DNA of 64,000 nt. Source: Takakia lepidozioides. Its lineage: Eukaryota > Plantae > Bryophyta. The stretch covers positions 80,972,001 to 81,036,000 of the forward strand of contig CM060732.1 of assembly GCA_030704615.1 (NCBI GenBank). The letters run 5' to 3'. This document shows positions 1 to 64,000 of the stretch, piece after piece. The position numbers and the translations under genes were made by a program. Position 1 is the stretch's first letter. Each line of letters starts with the position of its first letter. A model generated the notes under the pieces. The model was given only the letters and a program-made list of their open reading frames with translations, made no database searches and was not told the DNA's origin.

Positions 1-1500
1 GATATCTTCAGGCTTTCAATGTGCTGTTGTTCAAAGTCGCGGATATGGCAGAACCAAAAATAGTCTTCAACTTTGTGGCGGGACTGGCCCCATGGTCCAG
101 GCGGAAGTTGGAGGAGAAGCCACCTAAGACTTTGAACGAGGCAATTGAAAGGGCTGAATGTTTCTCGGATGTCCCTATGGGCGAAAGACAAGGCCGTACG
201 GAGCTGAACCACAAGAAGACCCGGCGGGAGGGTGACTCCTTCCGACCGGAAAAGAAGTGGCATAGGCTACGCGGCGACAATGGCACATGAAAATCGAAGG
301 GAGGGCCTTCACATGTCAAGGCGGCACCCGGTGCTCCGAAAGGAAAATCAGGTGCGGCGGCTTATGGCGGACAGAAGGCAACCTTCGATGGAGTGTGCTT
401 TAATTGCAAGGAGCCCGGGCACATGGCCAAGAAGTACGCAAAACCCCGACAATTGATCATGACTCGGGCGACCACGGAGCTGTCCGAAGATTCCATCAGT
501 CGCTTGGTGGAAGCGGTGGTTGCCAAGACTTGCAAGGTAGGAAACTACTCTTGTGAGTTGTATCAGGAGACTGGCCCCTTGCGTAAAGGGAGTCAGTTAA
601 TGTTTGTGATTGAGATAATTTCCGGAACTAACGTTTGGTGGACACAGGAGCGTCGCACTCCTTCATGACACCGGCAACAACACGGAAGTTGGGGCTCCCG
701 ACAAGTGATGTGGGGGCCTCTATTGAAGTGCGTTCTGCCAAAGGAGAACCACAACTGACGACGAGGTTGGCGTTCGATGTTCATCTTCAGCTGGGGAGTT
801 GGGAAGGACATGAGAACTTCACCATTTGCGAGATCGATGGAGTGGATCTCATTTTGGGGATGACCTTTTTCAGCAAATCCGGAGCGGTCATAGATGGCCG
901 CAAGAAAATAGTCATGCTACCGTGTAGGAATGGTGGCAAGGTTTTACGGGTATCGGAAACGTCCAACCGAGTGGGAGGGCGAATAAACCTGTTGTTAGCA
1001 AAAGAGTGGGCCGTGGAGGAGCCACACGAGCCCCAGTTTTTGCTTTACGTAAGACAAGTGGAAGGAGAAGTCGATAGGGAGCCGAGCCCAGATTGAATCA
1101 AGGGGATCTTGGAGAAATACCAGGATGTGATGCCAGAGGATTTACCAAGCGGCTTGCCACCGCGAAGAGGAGTTGACCACAAGATTGAGGTGATACCGGG
1201 ATCGGAGCTGCCTGCCAAGGCGCCCTACCGGTTGAGCCACAGAGAGTTGGTCGAGCTGAAGGCTCAGCTCAAGGATCTAATGTCAAAGGGGTACATCCGG
1301 CCGAGTAAGTCATCTTACAGAGCCCCGGTGCTATTCGCAGACAAGAAGGCTAGGACGTTGCAGATGTGTGTCGATTACAGGACTCTGAATAAGGTGACTA
1401 TAAAAAACCGTTACCCTTTGTCAAGGATCGACGACCTCTTCGATCGGTTGGAAGGAGCAAAGTATTTCAGCCGGATCAATTTGCGTTGAAGTTACCATAA
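1..1500 (+). mobile_element. Degenerate Ty3/Gypsy LTR retrotransposon internal region (gag, zinc knuckle, aspartic protease, N-terminal RT), truncated at ~1500
   Basis: Gag-like FNFVAGL..PKTLNEAIERAE; knuckle CFNCKEPGHMAKKY (~393-440); protease VDTGASHSF...DLILGM (635-1096); [42 protein letters not shown] (1109-1489). Contains frameshifts and stops. Confidence 0.93.
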
Positions 1501-1744
1501 AATCCCAGGGATGCCTCGGCGTGAGCCTGGTCACATGAGCACGTGAGCGCAACTGCGCTCATGCCACGTCACCTTGCGCCAATGCCACATCACGGGGCTC
1601 ACTCCACGTCATCATACTTGAAGACCGCGTCACCACGCGCCCAGGAAGAAGTGGAGTGTATTCCCGCAGATTGGCACCCTTTACCGCGGAAACAAGCTGG
1701 ACGACATAATAAAAGGCACTGGTCATTCCCACCTGAAAGCAACA

Positions 1745-2110
1745 GATGAATAAAGGATGGATGAATGTACAGTTGGATGATAAACAGATGGATGAGTGTG
1801 AAAAATGAATGTAGATGGATGAATGAGGGATGGATAAGAGTCAAATGGATGAATGTATAATGGATGTTGAGCAATGGAAAACATTCATGACAGGAAAATG
1901 CATGACTAAAACTTTAGACGAATGCACAACGTATATGACATGAGTGTGGTAGGTTTGTGGGGTGGATTAAAGAGTACAGAGGATGAATGTACAATGGATG
2001 CTGAACAAAGGAAAACATTCATGAATGGAGCACGCATGAATACACTGTAGATGAAAGCACAATGGATATGACAAGAGTGAGGGAGGTTTGTGAGATGGAT
2101 TCATACATAT
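1745..2110. repeat. Degenerate GGATGAAT-rich low-complexity tandem repeat, probably LTR-derived
   Basis: Repeated ggatgaat/ggatggat motifs. Similar motif density at ~57325-57430. Confidence 0.5.
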
Positions 2111-2965
2111 TGCAATATAAATTGTAGTTGATTCTTTGATTATTTTTCTTTCCAAAATAACAACAACGGTGGAGGAAAGGGATTCAACGTTTTCCAAAGA
2201 GGATGAAACAGAATATTAAAATAACATAGTTCAGTCTGACTCGGAGTCAATACAATGTATCCCCGCTTCCTCTGCATCTAAGTCTAAGTATTTAAGAACT
2301 CCGGATTTACGCTGGCTACAACTACGGCCGGGCAGTAAAAGTCAGGGGATATGGACTCGGCCGCGTGAAGTGCCATTGCTTCGGCATAATCAGGAAGCAG
2401 AAAATTGGAAAGGGGGCTGTCGAAAACAGACTCGCCACAAATGACTGTATCTCCTGAAGATCCACCGCTGCCTTTCCTGAAAGACAGCCTGAAAAAGTTA
2501 TTACTGTAACTTTGATGTTATTGAGAAATTGAGTATGGCTCCCAAAATGGGTTTAGCACTTACTCACATGAAAAGTCGTTGTCGACTTGCTTATCTTCGG
2601 GATCGTCATCATTTCGAATTTGAATCCGATCAGTCTGTGTGCCTGAAGTGGAGCCAGACAAAAGGGGGAGGAACACTATGTTGTAGAGGTCAGAATCACA
2701 CTTTGAAGGACTTGAACATTTCGATTGTTTCCCCTCCCCAAATGTCATTGGAGGCATACATAAAGAAGTGGAGACGTCTCAACTGGAGATACTGTTTTTT
2801 CCGGGAGTTCTCCAAAGATGGTAACATTTTACGATCCAACGACTTTGACAGTTAGGTTGGAGGAGAGTGGGCCATGATGCGAGTTGTGTACAGGTGCAAT
2901 ATCATACTGAAAACTCTACTGCACTTTTTGGGAAATAATTTGGCTTCATAAGGATTGTAATCATA

Positions 2966-4420
2966 GATCCAAATTGAATGTCGTTGACGACATTCACTTC
3001 TTTGTCTGAGTCAATCTTAAGCGAGAATTTGAATTCACCTGGATTAGGAGCTTAGGGTGTATTTATAGTGTCCCTGATTAGAATTGATATTGTCCCTGAA
3101 TGGCGTTGACGACATTCACATCCAGAGTTGTAAAGAGGTCTTCAGAGTTATGTAAGTTTTTGTAATGTCCATAGAGTTTGCAGTGAGGGTTCCTCACTCC
3201 AGTTTGTTGAATGTCAATGCAGACATTCAGTTGTTCTGCAATGTTTTTGCCTGTTGCGAGAAATCTTGAGGCTTGATTAGCTGTGTTACCAGAGATCCAA
3301 AGTAAATGTCGTTGACGACATTCATTTCTATGTCTGTATCATTCACCAGCGACAATTTGAATTTACATGGATTAGGAGCTTAGGGTGTATTTATTGGTTC
3401 CTTGTTTGGAATTTTGTGAATGTTGTTGACGCCATTCACATCCAGTGTTATTATGAGGTCCTTAGTGTTATGTACGTTTTGAATATCCATTGAGTTTTTA
3501 GGGAGGGTTCCTTACTCGAGTTTCTGAATGTCGTTGCCGACATTCAGTTTCCATCCAATGATTTTGCCTCTTTTGAGAAATCATTAGGCTTGATTAGCAG
3601 TGTATTCACAAATCCAAAGTGAATGACATTGACGACATTCAATTCCCTGTTTAAGATCCTTTCCTCTCTGATCCTGTAGGCTTGGACCTCACAGTTTTCT
3701 GCACGATGCCATTCAAATCTGACTGAGTAATGTGCAAATAGTGAACGGTGGTAACGACCATCACTCTGTCTTGTCTCAACTCACAATGAATGGTGTGAAA
3801 CAAATTCAGAACCATCTACACAAGCAAAGCTGATCCTACCGAATTCAAAACAAAACACTATGATTCTAGGGACACAGGAATAGAAAGGTTTTGAGCAAGA
3901 GCGAACGGCGTTAACGACAAAAAGAGTGGGACCTACCGGATCGGTGTTGTGCAATGACATATATGTGTAAGTGATTGGCGGCAACGACATTCAGTATAGT
4001 TTAGGGCGGACAGTAAGTGCAGATTATTCAGATTGACTCCATTGTGATGAACGTCGCAAGCATTCACTGTTTCTTGTCTATGTCGAGAGTACTTTCCAAT
4101 CGATACTCTACCTGAATCTACAGTATGTTCTTCAAATATTTGATTGGCGGTACCGCCTTTCCACTTCTCTATCTGTTCAACCTCAAACAAAGAAAATACA
4201 TTGCAAAACAATATGACTGAATATGCCGACCCTCACTCTCTCTTCAAACACATAGATACATAAATCTCATGAGGAGAATCGAATGGCGTTAACGACGCTC
4301 GCAATTCAGAAGACTTCAATCACATGTTCCTACTAAAGAAGGGAAGAGGAAGGACTGCTTGAAAGGCAATCAGACAGACTGTATGATCTGAACAACAGTG
4401 AATGACGATACCGTCAGTCA
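2966..4420. repeat. Array of ~15 imperfect palindromic 22-mers (TGAATGTCGTTGACGACATTCA); left part forms a ~320-bp higher-order tandem repeat
   Basis: Motifs start at 2975, 3097, 3208, 3303, 3417, 3525, 3620, 3742, 3902, 3972, 4048, 4141, 4218, 4280 and 4399. The 2975-3302 and 3303-3619 blocks align (e.g. ggattaggagcttagggtgtatttat in both). Confidence 0.85.
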
Positions 4421-4435
4421 CATTTTTAGGATACC

Positions 4436-4478
<43 letters not shown>
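4436..4478. repeat. (TA)n(TG)n compound microsatellite
   Basis: Read directly from the sequence. Confidence 0.95.
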
Positions 4479-7249
4479 GAGAAAGGGACAAAGGCCCAGA
4501 CTTCAATAAATTGAAAAACAAGGAAAAAATAACATTGCAGACAAGCCATGAAAGCGAACAATGGATCCACTAGAACCTACTAACAGAAAGTACCAAGGGT
4601 TGGTCCTAGCAAAATCAGCAGCTACCCCACTTTCTTTTGTAAGGCCAGAAAGATAGATGAGCCTTTAAATTACCCTTCCTAAAGCTACATCTATCTTGTT
4701 TGACGTTTCATGTACATACTCAATTTGCTAATATGATGTCTTGCGGTTATGTTTTCTAGAGACATATCTTGCAGCCCTTGTTGCGGCCTACACAAAAATA
4801 AATCAAGCGTAAACTCGTGGAACCACTAAAGACTAGGCAAGAAGTCAAGGTCGGCGTGGCCGTATACACAATGAGTAAATAGGCATCAAGACAATCTTTA
4901 CAACAATGAACAAGGGTACAAGATATTAGAACATGACTTGAATACTGGAATGGTGGATACTAGAAACTGGGCTAAGGTACTGGGAGCCGGACTGGAGTAC
5001 TGGGGACTGGAAATTGTAGTGTGACTGTGTATATATATATATGTTTTTCCTTTGAGGTAATGCAGGTTTCACAAGCAACAATAAAGGTAGATTGGCAAGA
5101 CAATTGAGCTAGACATTGTACTAGACTCACAATGGCAGATGACATGTCATTGAGGAATCCGGAGTGTAAGACGAAGTGCTCAACAATACAAGGATAAATG
5201 AATTTTTTTGACAAGTGAATTCCACAAACTATGGGACCATCGGCAAACTTCCCAATGTTCCACGATCCTCATTCTTCCAAATGATAGCAATAGGTTATTA
5301 TTCCTTTGTTTTTTGAAAAACCTTTCAAATTGAATAGCAATTGTCACGCCACTCACAATTATTTGTACAACGACTTTAAGTGAATTATATGCCAAAATTT
5401 CAAAATTGTTGATCCGATAAATTTGTCTATGAACACTTCAACTACATTTGGAACATGATCGTAAGTGATATCAATTCTCCATTCAGGCATAATTTCACTA
5501 ATTTTCAATTGATTAAATATCTACGATCAATTATATTAACTATGGATCAATTGAGAGCACTGTTGGTCTGGTATATAAGCAAATAATTGGTGTATGCACT
5601 GGTACGTAAAGACCAGACCAATCTGTCATATTAATATGCTATACTTAAGGATATATAAGACTAGGCTGGTATAGACTTTTATATGCCAACCACCACACCA
5701 ATACTCCCCCATCATCTTCTCGTTTGCTTAAATTGGTATCAATATTCTATTTATGATATTAGTATTATATAAATAATTTATATAATTATGTATATATATA
5801 ATAGACTTTACAAAAAAATTGTTAAGTTTTCCGTTGGATACTTGATAAGTGATGAACTAATGACATTTGAATAAAACCAGCATTAATACCTGAGACCAGC
5901 TAGTATTGAAATCATGAATTCAACACTCATACACAAAATATATACTAGATTAATATGAATATTTTGTGAAACCTTTTGTACTCGTATTATTGTGATATGT
6001 CCTAAACGTGATGCCAGACCAACATTGACTACACATAATGTAGGTGACAAAATTAGAGAGTTAACAATATGACCAGTGACTTTGCTGTTTATTCCCACAA
6101 AAAGCTACCGATACTAGTGGCTTGACTGGAGCTTTTGGCTGGGCGCACTTGCTTCATATAATGGATGACATCCGATACGTGACTTTGAGCTAGCGAAGTC
6201 TGCTAATAGGATGGTCTTGTGCTTTAACCACTATGTTCTCTATTAATGGATGCTTCAACTTTAGAAACTTTTAAATTGTTGTTTATGTATTCCTTCATCA
6301 TGATAACCTAATAGATGCAGATTATATTAATCTATCTTGTCATTTTGATTTGTCATTATATGATGGTACAAACAACAAAATAGAATTACATATAGGATGA
6401 CCATTTAAAATGTTGGTTTATCATAATCTCCAAATCTTTTCTCAACGGATCAAAAGTTTGCTTACCATTTTTTTTAATGATGAATGTTTGAAATTAATCT
6501 CGTCATAAACAAGAGAGAGACACACATACTCCTTTAGATCATTACAACGCGTGTTAGGGACATGGTACACATGTATTTCAAGTAGATTGATGTTAAACAC
6601 AATTTTCTTGATTCATCTCCATCGAGCTCGACAAAGGTATAAACTCCAAAAGCATCATTGTACTATTTCCTAATAGCTCAGCTACAAACATTCACATGTT
6701 AATTACAAATCACAGAAAAGTTGGAAGACCTGCACATGCTCTTGTTCCACTCTCCCCAAAAAAAAGTTTGATATATATCGGGGTGTGGTTGCCCTACCGT
6801 ATGGTTGAATCAGCTCTATATTGTTTATTGAAAATCGCATTAACCAAAGTTGTTACCAGTTCTTCAAGTTTAAATACTATGTTTGTATTATGAAGATAGT
6901 TCCGTTTAAGCAAAGTAACTTCATAACAAGTATTTCATCATAGCTGAAAAAACTCAGAATTGAGACCATTTCTTTTCCATCTTCGTCCGGATGACATGCT
7001 TTGTCATGTATTAAAACCAAAAAAACATGAATATAAAGTGAGACTACTCGTCCTTTTCTTTCGGGGCTTCGATATTCAACATCCAAATTGATGCAAGTTA
7101 ATGAGGATACACATGGTGCGTACTAACATGTATCCACGCATGCTATATTAGTTGCTCTACCTATATTTATGGCAGTAGTGTCTGCGACATTTGCTGCCTT
7201 CCCACATCATGAGCTCATGATGTCGCCCATGAGCCCATGAGCCTACATC

Positions 7250-8390
7250 ATTGTGCACCACGCAGGACCAGGAGCAGAGAGAGCTATTAACATGGATTTG
7301 TTGGACTTCACTCCACTTATTGGCAGGTCTAATTTTACCTGCTTTAAAAGTTGGTTTATCTTGTTTTTCATTTTATCCGTTATTTTTACGCACGATGCAA
7401 TTTGCTCACTTGTATGCAAATTGAATGGTATTTTGGGCCATGTCGACGTGGGTGATAGCTGCCTCATCAGAGGCTATGTTGAAGCTTACAGCTATCCAGA
7501 CATTTATGCTCAGCCAACGGACTTGTTAATCAAGACCGTTAATGAAATTGTACTACACGACGACCTCAGGTGAAGATTGTTTTTCTAATTGGCTATTCAA
7601 TTTCACAAGCTTGTTTGCCATTCTTTGCAAATATGATTGCTAACATGTTTGCAAACCGTAGCCTTTTGCAACCCAGCAATTTCTTGAACCAGGGTGTAAT
7701 TGTTGCAAAGCTGGCAAGTGAAGAGTATATCTTGGAGGTTTCTAAGGTATGGTTTGTTGTGATTCTTTCAATTTATTTGAAATTCAAATTTTTGGCTTAA
7801 TCTTTGTGTTCATAGGGGTTAACAATAGCTCATAGATACATGTGCAGGTTATAGGTAAATGCAATTTTTATTCATCATACCCTCGCTTATGCAGATTTGG
7901 GAACATAACCTTGGGGAGAAAATGCCACTGTTTGAAGTTTGTTTGGACTGCAATCGAGAGGTCATGGACTTCGACGGGTGCGATGCATACGAGTTCGTGC
8001 CAGCTGAGGACAGAGATGTCGTCATCAAGTAAGTATCAAAATCATGGTTGCTTATGATTGTGTGAATTATTTCTATTATGTTTATTTTTCACGTCACTAA
8101 CAAAATAAGGCGAGTGGCTTGCATGTGGTCATTTCATTATCTTCTCCAGAACAAGGAGTTGAGCCGTATCATGTCCTTCAAGGCACAATGCACGCCCATG
8201 GATGACCTTAGTGATGATAGCTCAAGAGAAACAATGAACAATGTAAGGAGGGGACCAAGACACCGAAGTAAACTGCCCAGGGCTACCTACCAAAGTAGCT
8301 ATAACATAGCTCCATCTACAGTTGTAGATTCAATGTGCACAACACCTTTAACTGTTCACATTCTAGCCTTATTACGGTTCACGAACTAAA
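7250..8390 (+). pseudogene. Spliced gene fragment, possibly an OB-fold/RPA70-like TE-borne gene
   Basis: Exon-like blocks with GT/AG borders: ..HVDVGDSCLIRGYVE..LHDDLR|gtgaag; GVIVAKLASEEYILEVSK|gtatgg; cag|IWEHNLGEKMPLFEVCLDCNREV..|gtaagt. The family assignment is inference. Confidence 0.3.
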
Positions 8391-8501
8391 CAATAGGATA
8401 GGTTGTCTTTGCCTAGGCTGTGGAAATAATGTTAATCTCAAAATATATACCTCACTGTTCTAGATGACTTTGGCTTCATTTTGAACTTTCAGATATTTAC
8501 C

Positions 8502-9326
8502 TGCTGTGACGGTTGTGGCTTGTGGGGCTGTGACAGGCTATGATGAGCTGTGGCCTGTGGGGCTGTGATGGGCTGACTTGTGGGTTTGTGATGGGCTGTG
8601 ACGGGTTGTGGCTTGTGGGACTATGATGGGCTGTGATAGGCTGGGACGGTTGTGGCCTGTGGGGCTGTGACAGGTTGTGATGGGCTGTGGCCCGTGGGGC
8701 TGTAACATGTGGCCTGTGTGGGGCTGTGACGGCTTGACATGTGATCGGCGTGGGCCTGTGCTGGTCTGTGGTGGCCTGTGTTGACCTATGGATGGCCTGT
8801 GCTGACCCGTGGAGGCACTGATGGACTGCCCGAGGACTAGCATGTGGTCTTCAAGGCCAAATTTCGAAGCTCGTGGAGGGCGGTTTGAGGAGTATCTTCA
8901 TGATATTCCCATGGTCATGCAAGTGATGGAAGAGATGAGAAGAAGAGTGTCGGGATGAGGGCATGCTGGGGTTAGGCATTGCTCTAGCTTCTCTTCCAAG
9001 ATCATTTGGACCAGATTTGACAAAAATCATTTTTTTCGGACATCAGACATGAGACGACAACAGCTGCTTGCCCACCTATAATACACAGGCCACAACCATC
9101 ACAACCGGTCACAACCCATCACAGCCCTCCAGGCCACAGCCCCACAGGCCACAGATCACAGCCTGTCACAACCCTACACAAATCACAGGGTCACAGCCCC
9201 ATCACAGCCCCACAGGCCACATGTCACAGCCCGTCACAGCCCCATAGACCACAGGTCACAGCCTGTCACAGCCCTACACAGATCACAGGGTCACGGCCCC
9301 ACAGGCCACAGCCCGTCACAGCCCCA
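8502..9326. repeat. Inverted pair of minisatellite arrays (GCTGTGA/GGCCTGTGG left arm, TCACAGC/CCACAGGCC right arm)
   Basis: Left arm ~8502-8810 and right arm ~9085-9326 carry reverse-complementary units around a ~270-bp unique spacer. Confidence 0.85.
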
Positions 9327-9635
9327 TCCATGGCCGCTCATGGCAGTTTAGCCATTTCTCCAAGGGGTTTAGCCACGCCAAGCTAGGGTTCGTGTCTCTT
9401 AGACTCTAGGCTTCTTTGCACTGAGCTATGGCGGCTGTGAGGAAATCAGCAAGGTATTCTTGCTCACCTAATCCAGCCCCTGCACCTACTGCTTCAAGAG
9501 TTGTGCTCCCTTCAAGCTTGAAGTTGAAACCCCAACTCACATATGTCCTACAAGTGTTTTTCTTTCACCCCAAGTGGAAACTAGCCCTAGCCCTTCCATT
9601 CTAGCTCTCTAAAGCTTGAAAACAAGAGCCTCAAT

Positions 9636-9853
9636 GGGCTGAAGGCATGCTCCACACATGACCCACTCCACCATAAGAGAATCAGCTCCTTTGCTTCATT
9701 TCTTGCACCCACAAACATGAAAATACAAGCTTCAGCGGGCTGAAAGCATGCTCCACACATGCCCTACAGGGAAACCAACCCCTTCCTTCCTTTCTTGCAT
9801 CCCCAAACCTGAAAATACAAGCCTTCAACAGGCTGAAAGCATGCTCCACACAT
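9636..9853 (+). repeat. ~100-bp degenerate tandem repeat, 3 copies
   Basis: GGCTGAA(G/A)GCATGCTCCACACA at ~9637, ~9738 and ~9831. Confidence 0.75.
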
Positions 9854-10295
9854 ACATTGCCGTCACAAAAGGGAAGTCAGCCCTTCCCTCTCTTCTGCAC
9901 CATGGAAGCTCGTATTCAAGGACAGTTATCAAATTCGCCGCCAGAGCCACTATAACTTGCTCTTGACTGATCCCCTTCCCAATTGTGCTTGCTCATGCAT
10001 GTACACAATCTGAAACCATCAGGTGTTCTGGAATTACCTGCAACATGGTGCTTTCATCTCTGAAGCTGAAGATCGAATGCCAAGGTCTACCACCTCGTAA
10101 CCCACATCACCTCCACTCCTAACAACCAAGAGCTCCACGGTGCTCCTTGCATAACCTGGTTTCTCTCATTCTCAAGCGAAAACCACAAGTGCTACAACTA
10201 ATTCGTATCTGGCACTCACAGATATGAGCTGATCTTTCTCAAGTGATAAAGAAGAAGAATACAAGCACAAGCTCATGCAAGCTCACAAAGCCGAA

Positions 10296-10382
10296 GCACA
10301 CACACACACACACGCACACACGCACCCACCCGCACCCGCACACGCACACGCGCACGCACACACACACACACCCACACACGCG

Positions 10383-10416
<34 letters not shown>

Positions 10417-10480
10417 AAATTATGTGTATGTCTTCTTCATTCAAAAAATAAAATTATGTGTATGTCTTCTTCATTCAAAA
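10296..10480. repeat. (CA)n/(CG)n microsatellite followed by a 30-bp direct duplication
   Basis: CA/CG run at 10296-10416; aaattatgtgtatgtcttcttcattcaaaa occurs twice. Confidence 0.9.
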
Positions 10481-13003
10481 TATCCATCATTTTCAATCTT
10501 TGTCATTCATGACACAAGTTGCCTACTAAAGCCCGATGAATGGGAAGAAGAAATGACACAAAGAAAGAGATATACTCAACAAGTGATCATGAAAACCAAC
10601 TTCGAACAAGTGATGAAAATAAAAAATCAAGATTCGATCTCCTAACTTTCCACTTTGCACGAGATATATATAGATATAGAAGGGCCAACGAAGCTTCGAA
10701 GCCTGACCGTGACCTCCCTTTTTGGTTGAGGTTGGGTAGCGTGTGAGCATGCTTACGCTGCCATATTAGTTCGCCTATTTTGGGAGTAAATAAAAAGATA
10801 CCATGACAAAATAAAAATGTGCTCATTTCCTTTAGTGAGATACGAGCCCCCCCAAAAAGAAGTCTTTTGGCAAAAATTCACCAATAAACAAAACGTTGCA
10901 AGTCCCAAGTACCTATTATTCCTCGACTCAGTACTTTTAAATATATAATGGAAAAAATGGAATACAGACAATTGTTGTGTAGCGATGAATAGTCCATTAG
11001 TGATAAGCTGGTGACAATGAGAATAGTTATGAGGTGCAGGGTTCGATTCTTGATGGATTTTCCCTCGCTTGCATGAAGATCGGTTCCACTCTAGTGGCTA
11101 GGCAAAATACTCAAATGTGGCTTTTTGTCCACCTCCTTGTCCCTTTCATAGATGCCATGTCATAAGAGCCACCAAGAGTCCACTCTAGCCTTTTAGACAA
11201 GATTTTTAGACAAGCTTGGTGCAAGTGGACAATCAAACCATGTGTATCTTTCTCCTTTTTTGTTAATGATTTCTTCACAATGAGCTCTCTTTGCAGCGGT
11301 CGCTCTTCAAATTGGATTGTCGTGAAGGGCATGCGGGCTTTCGAGGTTCAAAACTTGTCATGGCTTCATAGTATAGGTGCAATGAGATGGAGCCAGGAGA
11401 AGGAGGTGAAGAGAGCTATCGAGAGGCCTTGTTAGATTTTGTGGAGTACCTACTTAGAGTTGAAGATTTGGGGCTTGCTTTTGCCATGGCCCCAAATTTG
11501 TTGTGCTTTGTCGGCTGAGGTGGCAAATATAGAGCGATGACAGGGCATGTTGGGGGAGTTGGACAAAGCCATGTCTGACAGCGTGTACTTAGTGGACAAA
11601 ACCTGATTCAATCAATTCGGGTGGCTAGTCTCGGCTTTACATTATTGCTAGTGTTCTCCTATTTTCACTTAGGTGTACTAAGTGCTCCACTAAGAACTAC
11701 TAAGTACTCCCCTAAGGGAGTTAGTAGCCCACTAAGTACACCCCAAAAGGGAGTACTAGCCTATACCCCAAGTGGCTCCTGTTCAATGAACTGGGCCACC
11801 ACCCTCCACATCATCATCAATGTTCCAATGATAATCTCTTGAGTGTCTTTTTCACTCTATTAAATGCACTAGGACGTCGAAAATCCAGCAAAGGTAGAGG
11901 GTAATAAGAACCAGCGTTTTTTATAAGAAATTTGGAAAACAGCACGCGTGGCTACAGAGTTCTGCCAAAAATAGCCGTACATTCTGTTCATCCACGTCTG
12001 TATTTATATCATCCATATTTGGCGAATTCATCCATAATTTCTTTTTATTTGGAGAAGTTTGGCAATTTCATCCATGAAAGAACAAGGAATTTTCAACAGA
12101 ATATTCCATTTTATTTCTTGAGGTTGACATCGGGCAATAAACTGCCAATAAAAAAAACGCTGATGTTGTGAGGGTGTTGTACTAAGAACAAGAAAATCAC
12201 CTATCACAAAGCACTACTCAACAATCCCCCCACTTTCCAAAATCACAAAAATGCCCTGGCCGGAGAGCCGTAATCCGGATGCGGAGCGGCATTGCGACGG
12301 ATTCCGCATCCGGATTCTAATCCAGGATGGGATATTCTGCTTGAGGAGGTCACTATATTTCCAAAGAGAAGTTTGGAGCAGTGCTTTTCCCAGCCTGTGG
12401 CAAGTGTGCTTTTCCCTTCTGAGAAAGATGGAATCACAGAAAAAAAGGGAGGGTAGTTTGGTAGTTTGGATAGGGTTAACTGTTGTGATTCCCTGCTGCC
12501 GCTGCACCGGGCTGTCAGCACCTGCAACTGCAATCCTACACGTGTGAACACGGCACCCTATTGGTGGAGACGCCCAGCTTGGGACCCGTCTTCCTTCTCC
12601 CAAACAGACAGTCTCGCTTTGCGTCAGATTTGGGTTTGCCTTCCTCTCTCTCTGGACTCTGCAGCTCTCAGCTTTGACTGTCTCTTGAAAGGTCCATTGC
12701 TTGTTTGGTTTCAGGAAAATACGTAGAAATCTCCTTGCTCTTGTTTCTAGTACGTGCCTCTCCCTCTCTGTCTTTCTCTCGTTGTGCCGGTATTCAATAT
12801 TGCTCTCCGATTTCGTGTTAAGTTTGAAGAATCATCTTCGTCTTTGAAAGATGGAGGATCATTGAGCTGCTGTTACCATCGTGTTTCGCCTTCGCTCCGT
12901 CTCTCTCTCCACTTCTTGTGGGGGTGTGGAGTGCTTTGTGCGCGTAATGCCGGTCTTCTGTCTCTTTCTCACAAAGTAGCGCAAGGGTCTGGCCTGGCAG
13001 AAG

Positions 13004-16000
13004 ATGGAGCTGTGCTGTGATCCGGATGGAACGTGCATGGTGTGCTACGACATTCCTGCCGATGACCAGGTACTTGTAAAAGGTGGAATTCAGTGATATT
13101 TAAAGAATGTTGACGCCAATTCACAATGATAACGACTGGCTTGAGAAGTGCAACTTGTGGTCTTGTTATGCTGGCTAAATCCTTCCCATGAAGGACTACG
13201 TCCGTAAATGTATAAGGGTGGATAACTGATCAATTGACCTGTTACGGTTCCTGACCACAGTAGATTTTCCTTCGATATTATGCAGGTATTGATATGTGAT
13301 AGGTGCGAGAGCGCCTGGCATATTCGCTGCCTTGCACGCCCTCTTCTGAAGATTCCAGAGAACCAATGGTACTGCCCCGATTGCGCTCCTGTGCCCTCCG
13401 ATCGTCGACGGAGAGGGAGAGCTCCAAAACGGAGGTAAGTCGATCGAGCTCTATAGTTCGGTTTTTGAAGGAGGAGAATCGTTACTTCACCTTTATGGAC
13501 GTTATTACATTTTGGGGATAGAGAGAAGAGAGAAACTTATAGTGCTAAGGAGGCCCAAGCTACACTAGTAGAAAGAGAAATAAATATAACGTAGACTCAG
13601 GAAGCCCACTGGGTCAAAGAGATATAGTTGACGTTTGTGTAACGTCCAGAGAGCCCACAAAGGGTCCAATGGACGGTTGAAGGACCATTTTGAAGGATTG
13701 AACCATGATCATCATGGTAATATAAGAGAAATGAAATGAAATGGTGCTTTATAACGTCCATGGAAAGCTCATAGAGCTTATGGGACAAAATGGAAGAAAA
13801 CATGAGAGAGGAACAAATCCAGAAACCAAGAATAACAATTAATGTTCTAGCGATTGTCTAAGGGTGAAGGCCTCGTGCAGGTAGGCTGCCAAGCATTTTT
13901 GATCCTCATAGTGGAAGAGAGAGAAAGAAGAGAGAGAGAGAAAAGTATCTTGCCATAACAAAGATACCGAGTCTTGCAACCCGTAATCCTGTGGTACACT
14001 TCCTTCTGTTGCTCACATTGTCAGTACAAAACTGTCGGGGATCACAGCCATCAATAGCCTTCGGTGATGGTGGGTAGTGATTTGGGACAGGGACAATATT
14101 GGTATAATATCCCAATGCAGGATCCCAGTGGAGTCTCTTCTTTTCGAGTTTAGGTTCAAGAGTCCTGTATGGATAGATCTCAGGTCCTAGATTCTACAAA
14201 CTTATTACATGTTGGTTTCCCAAGGCATCTATATGGGCTTGGTTAAGCAGATCTATTAAATTCTGTTGTTCCTATGTTGATGGAAGCATCTCCATTTTCG
14301 TCGGTCTTTGATGTCAGGTGTGCCAATGTGATGGTTACGAAAATTCTTGCCATACAGGCTAAGAAAAGACTGTCAGAAAGGCAAAAGGCGCAACTTCGAC
14401 AGGATCTTCTTAGTGGTTTGGTCCCTGCTAAAACTGCGGCAGAGGGCCCAGTCCAAATGATGTCTGATGCTGTGGGCTCTAGGCGCCAGGGTTTCAGACA
14501 GTCTGTTAGAGGGAGGAGCCTGAAGTCAAGGCTGTCTTGCAAGACAAAGTCTGAAGAGAAGGAGCTCAGCACGCTAAGTTTCCTGAAGCAAAAATTATGC
14601 TGTGGATTCTGTCTGCAACTTCCCAAGTTGCCTGTTTCTGTAAGCTATAAAATCCCTTTTTGTCGGTTGTTGAACTGCTTCTGTTGTTCTCCTTGTCGGA
14701 TTCATGTGGCCCTTGTAGTGGGGTGGGAGATCTGTATGGTGCCCTTGGATACCCTACAAGATACTCTTATGCTGGTTTATGAACTTTTTAGAATGTTTCT
14801 GTCATTCACCTGGAAATCCCCTTCAACGGGATGGGCTAGTACACATGCCCATAGGCAGGCTAAATTATTTGTCCCTCTAAAGACATAAGCCAATGAGTAA
14901 TCAGACAGAGAAAGAGAGGGACTCATTTTTCGTTATTTTGGCAATGTTTTAGCCTTGGAGCATAGACCTTGCCACATGGAATGCCGACTGAGTAGGGTAT
15001 AGGTTTTGTCCCAAATCTTCCCTGCCTGCCTGCCTGCTGAGAGACTTGATGATGTCGGGAATGCACTCTCTCGGGTACACCAACAGAGAATAGTGATTGC
15101 AGGCACCATGTGGGCACAACTTCTGTTCCAACTGTCTCCGGAAATGGGTAAGCAACAAGAGGAACAAAACATGCGTTCAGTGCAGGGCAATCATACCCAA
15201 GTCCTCGATCAAGCAGATTCGTGTCAATTCGTCTCTTGCCAAAATTACACTGCTAGCTCAGAAGGAGCTTGATGCCAGAAGAAGCAAAGCTCGCGACATC
15301 TCCAACAGTGAGAGGCCTGACAAGGCTTTCACCTCTGAGCGCGCTGTGAGGGGGGGAAATTCAAATGCCTCTAGTGGGCGCATCTTGGTTACTACACACC
15401 CCCATCACTATGGGCCTATTACAAAGGAGTTTGATCGAGACCGAAGACGGGGTGTCTTAGTTGGAGACTCGTGGGCTAATCGACTCGAATGCCGGCAGTG
15501 GGGTACCCACCTCCCTCATGTCGCTGCATTTGCTGGGCAAGCTGGGGGAGGTTGTCAGTCAGTTGTGCTTTCAACTGGATATCCAGATGATGAGGATCAT
15601 GGAGATTGGTTTGTGTTGACTGGCAGGTTGAAAATCTGTTAACCTTTTCTTTCTGTTTTTTGTCTTCTACTTTGTCCATAGGCCCTTGGGGTCCCTCTCG
15701 ATGTTGTAAAGCTTCTCTCTCTCTCTCTCTCAGACCCTTTGGGCCTCTGGTGTACAGGATTTCTGCTTTCTTATAAAGTACCATTTCATTTCATTTCATT
15801 CATTTCCTTGATTTTTCTCTTGTTTGCATGAGCCACTCTGTCCCCAAGCTCCATTTGGGGTTCTTTCATATGCTCGTTTGGTGTTCTCTTGTTTGTTTCA
15901 TGCCCTGCGGGTCTCCCGTGGATGTACTGAAATTTCTTCTTCTTTGGTTCTCTTACATAAAAAGGTATAAAGGCATGGTTCCCGTAGTACTTTTACTGTT

Positions 16001-19000
16001 TCCTAAAGAGGGCTTCCAGGTCAGGCAGGACCATTTAAGGGGGCAATCCTCATAAAAGTTTCTCCCAAAGCCCTCGGTAAACATTTTGGTTATTTGTCAT
16101 AATTTATACAAACAGAAGTACTCAAACTGTAGGAGTTCTCAACTGCAAATGTTGGTGGTATTTTCAGTGGGGGCCATGATCTGACTGGGAACAAGCGCAC
16201 TTCAAAGGATCTGGCATTTGACCAGACATTTGTCAGAGTGAATGAAGCTATGCGTGAAGGCTGCCTTAAAGGCTACCCTGTGCGCGTTGTCAGGTTCGGA
16301 ATTCAGCTGACATGGTCATAGCTCTTGTGCAGTCTGCTATAGTCTGGTCACATCGGGATCTCAGGGTTGGCTCAGAAGATGAAAAGAGCAGAAAAACAAG
16401 TCCATGGGACTTACTCATCACAGTCAGCAACCAAGTGTGATGTAATGGACAAACCGATCTTTTGGTAATGTTGTGGCCATGAAGTAAACCCAAAAGTCAT
16501 AGAGAAGAGAGAGAAGAAGAAGCACCGTCAGGGTATAAAACTCAGCCTGTAACTCTGAAGTGCGCCTGTTCTACAGGTCACAATCCAGGTACACAGTGTG
16601 CTGATTTGAAGTGGTGTTCATTTCAGTTACCTTGCAGACAGTGACACATAGCATGGATTGCCAGTCACACTTCAGTGCAAACAGGGTACTGCAGGGCCCA
16701 TGTAGAAGAATAGAGAACTAACGTAATCCCACTCTCTGTGTTTAGATCATTCAAGTCTGGATCTACATTTGCTCCTGAAAGTGGCCTTCGATATGACGGT
16801 ATTTATCGGACTGAAATGTGTTGGTGCAAGAAATCCACAGAGGTACCATGCCAGAACCTAAAAGCTCTTCTTATATTCCAAATATTCACCTCCAGATGCT
16901 GTCACTAACTAATGCTGAATTGACCCAAATAAAGGCAGTGGCGTATCTTGTCTGGTTAGCATCGGAGTTGACTGGTGATCTCTTTCTCTTCTGTGGTGAG
17001 GGACAGGGATTTCAAGTTTGTCGATATCTGTTTGTTCGATGCGATAATGAGCCTCCTCCGTGGACGAAGTAAAGTTCTCTGTGTCTGACTGTCTCTCTTT
17101 CGTCCATTTGAATATTGGCTATCAAATTCTCCATGTCTTCTTTGTGGTCCTTCAGACCAAACGTTTTTATGCCCTCCCACCAAAATTAAGTACCCGGAAA
17201 AAGGTTCTTGCCGTAATCTTAATACCATAGACCCTATCCCAGTTTGAATGAGCCGTGTTTAACTCTCTTGAGTGCGGTTATAATATTTTTCTTAGACTTA
17301 AAATGCGATACTGCAGAAATGGACATGGCGACAAACCAAGGCTGCGGCTGCCTTCAGTGAAAGAGCTGAAAGGTGCCAGGAGCATCACACGCAGAAGAGA
17401 TCAGCCATCATGGGGATGGGAGGTACTGCTTGAAGACGTCACCTTTGTCCTTGTTCAACTTCACAAATCAATATCAAATCTCTACACGAGTCAATAATAT
17501 GCTTTTGAATATGATGACAAAGTGAGCCTTTTGAGTCCATCTGCAATGCATCTGTTAACAGGGTTGTCCTAGTTAGTGTGTGAGCACTTGGTAATTTTCG
17601 CCTACTAAGTGTCAGAGGATGTGGTTATGAGTAAATTTTGGATGCCAGCCATACATCAGCAACTTCATTGACAGTGTTGGCTGCATCAAAGACTTCGAAA
17701 GCTAGGCTGAGCTCCATCTGATGGATGGAACCATAGGACTGGCTCTTGAGGGTTACTATCAATCAATGACTAGCATCTTGTACTCTCCATCAAAGGGTGT
17801 TTAATGAGTGCATCTCCTCTTGCCATACTGCTAAGACTGCTGTCAAACCTGACATTGGTCAAGAACAGTTGTAGGTCTTGTAACATAGCTGTGCTGGTTA
17901 AGTTCTGGCCTACTATGCAATGCTGTCAGGTAAGATAGCATTTGCTAGGACCTGTAACTTCGTGAAGGAGAAAGTTATAGCTTCACATCCATGCTCCCAT
18001 TTATAATCGGTAGCTAGGGAGTACTGATTTCTTCTTGCTCTCTCTTACACACACACACCCCCACAGATCGGAAATGCTTAGCCTCTTCCCCTCATGAGAG
18101 AGTCTCTGTCTTTGACTATGTCTTTGAACCTGCTTTCTTTGTCTGTTACTTTTGCGTGAGAAGCTCTTGGATCCTGTGGATACTAGAGAGTTTCATTTTT
18201 CGTTATTCTAAATCTTTCCTTTTTTCTCTCCCTCTCTATATCTGGTTCTGATGTGTCTCTTTTGTTTATACTGCTTTCTTTGTCCTATAAGCTCTTTGAG
18301 CTTCCCATGGATGTTATATAATATTTCCAAGCTTGTTTTAAATTTGGAATTTCTGTTTGGTCTCAGATACACCTTGGGCTTCTCAGTGGACTAACATATG
18401 TCTATCGCTTGTTTTCTTTCTTTCTTGTGTCGGTAGTGGGGCTGACATGCAACCTTGCAGGAGAAAGAAGGCAAATGGGGTTGGTTGGGTGACAACCCCA
18501 ATGACGTACTCTCAAACAAGAGTACACCGAGCGAGAAAGAGCCGAGGTTCAAAGAGCGTATCTTAAAAGGTTGGTATCCCTTTGGCACTACATATGGTGT
18601 ACCTGGCCTGCTGGCCTTTTAATGTAGCCTCATACAGGGTCAGAATTATCATGTCTGCTCTCTTGTTTCCTGTTTCCCTTTTAGCAAGATGCAAAATTAG
18701 ATATCACTGTGATTCAATATGTCCACCTTCATGAAATTGTCAGTGCTAGTCTGACCTAATTAATATTTATCGAAGCTCATTGGAGGACCATCAAAATCCT
18801 TAACAGAAATTGAAAGCTTCCCTTTCATGAAGAGTGCAATTTCATGACTATGTGCAATAGCCCTGAACAACCAGTAGGTGTTTGTGACTGATACCAACCA
18901 GCAGTGTTTACGCACCTTTAAACCTGTTCAGAACTGAGGTACTGCTGGTGTGATACAGAGTTGGAATGTGCCCTATGTAACAAGCTGATGAGTGCACCAA

Positions 19001-19876
19001 CATCAACCCTCTGTGGACACAACTTTTGCAAGAGCTGTCTAGAGGCATCATTCTCAAAGAGCATGCCATGGCAACACCCAAGAGCTTCCAGCCCAGTTAG
19101 TCTTCGCACCCGGAAGGCCATGAGGTGTTGTCCCAGCTGCAAAGCCAACATCTCGGATTGGGGCATTCCTCAGGCTTGAAACCTGAACTTTTGTACCCTT
19201 GAAGATGTCATGTCAATGAGCCATCAAGCTTACGAGTGCAAGATTTTACTGTTGCCACTTGAAGTTGAAGATGCCTGTGGTTGATACATGTCTCTTTTGG
19301 TACAAGGCAATATCGATTAGATAGAAAATCAATTGGGGAGGCTGCGGCCCATGTACAAGTGGGCCATTTGAAAGTGTCTTCCATGTAGAGGCAACAGTTT
19401 GAATCAATTAAAGAGGCACAAGAAGTTATGACGGCTATCGGAGGCGTCAATGTTTTTCTTGTTTCCCTTAGTTTACTTTGAAAAGTTCTTTTGTTCGTCT
19501 TTCAGAGCTCGGCGACAGTGTACAGTTGTAACAAAATGACGAAACAAAGAGAAATGTGACAAGCACAATTTGATTGCTATGCCTCTTGCAACAGGTGAAC
19601 TGGCAATTGATGGATGTTATCACTTCACTGGGAGGAACCCATCTGGCCTCATCTAATGAAGGTGCTGAATATAGCAAACTAGCAGAGTTGCGGACTGAAG
19701 AATGTGCTACTGCTGGTAATCCCACTCTGACATTATCAGGCTTGGCTTGTAGTAGCCCTATCACCATAGAGTCTGGACCCTGTTTGGATGAACCAAAAGG
19801 GTACAGCGAGAGTAAGAGAATTGCCACTTCCATGGCAGCTGGCTCGCTCCTGCCATGGGATTATCTTTGTATGTAA
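13004..19876 (+). CDS. ORTH: ORTHRUS/VIM (UHRF1-like) E3 ubiquitin ligase: PHD-RING-SRA-RING
   Basis: Phase-consistent exons: 13004-13069, 13286-13434, 14318-14639, 15103-15626, 16168-16293, 16746-16842, 17007-17068, 17317-17422, 18461-18569, 18959-19173, 19595-19876 (3' end uncertain). PHD: MELCCDPDGTCMVC..CDRCESAWHIRCL..WYCPDC. RING1: CGFC..PCGHNFCSNC..CVQC. SRA: RGVLVGDSWANRLECRQWG..GNKRT..GYPVRVVRS..RYDGIY..RYLFVRCDNEPPPW. RING2: CALC..CGHNFCKSC..CPSC. Confidence 0.93.
13728..13918 (-). mobile_element. 5'-truncated LINE 3' end with (ATTTC)n tail in ORTH intron 2
   Basis: Reverse complement of the family consensus ...cttagacaatcgctagaac...ccataagctctatgagctttcc..ggacgttataaagcaccatttcatttc. 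Confidence 0.88.
15680..15805 (+). mobile_element. LINE 3'-end fragment (variant 3' UTR) in ORTH intron 4
   Basis: ttataaagtaccatttcatttcatttcatt tail. Confidence 0.7.
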
Positions 19877-20152
19877 TTGGTTTTGCCTGCCAGATTTCCT
19901 CCAGCAACATCTTTACTGGGCCAGAGCGATAGGGTCATGGGCTCAACTGTGGAAAAGGAGATGCAGCTTTGGTTGTGGATATTATGCAAAGGAGGCATCT
20001 CGCTCATAGGAGCACTCATTGGATTCCATCAGGCTTAGAGATTTTTTTCTGTTTTTTTTTCGCTGGATGCCCCTGGCAGAATGAGGGATAGATGGAAATA
20101 ACCAATCAGTACAACCACTGAGAGACAGAGAGGGAGATAAACTAGACTCGAT

Positions 20153-22696
20153 ATGATAGAGAGTGAGGGAAAGCTACTTGCTGATGTTTTATTTAGTGAT
20201 GGGAATCATACAGGAAGGAAAGTGCCACCACCAATCCTGCGAGTTTATCAGAGGCGCTTTCAGTCCAGAAACCCAGTCAACAGACCCCAACCCAATATCG
20301 CTTATGCAGATGGTGTCATTGCCAGGCCAAAATTGGCATCATCAGAGACTGACGACACAGTTTGTAAGCGAAGAATAGACCGAGAGGACAACCAAGTTGG
20401 ACTAAACCACGTTGGGGACACAGCTGCCATGTACCCAGAGGTTGGAAGGGGGCCATTGATTAGTGGTGTCTCTGGTCATGACACGGGGAGTGATCAACTC
20501 AAGCACCCCCAAAACTTGCAAGAGGGAGGACCTGGAAGTGAAACACCCTCAAAATGCCTGCTTCTCACAGATGACTTCATTTCTGATGATGTGCCAGATA
20601 TCACAATGAAATCTCCATATGAACCTCTATTAATTGAACATATTAGTCCTCAGTGTCCCATTTCGGATAATCAAGTGGGCTTGACCACAGCACATCCTTG
20701 CTCATTGTGTCCGGCTTTAACTGGCAGTCACCTTATTCCAGTAGAGTTACCTTGCAAGGCACCCTCCGGGGGTATATCTATTGGAGATGAAGCAGACTCT
20801 CTCGGTGGATTAGGAATAGTTCTAGAACGTTCTGGTGTTGATTTCGGGTCCACTCGTGTGCGGTTCTCTAAGAGTGGTGTATCTGGGACTAAAGGAGAGC
20901 AGGTGTCACAGGGGAAATGGCTGAAGGGTGATTATGTTTCTGCCAGTGCTTTTACACGGAAGTTGCGGCCTAGGAACAAATGGGGCTTGGCCAGCTGCTT
21001 GCGTCCAACTACCCCTGAAGTAAGACCCGGGATGTCAGGTTCACAAGTGGGAAACGAAAGTTGCGGCGAGGATTGTGAGGAGGGAGGGACTGGGGCCCCA
21101 AGCATTGATGAGGAGGCAGCTTCGAAGATATTCCAAGGCTCTGCATCAAACGACCATGAGGGTTCTCTTCCCACACAGACCGGAGAAATACCGAAGGCAC
21201 CCGCCATACTTCTAGAGAGGGATAACGACACTTATCTCGCAATATCCCAAGGCTCTGCATCACAATACCAGGGGGTTTTGACAGCTTCTCTTCCCAGTCA
21301 GACGGGGGACATTCCCAGGGCACCCGTCATAGAATTAGATAGTGATAGTGATGCTGACCACACAAGTCAGAAATTGAATTTCGAAGCCAGGAACATCAAA
21401 GAGGAGGGAATGGCTGGGACCTTGTATGGTTTTGGAACCAAGGGTGACAATGTCTCGAGTGCTATGCAGCTGGGCCCCATTGTTAAGATGTGCACCAAGG
21501 AGCAGCCAATTATACTCGACAGCAGTGAGGAATCTGACAGGACATTGCAAGCAGATAGTGAGCCTCCTGATGGAAAGCCATGTCAGAGAACTATCAATGT
21601 TCTTAGACAGGTCATGGGCAAAAGGAAGAGAGAGAAGATCCTTCAAGAAAGAAGTAAACGGAAGCTGTTTCGGGAAGAGAAGCGAAGGCAAGAAGTTGGA
21701 CTGCAGCTGACTGAGGCATGGCCAAATTTCACACCAGGTAACCATGAAAAGGGCCCAACAATTTTGGTTCGAATTAAGGAACAGGATTCTTGGATCACTG
21801 CCGGTCTGGACACCCCCAGGGTGAAGATAGAACCAGCAGCAGAAACTGCTTGCTGGGTTGAGGATCTAACCAGTGAGATCCCCTGTTCTGCTGGGCGCGA
21901 CAAAGTTGGCACTAAGTCAGTTGTGCCAACTGTGGAAAGAGAACAGAGAATGGGTTCGGATTATGTGGCTAATGGAGCTGGGATTGCACAGGCCTGCAAG
22001 TATCCCAGGGGGATAGCTGTCCACCCCAAAGACGAGCTTGCAGCAGAAACGTCAACGGCATTGAACGAACGGAATCTTACTTCTGCTGTAAGAGTTGAAG
22101 TTGAATCACTAGGAACAGATGTGGGATTGGAGGGTCCTAAGGAGCCTGGTAGTGAATTGTGTCGGGTGGAAGACCCAGGCACTCTCGGGGCACCAATGAA
22201 TTGCCAAGCTTCGTTAAACCAAGCTTGCACCGAGTTTTTCGGTTTCATGAGTAGCATAATGTCCAGGGATCAGGTATTCCACCCCTTCTACTTCCCCTCT
22301 CTCATTGTTCACCTCTGTATTTGGTACACACTCTGGAATCAATATTATTCTTCTGGATTATTATCAATGCCATATTGTAATTAGATTTTGTTGCGTGAGC
22401 ATGAGTCCTCAGAAAATGTTTCGGATATACTGCAGTGGGTCAGACTAGATTCCAGGCAATTGGCAGCGAAGGGACTATGACGTCAAGGCTATGTCATGAA
22501 CTACCCTTCAGAGGGAACAGTTAATGTATGTATGTATGTAGTGTCAAGCTTCAAGTTAGTTGAATCCATGTAGTCACCAATGGCTACTGTCCCCTGATTG
22601 TGGCTGTTCGTGTTTGCACAGGTGGATCGCAATGCAGAAGCAGAAAGACTTGTTCTCTTGCTTAAAACCCTTCGTCAGGGGGCAAGCCTAACCTAG
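20153..22696 (+). CDS. Large low-complexity, probably disordered protein (~731 aa); separate gene or C-terminal extension of ORTH
   Basis: Open exon 20153-22273 with donor cag|gtattc, joined in phase to exon 22622-22696 (VDRNAEAERLVLLLKTLRQGASLT*). Contains a basic NLS-like stretch, SIM-like motifs and an internal ~40-aa duplication. Confidence 0.65.
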
Positions 22697-23746
22697 AATG
22701 AGGACCTGCCATCAGTCTGTGGCCAGTTGACATTCTGTACTGTGACCCCCCTATCTGTAGTCTAGGTGTCAGATAGCCAGCATTATGATCCAATGACCTT
22801 GTTGGTAAGGAAGGGTGAGACAAATAGCAGGAATTGGCCTAAACTTGCAGGCCTTCCTATGGAACACGAAGAAAGGAGAGCATATTTGTGTTCAGAAAAC
22901 CCTCACCTATGAGTTCAATGAGTAGGGGTGGAAAGGCACCTATTGAACCTTTTTGGTTGGAGAGATTTTGTTCCACAATCCCTGTTTCTAGACTGACCCT
23001 ACCAAAGTTTCAACCAGGGCCGCAAATCCCACCGATTGAGCTGCTGGTGTAAATTTGTTCTTCGGTGGAGTCAACTCTGTGCTTAGCTCTTGGTCTTCAC
23101 CAGGACAAAATCAGTTGTGCAGTGAGACAAGGTGTGAGCCTACTACAAACATACTATTTTCTGGAAAATGGCACTTTAGCGGTGGAATTTATGGCCAGCT
23201 TATGCGGAAGTGTTGGAGAATGGTGCATTGGTTGATCGAAGATCCCTTGGGCTGCAAAAACCATGCAACAATCTCGACATTCCAAATTTTCAAATTTTGG
23301 TCAGGCTTTACTAATGCAAATCAGGCTGCGTTCGAAACAGGGGAGTCAAGTATGTTTTGCCACTTGGCTGATTAAATCAATCGTTTTACCTGCCGTAATT
23401 TGTGTGTAGTAACAAGAGGGAAGAAGCTGATGCTTAGCAGGGGTGCATCATGTGTTGGTGGCCTGTGTCTGGACGTCCGCATACTGAGAAATCTGAAGCA
23501 TGTGGACTAGTGTTTGAAGGAAAGGAAGGCAATCAAGGCACAGATAGCAGTGGCGGAGAAGGTACAAATGCAGTGAAAACTGTTCGGACTCACTTGCAGC
23601 ACAGAAGTTCAGAGAAATTGAACTTGGCAAAACCTTAATGATAAATGTAGGATTTTTGGGATTAGACCAGAATACCGCTTTATACATTTCACTAGTTTCC
23701 TGTGTCCTCTGTAAGAGAAAATACCCCTTGTCCAATATGATGTGGA

Positions 23747-24063
23747 CTCCAGGTGCCCGGATTGATGCATTCAACCTGGATCAAATATGTCTAATACCCC
23801 AGTCCATGTCCAGACAGGAAGCTTTGTTCCATAAACCTTTCTGTGCTTTTCCCGACCAAATATCATATGCTTCTTCGGCAGTCTTTTGATAAGGAACACT
23901 CACTCACCTGGACCCAAAAGCTTCTTCTGACTTCCGCTACAGATTCATGTTGCTTTCCAGTTCTGAACACTTTTGATCACAGGCAGAGCTTATACTCTAC
24001 CTTTGTGTGCAGGAATCACTAGTTTGCTAGTTTTACCGTCCTGCATGCATTTAAGATTCAAAA
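23747..24063 (+). repeat. Copy 1 of a ~300-bp direct duplication (copy 2 at 28123-28421)
   Basis: Shared ttgatgcattcaacct..taccccagtccatg..ggaacactcactcacctggac..gtgtgcaggaatcactagtttg..ccgtcctgcatgcat.taagattcaaaa. Confidence 0.9.
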
Positions 24064-24482
24064 GAGGTCACTTTAAGTTTGAAAAACAATCAGGGATGGC
24101 AGACAATCAACAAAGCACTGTAGAACGTGTGAAAATGATCCTACATGGTACACTGTTTTGAACCTGTGAGTTGATCCCTCTCTTGCTCGCTGTTTGTCTT
24201 TCTTCGAAATGTGACTGCAGAGTCTGATGACAGCCGCCTGTCAATCTGTGGGCGAATGAGGAGCTAATGCTGCAGTGCAGACATCCAATTTTTGCTGTCT
24301 AGCATGACTAGACCACCCAGTGCATCGATAGTACATGCCTGTGGCAGATGGCTGATATCCCATGGAGGAAATGCCCTCAATATACATTGCAGCCAATACT
24401 CCCAAGGCATGAATGAACCAAGAAGCTGCTTGGTTATAGTAACTGACGCAAGTCACTCTCCCCTTACAAGGAATACATGGTT

Positions 24483-24905
24483 TCACCAATACTCGCCACA
24501 AGAACAAACCCCATCTTCGAAGTGGTGAAATCGGTTGGCATCCTTTACAACAATTGCTCGCCCAACTATCTTTGAGATGATCTTTGTGGCCGTGTGGTCC
24601 ACACCACAAACTCGAAGGTTCTTGAAGGTTCTTGATCAAACGGAGAGGCATCCAGGGGCCGTGCTGATCAGCCCAAAAGCAATGGCCAGCTTCTCACTGT
24701 GGTGGCATAGAGAAAATGCCTTTTGCTCTCCTCTACATCGTGCAATACAAAGTGCGTGTCAGGCGCGTACTCTGCCTCCTTCATCTGCCCAGATAATCTT
24801 CTCAGTTCAGCATGGATTTGTCAATTGGGGATGCAATTTGTCATCTACAACCAAGGCGTGCACCTGATGGCTGACCTCAAGGCAGCAATGACCTGGATCC
24901 TTTCT
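24483..24905 (-). pseudogene. Frameshifted E+/DYW cytidine-deaminase domain relic of the PPR gene
   Basis: Across frame changes it reads [109 protein letters not shown]. Confidence 0.9.
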
Positions 24906-26814
24906 TCATTATTTTCCTCACCTTTGCAGTCTCGTCCCACCTGCCAGCTGCAGCATAGATGTTTGATAGCAACACGCAAGTTGTAGAATCCTGTCGATCC
25001 AACTTGAGGATAGATTTTGCTGCACGTTCTGCCACCTCCACATTGCCATGAATTCTGCAGGCACCAAGCAAGGCCTTCCACACCACAACATCTGGTTTGA
25101 TTGGCATTTTATCAATGAAATCCTCTGCCTCATCCAGTTGCCCCAAACGGCCAAGAAGGTCCACCATGCAGCCGAAGTGCTCCACTGTAGGAGTAAGGCC
25201 ATGACCTTGACTCAGGGAATCAAAGTAGTATCTGCCTTCATCCACAAGGCCCGCGTGGCTACATGCAGAGAGAACAAATAGAAAGGTGATATTGTCTGGC
25301 TTCAAGCCTTCCTTTGGCATTTCTTCAAATACTTGCAGGGCCTCCCTATGATAACCATGCTGGACATATCCTGCAATCATCACATTCGATGACACCACAT
25401 CTCGTTCAGCCATATTGACGAACACTCCCTTTGCATCCTTGATACTCCCACACTTGGCATACATGTCAATGAGGGAAGTGTCCAAGATGATACTTGGCAC
25501 AATTCCAGCTTTAATGATATCAGCATGGACCTCTTTGCCTTTTCCCAGGGCTGCCAGGCTCGCACATGCATTGCAAACGCAAAGGAACGTCACCTGGTTG
25601 GGCTTCACCCCCACCCACATCATTTGCTCATAGGTCTCCAAAGCCTCAATCCCACACCCATGCTGGACATATCCTGCGATCATCACACTCCATGAAACCA
25701 CATTTCTCTCAGCCATATTGTTGAACACTTGTCGTGCATCCTCGACGCTCCCGCATTTGGCATACATGTCCACGATGGCAGTGTCCAGAATCATATTTGG
25801 TACAATTCCAGCTTTCATGATATCAGCATGGACCTCTTTGCCCTTTTCCAGGGCTGTGAGGTTGGCACATGCATTGCAAATGCAAACAAATGACACCTGA
25901 TTGGGCTTCACCCCTTCCCACATCATTCGCTCGTAGGTCTCCAAAGCCTTCATCCCACAACCATGCTGGGCATATCCTGCGATCATTGCATTCCATGAGA
26001 CCACATCTCGTTCAGCCATATTGTCAAACACTCCCTTTGCATCCTCAATACTCCCACATTTGGCATACATGTCCACGAGGGCAGTGTCCAGAATCATATT
26101 TGGTACAATTCCAGCTTTCATGATGTCACCGTGGACCTCTTTGCCCTTTTCCAGGGCTGCCAGGCTGGCACATGCGTTACAAACGCAAACAAACGTGACA
26201 TGGTCGGGCTTCACCCCTTCACGTATCATTTGCTCATAGGTCTCAAATGCATTCCTACCCCAGCCATGCTTGGTGTATCCGGCAATCATTATAGTCCACG
26301 AAAACAGGTTTCGTTCTGGCATTCTGTCAAACACTCGGTGTGCATCCAGGATGCTCCCACACTTGACATACATGTTGACAAGGGTGTTGTGCAAAAGTAC
26401 GTTTGGTTTGACTCCACTTCGGAGAATGTGGGCGTGGACCTGCTTTCCACCTGCTAGGCATTTGATCTCGATGCACTTATGCAAGAGACAGACATAAGTA
26501 TCTGAGTCTGCCGAAATGCCTCCTTGGTTCAAAATATACAGAGCTTCTTTCAGTTCTCCTGCCTCGCATAGTGTCCTCACATGCCCGCAAGTGCCAGAAC
26601 AGAGCTTGTAGACTCCCTCTCTTGCTCCTTCGGCAGCAGTGGTGATGGTGGAGTTACCTGATTCAATCAACTGTGCTGCTCCTGCTGCTGCTGCTGCCTT
26701 TAGTCCATCTACCCGTGCAGGTTTCTTGCGCCTATCAATCCACCGTGCTTCATTGGTACTCTTGTGCCTCATTACAGAGGCATGAATCCACTGTTTGCAC
26801 TGAGATGCTATCAT
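24877..26814 (-). CDS. Intronless PLS-class pentatricopeptide repeat protein (P-L-S triplets, P2-L2-S2-E1-E2), organellar RNA-editing factor type
   Basis: 645-aa ORF with repeated LVDMYAKCGS..VFD.M.ERDVVSWNAMIAGY..GVKPN motifs, LSACSHAGLVDEG, E1 (WKALLGACRIHG) and E2 (LLSNIYAAAGRW). N-terminal extension is compatible with a transit peptide. Confidence 0.95.
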   Translation of the reverse strand: MIASQCKQWIHASVMRHKSTNEARWIDRRKKPARVDGLKAAAAAGAAQLIESGNSTITTAAEGAREGVYKLCSGTCGHVRTLCEAGELKEALYILNQGGISADSDTYVCLLHKCIEIKCLAGGKQVHAHILRSGVKPNVLLHNTLVNMYVKCGSILDAHRVFDRMPERNLFSWTIMIAGYTKHGWGRNAFETYEQMIREGVKPDHVTFVCVCNACASLAALEKGKEVHGDIMKAGIVPNMILDTALVDMYAKCGSIEDAKGVFDNMAERDVVSWNAMIAGYAQHGCGMKALETYERMMWEGVKPNQVSFVCICNACANLTALEKGKEVHADIMKAGIVPNMILDTAIVDMYAKCGSVEDARQVFNNMAERNVVSWSVMIAGYVQHGCGIEALETYEQMMWVGVKPNQVTFLCVCNACASLAALGKGKEVHADIIKAGIVPSIILDTSLIDMYAKCGSIKDAKGVFVNMAERDVVSSNVMIAGYVQHGYHREALQVFEEMPKEGLKPDNITFLFVLSACSHAGLVDEGRYYFDSLSQGHGLTPTVEHFGCMVDLLGRLGQLDEAEDFIDKMPIKPDVVVWKALLGACRIHGNVEVAERAAKSILKLDRQDSTTCVLLSNIYAAAGRWDETAKVRKIMKKGSRSLLP

Positions 26815-28122
26815 CTCCTTACTACTTGCTCAAATAGCATGGAGCTTTCACTGCTGTTTCCGTCTCGATATCGGTTTTCCACGATATGTATGTCAGGACG
26901 ACAGAACCCTTCATTGGATAGTTTGCTTAAACTCAGAACACCACATGAATGATGGAAAGGAGTGCAACAGTTTACAACGTGTGTGACATATTGTACATCG
27001 GACATAGTACCACTGCGAGAAGCTCTTTGGAAGGCAGTCTTCAGGCGACCACACATCACACGTGCTAATACTGTCCTGTACAATCAAGCAATAAGCAAAA
27101 CGCACCTTTCAAAATCTGAACAACAGTCCAGCTGGGAAAAAGCACCCAGACACTAGAGGGGAAGAGGGAGAGAGGGGAACTGGTGTACTGGCATTCCTGT
27201 TTATGTTGGCTACAATGTACCACGGAGAGAATTGTTCCTGCAGAATACTAACCCATGCAGCAATTCCCGGAAGGAGGAAACTAAAACCTGGAACCTCAAC
27301 CTTCCAAGGGAGTCAACTAATTGCAGACACAGTCATCATAGTGAATTGTACCTGACTGTTCAGTTCTGCAAAACAGGACCATAATCATGTGCTCATGGAC
27401 CAGACAAATACATAGGAGTGCAGAAACCTAAATTCCGATTATAGAATTACACTAAGAGAGAGAGGCTCCTCCAGACCTGGTCACAGTCGTCATCTTCAAT
27501 GGTGCCCTTGTTGTCGCGCAAGAGCTCAGTTAAGTGACTACTCTTCTTTTTCTCAGCTAATGCTGCAGCCACGCCTGCATATATGTGCACCGACTCCATC
27601 CACATGGACAAATGCCAAAGCCAATGCCAATGCATCAAGCTTTCAACAACACGCTGGCCTTCACTTATAGCTTAGTTTCTTTAATTGAAGCTTCAGTGAG
27701 GGGCCCATACAACAAGTGAATGCTGACAATATCCCGTCTCACCAGCATCAATATTTCAAGCAAGCTAGTTTGTTGGCTCCTCCCTAAGGAGAGACCACGC
27801 ATCCATTGTTTTCTCCTCATGTACCTTCCCCAGATCATACCTTCCCCAGTAAATAGCCATTCTCAGTATAGGTACTCTAGATTCTCATCCGGCCTTTTTC
27901 TTTCGTTCTTTCTTTTTCTTTTTTTGGCCTATTAAAGTTATCTGTAAGTCAAGGGGATGGAGGGTGAGTTAGGTCAGTTCGGCCAAAAAGACAGGCTGAA
28001 GTGTAGTAATGTCAGAAGAGCAGCGAGCAAAATACAAGGGAAAAAGAGAGGACCAAACTCAAAGTAGCATAGATATGAGCGTAAAACGCATTTCATCCTG
28101 TATTTTGTTTTTTGGCATTCCT

Positions 28123-28421
28123 CTCCGGGTGTCCAGGTTGATGCATTCAACCTATATCAAATATGTTGAGTACCCCAGTCCATGTTCTATAAACCTTTCT
28201 ATGCTTTCCTCGACCAAATAAGGATTATCATACTTTCCTTTTGCAGTCTTCTCACAGGGAACACTCACTCACCTGGACTCAAAGAGTGTGAGCTCTGCCT
28301 GTGACCAGAAGTGTTTAGAACTGGAAAGCAACATGATTGTGTAGCAGAAGTCAGAAACCTTTGTGTGCAGGAATCACTAGTTTGATAGTTTCACCGTCCT
28401 GCATGCATGTAAGATTCAAAA
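28123..28421 (+). repeat. Copy 2 of the ~300-bp duplication, with a 72-bp internal inversion relative to copy 1
   Basis: 28285-28356 is the reverse complement of 23925-23996. Confidence 0.9.
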
Positions 28422-28824
28422 ACTCAAATCTGCACAGGAGATGAATGCAGCCATCTATGGCATGCACATTTATTATGTGTATCTGTCTTGGATGCAGTTA
28501 CTCTGCAACAAACTTTGCCAGTGGACAGTTTGATTTGAAGTATTTGGTCAACACAAAATTCCTTAACAACTTCAATTGATAGTGAATCAACCTTTATAAT
28601 GTACATGGTTCTACTGTTCGTCCCAAATATCAGCACTCCAAAGACAGCCATTAGATTTGCCCACTGGTCAAGAACACTGCCTTCTTCACCATGCGTAGGA
28701 GAGTGGCTTGATTGTATATCAAGAGCGTGCACCAACATCATCCTGAAAACAGTGAGGGTGGAGGAGGCCGAGTCCTGCATGTTTACCCGTACTCCTTGTG
28801 CTACGAAGGAACGGGGTTACATAT

Positions 28825-31800
28825 TTAATGAGTTGCCACATATATCCTTCTCCACTTATGGACCCTAATTGCTGCAGCTGTCATCACTCGGAAAAGGAGA
28901 CAATACATAGCTAGAACCAATATATCGATCGGGATTCGATGATGATTTAGACTGCGGTTCATCTGCAGTTGAGTCCAAACAAAGACATTATTTGCATCAT
29001 GTAACCGTGGGCAACTGCACTGTGGGCATGCACTCGGGTTATGAAGGCATGCTGTGTTTTGCCCAACGTCTAGGCACTGTGGCGTGTTCGTGTCGCAGAA
29101 GAAAGCTATGGAGGTCAGGCTGTTAAGTGCATATTGGATGGGGTTTGTCCAGAATATCCAGATGACGGTTTTTAAGATTTTTCTTTTAGGAATGACTGAG
29201 CCTCCAGTGGAAGTCCAAAAGCTGATGGTTAGAGGAATAAGAACAGCTACAATCTGCACAGGCAAAATCAGTCACCCAGTAAGTCTTTAGAGAGAATGGC
29301 TTTGTCCAACATTCCCTGCAGACATTGCCTACGATCTAACCTTGAAGACAGCCCATGCAACATATCAGCTCTCCTGGAGCCGATTGTGGGCTCTCAATAG
29401 GGAACCAGCTGCAAATTGCGGAAGTGCCCCCACACAGCTCATGACAAAGCAGCTAGAAAAAAACATGTGTTGTGGCCATCGTGCAGAAACACTCCAGCAG
29501 TGGTATCCCAGCCCCAATTTGGGCCCAGGGAAAAAATCATGAGAGAGGAAACAAAACCAGAGCCCAAAAAAAAAAAGGACTACTGCTCGAGGGATTGTCT
29601 AAGGGTCAAGGCCTCGGGCAGGTAAGCTGCCAAGCATTTCTGATCATTATAGTGGAGGGAGAAAGGAACAAGACACCCACATCAAAATGTGGCAAACATT
29701 TGCCCACAGACACAGTAGCTGGCAGACACTCTGGTCCTCAAAGCTGAGACTGGGAGTCCCTAAGACCCAATAGTATCTGCCAGGAGAATAAAGAGGACAG
29801 AGAGAGAATGTATTCATAAGACGACGTTTGCTGTAGCCTTGTGGCCATTGATCCCACGCTCAGTTTGAGCGGAACACAAAGGGACAGAAACTACCTTTGT
29901 CAGGGGCTGACACCGGTAGTATGACTTACCAAGTGCCGAGCATGCTAGACAGAGCATACAACTGCCGATATTGGGCGCAGGGGCTGCCCCCAAGCAGGAG
30001 GGGTCCGCTTGTTACCATTCAGCGATCACACTCCAGGGAGCTGCAGGGAATGGCCTGCGTAGCATATTCTAAAGAGGGAGAGGCCCCAAACTCTCCAACT
30101 AAATCCAATGCACTACCTTACCAGAGCATAGTGCTTCACGTCAAAACAAACAAAGACATGAAATGGTGCTTTATAACGTCCGCGGAAAGCTCATAGAGTG
30201 AGAGAAGAGAGAGAGAGAGAGAGAGATAGTTTGACTCATTGATTGTCCCCTTTGGTAAGCCGTGACATACCCTCTCAGGACCAATCAGGGGGTCACAAAC
30301 CCACCCGACGGCAGGGAGTGACAAACAGAAGGACAGTAAGCCAGAAAAATGTAGAGGAAGGTAAATCATTTACCTGTGGCGAAGGACTAATAGCTGCAAT
30401 AAATATGCCAAGAAATGTGATGGCCAGAGAAAATTCAAATAGGACAAAATAGAAGCGAAAGAAGTCAGCTGCCGAGTGTACAGCCATTTGAGCCATGAGG
30501 CAAAAGACGAAACAGAATATCATAGTCGCTAACGCCAGATATGGAACCTGTTGGGAAGACACAGGGGGATCCAGTTAGTAGAAGTATGGTGTGAAGCAAA
30601 TTGTACATTTCTACTTCACACAAGAGAGAAGAGGAAGAAAAATTAAGTAAATTCAACATGACCACCTGTAGCACGAAGGCCTAGCATTCACTGATTGTTC
30701 AATGCAGGGGATGACATACTCTACTGGGCCTTTGTGACAGTTCTAATGATGCAGGGTATGCAGCTTTAGAAGACGTCAATGAAGAAGAAATAGAAACTGT
30801 ATTATGTCAACAGGAGCCAGAGGACCATGGGGCACTGTAGAACAGCAGAAACCAAAGAACAAATGAAATCCCATATATGACACACAGTTCAGGCTTTTCG
30901 CTATGGAGTTTAATTATCCTTTAAGATAGTTTTAGAAGATTGGCCTTCTGCCTGATTTTGAGCCTTTGGTCCCTTCCATTGTCTTTGGGACCTCATACAT
31001 TTTCTATATCTTGCCTGCCCATTGAGCCTTCTTACCTGGCCAAATATTTCAGCTGTCCTGACCAGTGTTGGGTGGAAATTTGGTTTCTGTCATATCCTCC
31101 GGTTCCGGTTTTTTCAAGTTTTGGAAAACTAAGAACCTCAGTTCCGGATACTAGCAAGATTTATGTCAAGATATATCCTTTGTATCGAGATACTAGCAAA
31201 CACCTCAAATAACCGGTGGATCTCATCAAATGTCTGGCGGTTTTTCATGGATCTTTGAAGTGATATTTGATCAGATATTTCTTTGAAATTTTGAGAACTG
31301 CCGGTTAAATGGCAATATATCCTGCAGAGATTAGGTCCCAAATCAAAGATCCTCCCAACACTGGTCCTGACGTGTGAGACTTCCCAATAAATTGTGATCC
31401 AGGGTGCTGCACCTTCCCTCAGACGAAATGAAATGGTAGTTTACAACATCCACGGAAAGGTTCATAGTGGGTGCAGCACTGGGACTTCCGGGAGGTAACC
31501 CATCCCACCCAGTACTATTCCGGCCCAAAGGCGTTTGACTTCAGAGGTCTGGTGTAGTGGCCTTGGTATGACCACACCACAAAAAATGATATGGTAAGAG
31601 GAGGGAGCAATTACCTCAGCAAATGTCCATGCCAAGTTGTAGAATAGAACGTTGTACTGGTTTGTGGACTGCTCTCTTTCCAAGGTCGCTTTTTGTAATA
31701 GGATGCTGGGTACAACACTTTGTGCATTGGTAATTCCCAGTAGGACACACACAATAAATAGACTTTGAGATTTCACAGTCATGCCCACTGTTGTGTGTAT

Positions 31801-34800
31801 ATTGACGTTGAAATAGACAGAGCCCAGTATCAAACCCAGAGCTAGTGAGGATGTCATTCTGGAAAAGCTATAACCCACGTTCCGCCAATAAAATCGCTGC
31901 ATTTTTATGAAGATTTCGTACGCCATCAATGAGTAAGGAGCTCGATAACCTGCTTCTGTCAGCTCTGGTCCATTTTGTCCCTTGGACCGGCGGAGGTGCT
32001 GGAGTTGCACATGATTGTGGAGGGCCAATTCGCTCACTCGATACTCAAAGGCATAGTCTCTCAGGGCCTTGCGGTCAGTGATGCCGTCACCAATGACATC
32101 GATGGCATAGGATGTGGGGCTTTTATTTGGTGGGCACAGAGGGGTGCCAGGGATTGCCTCGAAATATTTCTGTGACATGAATAACACCCAGCAAATGGCC
32201 TCTAATCACATCTTCACAACGAGTGACAAAATGTTGAGATTTTACCATTACCATGACTCTCAAGAGCAACACTTATATTATGCAATTTCCTGTGAAAGGT
32301 CAACATCAGCATGCAACTGTTACATCTCAATCTCTCACTGAGTCTTCCATTATGAGGATCAGAAATGCTTGTCAGCTTACCTGCACGAGGCCTTGACCCT
32401 TAGGCAATCCCATGAGCAGTTTGGGCTGCTTTTTGGCTTGGGTTTTGTCTCCTCTCTCTTATTTTTTCCATTTTGTCCCATAAGCTATTGAGCTTTCCGT
32501 GGACGTTATAAAGTACCATTTCGTTTCATTTCCTTCTCCTCCCACTCTTGCTCAATTTCCACATAAAATAAAGGACCAATACTTTATTAGAGGAAGGCCA
32601 GGATCAGGACCCATTGATGAAGGGAGCTTGCTGTAGTGGCCAACATCCCCATAATCGCTTCACACCCTCCCCCTTACCCACTCCATCATGTGGTTTACTG
32701 CCATGATGGTGCCCAATGAGTAACTTTCACTTCCTGTCTTCATCAGAGCTTGAAGTTGGCTTTCCCAAACTACCAAAGCGGGGGAGGGTCCGGAAGGCGT
32801 TGACTCAATAATGGGGTTTAAGGAAGGCTTTCGGACAAACTTATTGCATATCCAAATGTTCAACAGCATTGTAAGACTGTAACATTCCCTCTTCACTCTG
32901 ATCATTTGAAGACAACAACCCTTCAGGAGCTGTATGAGGCAGAGTTTCTACTACCGGGGTATAAAACTCATCCCCAACCTCATCCACAGTAGAAGTGAGA
33001 GAAAACCAAAAGAAATAAGGAAAAGAGTAGTTACCTGGACAAGCTCTGCATTTATTCCAGATTGACCAAAGTAGACGGTTTCACCCCCTCGCTTGAGGAT
33101 GAGGAGGCTATTGAAGGCTACCAGCTGCCGCAGACTGGGCTGCCGAAGTGTGGTGATCACCACCCTACCCGTGTCAGCTATGTGCTGCACTCAAAACACC
33201 CCCATTAACATGAATACCAACCCTGACTCTAATTCAAAGATGCAGGCCACTTGAGCTGTTGGGATGAGGAAAACCCAGAGATTCCATTCAACCCAGGATT
33301 TCACTCCATCTAATTAAGAGACTTCATCATGTGGCAATAAAAATAAGAGCAGGACCCTTAGGAGAGAGATACTACCTTGAGACATCGAATAATATGGCTG
33401 GAGGCATGGCTGTCAAGTCCTTTCGTGGGCTCATCCAGAAACATGATACTCGGGTTGCCTGCCAGCTCTGTAGCTATTGCCAGCCGCATAGCTTGCTCTT
33501 GCGTTACCTCATCTTCCCGTAGGGATAGTAGCAACTTATCTGAAAGATGTTTGATTTCCACTAGCTGCAAAACCTGCATCATCCAAACTCGAAGTCTGAC
33601 AAAAAGTTATGCAGTAGAAAATGCAATCATACTCTCATGCTTTCCCACATAAATGGCCTTGACTTGTAGGAAGTGAACCCAATGAAATATGACCCCAGCT
33701 CTGTGGGATGCCAAATGAGTATAAAATGTCATAGTTCCCATAATGATGTCCACTTGAAACAGCTGTTACAAATCAACAGAGGATTTTAAAGGAGGAGATG
33801 AACATACCTCCTCAACAAACTCTTGACGTTTTTGGATGGGAGACTTTTTGCCTAGCCGCATGGCAGCACTAAATGTGATGGCCTCTTGTACGGTCATGTG
33901 TGGAGCATATGAATGAAGATCATCGACATAACCAATTGCATTTGCATATGTCTTTTGTATCTTCGGATATCCATTGACCAAAATTTGTCCCCCAATGCGC
34001 CCCAGAGACACTTTCCGGCCTGTTGACAGGCAAGGCAACAGACGAACAAGTATCTATAAGACTTCAATGGGATAACGAAATGGGTGACAGATTATACATA
34101 TCAATAGATTGCCCGAGTACAGTACTTGATAACTCATTGAGCCTGGTTACGCCTTAAAGAAGGAAGTGTTTTTATCAGATCCACTCGAAACCCAATGATG
34201 TTGTGGTGTAAGAGAAAGTTCTGAAGCCAGAACATCCAAATTTCTAAGCTATGACAGTACCTTGATTTCATGGAGACAAAGTGCAATGGGCACGTATGCG
34301 TCGGGCATTTCTTGTCTTCATGACTGGAGGACAGAAACAAGAGAAGAAGCAATACTACCTGCACTGATGGGGTCTCTGGGACAAGAACAAGTTCCCACAA
34401 GATTCGCAACACTACAGAGTCAGGAATTTCTTGCCTAAAACTGCTTGGGGACAGATAGCCTCGTGCTCTTAGCGAAAGAAGGGAAGTGCGGAAGATGGGA
34501 TGATTGAAACAGGAGAGGTAATGTGTTATAATACCTGCAAGGCAATTAAGCAATGTTGTTTTGCCAGCCCCATCACAACCAAGCAGACCAACCATCTCGC
34601 CAGGCTCTGCCCATCCCGAGACAAAGTTGAGAATCGTACGGGTTTGCCCAATGGTGGGGATCAAAATGTCGTAGCTCAGCTCATGCCAGGATAGTGTGAG
34701 AGGCTCTGCTGTATGTGAAAGCTTTCGCTCTGCACGCCCCCACTCTTCATCTTTCTGGTGGTTCAGCCCCTCTGAGTGAAGCTTCACCTAGAAATCATTG

Positions 34801-37800
34801 CAACAACATACTTCAGCAGGAGATATTGTTTTCTGTTGGTTTGTCTGGATATTTCCGACGAAGTGAGTAACTGCACTCCTTTGGAATCCAGGACAACTTC
34901 AAAATCATAACCACCAAGTATGAATTCCCTAATGAGCCCACTCATCTACGTAACTCAAATAGGCAGAATGAGGAGGAAGATGTAACCTCCATGGGGGGAC
35001 TCAGTTTCCGCTTGGGTAAATGCCGAAGCCTTGCCAGAGACAAGTATGCCCCAATGTTGAACAGTATAAACCAGCCAATCAGTACCATGACAGCAATCCC
35101 AATCCAGTGATTGCTTGTATAAAATTGACCTTTTGCCAAGAAGGCATGGCCAACTGTGTTTTGTGGCCGTCCAACACATTGTGGAATACTTGCCAGATTG
35201 GGGACCTGGCTGCAGAGCATGCTGTAGCTTTTTGAATTGAATTCGTTGATCACAAGAGCAGTTATGCCCCATTGCAAAGGATCCAAGTAGTATGCCCAAA
35301 TCCAATAGTGTGGTACCTTGAAGCGGGGTACCAAGAAACCAGCAAATAGGATGAATATTGCCACCAATATCCCTGTAGGACAAGGGGGGTTGTTAATAAG
35401 CACAAAATGCTCTAATTGAGTACACCAATTGACTGGTGCTTATTGCATTGCAAATGATGGCTTGTTTGTTGCAACCAATCCTAAGCTAATCCGACCAGAT
35501 TGGTTACTAGGAATGATTAAATAGTAGACCTTGCCACCGTATTTTGTTCTTCCTCCACTAGCCTCCTATCTTCAACTCCTCGGCAGAATAAGGGAATCAG
35601 GTGAAAGAAAGAATGTTACCAATGATGCCGTTTGCCACTTCACGATCAGAGGCAAAGGCACTCATAAACCGCACTAATGATGCTCCATTCAAATCAGTCA
35701 AAATGGCAACAACATAGTACACCCAAAAATGCCAACCTCCATCGGTGAGACTGAGGCCTGTCATAAAGTACACTATAAGAGACCATGTGGTTGCCTGCAA
35801 ACAACAGCAGAGTCCAAGACATGGTAGCCTTGTTAGAATTCCTCAGTGGTCACATGTTTAGGCATGGGGATGGTTCAAAGACACATTGGAAAACATCATC
35901 TTCATCATCTTTCAGCACCCTTATCTCCTTCCCTCTTGAGGGCATTGGGGCGGTTCAGCGTGGGTTCCCACAACCTACGGATAGAGACTGGCAGATGGGA
36001 AAACCTGCAACGGGAGGACCGCCTATGTCCAGCTTGCATAGGGCGCAGCAAGGAAATTGAAACTGAAGAACACTTCTTCTTCTACTGCCCTCTATACTAC
36101 GAGATCCGTGGGAGATTCCACTGTTTATTCAGTGGAACCCAAACTCTCACTGATGTCTTTCACTATGAGGATAAAAAATGCTTGGCAGCCTACCTACACG
36201 AGGCCTTCACCCTTAGACAATCGCTAGAACATTAATTGTGGTTTCTGGATTTGTTCCTCTCTCATGTTTTCTTCCATTTTGTCCCATAAGCTCTACGAGC
36301 TTTCCGCGGACGTTATAAAGCACCATTTCATTTCATTGTCAAATTGTCGAAGCATGCAAGTCTTGTCAAAGATACTAAAGCTGAAGTAATACTTTCTGTT
36401 GGGGAAAGAAGGATGCATTACATTATCGACAAACCCACCCTCTCTCTTCAAGGGTCAATAGTAAAGTAAAGAGCTCAAGAAAAAATAGTGCCAATCACTG
36501 TAACTGCAGTGGAGAAAGCAATGAAATCAATGTACAAGGTAACTACAGCCACAGAGATCACCGTCAATGGGTAATCTAGGAAAACCAATCATTGCTTGTT
36601 TACAGCTGCAAGGGTAGCTTTCTTCAATGATTAAGAAGATCAATCAAGCATTGCAGCACCAGAAGGAACATAAAACAACAAAAGGAATAAGAGCAAAACC
36701 TCCATAATTGTGAAGGGAAGACCCCCAAAAATCTTAGCCAGTAGGTAAGACTGAGGGCGGAAAAACCGTGCGTTCTGTTGTTTGTAATAGACAGCCCGTT
36801 CCTCCATAAGAGTGGGTAATTGCCCCAAATTGATAAGGGTCAAATTCATAAGGGAGACAAAGAAGACACCTCGTAGTAAATTCATGTCCAGTTGGTTTGG
36901 GTCGTTTTGGACTCGGAAAAACACCACACCTGTGAAGATACTCAGTATAAGGATCTGCAACCAACATTTCAAACAACGAAAAGTTGGTCATTAGTAGAGA
37001 AGACACTGCTCCTAATGTCCATATCAATCCACTATATTCCTGCCTATGCTCCGTTTCCTTTTTCCGTGGTTCTTTGTTGTTCTCCATGTGCCTCTTGAGC
37101 TGTTTGGAGCTCCTGCCGATGTAATAACAAATTTCTTTCTCTTTTTCCGTGGACATTGTAAAGTACCATTTCATTTCATTTCTCTGTGGACATGATCAAG
37201 TTTCTTTGAAGTCTTCCACTATGAGGATCAGAAATGTTTGGTAGCCTACCTGCACGAGGCATTCACCCTTAGACAATCACTCGAACAATAGTTCTTTTCT
37301 GACTCTGGTTTTCCTATTTTCTCTCATGTTCTTCCTTCCATTTTGTCCCATAAGCTCTATGATCTTTCCGCGGACTTTATAAAGCACCATTTCATTTCAT
37401 TTCATTTGAGCTTTCCACGGAAACTCCATTTCTTGAGCTTCCGCAGATGTTATGCCGCATCATTTCATTTCTTTACTGGCAGCATGTCTACATGAGGCTC
37501 TACACCTGAGAGGATGCCTCGAAGTTGACTCCTAGTTTTTGGGCTGCCTATTGGGCCTACTTTTTCTTGCTTTCATCTCATTTCATTTCTTGCATGAAGC
37601 TCTCCAAATTAGAGAATCTCTCGATATTAAATAGTTGTTTTCGGGCTGCTTGTAGAAAGCCGCACTATCTTTCTTATAAAGCACCATTTCATTTCATTTC
37701 ATTTCTTGTTTCCTTCTTTTTTTTGGCCCTCTTTGAGCTTCCTGTGGACTTCCATTATGAAATGACGTTATGTAGTGTCATTCCAATTCATTTCTTTCTG

Positions 37801-40800
37801 CCCACTACCTTTCGGCGCCTCTATCTCCTTCCCTCCCTCTCTCCCATAAGCTCTATGAGCTTTTCGCGGACGTTATAAAGCACCATTTCATTTCATTTCT
37901 CTTGTTTTTTCCATTTTGTCCCATAAGCTCTTTGAGCTTTCCACGGACGTTATAAAGTACCATTTCGTTTCATTTCATTTCATTTCTGCTTGCTGTGGGC
38001 GCCACTCTCTTGTTTGTTTCTTGCTCTCTCTTTCCCTTGAGCAAGTGGGTTACCAACTTTGAAGGTCTCGAGGCTGAGCCAAAAGCTCATGCCCTTTTGG
38101 GGCCTAGTTATTGGGCAAACCACACACAGCAGATTGATGCTTGTGTGAAGGGATTCTAGGGGATATCTGGAAAACTCTTATTTGTTGTCTGTTCCAAGGT
38201 AAGTCATACTACCAGCGTCAGTCCCTGACAAAGATAGTTTCTGTCTTTTTGTGTTCCACTCAAACTGAGCGCCGGGAAGGCTACAGCAAACGACGTCTTA
38301 TGAGTACATTCTTTCCCTTGAGCAAATGTTGCTTTAGGGCTGCTCGTGGAGGGCCCCTCTCCCGTTATAAAGTACCATTTCATTTCTCTTTCTTGTGTCT
38401 TGACAAGAACCATTCAAGACGTAGGAAGGACAAGGACAAGGACCATAGCAAGCTCCCCATGAGATGGAAGTTACCCAAAACTAATCCAAAACAAAAACAG
38501 GGGACTTCAGCCATAAGGCTAGAGGAAGCAAACTCCAATGAGTCCCTTTTGTGCTCCCAGTGGCTGTTACAAATTCTACGTCTCACTTTCATGACAAAAA
38601 GGCTATTGCAAAAATGCCTGGTCATCTCTCTTTAGAAGAGAAGTTTTTGGCAGCTTCACTGCTAAAGGAACCCCCTCTGTTAAGTTACCAGTTGCTATAA
38701 AGGGGTGAAAAACAAACAAACAAAGAATGTACTCATAAGACTTTGTTTGCCATAGCCTTGTGGCCATAGACCCCATGACAAACAAAGAGTGAATGAGAAA
38801 GAGGAACTTTACCACATCTGCAGGAAGCTTATGGGGCAAAGGAAAAATAAAGAAGACATAAAAGTAGGCCCCCCCAACAACCAGCCACCACAAGCATCCA
38901 ACTACAATTCAAATTCGAGAGATTATCTAAGGTGGAGAGCCTCCTGTCGATAGGCCACAAGACATGTCTGATCCTCATAATGGAACAGTTCAGTCAGGGA
39001 GTAGCTGTCTGTTGAAAAGTTAAAAAAGTAGCCCTGGACTTGAGAATGGGGAACCTACCTGTGTCATGCGGAGTGCGAGGCTTAGTTTGTTGCGCCACAT
39101 AACACGTATTTCCCTCTTAAGCAAAAGAAGAAACTCCGGTTTGAGGTCCAAGATATAGTTCCTCTCAAACTGGCGACCATGAGTGCCCACCACCTGTAAA
39201 CATCCCCATCCACAATTTGAATATATCTTATTTTCCATGCAAGACAATGATATTAGGTGCATTTAAAGCCTCACCTCATTTGGAAGCTTCATAGTCATTT
39301 ATTACCTGTTCTCTATCTCCGGTTTCATAACCTGTCTGGGCTCTCTGTAGATGTTTCTATCTCCTTTTTTCACGATCAAAACAAGCTGCTGGAGTGCACT
39401 CCAGCTAAGGCTAGAATCTGTCCTCTTTGTACGACCCAGGAAATAGAGACAGAGTCCATTGCCTTCTCCTGTCCGGCATACTATAAGATCCAAAGATGAT
39501 ACCATACCCAATCTCTGGTAGAAGCTTTCAGCTTTTGAGGACCTGAAGTGCCTGGCAGTGATGGGGCACTTTGCCTTCAGGCATCATCTCATATTTTGCA
39601 AAGTGGTTTCTAGTTGTTCTACTTTGTCCCCGGGCCCTCAGGCCCTCAGGTCCCACTGTGGACAGTATATGATTTTTGTATCCTTCCCTTGCTCAAATCC
39701 ACTCACAATAGACCCACTATACACAGCCCCAGAGGAAACATAACCAATATTTACCTCTCTAAAGGGTCGCTCTAATTGCAGGCGCACTGGCTCTGCCACT
39801 TGCTCAATGGCCATTGCAAGTCCGCCCGTGAGCGATCTATCCAAGGCTCTGTCATTGGTGTTGAAATACTTCAGCATTTCACCAGCTCCTCCCACTGCCA
39901 CAACTTCATCTCCAGGAGCTACCCCCGTTGTTTGGTCCATAGAGACTTCAGCAAGGCTGCCCCCTTTCTCTACCACTGCAGCCACAAGTGTGGATATTTT
40001 CTTTGCTATTCCATTCCCGTTGTTTGGTCGGCTTTCAGTAAACCCAAGCCCCAACGGTCTGTTTCCCTGTGAATTCATGGCAGGTCAAGCTGCAAACCAA
40101 AATGAAGAAAAACCTATTCACACACATCCCCTGCATATCTGTGCTATTCTCACACTGTGCTCAATACAACTGTCTCTTCAGAGATGGTTCACATCTGGCA
40201 GAGGCATTTAGTCCCTTGGTTTGATGCAAAGATGGAGGGGTTCAACCAAGGGTGGAAGTCACTACCTGTACCCAGAGCTCCTGAACAAGGTCGACGTTGT
40301 TGACAACTCTGCGAATGTCCCGGAAGGTGGGAGACAGAAGATAGCTGGCCACAAAGTCTTCATGCACAAGTTGGGGATATCCAGGCTGCAGAAATCGGCT
40401 ACCCCCAGGTGTTGTCACCTCCGCCAGAAACTCACTGACAGTCAAATGCCTGGGCTTCACGTACCTGAAACATATGCAGGACACATGACATAAGTTTCAG
40501 AACCCGAAAATTGAGATGTGTTTTGAATGGAATACACTTTTACGAGAAGTGGCTATATCCATTGCCTACCCGAGACTTTCGAAATAAGGAAGGGCATCCT
40601 GACGAGGGCCCTGGAACATAACTTGGCCTCCATCCAGCAGAATAAGGCGATCAAAAAGCTCAAAAACCTCAGGAGAAGGCTCCACCAGTGATGCCATTAC
40701 TGCAGTTTGCCGAACCCGACTAAAGATTCGAACACTGGACACCAGATCGAAGGTCGCTGCATCCTCCACCCCTGTGTGCAAATTGCAGAAGTTTAGCAGG

Positions 40801-43800
40801 GGAGACAGCTAGACACAGGGTGTCAGAAAACCAAACCCCAGAAATCCAACAGAAATGAAATGAAATTATAACAACAGAGAAAGGAGAAGGGAAAAGAAAG
40901 ATTGAGGGCAAAGGAAGAAGTTCAAGATAAATATGACTTGTCAAACACTCATCACCATGTAACACAGCTACAGTACTTTGAAGTACACAATTAATAAGCG
41001 AAATAAGTTTACACAGGCATTTGAACTAATTATAGGCAATGTAGATAAACCCATATACCAAGAACGTTCCACATACATTCACACTGGATCTGTAGCTAGG
41101 ATGTATGTAACTTGATCTGTCAACAAGAGCCACTATGACTTCCTTACTGCCATGTGTGTGGGCTGCAGAATCTTGACAATTTTGTTAGGGAAAGTTGATT
41201 TTGATCAAGGATTAGTGGCAATTGCAACGCTGGCAGCTTATTCTGCGCAAATATAGGGATCTACTGCTGAGATCTATATACCTAGATGTAAATGCATAGA
41301 GATAAACTACATATTGACACATTATCACAGTCTTAAAGTATGTTACATATGTGGTGCACTGTGGGAGGAGAATTCACCAGTGTTGAGCTGATCAAAAAGA
41401 TAGACAGCATAGGTGCCCGCAATCATCTCAGCAGTGGTCAACCGATGCCGCTCATCCTCCGTCAGTGAGGGCCTCATTGGGCTACCAACCGGCCGGCCAG
41501 CAACTTTCTTCAAACCCATCATACTTATAGTCAATTCCAGTTTTGGGTCTTGGCCAAACTTGAGGGCCTCGCCCATGACCTCTTGCAACTCCTGGCCTAA
41601 GTCTTTTGCGGTCAAGGCTTGTGAACATTCACGAGCAAATTCAAGTGTTTCCCGCACTGTAAGAGGGGCTAGGTGTACATCCCGTGGGTCCACTACAGCT
41701 GCCAGACGGTTGATCAAAATGTCATGCACCTTGTTCCCGTTATAAGTCACAGTACCGTCAAGGTGGCTGCCTGGAGGAACCTGCATGCCTGCTATCACTT
41801 TGTGTAGAGTGCTTTTGCCACATCCTGGGGGCCCTGAAAATCATGTTGAATGACAACGGGAGTTAATCTCAACTTTAATTTGGGCACTGGTCAATAAAAG
41901 AAGGTAAGTCTAAACAAATTACTGTAATCTGCAACAATAAGTCTACTTTCTGTTCAATTAGTGTCAGTACTGTAGCTTGCCCTCTCATACAATTACTCAT
42001 CCTCAGATTAAAACAGACTTCCTCAGTCTGTCTTTGTGTTCCCTTCCCATAAGCTACTAGGCTTCCTGTGGGTGTACACACACCACACACCAGGTCAGAA
42101 GCCATTCTAATTTGTTTTGGAGACAGTTTAGGTCACAGGCCGTTCACAATCCCTGTGGACATAGTAATCTAATTGAAAGTTCCTTTCTTTCTTGCTCCGA
42201 GATGATAGAATCTTGAGAGCAAATTACCTTTCAGCATCCTTATCTCCTTCCCTCCTGAGGGCATTGGGGCGGTTCAGGGTGGGTTCCCACAACTACGGAT
42301 AGAGACTGGAAGATGGGAAAACCTGCAACGAGAGGACCGCCTATGTCCAGCTTGCATGGGGCAGAAACTGAAGAACATTCTCCTACTGCCCTCTATACTA
42401 CGAGATCCGTGGGAGATTCCACTGTCTATTCAGTGGAACCCAATCTCTCACGAAGTCTTCCACTATGAGGATCAGAAATGCTTGGCAGCTTACCTGCACG
42501 AGGCCTTCACCCTTAGACAATCACTAGACATGAGTTCTTATTCTTGGGTTCTGGTTTTGTTTCCTCTCTCATGTTCTTTTCTTCCATTCTGTCCCATAAG
42601 CTCTATGAGCTTTCCAGGGACGTTATAAAGCACCATTTCACTTCATTTCATTTCTTGCTTTCCTTCTCATTTCAACTGATGAAGTAGACCAGAAGAGATT
42701 TATCACTTCATAGGAAGCCCACAGGACCGAATGTGATTTCTAAAATCAAACTGGGGTTGGTGCAGGTAGGCGCCAACCTGCTGGTTGCTTTTTAGTCTGT
42801 CCAGTTTCAAAGTTTTTACGGCTTGTTTAGTTTCTTTGTTGTGGTTTGCTCGCATAATTCTTTGGTTCTATGCCCTTCCTGGGTTCCTTGATGTTTCTTG
42901 TGTATCTTCTAGTTCAACAGGCCTGTGACAGTGGTCTGTACTTGTTTGTTTCATGTTACTGGCAGGGGTTTCCCTCTTCCACCTCTTTATAAAGGGGGTA
43001 ATTGCATTTACAAAAACGAAAAACAAACTGGTGCACCATCCAAACTGGGCATAGGGTCTAAGCCTGAAAGAAATTACCTACTACAAGGGTAAGGGTACCG
43101 GGCATGAGGTACCCAGACACGTCTTTCAACAGAATTGCATCCTGCAGAGTCGGCTTCGCCAGCGGACGTTTGATCAGCCCCATCAGCTGGCAATTTCCCC
43201 TCCCATGCCCCATGTGAGTGGTCGAATGCACAAAGGCAAAAGAGTTGTGCAGATGTAGTGATAGAACCCAAGAATAGACATTGATTGCTTCCCTGTGAAA
43301 ATTTGCCTATCATGAAGCCCAGGTCCCTATATTGCTCGCCCACACTAGTGACAGCCAGTCTGCTGGCATTCAGTGAGTGTTCATTTGATGCTGACAGCAG
43401 GGCCATATTCGAAAGAATTCGGCACTGCTTAGTAGGCCCCTACCTCCAGAGCCTACCAACCACAGAATCTTAGATGCAGTTGTGCTTGAATTGCCACTGA
43501 CCCTGTTGTATGAGGGAGAGCTGGAGGTAAAGAGCAGAAGGACAGACAGAGGTATTAACTAGACTTGGCCTCACTGTAGCCTTGTAGCCTTGTGACAATA
43601 CTTCCCGTCAGGTGTGCAAGCAGGCAAAGTGAAGGGACTACCCTTCGGGATCGCACATCGGAGAATACAACAGAAGGAGGCAACATACTAACTGGAAATT
43701 CAGCCTAGTCCCAGACAGATTGAACTATAAAGGAACTCACCTTAGTGTACATGGTTTCATAGCCAGTATCCGCTGTCACCTTGGATGAGTACGTTATTCC

Positions 43801-45409
43801 CTTGAACCTGACTACCTGCAAACACAGAAGGTAACAGAGACCTAAACCTTGTAGAAAGCTTTTCTGGGGTTTTAGCCCATCGGAGTTCAGGCCACAGTGG
43901 CCGTAATGCTCATGCACAACGATATCTATTTGTTACAGGGAAGTACCGTTGAATTAAGAGCTGGCATTGAATCGCCACGGGGAGCTCAAGAGGGTTATGG
44001 GACAAGAGGAAGAAATGAAATGAAAGGATACTTTATAACAAGAAAGACAGAGGGGCCACAAGCAGCCCAAAAGCAACTATTGCGCAAGGGATTTTCAAAG
44101 ACCCAACACTTCATGCAGGTAAGCTGCCAAGCATTTCTGACCATCATAATGGAACGTGGGGGAGGAGAGACAGAGCAGATAGAAATGAAATGAAATGGTA
44201 CTTTCCTCTGGGAATTTCCTATGGCCACTGGAGGCCCCAAGGGTCCAAGGGGCAAGAGTAGAACAGCAAAGAACCACTGACAAGCAAACTGTGGAGCCAC
44301 AGCATATACACAGTAGAGAGAGGATGATGTTTACTGGCACCAACCTGGCTGGGTATGGGAGGTAAATACGGGGTCACCATCAGCAAATACTTCAACAGCC
44401 CGTCCTTCAGAAGCAAGTCCATGCCTTGCAGCTCCCGTGCCATCTCTGCAAATTCAATGCCATCCTGCAACTCGCGGATCACGCTAGCAATTTTCTCGGC
44501 TTCTTTTTCAAGTCCATGATTCAGTAGAACCTGGTGATACAGGCCAACTACATGTATGAGTGATGCCTGGGGGGCTTCAGCCAAACAAGAGTAAAGCTCT
44601 CTTGACATATCCATGGTTGTCTCTTCCTCAACTGCGGCGGCAGCTGGGGATCTATGCCCAAAGGTTTTCAAATGCAAGCCTTCCTCAGACCGCTCCAAAG
44701 AATGATTATTGTCCCCATCCCTTTCATATTCACCTGCATTCAGTGGACAGACAACCAACAAGGTTGACAGTAATTGCCATAAGGCAACAGTGGTACTTTA
44801 CAGTCTCCAGCACGAAAACAATATTCGAAAGCAGATTACAAGAACACTTGATGAGGAGAGAGGATTCCTCGTACCTGTTCTGTAGTGAACAGCACTTGGT
44901 GTGGTAGCGTCTGTCCCTTCAGAGCTGTCCTGTGATCGCCTGCTTGATGCTCCAGGATAGCCCGTCGAGCGGACTCGACCTCCATTTCTTCTCAAGCATT
45001 GGAGACTAAGACTGCGATCTTTCCATTGGTCTAAGCCTTCCTGAAATAGACTTTCAGCACCAGTGAATACCACCTCTGGAGCTTCTCCTTGAATACTGCC
45101 ATGCATCACTGGCTGCACTCGGGAAGGACCGGATCGTCCCCTGCGCAACATTGGCTCGACATTCTCAGCCGGGGTAATGCCAAGCTCCCTGCCAAGTGTG
45201 TTTCCGCGACCGAGCTCCTGTCGTCGACCCGCCTGTTGCTGGCCAATTGGCCGCCTCACATCAGGGACAGTGTGGTGTACGCTTCTCACCTCCTCGGCTG
45301 CCTCGCTCGCCGGCACATCTGAGGCCTCGCTTTCTGCCGACGTGCTTTGATCCTCTGGAGTACGGTGACGACTCACATGCCGAATTGAGTCCCGGCGAGA
45401 ACCTTCCAT
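28825..45409 (-). CDS. Full-size ABCG (PDR-type) transporter-like protein, NBD1-(PDZ-like)-TMD1-NBD2-TMD2, ~1732 aa, 19 exons
   Basis: Phase-consistent GT-AG exons on -: 45409-44875, 44733-44345, 43815-43741, 43186-43078, 41833-41378, 40771-40570, 40464-40266, 40066-39755, 39193-39059, 36954-36700, 35794-35620, 35372-34987, 34787-34535, 34019-33808, 33573-33376, 33184-33035, 32169-31615, 30547-30374, 29253-28825. Motifs: Walker A GPPGCGKST and GCDGAGKTT; NPSIMFLDEPTKGLD; LKRGGETVYFG; YFEAIPG; ERAVYYKQ; YWIWAYYLDPLQW..INEF. Confidence 0.93.
29540..29656 (-). mobile_element. LINE 3' fragment in ABCG last intron
   Basis: gattgtctaagggtcaaggcctcg..caggtaagctgccaagcatttctgatc..atagtgga matches the family in reverse complement. 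Confidence 0.8.
30160..30199 (-). mobile_element. Very short LINE 3' end next to a (GA)n tract
   Basis: gaaatggtgctttataacgtccgcggaaagctcatagag. Confidence 0.8.
31063..31363. mobile_element. hAT-type MITE (301 bp) in an ABCG intron
   Basis: TIRs CAGTGTTGGGTGGA / TCCTCCCAACACTG (13/14 match); perfect 8-bp TSD GTCCTGAC at 31055-31062 and 31364-31371. Confidence 0.92.
31425..31466 (-). mobile_element. Short degenerate LINE 3' end
   Basis: gaaatgaaatggtagtttacaacatccacggaaagg. Confidence 0.65.
32327..32532 (+). mobile_element. 5'-truncated LINE copy in an ABCG intron
   Basis: gtcttccattatgaggatcagaaatgcttg..ttataaagtaccatttcgtttcatttc. Confidence 0.88.
35830..36337 (+). mobile_element. Longest LINE copy (RTE-X-like ORF2 C-terminus with CCHC motif, 3' UTR and ATTTC tail)
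   Basis: LGRFSVGSHNLRIETGRW..REDRLCPAC..ETEEHFFFYCPLYYEIR is the typical post-RT zinc motif of non-LTR retrotransposons; the tail is ccatttcatttcatt. Confidence 0.88.
37090..38386 (+). mobile_element. Cluster of ~8 head-to-tail LINE 3' ends in one ABCG intron
   Basis: Tails or 3' UTR cores at ~37182, 37407, 37472, 37704, 37750, 37899, 37986 and 38386, all on +. Confidence 0.85.
38905..39600. mobile_element. Two older degenerate LINE fragments (38905-38985 on -, 39305-39600 on +) on either side of ABCG exon 9
   Basis: ARICPLCTTQEIETESIAFSCPAYYKI resembles the family CCHC motif; gattatctaagg..ctgatcctcataatggaa. Confidence 0.65.
42229..42654 (+). mobile_element. 5'-truncated LINE copy in ABCG intron 4
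   Basis: Highly similar to 35910-36337, with small indels. Confidence 0.9.
43994..44202 (-). mobile_element. LINE 3'-end fragments in ABCG intron 2
   Basis: gaaatgaaatgaaaggatactttataa..caggtaagctgccaagcatttctgaccatcataatggaa, plus a second tail gaaatgaaatgaaatggtacttt. Confidence 0.8.
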
Positions 45410-45989
45410 TCGAGTGTTGTTGACTTCTCCCTTTCAAGATCCCTTCACAAGCTACAGCGGACACAATCAACTTTAAACTACGAAAGAAGAGGGGTACCCT
45501 CATGCCTTCCCTCCTGGGTCTGGGGTGCGTGGTAGACTTACTCAATAGACGCATTGACGAAGAGCATTTCGGAACATCTGATTTGCCAATGTGTCAAATT
45601 CCACTACCTTGCTGGTGCGAACCTTCAGCAAAGGCGCTGGCCCCCTGTTTTGGTCTCTTTCGGGCACCAAATTGGCAGCAGCGGGTCTGTGAATGATCCC
45701 GCCTTTCAATTGCACATCACAGGGAAAACCCGACCGCTACTGACTACATTCAGGAAAAATGAATTGTGATCAAACTTTCTAGCTATGGTGAAGCGAACTG
45801 CAAGCCCAAACACCTGTACATTTAATTGTCAAGGAGGACCCGCACAGTTCTTTAGCCGGGGAAACATGGCCATCAACTACCAGCCGCGAACAAAGAAGAG
45901 AAGAAAATCCAAGGGAATTCGATTGCACTCGCTGGAGCGAGAAGAAGAAGAAGAAGAAGAAGAGGTTTTACGACCACGGGAGAGCGAGA

Positions 45990-46096
45990 GAGGAGCCCTC
46001 CAGCAGCAGCCCAAAAACAACTATTGCTCAAGGGACTGTCTAAGAGTGAACGCCTCATACAGAATGTTGCTCAGCTTTTCTGATCCTCGTAATGGA
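45990..46096 (-). mobile_element. LINE fragment upstream of the ABCG ATG (possible 5' UTR intron)
   Basis: gcagcccaaaaacaactattgctcaagggactgtctaagagtgaa..ctgatcctcgtaatggaa. Confidence 0.7.
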
Positions 46097-47654
46097 ACAC
46101 CTCTGCGAGACATTGGCTATCTAGGAACATCTCCAACGTCGGAGGGAGGACAAACGCGCCCAAGGACAGAAAGAATGAGTGAGCGAGCTGACCGAATTTG
46201 AAGTTGCAGGGCCAATAGCCAGATCAACTCGGACAGTGCTCCTGCACAGCTGCCGAGATTGCATCCCCCCTGTCTTCACGGCCTTCTGCCAGCTCCCTTT
46301 ATCTGATTCATAATCGGAGAATTCAAGCTGGAGGACTCATCTTCGCCGGGTTCCTTTCATCAGCTGATTCACAAAGAGATACAATCCACCACTTACACAC
46401 ACACTTTCTCTCCCTCACCTCTCTCACCTCCTCATCCCTCCAATCTCCTCCAAACGCACCTCTCAAACAACGACAAATTGTGATCACCTCCCGAGCTCCT
46501 CAATTAGTAACCCCACCACTAATTTCTCTGCACTGACTCACCCCCGGCATTTGACTTTTGTGCGAAGTCAATCAAAACAATATTCTACCTAAAATGCACA
46601 CTCTTCCCCATGACGGCAGCACAACAAACGATCAAAAGCTGTGCCACTTAACTTACCCCGCAGACTCTCACGTTAACCTTCCTCCATTAATTTAGTTCTG
46701 TGTCTACAATTCAATGAATGAAAGCTCTCACTGCTAGGTATGTACTAACGACAGGGATCCATCACTGCTGCTACGTATGAGATATGAGATGAGGAATCCC
46801 GTAGAGCGGATCCGACTCCTGTGGCTGGGCTGAATCCCCCGTTCATTACGCAGAATTGAGTGAGAGAGGTAAAGCATGGTTTATTAGACACAGCAATGTT
46901 GGAGCGTGAATCTGTGAAGAAACTCGCAGGGGCCCGCCAGAGATGTCACATGCAGCAGCGAGAGACGGCATGGGAGTGCGGTGCGGATTGATCTCAGGTT
47001 TTGTTTGTTGTTTGTGGAGCGCGCAGATTGTGTCGAGTGTGGAAATGTGAGGAAAGGTCCAAGATGCTCTGCTGCTGCTCTGCTCTTCGCATTCCTTTGT
47101 CCTTTATCATTTTACTCTTTTACTGCTCAATCAACGAGTTCGCTTTCATTGCTGATCGTCGATGTCGCAGATCAAATTGTCCCTTCAGCCTCCTTCATTT
47201 TGTTACTGTGTTGGATTTCATTTTATCGTTTAAACTTAAACACTTGAATTAATATCCCATCCACTCGAATCGTGTACATGGATGATAAGTGTACGTCTGG
47301 ATAAGATTGACAGTAAGTAACGGAAATCAACATTTTACTTTTGTTTCCCAAATGTACCTGCTCTTTCTAATAATATAACTTAAAGGGTTTCAACTTTAAC
47401 GTTTCAACGTTTCAACGGCGAGGGAAAATTATACGAATAATATAAGAACTTAAATCAAACGTGCGATCCGACGTGCTTTCGCCGGATTCAGGCAGCGTCC
47501 GCTCCTCCGGGTGAACCCCTGGGCCCTGTCAGATCCTCCCCACCACTTCTTACCTCGGATTAACTACTAAATTCCCCTTAGAAAGCCGGAATATTTCTAA
47601 GGATATCGTAGTGGAGGCGGTGAGGTAGAGGGTTTGATTCAGGACGGGTTGGGT

Positions 47655-48078
47655 AGTGTAACCCTAGTCTGTGTTACCCCGGCTCCTCTGGTATGTGTAA
47701 CCCCGCACTGTGTCACCCTGTCTCGTGTACTCCTATTGGAGTGGCGTGTGCCACTCCCTTCGGTGTCACCTAGTGTAGCCCCCATTGGAGTTACACTCCC
47801 TTCAGTGTCACCCCATTCCACGTCACTCTTTGAGAGGGGTGGGAGAAGATTTGACATGCCAAAAACCGGCGTTCCAACCTGTCAGTTATCGCCCGTGTGC
47901 ATTAAGGTCTTACATTCAACGAGTCCTTCTTTTAAAAAAGAGAAAAAAAAGGAATATATATGAATCTACTATTTTTACATGTTTGACCTTCTTCATGTTA
48001 ATAATTAAAAGAGAAAGAAAAAGGAATATATATGAATCTACTATTTTTATATGTTTGTCCTCTTCAGGTAAATAATTA
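47655..48078. repeat. Short GTGTCACCC-type repeats followed by a ~70-bp direct tandem duplication
   Basis: gtgt(c/a/t)accc repeated at 47657-47813; aaaaggaatatatatgaatctactattttta.atgtttg occurs twice. Confidence 0.7.
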
Positions 48079-49049
48079 AAAGGATCCCAAGGGCACCGAG
48101 GCCCACCACCATCCAGCGCTCAGAAAAAGCGACTTGGGCCCTTCGATCAATTCCAGAAATAAAAGAACCCAAAAAAAACCGCAGGATTGCCATGATGTAA
48201 ACTACCTTCCTAGCCGTCAAAAGTAAAGGTATGGACGATCAAGATGAACCCACAAGAACCGCAACACAAGTTCTGGAAGGAAAGTCTGCAGCTTCGTGCT
48301 GAGCTGGACGGATGATTTCATTATTTCATCCGTTCGCCCTCCAGGCGGACTAGCGGATGAAAAAGTGAGGGCAGGTAACGGGGGACAGCCGCACGACCTT
48401 CGCGGGCGGCGTGGCGGGCTGTAAGTAGTCCGTACGGTGACTGCGGCGCGGAAGGCGGAAGCGGCGCCGCAATGAGGACAGATTGCGACAAGTTTACGTG
48501 TGTTATTCGGATCAACGTGGAATCAATTAGATTCCGAATATTATCACATTTGCAAGAGGATTCTTTCCGCCACAGACCTACCTGGAAAAGATAAATTATT
48601 AATGATATTACTATATTTTATTGGTCTTCTCTGTCTTTTATGAGCTCAAGCATGGATTTTACTCCAACAGAACAGTGTCTGGTCCTAGTAAGTATGCCCT
48701 CGGTAGCTTTTCTATATATATTTAAAAATGGAAACTTACCTGTGACAGCTCACAATTCATGCTCTTTACAGAGAAGGGGAAAAATTTGCGATGGTGAGTA
48801 GGGTAGGGTCGGGTAAGTTTTTCATTTGCATGGACTTTACATACTGCAACAGAACAGTTGTTTTTTTCCGAATATTATCACATTTGCAAAAGTGGGCCGA
48901 ACGGACGACCGTTGGCGAATAGGAGCTCCGCGTTTCGCGGTGAGAGGAGGCTCGCTCAACGGATACCCTAGTCCCTGATCGTTCTTAAGTATCTGCAAAT
49001 GTTTGAAGGATTCAGGCTCAGCCTCCTTCAAACTAGATTACCCTTCGCA

Positions 49050-52000
49050 CCATCTCGACAATCCTTCAAAACCATGTCTCGTCTTTTTCTGTCAAGAGAT
49101 CGCTTTCTAATGAACTTCCCTCGCATGATTTGTTGATGAAGGTCTCCTTCATCCCCTAGGACTAACACTGCAACCTTTCCCTTGAGAGCGACTTCAGGTC
49201 AGGCCTCCTTTACTCCGGCCGCCTTGGAATGATTCATCCCTCCTCCACCCCTCTTACATTGCCACATATCCCCAAATCAGCGGTCTATCCAGCAGGTCTC
49301 ATCATTTCCCCATCAATGGCAGCCGGCTATGCGTGAGAAATCAGCCGCCTCCCCCCCCCCCCCCCTCCTCCCGGTCACCTTTCGCTTACCGCTCCTATCT
49401 ACTTTCGCTTCTCGTTGATGCTCGTCTCCCTGCGTCCTTGCATCACCGCCTGCAATCCTAGGACCAGCTCGATTTCTAATTGTATCTTGCATTGGTGTGT
49501 GCTCGTTGATTTCTAACTCCGCGCTTCTTCTCCGCGCTTCTTCTCCGCTTATTCTGATCTTTGCCCTCCCAGTATCTTGGCTCCCCTTCAGTCCCTTCTC
49601 TCTCACTCTTCCTAGCTGCCTGGTTTGGTTTTTTAAGTTCTTCTTCTCCTTTCCTCGTGCTACTACCCCTCTAGCCTGTTGTTTTTTCCTGCTTTTCTCT
49701 TTCTTGGCCAATTATGGCTCCTCAACATAGATCCTTCCATGAGAATACCTGGTCCCGCCACCCCCAACAGATCAGCGGCTGGAATGGCGCGCAACTCATC
49801 TATTCCGACCATTGGCACTGGCTATTTCCAAGCGCATTGTGCGTTGGCTCTTGATCAAGGTGCTAATGGACCAGCCCGCCCTGCGCATCATCGTCCCTCG
49901 ACCCCCCTGATCCCTCCACCCCTGCAGCCCTCGCCTCCACGAACTTCCATGAACGCCACAGGCTTCGCAGGTATCAGTCACTTGAACACCCCTCCCCCAC
50001 TGTGACCGGATGAGGAATTACTTGGAAATCTGGAAGAAATCTCTAACCTCCAGCATGCCATGAACAAACCACATCCCTCCCTCGGATTGAATGTGAAAAC
50101 ACTCAATTCTACAGTGGCAAATATTCAAGAGAAGGGCATTCTCCTCCATTTCCCTGGCAGAAAAGTGAGCAGGGATGAGGCGAGAGATTGGGCTGTGCGA
50201 CATCTGGGAGGGTCTGGCGATTTGAAGCACCACTTGGCCGGATTCAATGTTAACATCTTCCCTTGGTCACGGGCTATGGGGAATAAAAATGGCAATGTGT
50301 GGAGTCCTAGGATTATTGCTTGCCTTATATTCCAGATCAATACCTCTTCTTTCTCCCAGAGATTGGGAATTTCCTTGGGGTTTATCTTGGTTGCTTGGCA
50401 GTTTTTGAGCCTGGTATGAGCACGGACAATCTAAAGAATGATCCTTCTTGGAGGGGGGCTACCATTTCATCCAGGGCACATGAATCAGGCTTTGCAAAGA
50501 TTGTGGTTATGATGCCTGAGCATGAAGTTATTCCTCAATTTATTCGTCTCCCAATTGATGAGGAGGGAAATTTTTTTTCTATCAAACTATCCGAGGACTC
50601 AACCTCATGACTTGCTACTATTGCAGGCAAGCTGGTCACCTAAAGGCAGGATGTCCTAAAGGGGGCTCGTCGTTCCTGGAGAAAGGCTCTCCCACCGCTC
50701 CCACACATCGTCATCGGCCAACAGTCTCTGTTCCCTCTTAAATGAGCCCGCCTAGTGACTCCAAGATGGCCAAGCACCCACGTCTCCATCAATTTCAACC
50801 CCGCCCTGACTGGATCCCTTCTTCATCGGTGGGGGCCCAACCAAGAGCTCTCCCCAAGCAATCAATCAATCTGGACCCTCTTTGATTGTCGTCAACAATG
50901 GTGACTCTTCTCTTAATGCAGGGTCTAGTCAAGGTTGCCAGCCCTCGATCACTTCAAGACCCAGAGATCTGTCTAGAATTTCCCCGCCACCCTCTAGGCC
51001 CTCCCTTCCTCTGTCTGTTTCCTCTCTCATTGTATACAATCCGATAGTGGCCAGGGTCTGTACCAAAATTCAGTCTTTCCCTACGCTAGCCCTCCGGGGT
51101 TGTTCGCAGGTGACCTCTCCCTCTCATCCAAAATCTATCTGCCTTACCCCGCTCATCTCTCGTAGAGCCCCCTCCCCCTCTTTCCTTCTCACATCCAACA
51201 ATGGTGCAAACATTGAATCCCCTTTGGATTTCTAATCGCAACATCTCTCTCTTCATGGATCAGATCCCAAGGGACGGCAGCCCCATCCCAGCCCTCAAGA
51301 CCAAGATCAATCTCTATCTGCTCTCCAATCATCCCATCTCTCTTTCTCGCCCAATGTGCAAATTACCTCGGGGTCCTATGTCGAACGTAATCGCACTCTG
51401 GGGATAAACCTCTCCCCCACCGCTCAGATTCTAGCTCTCATGGACATGGAGGATCTACTCATCGACGGCTCTATCCCCCAAAGGCTCATGGATGCAACCA
51501 GCCCCTTTCAATCAGCCCCCCACCACCAATTTGTTCCTCAACAGATCCAGGGACACCTTGCACAATGCCTTCAGTATTCTGCATGCTCTGCTGGAATCAG
51601 AAGTCCACGAGAATAACAAATGGATCGACTCTCACCGCACTTTAGGCAGACCCTGGCCTATTATTGATCATGCGGGGATTGACTCTGACAGTTTTGAAGA
51701 CCTCCAAGAATTACAGCCCCAACTCCCGGCAGCCACCGGTCGGCCCTCAACTGGATGGGGCGGCAGCTATTTCAACGATCCCCGACGGCGTGGAGTCGCC
51801 CCAATTCCCAACACCAACACCGACCAACTCAATGCAGCCCAATGGAGTTCAATCTCCCCAGCTCCCAACGCCAACGCCGGTCGGATCCCCGGTCAGACCT
51901 GTCTCTCTCAATTTCATGGTAAGCCATACCACCATCACCATCCCCTTTCTTATTTTCCATCCCTCTCCCACTCATCCTAACAGGGGAAATATTCTCTGTC

Positions 52001-52828
52001 TCAAATCTAGATACCCTGTCCCTCGCACCTGGAAGGTCCTTCCCTCTATTTCCTTCTCTCTCTCAGATGGAGACTTCTCCATGTACTTTGGCACAGCGCC
52101 CTCTACCCTGCAATACACCCACATCCCTGATACTCATTCTTCTTTCTGACTTCTTCATGCAACTCTCGGGGAGACCCAAAGTAGTTCACAACAAATGGAT
52201 GTCATGTTCTAGATTCCAGCCTCTCCCGGGTGATGACAATTCTTACCTAAACAACAAAGCCACTCTCCTAATGACGATTGAGCTCTCTAGTTCGGTCAAT
52301 GAAGCCCCCAATGACCACTGTTGGCTTCCCTCACTGTTGCCCTCCGACAAGAGAACTAAATTCCACTTTCCCTCTGACAGGCCATCATTTGAGTCCTCCC
52401 CGCTCAGCCTGAATCACCCTCATGATGCAAGTTAACATTTCTTCTTGGAATATAAGGGGAATCGGCTTTGACCATACCGCCCTCAAGAAAATCAAACTAA
52501 GGTCTTGGCTAGCACCCCTTATCCCCTCGGAAGCGATTGTCTTCTTGTAGGAACACAAGCTCAACCCCCACAAAATTCAAAACCTTTCTGACAACCTCTG
52601 GCCTATTGCTTCAGCTCTCTGGAAACCCTCCTACGACAGCTCAAAGGGAGGCACATCGATTCTTCTCTCCCCCTCCCTCTTGCAATTCCTGGTTAAAGAA
52701 GAAGTTTGGGAGCTGGGGAGAGTGCGATTCTGCACTCTCCACCTCCCATCCGACCCGGAACCCCTTGGTTTGCTCAACATCTATGCCCCTAATTCAATGC
52801 CTGAACGTTTGGCCCTCTGGGACTTGAT
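49050..52828 (+). mobile_element. Degenerate L1-like LINE: ORF1 with zinc knuckle and start of ORF2 (APE endonuclease), truncated
   Basis: ORF1-like ~50010-50660 with CYYCRQAGHLKAGC (~50613-50655). ORF2 from 52422: MMQVNISSWNIRG..IVFL*EHKL..KGGTSIL..LLNIYAPN..ERLALWD. The 5' boundary is approximate. Confidence 0.85.
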
Positions 52829-52849
52829 CAATGCCCGAATGGCCGTTGA

Positions 52850-54548
52850 ATAGTCCATTAGCATTTGTATGTCTTGAGGGTCATTACTTAGAGGTTGAGG
52901 GCTGGAAAAAGTTGACTTTGCAAAAGCACTGTTTAGTTGCATCTGGGGTCATTGACAGAGGATTCAAAGATGAAGTTCGGTTACTCATTGCTAATCCCGA
53001 ACGTATTAATGTGCCTGTAAGAAAGGGATAGGTTTTGGCTTGCTTAATAGCAGTACCACTCTCCGATATTGCATCCGTACAAGGAGCCTTGAGCCTTCAT
53101 GACATTGGCCTGGTGGACACCCCGGTGGACCAGCTCCAAGCCTTTGCTGCACACAAGGGCCCGGTAACCAGTCCTGACCTGTCACCTACTCAAGAGCTTC
53201 ATTTCCAACAGGTCCTCGCTGAGGTCAAGGTAGGAGACCATCTTACCCCCGCACAGCAGGCTTAGTTTCATGACTTCCTTAGGCACAACTTAGATATGTT
53301 CAACCAAGGGCCTCATGACCTCGGCCGCACGGATATTCTTCAATATGACATTATCATGGATGGAACACCCATTAAACAGTATGTTTATCGAGAAAGTGTC
53401 CGTGAATGCAGTGTCATTCAAGAAGAAATCACGCGGATGCTCGATGCAGGTGTGAATCACTCCCTCTATCTCTCCATGGGCTAGTCCCATTGTCTTAATA
53501 GGCAAAAAGGATGGCTCCACTCGTTTTTGCGTTGATTTCCAAAGGTTAAATGCTATCACCAAACCTGATGTATATCCCTTACCACGCATCAATGAAACGC
53601 TTGACCAACTAAATGGGGCCACTATCTTTTCTTCCTTAGATCTTGCCGCTGGATTTTGGCAAGTCCCCTTAACCACTACTGCCAAAGAAAAAATTGCATT
53701 CATATGTAGGATGGGCATGTATCAGTTTGAAACCATGCTTTTTGGCCTCTGTAATGCCACGGTTACTTTTCAAAGACTCATGGATGTAGTCTTAGGCAAT
53801 CTACGATGGGAATGTGCCTTGGTGTACATAGATGGCATTAATGTGTACTCCACGACCTTTGACGCTCACTTGCTAGATTTGCAAAGGGTGGTGTGCAGGC
53901 TACGTGCTGCTAGACTTAAGGTGAAAGCCAAGAAGTATGATTTTTGTATAGAACAATTGCACTTCCTAGGTCACTTGCTTTCTGTTGCAGGCATTCAGCC
54001 CGGCCCTCGCAAAATACAGGTAGTCTGGGACTACCCTGTTCCTAAAGACAAGCATTGCATCAAGGCCTTCCTCGGCTTGGGCTCTTATTATTGCCGCTTC
54101 ATTTTTCAATTTGCCAAGATCGCTACTCCATTGACCAGACTGTTGTCTAAGGATGTCCGTTTTGTGTGGGGTAAGGCTGAAACCTCGGCCTTTGAAAAAT
54201 TGAAGATTGCTCTTATATCAGCCCCCGTGCTTGCTTACCCTGACTTTACCAAACCCTTCCTTTTGCAAACTAATGCTAGTGACCTTGCCATCTCCGCAGT
54301 GCTTAGCCAAGTCATTAATGGTCTTGAACATGCGGTTGCCTATGCTTCTCGCCAATTAGATAAGCATGAACGTAACTATTCTATTACAAACAAAGAAGGG
54401 CTTGCTGTTGTGTTTGGTGTCAAATATTTTCGTCGGTATCTTCATGGCCGTCCCTTTGTCATTGAGACCAATCATTTGCCGTTGAAAGCCTTACTAACCC
54501 CTCGCGAACTAACTGGGCGTTTGGCAAGATGGGCCCTGATTTTGCAGG
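52850..54548 (+). mobile_element. Ty3/Gypsy pol fragment: dUTPase-fold domain, RT, RNase H (pseudogenised)
   Basis: GVIDRGFKDEVRLL; [34 protein letters not shown]; YIDG (for YxDD); RNase [49 protein letters not shown]. Confidence 0.93.
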
Positions 54549-55050
54549 TGGGTAGGTGCAGACTACACTGGCTCAAAAGCGACAGATGTGGCCTCCACTG
54601 AAAGTCCATGAGAAAAAATTCATGCACCTTTTAATTAAGGATATTTGTTCAAATATATTTTTATCTTCATAGGTAATGGTATACTAATCATATTTAGTAA
54701 ATAGTCTCATCCCAAATATTTGAGATATTTTTTTAATTATATATTTTTTAAATATTTTTCTTTATTTAAAAACTATTATCTTGTAGTTTATAAAATTTGT
54801 CCATATAACAATAAGCTCCTAGAGACAATAGAAAACAAGGAAAAATATTTAAAAATATATTTAATAAAAAATATCTCAAATACTTGGGATGAGACCATTT
54901 ACTAAATATGATTAGTATACCATTACCTATGAAGATAAAAATATATTTGAACAAATATCCTTAATTAAAATGTGCATTAATTTTTTTTCATGGACTTTAA
55001 GTGGAGAGCACATTTGCTGCTTTTGAGCCAGTGTAGTCTGCACTTACCCA
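54549..55050. mobile_element. Foldback/MITE-like element with ~210-bp terminal inverted repeats
   Basis: 54549-54760 is the near-perfect reverse complement of 54840-55050 (TGGGTA.GTGCAGACTACACTGGCTCAAAA...). No TSD seen. Confidence 0.9.
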
Positions 55051-56950
55051 ATCGTTCTTGGAGCTTTTTGAGATCAGCAACGAAATGAATGGGGTCCCAC
55101 CTAGGTTTCTAGTAAAGTCCGGTTTGTCTCAAAGGAGATGCCCGAAAATTGTTTGAATCCAACATCAATGATAAAGTTGATCTTGCCCCGAGAGAAGCAA
55201 GGGAGTTAGCTCGCAAGCTGTTTCGTGAAGAACAGCCCATAGCCTACACCACACCAGACTTAAAATTTCACTATGGAGACAGTGTTTGGAAGTTGAGCAA
55301 TTTGTAAATCACTCCTGATTGCCTCTGAAAGACTAGCTATTTTGAAACATTGCTTTGTGAAAGGTCTTCCCTCTGCTGAAAAAGTATTTATGCAAAAACA
55401 AACTTACACTATTGAGGATGAGATGGTGGAATTGATTGAAGAAATGTTACGTCTCAAAGCTGCCAAGGCAGGCCTATCTAAAGCTACCAACACAAAACAC
55501 ACTCATTTGGCTAGTGATAGTAACTGTGTAGAGCATACTGATGGGGACCTTGGGGTGAAAGGTATTGTAGAAGATCTGGTCCCTTCCATTGTGCATTAGT
55601 TGTCATCTTTTCGTAATGAAATCCAGGGAGAACTTCAAGCCTTCAAAGCCGAGGTAGGCTGGAACTCTACAGTCTTTGCCAAATCTGGGCCTCAAGGTAA
55701 GATCAATGATGGCATTCGTCATGAAGCCAGGACTTCCGTGGTGGCATGCATGATCTGCAAGTCCACTACGCATTACACCAGGTGGTGCCCTTACCAATCT
55801 GACTTACCTGCTCTGATTAAACAGCTGCAAAGAGACAAAAACAGAAGGGTACTTTAAACGAACCCGGTCATCTGTGAGGGTGCCAGATGACCATGGTAAG
55901 AACCCCAAACGATGGTAAGTGTTGTTTCTCTCTCGTGATTTCAAACTCATGCATTGTGAGGCCTATAAACGCATCAGTAGGGACCGGATCCACCCATTGA
56001 TGACACAATGTCATGTGGGCCACCTTTCCTTTCCTTGTATTATTGATACTGGATATACCATGTCTGCCATTCCACTTAGCATAGTTCGAATTCTTGGATT
56101 AAAAATTAGCCCTGCCCGTGGCCTTGAAGTTACCATAGCTGATGGCACGGCATATGAACCCATAGGGTTGGTCATTTTGTCTATTCGCATTAGTGGGAAA
56201 ACTGTCTTGCTTATCTGCATTGTCACCATGGGTGAACAAATTTTACTGGGCTGGATTGGATGAAGGGTGCAAAGGCAAGCATTGACATCATGAACAATTT
56301 CATGTGCCTACACAATGGTGAGGGGCAACCTTACAAAGTGAGTCTGAGCCATGTTACTATTGCTGTCAGGACCTCTATGGCCAACTCTTCTCATCTCAAA
56401 CTTCAAGCTGAGCAGATGAAGGAGTAGGTGGGTTTGCATTATAATTGGGCCAGATTCAGCCAGTTTCAACCACCTGGTGATAATCTGTACCAATGGCATT
56501 TCCCTCCGCCAGGTAAGAAGTCTAGACCTCCCCTGCATGTGGCAAAGAATACCATGTTGCTACGTGCTCTAGTTGACTTTATTATCCCAACTTTTTCTCA
56601 GCGCATAGTGCCTACAAGCCTAGCCTTTGCTTGCCCTACAGGTCATTTCCTTGAGATAGAAGGCTGGAAAAAACTTACCCTACAAAAGCACTGTCTGATT
56701 GCTTGTGGGGTTTTAGACAAGGGATTTAAGGGAGAGGTCAGATTACTGGTTCTGAGTCTTTCAAGGTAGGGCAGTCTGTATGTGTAAGGCTCCAGCCTGG
56801 TAAGCAGGTATCCAAGGCCAAGCGGCGGATTGATGGACCTTACCTGATTTCTGATATTCTTCCTGATTGACAGTATGTGTTGCTTCCCCAACATTTTTCC
56901 ACTCCTTACCTTGCTAGCCCTGTTCATGTTTCCTTGCTTCTTCCATGTAC
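55051..56950 (+). mobile_element. Internally deleted Ty3/Gypsy element: gag, zinc knuckle, protease, dUTPase-fold domain, integrase C-terminal GPY/F
   Basis: HCFVKGL; CMICKSTTHYTRWC; IIDTGYTMS..QILLG; GVLDKGFKGEVRLL; then from 56760 FKVGQSVCVR..GPYLISDI..PVHVS. Confidence 0.85.
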
Positions 56951-58149
56951 ACTCACTTTTGATCTAACCTGTTTGAATATTGAGAACCGCCAGGTGATTT
57001 TCACCCCTACAGCTCGAACAACTCATGATCAGGCCATGGCTTCTTCCACTTTAGAGTAGTTTTGAATTTTGTGACAGTTTTCTGCACCATTTGTAGCAAT
57101 TGGGGTTTTTCCTATGGGATGTTTTGTCCTCCACCCAGCTTGCAGGGTGAGGTTTTCTTCCCTAGGTTTTTTCATCCCTCTTGCATCGGGTGTTTAGTTT
57201 AGTTTAGGCTACCTCCTTCTTCGTTTTTCGTGAGATCTTAGTTCGCAGGAGCTCATAGCTCATAATGGCCCTGGCATGCATCACATATGTGATGATGGGA
57301 TTCCCCCTCACCTCTTTTTCTGCCTTAGATGAATGGAGGGTAGATGATGGGAGGATGAACAAGGGATGTAAAAGGGATGGACGGACTTAGGATGTGGTCT
57401 GGATGAACTTCTACCTAATGCATGAGGATGAGCTGGCAACAGCTTATGGCTTTATTATATGCTGTCTTATTCTAACAGCTAGTTTAGGATTAGATTAGGG
57501 TGATACTATATGATGTGGCTTCTTTCTATGGTCAGGCTGGAACGACATCCAGTTGACCTATGTGTAAATGCCACATGGCACAAAGATTGGATTATGACCT
57601 AATGCTATTTAAACTACACTGCCGTGGCAGTCAGGGTGGTTTTTGCTCTCATCTTTGTACGACTGTGGAGTGACGGCGTGCTCAAGTGCTTGCATGAAAG
57701 TTGTGTGGATGTTTTAGTCTGTCGCGTCCTCTGCGTAAGATTCCGTTTTCTCTGCCTGGCTCGTCTACCGACTACATTCCCCTGACAAAGTTGGCCCCAG
57801 TAGAGTAGGAAGAACAAACCCATAGCGCCGGAATCATGTGCATCACAAGGCCCTAGAATATATTAGATAAAAAAAGGGATACAAGTGGAAAAAATAACCA
57901 CTGGGGCGTGTGACGCGCGGGTACTAACCTCCCTAACCAAGTGAGAGAAGGAGGAGAAAAGAGGGATAAAACAAGTGTTAGGTGTTATGATGCACTTGAG
58001 CAGGTAGCCCAATGGTTGGGTATTTGTGCCTTGCCTATGCATAACCAGGGTGATTCTGGGTCAATCCTTCAACATGTGCCTTCAACCCCAATGGCCCCTC
58101 GTTGGGCTGTGTGTTGAGCAGTAGGCTCTGTAAATTCACTGGACATTAA

Positions 58150-59536
58150 CCCCTAAAAGATGATGGGTCGCGTCGAAATTTCGAATGGATGAAAACTTCA
58201 CGGATGAAGTTGGATCAATTTGAGCCCTGAATGAAAAGTGTAGCTTATTAAATTCTGAGCCCCCTTGCGTTGATGGCACCCCAAAAAACCTAAAGGACTG
58301 CCATCAAAGAAATTTTGGAGTGCTCTCGGGTATGGGGCCTCGAGGAGGGTTGAGGGGTGCCGGCAGGGGCTGCATGTCCACCCATGCGGACAGTGGCATG
58401 CCCCACGGCACGCGCGAAGGGTAATGGCAGGCCTCCTGTCACTTCGTTAGAGCAGGTGTGGCGTAGTCTGCCAATTTTGAGACTAATTCTTAGGCCAAAT
58501 CGGCCACCCAGGGTGTTCTGCCGATTCGGCAGGCAGAATCGGTAGGGATAGCCGATTATGCACCGTGGACCGCAGAGCAACCACCCATGCCCATATCATC
58601 GGCCATCAGACATCCACCCGCTGGTCTTCCCTTTTGAGGCTCGCCCCGTTTACATCCTCTCCGGACTCTCAATCTGGGCAATCGATATGGGATAATTGAA
58701 CCCAATCATATTGTGCCAGGTGGCGGAGAGAATACGCCACAACCTGCTTTTAACGCTAGTGAACGGGCCGTGTTGGGCCGACTCTGCCCTGTGCGGCCAT
58801 AGGGCTCACCCTGACAGGCTCGTCCAAAGGCCGCTTGCAGGGCAGAATCGGCCCAACACGGCCTGTTCTCTAGTTCGTCGAAATTGCTGAGGTGGCCCCT
58901 TTTTCTTGGCCGGAAGTCTCTACCGGCTCAAGCAATACATAGTTGGCCTGATCTGGGATTCAAGTAGGAATTTAGTTTTGTGGCAATCTCTATCTGTAAA
59001 CAGCTTAGAATGGTGTCAATGTTTTTTCCAGGGTAGTGAGTGCGAAGGCTAGCAACAACATGACCACAGGAATTTTGCTTCCCTAAAACATTGGGACGCA
59101 TGTGGGATGATTTGGGGGCCCCATGGTAGAAATGGCCATTTTTACCCCCCTACAAACCCATACAAAGCAACTGTTCTGAATTTTTGGAATTTGGCTCTGG
59201 ATTTTAGGGTGGACATGCTGTAGGTGCCATATAATCAGAATCTGGATAGCCTGTAACAATGAAAATTGTAAATGGTAGGCCATCTGCTTGGTCAAACCAA
59301 ATTTTCACTATGAAATTGGAAAATAGTAGAAAATTTGGCCTAGCATTTTTGTTATAATCTTCCTAATTAGATGGTAAAATCTCCTGATATTTTTACAGGA
59401 GGTGTATGAAGTAGGTAGGATCACTTTCGTACAGTTCATCCCATTGGATGTTTGTCAAATGAGAGATATACCCTCATCCATGAGGGTATGCCTGGTTTTG
59501 GAAGGACCCCACAAAAACAGGCTCCTCCTTTAGGGG
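58150..59536. mobile_element. Non-autonomous DNA transposon with piggyBac-like ends
   Basis: TTAA|CCCCTAAAAGATGA ... TCCTCCTTTAGGGG|TTAA: 14-bp TIR (12/14) with TTAA on both sides (58146-58149, 59537-59540). No transposase ORF. Confidence 0.6.
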
Positions 59537-60809
59537 TTAAGCAAACTTGATCTTGATGTGTTTTTACTCCCTTTAAAAAAAAAAACTAAATGACCCTTCA
59601 TAAGTGTTAAAATTTTCTTCAAACGTTTCAAATGCTGAATAGATGTATCTAAGGAATATCTAAGCATCATGACATATGTTAGCTCCTTAATTTTATTTAA
59701 CATGGGGACCATTCAAACTCTTGAAGTGTTAGATTCTCGTTTTCAGGCTCTATGTAAGTTAAGTATTCCTTCTCTGACTGTGATTTTTGAAAGATTCTTA
59801 TTGTATGTCTGTTATGATGTTGAATATGAATATGTTTAAACAGTTTTTCTACTTGGGGGATGTAACACATGTAGAGGTACATAGACTGCAGAGTGCTCCT
59901 TCCCAGGTGGGCTCAGCTTTTCATGTTGTTTCCAGGACCAATACGGAGGGATTGATTGGAGTTGACGGAAGTTTGGTGTACTGGAAACTGTCAACCTACA
60001 CCTGGGCTGTGGTCCTGAATCCTGATCGTTACGGAATCCCAAAAAGGCCAGAACAGCAAAGACTCCAAATCCAGGGATAATATTCTCTCGAGAGTCCCAA
60101 AACCCTGTACAAGATTCTCGAGCCAGACTAAGGATTCCAAAAGTCAGTGTAGCGGGGATGTACTTGGGTTTTTCAAAATAGGCAATTTGTGGTTTGATGA
60201 AGCAAATTGAGTGTGGGTTTCAGTCTTTTTTCCTGTTTCTCGTGGCCAGCACGCAGAATCTGTGGGAGGAAAGCAAAGTCTCACCAAATTTGAAGGCAGA
60301 ATTCCATGATCAGGCATAGGGTGCTTTGAAGGTATTTTTAGGGGGGGTCGACAATGGCTTCATCCATAGCTTGGAGCTTCAAAATGGCAGCGTGCTTCCA
60401 AAGGAGCCCATTCAAAGGAACCCATAACACATGAACTGCAGCTCCATAACCTCTCGGGTGAGGAAGTGGCACACACTTAACGTGCTTGTGAGTGAGACGA
60501 CAAGGTTGACATGATGACGATTGGATGGCTTACTGGGGGTGGGCCACGTATTATTATTATGGGTCAACGCTGCGTGGCCACCCTGCATGATCCAAACTTT
60601 ACTAGACCCCTCGTACCTCATTTGCAGTGTATATTCTACAGTTTAGTTCGATGGAGAGTCTGTACAAGCTGTGGGTGTGTTGTGCGTTTCGTTTCGAAGT
60701 CCAGTGCGTGTTGAGATTCTTGACTAGACCGACGTTGTTGTCTGATACGAAGTTTCTGCTACATTGAAACCATTCCTCAGTGTTCAACTGCTGTAGTTGA
60801 ATACAAGCC

Positions 60810-61442
60810 ATGGTGTCAATCACTAGCAACGGTAGAATGACAGCCAGTATCATATATCAACGAGTAGTGTTGATGGTTGTTGTCATGTGGGCAATTTTGA
60901 ATACAAGTCCGAGCATGGCGTTTGCAGGCACAAAGTTTGGGGATCAGGCACCACCCAACCTCTTTCCTGCAAGAGAAACCAAAGTGCTCAATTTCTTTTT
61001 GCACGATAACTTGCTGATTGGGAAGAATTCCACTGCCATAAATGTGCTGCCGCCAGTGGCAGGATTTAATTCGACACTAACAAATCAAAGCTTCTTTGGA
61101 GCCGTTAATGTTTTCGATGATCCTCTCACTCACACGGCTCATCCTAACTCTTTGGAATTGGGGCGAGGTCGTGGCTTCTACGTTTGGGATGCAATGAACA
61201 TTACTGGTCCGGGCATTGAGTTTATTTTCACAGCTGTTTTCAATGAGGCGAGTGGCTATGGCGGCAGCACACTGAGCTTTCAAGGTCACGATGTTGTGGT
61301 TGATCCGGTGAGGGAGATCTCAATCAGTGGCGGTACTGGTGAGTTCCGTTTGGCTCGAGGGTGGGCTGTCATTACCACCTACTCAATGATCGGTGCAGTT
61401 GCAAACCTCAACATCACGGCCTATGTAATTGTTGGTTGTTGA
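60810..61442 (+). CDS. DIR: Dirigent protein (intronless, secreted)
   Basis: Hydrophobic signal peptide; dirigent motifs LNFFLHD, FGAVNVFDDPLT, GRGRGFY, REISISGGTGEFRLARG; several N-x-T sites. Start may be 60810 or 60837. Confidence 0.93.
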   Translation: MVSITSNGRMTASIIYQRVVLMVVVMWAILNTSPSMAFAGTKFGDQAPPNLFPARETKVLNFFLHDNLLIGKNSTAINVLPPVAGFNSTLTNQSFFGAVNVFDDPLTHTAHPNSLELGRGRGFYVWDAMNITGPGIEFIFTAVFNEASGYGGSTLSFQGHDVVVDPVREISISGGTGEFRLARGWAVITTYSMIGAVANLNITAYVIVGC

Positions 61443-61766
61443 TTTGATACTGCCTTGGGCATGCATCTTGATTTGCTATATAAGCATGTCCCAAATGTCT
61501 GTAGATGATGAATTGGAGGTTCCTTCAGGGCTTGGGCACAGTTCGTTTTTCTTTGCTCTTTCTACTGCCATGTCTACTCCTGCATGTTGATTTTTATTTT
61601 CAAAAGATTTGGAGTACATATATGAGGATCATTGTGCTTTCATGGCTTTGGATTCCATGCATTTCTCTCTCATCTACAGTATTGGCTTGCTCTCAAGCTC
61701 ATTGTTACTAATTGCTACCCGCGAACATAGAGGTGTATTTCCCAGTTGGATTTTGAATGGCAGTTA

Positions 61767-62606
61767 CTAGTGACTCAGCTGCATTGAATCTTGCGCTAAT
61801 GCTAGAGCAAGAGGATTCTGCAAATTGTATGATTCGAAGTGTGAAGATATGGTGTGATCGCCCACGTCTTTCACCCTTGCACTTGTAATAAACACTGCAA
61901 GTTGGTGTCCAGAGTTACTTCCCAACAAGCTGATGCAATAGTATGTTGATAAGAAGTCGCTATGTCTCTTTCTGTGACGAGGCATGGAATGTCTTTAGTG
62001 TGTCACTGAGTAATCATACAGGTATTGCGGAAATGCCTTGCAGAAGTTGGATTTTTTCCCCTTTCCCAAGGACTGGATGACTAACGAAAGCGACCTTCCA
62101 TTCATTTGCAAAGACTGACAATGGTTATGAACAGCCTGTGCAAGACAGTTCACAAACAGAGAAACATACAACAGAGATAAACAAGACTTTTTGGAGGTTA
62201 CTGAAGCAAAGAAGGATAGTGGACAGAGAGGGAGGGAACCAGGCATACCCTAAACTTTGCGTCATAAAAAATTGCACATGGTGTCAACATCCATTGTGTT
62301 TGAGGTTTTGATATGTTTGAGAAAATCAAGAAACCAGCTCAGGTAGGAGCAAATTTTGGTCCAGATTGATGTGTCAGCCAAGAGGTTGCCGTTTGCCTTT
62401 TCCACGCATGTACATTGTGGACCCTGCGAAAGGGCATAGTCTGGCACCTCCTCCATTGGGGTAGACTCTTCATTTTCCTCCAGGGAAAGTGAACTGTCCC
62501 TCGCTAAATTCATAAGGTCCCCAGAAGCCCGAACATCAATGGATCTGCCCAGAGCAACGCACATGTTCAAAAAAGCAACAAAATCTGTGCCGTGTTCACT
62601 TGACAA
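61767..62606 (-). pseudogene. Disrupted ~280-codon ORF of unknown family
   Basis: Three consecutive minus-strand ORFs separated only by stops or a frameshift (62606-62262, 62246-61995, 61985-61767). No recognised motif. Confidence 0.25.
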
Positions 62607-62821
62607 ACACAGCTAGTGCCCCACTGACAGGACTTAGAAGACTCTGCCTGGGATCAAGCCCTTGGAGGGATTCTAGTTTGGAACTAACGTTATGTAAAAG
62701 AATTGTATAGATCATTAACAATCCAGTACAGAATAGTCTCCAAAGCTCAGGCCAAACATGTGTGACAGAAACGATGAGGAGGGGTGCACCGGCTTGGTCT
62801 CATGATTTTTGGACCTACGGT

Positions 62822-63403
62822 GTGGGAGATCTCGAATTTCAAAGTACTTTGGGTCGTTGGAAATTCAGGAAAAATGGCAAAGTGGGCTTTCCTGGAGCAA
62901 TGATCGGCCCTTCATGTGGGAGATTTGAAATTTGAAGTACTTTTGGTCATTGGAAATTCGTGAAAAATAGCAAAGTGGATATATCAATATATGAAGCCTT
63001 GTCAGGGGAGATTGCAAAAATAGCAAAGTGGGCTTTGTTGGAACAATGACGTGGAGATCTCCCAAACTGCAGGGTCTCTGGATGCATAGGGGATTGCACT
63101 TGGACTTAGATGACATTGGTCGTTGGAGGTCGCACTTGGGCCTCTACATGGGAGAAGTACTTGGATACATAGGAGATGGCACTTGGGCTCAGATTTCAAT
63201 TCTTCTCACATGGGCCAATGGCACAGGCTACCCTAGATCTCCCAAACAAGGGGGTCTCTGGATCCATAGGGGATTTCACTTGGACATAGATGACACTGGA
63301 CACATGGGCCTCGACATAGGAGACGCACTTGGATACGTTGGGGATTGCACTTGGACTTAAATGACACTTAGGACACTTGGGCCAACGGCACAGGCTACCC
63401 TAG
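62822..63403 (+). repeat. Degenerate tandem repeats (~93-bp and ~180-bp units)
   Basis: gtgggagat..gaa.tt..aagtacttt.ggtc.ttggaaattc.. twice; agatctcccaaac..gggtctctggat.catagggga twice; ggcacaggctaccctag twice. Confidence 0.8.
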
Positions 63404-64000
63404 TAGATCATATACATAAGGTGGTCTTATTGCAGATGTCAAACCCTGTCTGAATGGAAGAAAAGTGACTCCGGGCTATTTGTCTTTAGATGAGCCCTGA
63501 GCAAGAATCATCCCCATACCATATACGACTGTCTACTAGATACACTGGCACCTTTCATGGTCTGAGGTATCCACTGTGGTTGATTTGTTTCCCCGATTGC
63601 TCATGAAGGCAGCAATGGTCTTCCTGCAGTCCTTATCACAAAATGCCAACCATCCACACGCGGTTGCTGTGTGGTGGGAGTACCCTGTGACCCCTTTTCA
63701 GCCAGGCTAGTGGCAGCCTAGGCCTATGTGGATTTGAACCCCCGTCTTTCCCAAATGTTCCCTGTTGGATTGCAACTCTGCCCATTTTGTATGCAAATAC
63801 TCATTTTTAACCCTTGTCTTGATACTGAAGTAGAACACCTAGAATGAAAACATGGGTCAGGCCCCTTTCCTCTTTAACGGACAAAGGTTGTCAGAAATGA
63901 AGGAAGGGGACTAATTTCCTACCTTTGAAGCCACCAGCATTGAGGTCCATTAGCCAGCCATGCATCCCATTTACAAATCATGGCCTACCATTTTGCCACC

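Follow-up and report, generated by a model that had tools for sequence, protein, structure and literature searches.

The domain exon of a full-size ABCG/PDR-type gene in the window (the whole 64,000-nucleotide stretch that was analysed), together with the five codons that precede it, was found to encode a conserved cytosolic domain of ~105-110 residues, which is probably (probability of about 0.6) a strongly diverged PDZ-like beta-sandwich. This domain is carried by one family of full-size ABCG/PDR proteins in bryophytes, at least in mosses. Coordinates of the gene, its exons and the motifs discussed below are given in Table 1.

Table 1. Features of the ABCG/PDR-type gene and of its inserted domain, in window coordinates
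Feature	Position	Strand	Description and basis
Full-size ABCG/PDR-type gene	28825..45409	-	~19 exons by homology
NBD1 exon	41377..41835	-	Intact Walker A GPPGCGKS; LVVGPPGCGKS across splice
Last NBD1 exon	40567..40770	-	SLVEPSPEVFELFD ... YFESLG
Upstream exon	40266..40463	-	Helical stretch after NBD1; translation, joint 40065|40265
ELWVQ	40280-40266		Last residues of upstream exon; candidate first strand of inserted domain
Intron upstream of domain exon	40067..40265	-	199 nt; skipped in X1 contig
Domain exon	39755..40066	-	312 nt, 104 codons, phase 0-0; translation, spliced contig, homologous ORFs
PLGLGF	40040..40057	-	Candidate carboxylate-binding loop; alignments A1 and A2
GVAPGDEVVAVGG	39887..39925	-	Best-conserved core; D53, V56, G59 and G60 nearly invariant
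VRLQLERP	39764..39787	-	Last strand; in A2, Q97 and L98 invariant, L96 and R100 nearly so
Intron downstream of domain exon	39194..39754	-	561 nt; skipped in X1 contig, GT..AG on gene strand
Next exon	39059..39193	-	Short linker, then TMD1 start LLLLKREIRVMWRN; translation, joint 39191|39753
NBD2 exons	32993..34760	-	Walker A GCDGAGKT, Walker B IMFLDEPT, H-loop TTLRQPS

The gene encodes, in order, an N-terminal extension, NBD1, the inserted domain, TMD1 with PDR_assoc, NBD2, and TMD2 with a Cys-rich outer loop; its two ends and all exons beyond 39059-41835 were placed solely by homology. Pfam searches of the exon ORFs returned ABC_tran, ABC2_membrane and PDR_assoc in the right order for a full-size ABCG/PDR, and the features of a full-size ABCG were all present, namely the NBD-TMD unit twice in reverse topology, TMDs of the ABC2_membrane type, and PDR_assoc. 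Repeated intronic ORFs in the window gave no Pfam match. By tblastn, the gene was collinear with two homologous loci (L001 and L005), and an ABCG context was found at each fetched domain-bearing locus (L001-L007, L011 and L012). An earlier reading of this DNA, made from the sequence alone (the sequence-only reading), had placed an inserted domain in a full-size ABCG, with NBD1 before it and TMD1 after it, and this placement was borne out by Pfam matches on the flanking exons and by the collinear loci. Searches were performed exon by exon or with P0001 and P0053, two Sphagnum proteins whose sequence is contiguous across the exon junction; the alignment of P0053 to solved ABCGs (Cdr1, Pdr5, ABCG25) ends before the inserted domain.

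The domain exon is genuine and forms part of an expressed, spliced transcript. Its translation on the minus strand is free of stops over 104 residues (GNRPLGLGF to LQLERPFRE), with the length and phase first read from the sequence, and frame 1 is common to the end of the upstream exon (ELWVQ), the domain exon and the start of the next exon (VVGTHG). In this next exon, which is collinear with L001, LLLLKREIRVMWRN occupies the elbow helix position of ABCGs. A spliced contig of 5,274 nt and k-mer depth 117 from a public run (X1, record 2) contains the domain exon and aligns in the blocks 39059-39191, 39753-40065, 40265-40461, 40567-40770 and 41377-41835. The segments that it skips around the domain exon are 39194-39754 and 40067-40265, given as positions after cut shifts, and all four of its introns read CT..AC on the plus strand, corresponding to GT..AG on the gene strand. 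Both predicted junctions, 40266-40066 and 39755-39193, were exact in this contig. A second contig, from run X2, lay within the domain exon (39890-40048). The exon was thus present in the only spliced contig seen, the opposite of the skipping that would have spoken against it; no exon-skipping contig was seen among the run contigs, which are limited for this purpose and leave room for a minor isoform.

Two paralogous ABCG clades (A and B), both found in one ENA assembly, carry the inserted domain, and the window gene belongs to clade A. The domain family comprised ~50 homologous exon-sized ORFs with 41-74% identity, in which M43 and Y67 were invariant. Domain searches gave 18 matches in 1.84 billion cluster representatives, and 42 and then 29 in a 5.8-billion set; the homologues from both sets were all plant ORFs of exon size. 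Four matches of the representative search (P0012, P0013, P0014 and P0016) were rejected as spurious, being repetitive bacterial or WD40 proteins, and P0007, which has many apparent C-to-T-type substitutions and was possibly assembled from bisulfite-converted reads, was left out. A second profile search seeded with divergent members yielded no lineage beyond clades A and B. One homologue sits in a Sphagnum balticum protein labelled only 'unnamed protein product' at NCBI. The domain exon shared 69.7% identity with L001; the corresponding values were 64-72% in the NBD1 exons and 39-45% in the N-terminal extension, and the domain was shown to equal the NBD and TMD exons in conservation. L001 (Sphagnum-type) lacks the intron 40067..40265, its upstream and domain exons being joined in a single ORF (P0001), while in L005 and L006 the domain is split elsewhere, such that intron positions around it differ among relatives.

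Most of the domain, from putative strand B to strand F, lies in the domain exon, which contains the PLGLGF loop, SMDQT and GDEVVAVGG, then a helix and VRLQLERP; the ELW[VL][QE] motif ahead of this exon is kept in both clades. The R-x-x-GLGF carboxylate loop first read here was upheld in part: PLGLGF is present in the window, but in relatives the second Gly of 'GLGF' gives way to K, T, D, E or Q. The loop core of the family, [KR]-P-L-G-[LV]-x-[FI], is kept in both clades, and in clade B (L005 and L006) a small exon reads EELWLEAKKPLGL[QK]I at the loop. At the sequence level only, a basic residue and then an x-Phi-G-Phi loop lead into strand B, as is typical of PDZ domains. The other quoted motifs, GVAPGDEVVAVGG and VRLQLERP, were located as described. 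GVAPGDEVVAVGG is the segment that matches the PDZ G-x-x-x-GD-x-I motif; it gave weak matches to the PDZ domains of site-2 protease and Prc, and a hairpin in the HtrA protease domain matched equally well. VRLQLERP was aligned with PLRLQLDR, the final strand of PDLIM2's PDZ domain (E 0.07).

A significant PDZ profile match, which a plain PDZ assignment would imply, was absent by HMM: the Pfam PDZ models PF00595, PF13180 and PF17820 gave no match at E<=10 with the window exon or 42 aligned family members (hmmscan), no PDZ was found by Pfam in the domain exon, neighbouring exons and five homologues, and NCBIfam returned chance matches only for ten family members. In PDB searches, phmmer aligned the PDZ domains of Aquifex site-2 protease (E 0.28-0.54), and profile searches gave PDZ matches at E 0.07-1.2, with PDLIM2 at the top (E 0.07) and LIMK2 also present. 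In a language-model feature search, the highest named cluster had a score of 0.92, with the 10 best family-bearing matches all in the PDZ clan; when a partial exon of clade B was the query, the search returned no PDZ signal. One clade-B exon ORF bears the JGI pipeline name 'C-terminal processing protease CtpA/Prc', and BLASTP comparison of E. coli Prc with the window exon and with P0077 reached E 0.07 at best.

Two AlphaFold2 models were of low confidence (mean pLDDT 46.4 and 54.5, pTM ~0.3) with N-terminal halves that were unmodelled, and their secondary-structure order, E-E-(h)-E-E-H-E, fits PDZ. With Foldseek against the PDB, the best 50 rows were all PDZ domains (E 0.7-5.5, none individually significant). 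With VIA-align against 48,161 chains, ~45 of the 50 best rows were PDZ domains at Z 2.6-4.0, to be read against the tool's own note that noise typically reaches Z 7-8; the alignment covered model residues 61-127, the C-terminal half only, and ran from helix A to strand F. An ESM Atlas shape search gave PDZ in 6 of 10 rows (TM ~0.3), and the AlphaFold2 and ESM results may all respond to the same sequence motifs that were noticed in the sequence-only reading, their independence being incomplete. Of the PDZ assignment made in the sequence-only reading, what holds is that PDZ is the only fold recurring across weak structure and sequence matches; a profile match and a confident AlphaFold2 model are what it lacks.

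Some weight is due, tentatively, to the possibility that the exon encodes a conserved globular domain whose small beta-rich fold is a different one or a new one, such as that of a barrel fragment or of a TrkA_C-like regulatory domain, in which case the PDZ resemblance would reflect a common beta-hairpin motif, 'GD-x-V-x-A-x-G', and a final amphipathic strand. The hhalign comparison bears on this directly. Against eight E. coli PDZ domains the family scored 27.4 (P 3e-4), which 0 of 200 column shuffles reached, but an unrelated HtrA protease-domain alignment used as a control scored 28.7 on the same query columns, and in whole-protein runs DegP, DegQ and DegS were aligned in their protease domains. 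Because the control scored as high, the test is unspecific and its PDZ score was rejected as evidence. The low AlphaFold2 confidence and the weak Pfam matches among family members, which were to Kelch_6 (four members) and TrkA_C (three members) with none to PDZ, also agree with a different fold. Against it, no non-PDZ fold was consistently ranked in either structure search, PDZ domains filling 45-50 of the top 50 rows with two different aligners. A PDZ fold also agrees with how many elements are predicted, with their order and spacing, and with where the x-Phi-G-Phi loop lies.

In NBD1 of the window gene the signature position reads SLTEDERHR, and Walker B (AVYLFD) is followed by Q in place of the catalytic E; in NBD2, Walker A and D-E are intact and the H-loop His is replaced by Arg, a His that is also missing in the other clade-A loci. 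These changes, at NBD1 Walker B and signature and at the NBD2 H-loop, agree with the degenerate NBDs noted from the sequence, and by their motifs both NBDs of clade A appear degenerate, the competence of the ATP sites being a separate matter. In clade B, Walker A, Walker B, signature and H-loop are all fully canonical. Because clade B is canonical yet carries the domain, the inserted domain predates the degeneration, and it is shown to be older than the split into two paralogous clades; since clade B pairs the domain with canonical motifs, the domain is not tied to ATPase motif loss. The 'scaffold or receptor' function first suggested for this protein appears weakened by the presence of the same domain in a clade with canonical motifs. 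It is rather improbable that these are moss ABCG-derived proteins with a genuine peptide-binding PDZ domain in which both ATP sites of clade A have decayed and which act as a scaffold, a receptor or an ATP-binding switch and not as a pump. If this were true, the ABC protein would bear the PDZ domain itself and would not be the ligand of a separate PDZ scaffold.

Little credence is given to a conserved linker that has no independent fold and serves as a docking segment, packing on NBD1 or the elbow helix only in the whole protein. Such a segment would account for pLDDT <50 over most of the N-terminal half, for the Gly/Asn-rich variable loop between putative strands B and C, and for the invariance of outward-facing residues in RLQLER, which suggests an intramolecular interface; a length of ~100 residues with regular hydrophobic strand alternation and two predicted helices, and conservation at the level of NBD and TMD exons, exceed what a linker would require. 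That the exon is a dispensable cassette, or arose by lineage-specific exonisation and has no function, with which the symmetric phase 0-0 (the reading frame survives skipping) and a possible minor skipped isoform are compatible, is very improbable given the exon in the only spliced contig seen, its retention with invariant residues in two paralogous clades and many taxa, and the variation of surrounding intron positions between L001, L005 and L006.

If the domain is PDZ-like, as preferred here, its elements would be strand A (ELWVQ), the x-Phi-G-Phi loop (PLGL), strand B and a variable Gly/Asn-rich loop; then strand C, a short helix bearing the SMDxT insert peculiar to this family, and a GD-led hairpin (strands D and E); and finally helix B, which is long, and strand F (RLQLER). 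The insertion point lies after NBD1 and directly before the TMD1 elbow helix. At this site the domain may act as a regulatory or docking module at the interface of NBD1 and the membrane. It could bind a peptide or strand of a partner protein, or of the transporter's own N-terminal extension, and binding would couple the NBD-TMD machinery to the bound partner. Binding of the protein's own C-terminus as a PDZ ligand was considered and is unlikely: the tails of family proteins differ (YVATH, RMQTK, KYDVR) and lie close behind the last transmembrane helix; they are not conserved and bear no resemblance to PDZ ligands.

Plants export defence compounds, hormones and cuticle precursors mainly through full-size ABCGs, and to our knowledge the domain plan of these transporters is regarded as fixed. 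A conserved extra domain between NBD1 and TMD1 would give the protein an integral regulatory or docking handle where ATP binding is passed on to the membrane domain. Clades A (degenerate) and B (canonical), both with the domain, offer a natural comparison that could show how a transporter turns into a membrane protein that no longer pumps. A true PDZ fold would add to a very short list of land-plant PDZ-type modules outside proteases. No description of a PDZ domain in a full-size ABCG was found in the literature searched, in keeping with the earlier statement that no PDR with a built-in PDZ is known. 'V1-type' early-diverged full-size ABCGs have been described from Chara, Klebsormidium, Physcomitrella, Sphagnum, Selaginella and Amborella, with no mention of an extra domain (PMC8359288). 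The moss genes are possibly related to this type, the overlap in taxa (Sphagnum) being a lead only.

Compared with plant full-size ABCG/PDR proteins (Arabidopsis ABCG36/PEN3, Nicotiana PDR1), the moss gene has the same NBD-TMD-NBD-TMD order, ABC2_membrane, PDR_assoc and PDR-type NBD motifs; it differs in ~100 added residues between the post-NBD1 helical region and the TMD1 elbow helix, in a longer N-terminus and, in clade A, in ATPase motifs that are degenerate in both NBDs. The inserted domain was compared with PDZ domains of the protease type (Prc/CtpA, site-2 protease RseP, HtrA) and of the metazoan scaffold type (NHERF1, PDLIM2, PSD-95). It resembles them in size, in predicted strand and helix order, in the x-Phi-G-Phi loop after a basic residue, in the GD-led strand D and in the amphipathic last strand. 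Unlike them, it has no profile-level sequence match, does not conserve the second Gly of GLGF, and has a conserved SMDxT insert of 6-7 residues before the GD motif; unlike the usual PDZ domain, it lies within a transporter polypeptide. CFTR and MRP2, for example, are ABC proteins known to be bound as ligands by PDZ scaffolds that are separate proteins. By analogy, the position after an NBD matches that of the regulatory domains of ABC importers: MalK, MetN and ModC likewise have an accessory beta-rich domain right after the NBD, and the moss domain may similarly be a gate of NBD closure. The importer domains have other folds, bind small molecules and belong to prokaryotes. The closest solved full-size ABCGs are yeast Pdr5 and Candida Cdr1 (P0053 against Cdr1 NBD1, E 1e-20), which have one degenerate ATP site and are a precedent for asymmetric, degenerate nucleotide sites; where the moss gene has the inserted domain, these fungal proteins have a linker of ~85 residues, and solved ABCG structures show no more than a short linker there.

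Minus-strand ORFs at about 28.8-45.4 kb of the window matched the Pfam models ABC_tran, ABC2_membrane (four times) and PDR_assoc and were collinear with homologous loci, placing the extra domain, as the sequence-only reading had proposed, between NBD1 and TMD1 of a full-size ABCG. From these matches the gene is read as an ABCG/PDR with the order N-terminal extension, NBD1, insert, TMD1, NBD2, TMD2. Approximately 170 residues separate the post-NBD1 motif SEFLAEVT from the start of TMD1, LLLLKREIRVMWRN; this interval is about 75 residues in canonical plant PDRs. Alignments of a Sphagnum homologue (P0053) to Cdr1, Pdr5, ABCG25, ABCG1, ABCG2, ABCG5 and ABCG8 stopped just before the insert; compared with all ABCGs of solved structure, it is therefore a genuine insertion. 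The Cys-rich outer loop noted earlier was located in TMD2, where the last outer loop contains 7-8 Cys in about 35 residues (for example, CDTNTPQC...ACLHNPSACPQCSCP) and is kept in both clades of relatives, clade A (the window gene, the Sphagnum type, L011 and L012) and clade B (L005-L007). A repeat family of about 10 copies or fragments (76-96% identity) lies mostly in the introns of the gene and partly accounts for their length; its longest copies contain an ORF with a CPxC...ETxEH...CP motif, which we take to resemble the zinc-knuckle tail of non-LTR retrotransposon reverse transcriptases, and Pfam gave no match on the repeat ORFs.

Features of the ABCG gene and its introns (window coordinates) and motifs compared with homologous loci
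Feature	Position	Strand	Window gene	Homologous loci
Exon preceding domain exon	40463-40266	minus	ends ELWVQ (translation)	
Intron upstream of domain exon	40067-40265	minus	absent from X1 contig	
Domain exon	40066-39755	minus	open 312 nt = 104 residues, GNRPLGLGF to LQLERPFRE (translation)	
Intron downstream of domain exon	39194-39754	minus	absent from X1 contig	
Exon following domain exon	39193-39059	minus	starts VVGTHG (translation)	
ATPase-motif exons	41377-41835, 40567-40770, 32993-34760	minus		
NBD1 Walker A			GPPGCGKS, intact, read across splice	clade B GPPGCGKS
NBD1 signature position			SLTEDERHR	clade B VSGGERHR
NBD1 Walker B			AVYLFD-Q	clade B FLDE
NBD2 Walker A			GCDGAGKT	clade B GSSGAGKT
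NBD2 Walker B			FLDE	other clade-A loci FLDL, FVDD, FLDE; clade B FLDEPTSG
NBD2 H-loop			TTLRQPS (His to Arg)	L001, L011, L012 Gln for His; clade B CTIHQPS
Cys-rich last outer loop of TMD2	28825-29265	minus		L001 16441-16929; L005 18381-18734
Repeat copies	35846-36470; 13730-13918, 29529-29654, 30150-30198, 32328-32530, 37144-37974, 42228-42647			

With the domain exon as query, a full HMMER scan across 1.84 billion cluster representatives returned 18 matches, of which 14 were exon-sized plant ORFs with 41-74% identity; the other four were spurious (repetitive bacterial or WD40 proteins). Profile searches of a 5.8-billion set gave 42 and 29 exon-sized plant ORFs, none with a Pfam domain or an informative name. 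One cluster of relatives holds P0053 (CAM6009576.1, "unnamed protein product [Sphagnum balticum]", 698 aa), which comprises the N-terminal extension, NBD1 and the domain. The label "moss" comes from this one NCBI label and from some of the JGI samples, which are peat-moss metagenomes. The family consists of only about 50 small clusters in a collection expected to be rich in angiosperm data, which suggests that flowering plants lack the domain. One homologue from a Logan assembly (P0007) was left out of alignments; by eye, it has many C-to-T-type substitutions (S/P/A/T/H sites as F/L/V/I/Y) and looks as if assembled from bisulfite-converted reads.

Every fetched locus holding the domain (L001-L007, L011 and L012) has an NBD on one side of it and ABC2_membrane exons on the other. 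The Sphagnum-type locus L001 (10001-10540) lacks the upstream intron, and ...LLEELWVEGNQPLGLGF... forms one ORF there (P0001), so the domain is not an artefact of the window's exon structure. In clade B (L005 and L006, approximately 9600-10000) the domain is split instead after the PLGL strand; because intron positions vary among relatives, the domain is not a fixed shuffled exon. For clade B, identity is 30-36% over the domain and 40-50% over the ABC core. Both clades occur on different large contigs of one ENA assembly (ERZ25073694), indicating that they are paralogues and that the insert is older than their split. Between the window and L001, the domain exon (69.7% identity) is conserved like the NBD1 and TMD exons (64-72%), far above the N-terminal extension (39-45%). 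In the first alignment M43 and Y67 were invariant, and T46, D53, V56, G59, G60, L96, Q97, L98 and R100 nearly so.

The sequence-only reading had described an R-x-x-GLGF carboxylate loop, a claim that survives in part: P-L-G-[LV] is kept as a candidate x-Phi-G-Phi, and the second Gly of GLGF varies in the family (PLGLGF, PLGVTF, PLGVDF, LGLKF, LGLEF, LGLQF). What the family conserves is ELW-x-[EQ]...[KR]-P-L-G-[LV]-x-[FI], with the clade B loop encoded by a separate small exon reading EELWLEAKKPLGL[QK]I, and "GLGF" in the window is partly coincidence. In alignments to PDZ domains, a conserved insert of 6-7 residues (SMDxT) precedes the GD motif.

Each line of support for a PDZ fold is weak taken singly. 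In phmmer searches against the PDB, seven of eight matches were PDZ constructs of the Aquifex site-2 protease (E 0.28-0.54); PDB profile searches placed the PDLIM2 PDZ domain first (E 0.07; last strand PLRLQLDR against RLQLER), with that of LIMK2 also among the matches. A language-model feature search gave a top named cluster at 0.92, and all ten of its best family-bearing matches belong to the PDZ clan. Strands B and C, a short helix, strands D and E, a long helix and strand F are predicted in the order and spacing of a PDZ domain. PDZ domains filled all of the best 50 Foldseek rows against the PDB (E 0.7-5.5) and about 45 of the top 50 rows of VIA-align run without Foldseek on 48,161 representative chains (Z 2.6-4.0, model residues 61-127 falling on helix A through strand F), and six of ten rows of an ESM Atlas shape search contained a PDZ (Tsp/S41, M50 and a eukaryotic PDZ). 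The JGI pipeline labelled one clade-B exon ORF "C-terminal processing protease CtpA/Prc". The family alignment was also compared by hhalign with eight PDZ domains of E. coli K-12 DegP, DegQ, DegS, RseP and Prc, using Pfam-set boundaries. The score of 27.4 (P 3e-4; 200 column shuffles ≤16.3) is not specific for PDZ, since an HtrA protease-domain control alignment scored 28.7 over the same query columns; in whole-protein runs, the DegP, DegQ and DegS matches sat in the protease domain, not the PDZ domain. The signal stems from a hairpin of a generic kind ("strand, loop, GD-x-V-x-A-x-G").

No fold other than PDZ comes up repeatedly, and the motif positions fit; we judge a PDZ-like fold more likely than not. 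Against the PDZ claim stand the lack of a Pfam PDZ match (E ≤ 10), whether for the window exon or among the 42 members, and the low AlphaFold2 confidence, with mean pLDDT 46.4 for the window exon (14 sequences) and 54.5 for residues 20-146 of P0001, the Sphagnum orthologue including the ELWVE strand (42 sequences; 66-72 in the C-terminal half only). NCBIfam gave nothing on the family, and AlphaFold2 and ESM may be answering to the same motifs seen in the sequence-only reading. A different small beta-rich fold is unlikely, and a docking linker unable to fold alone is considerably less probable again.

Translations of the domain exon and both flanking exons agree with the predicted 312-bp, phase 0-0 exon, all three being in frame from base 1. 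Over 38900-41900, two public runs contained the exonic part and none of the introns (sampled-word shares 0.40 and 0.13, 0.40 being close to the exonic fraction). A 5,274-nt contig from run X1 covers 39059-39191, 39753-40065, 40265-40461, 40567-40770 and 41377-41835 with four joints; after cuts were shifted, all four skipped stretches were CT..AC on the forward strand (GT..AG for the gene), and the predicted junctions 40266-40066 and 39755-39193 were matched exactly. X1 and X2 are presumed RNA runs; the loss of four canonical introns shows that the X1 contig is a transcript. One X2 contig lies within the domain exon. Searches were made with single exons or with Sphagnum proteins having the contiguous junction, and exon limits beyond 39059-41835 are from homology only. 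Among the run contigs, from which a rare form could escape, no exon-skipping form was found, and it is most improbable that the insert is a dispensable cassette exon.

ATPase motifs were compared between the window, L001, L011 and L012 and clade B loci L005 and L006, with NBD1 and the NBD2 Walker A of clade A read in the window only. The degenerate NBDs reported earlier were seen in the window gene (D-Q and SLTEDE in NBD1, H-loop Arg in NBD2) and in NBD2 of the other clade-A loci; clade A lacks the NBD2 H-loop His, and its Walker B Glu varies (E, L, D, E). Degeneration is clade-specific, with clade B keeping all canonical motifs. Since clade B nevertheless carries it, the domain originated in a protein that seems catalytically competent, and it is not explicable as part of a "pseudo-transporter" package.

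In the library searched, no paper joined PDZ with full-size ABCG, nor relevantly with ABCG and moss. A phylogenetic study described an early-diverged "V1-type" full-size ABCG in Chara, Klebsormidium, Physcomitrella, Sphagnum, Selaginella and Amborella, with no mention of an extra domain (PMC8359288). The V1-type proteins may include the domain-bearing family. The finding is a new arrangement of domains in a transporter family that is already known.

In RLQLER, the Q and R are invariant and face outward, which points to a fixed interface at the strand F/A face; its partner is plausibly NBD1 or the elbow helix. C-terminal tails vary by locus, end in non-hydrophobic residues and closely follow the last transmembrane helix, making self-binding of the C-terminus unlikely. 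The insert would be a PDZ-like module in the cytosol that is anchored at the membrane interface, behind NBD1, and binds a strand or peptide of a partner or of the long N-terminal extension; it would thereby regulate or localise the ABCG core, a role we propose tentatively. ABC importers have regulatory domains in an analogous position, after their NBDs.
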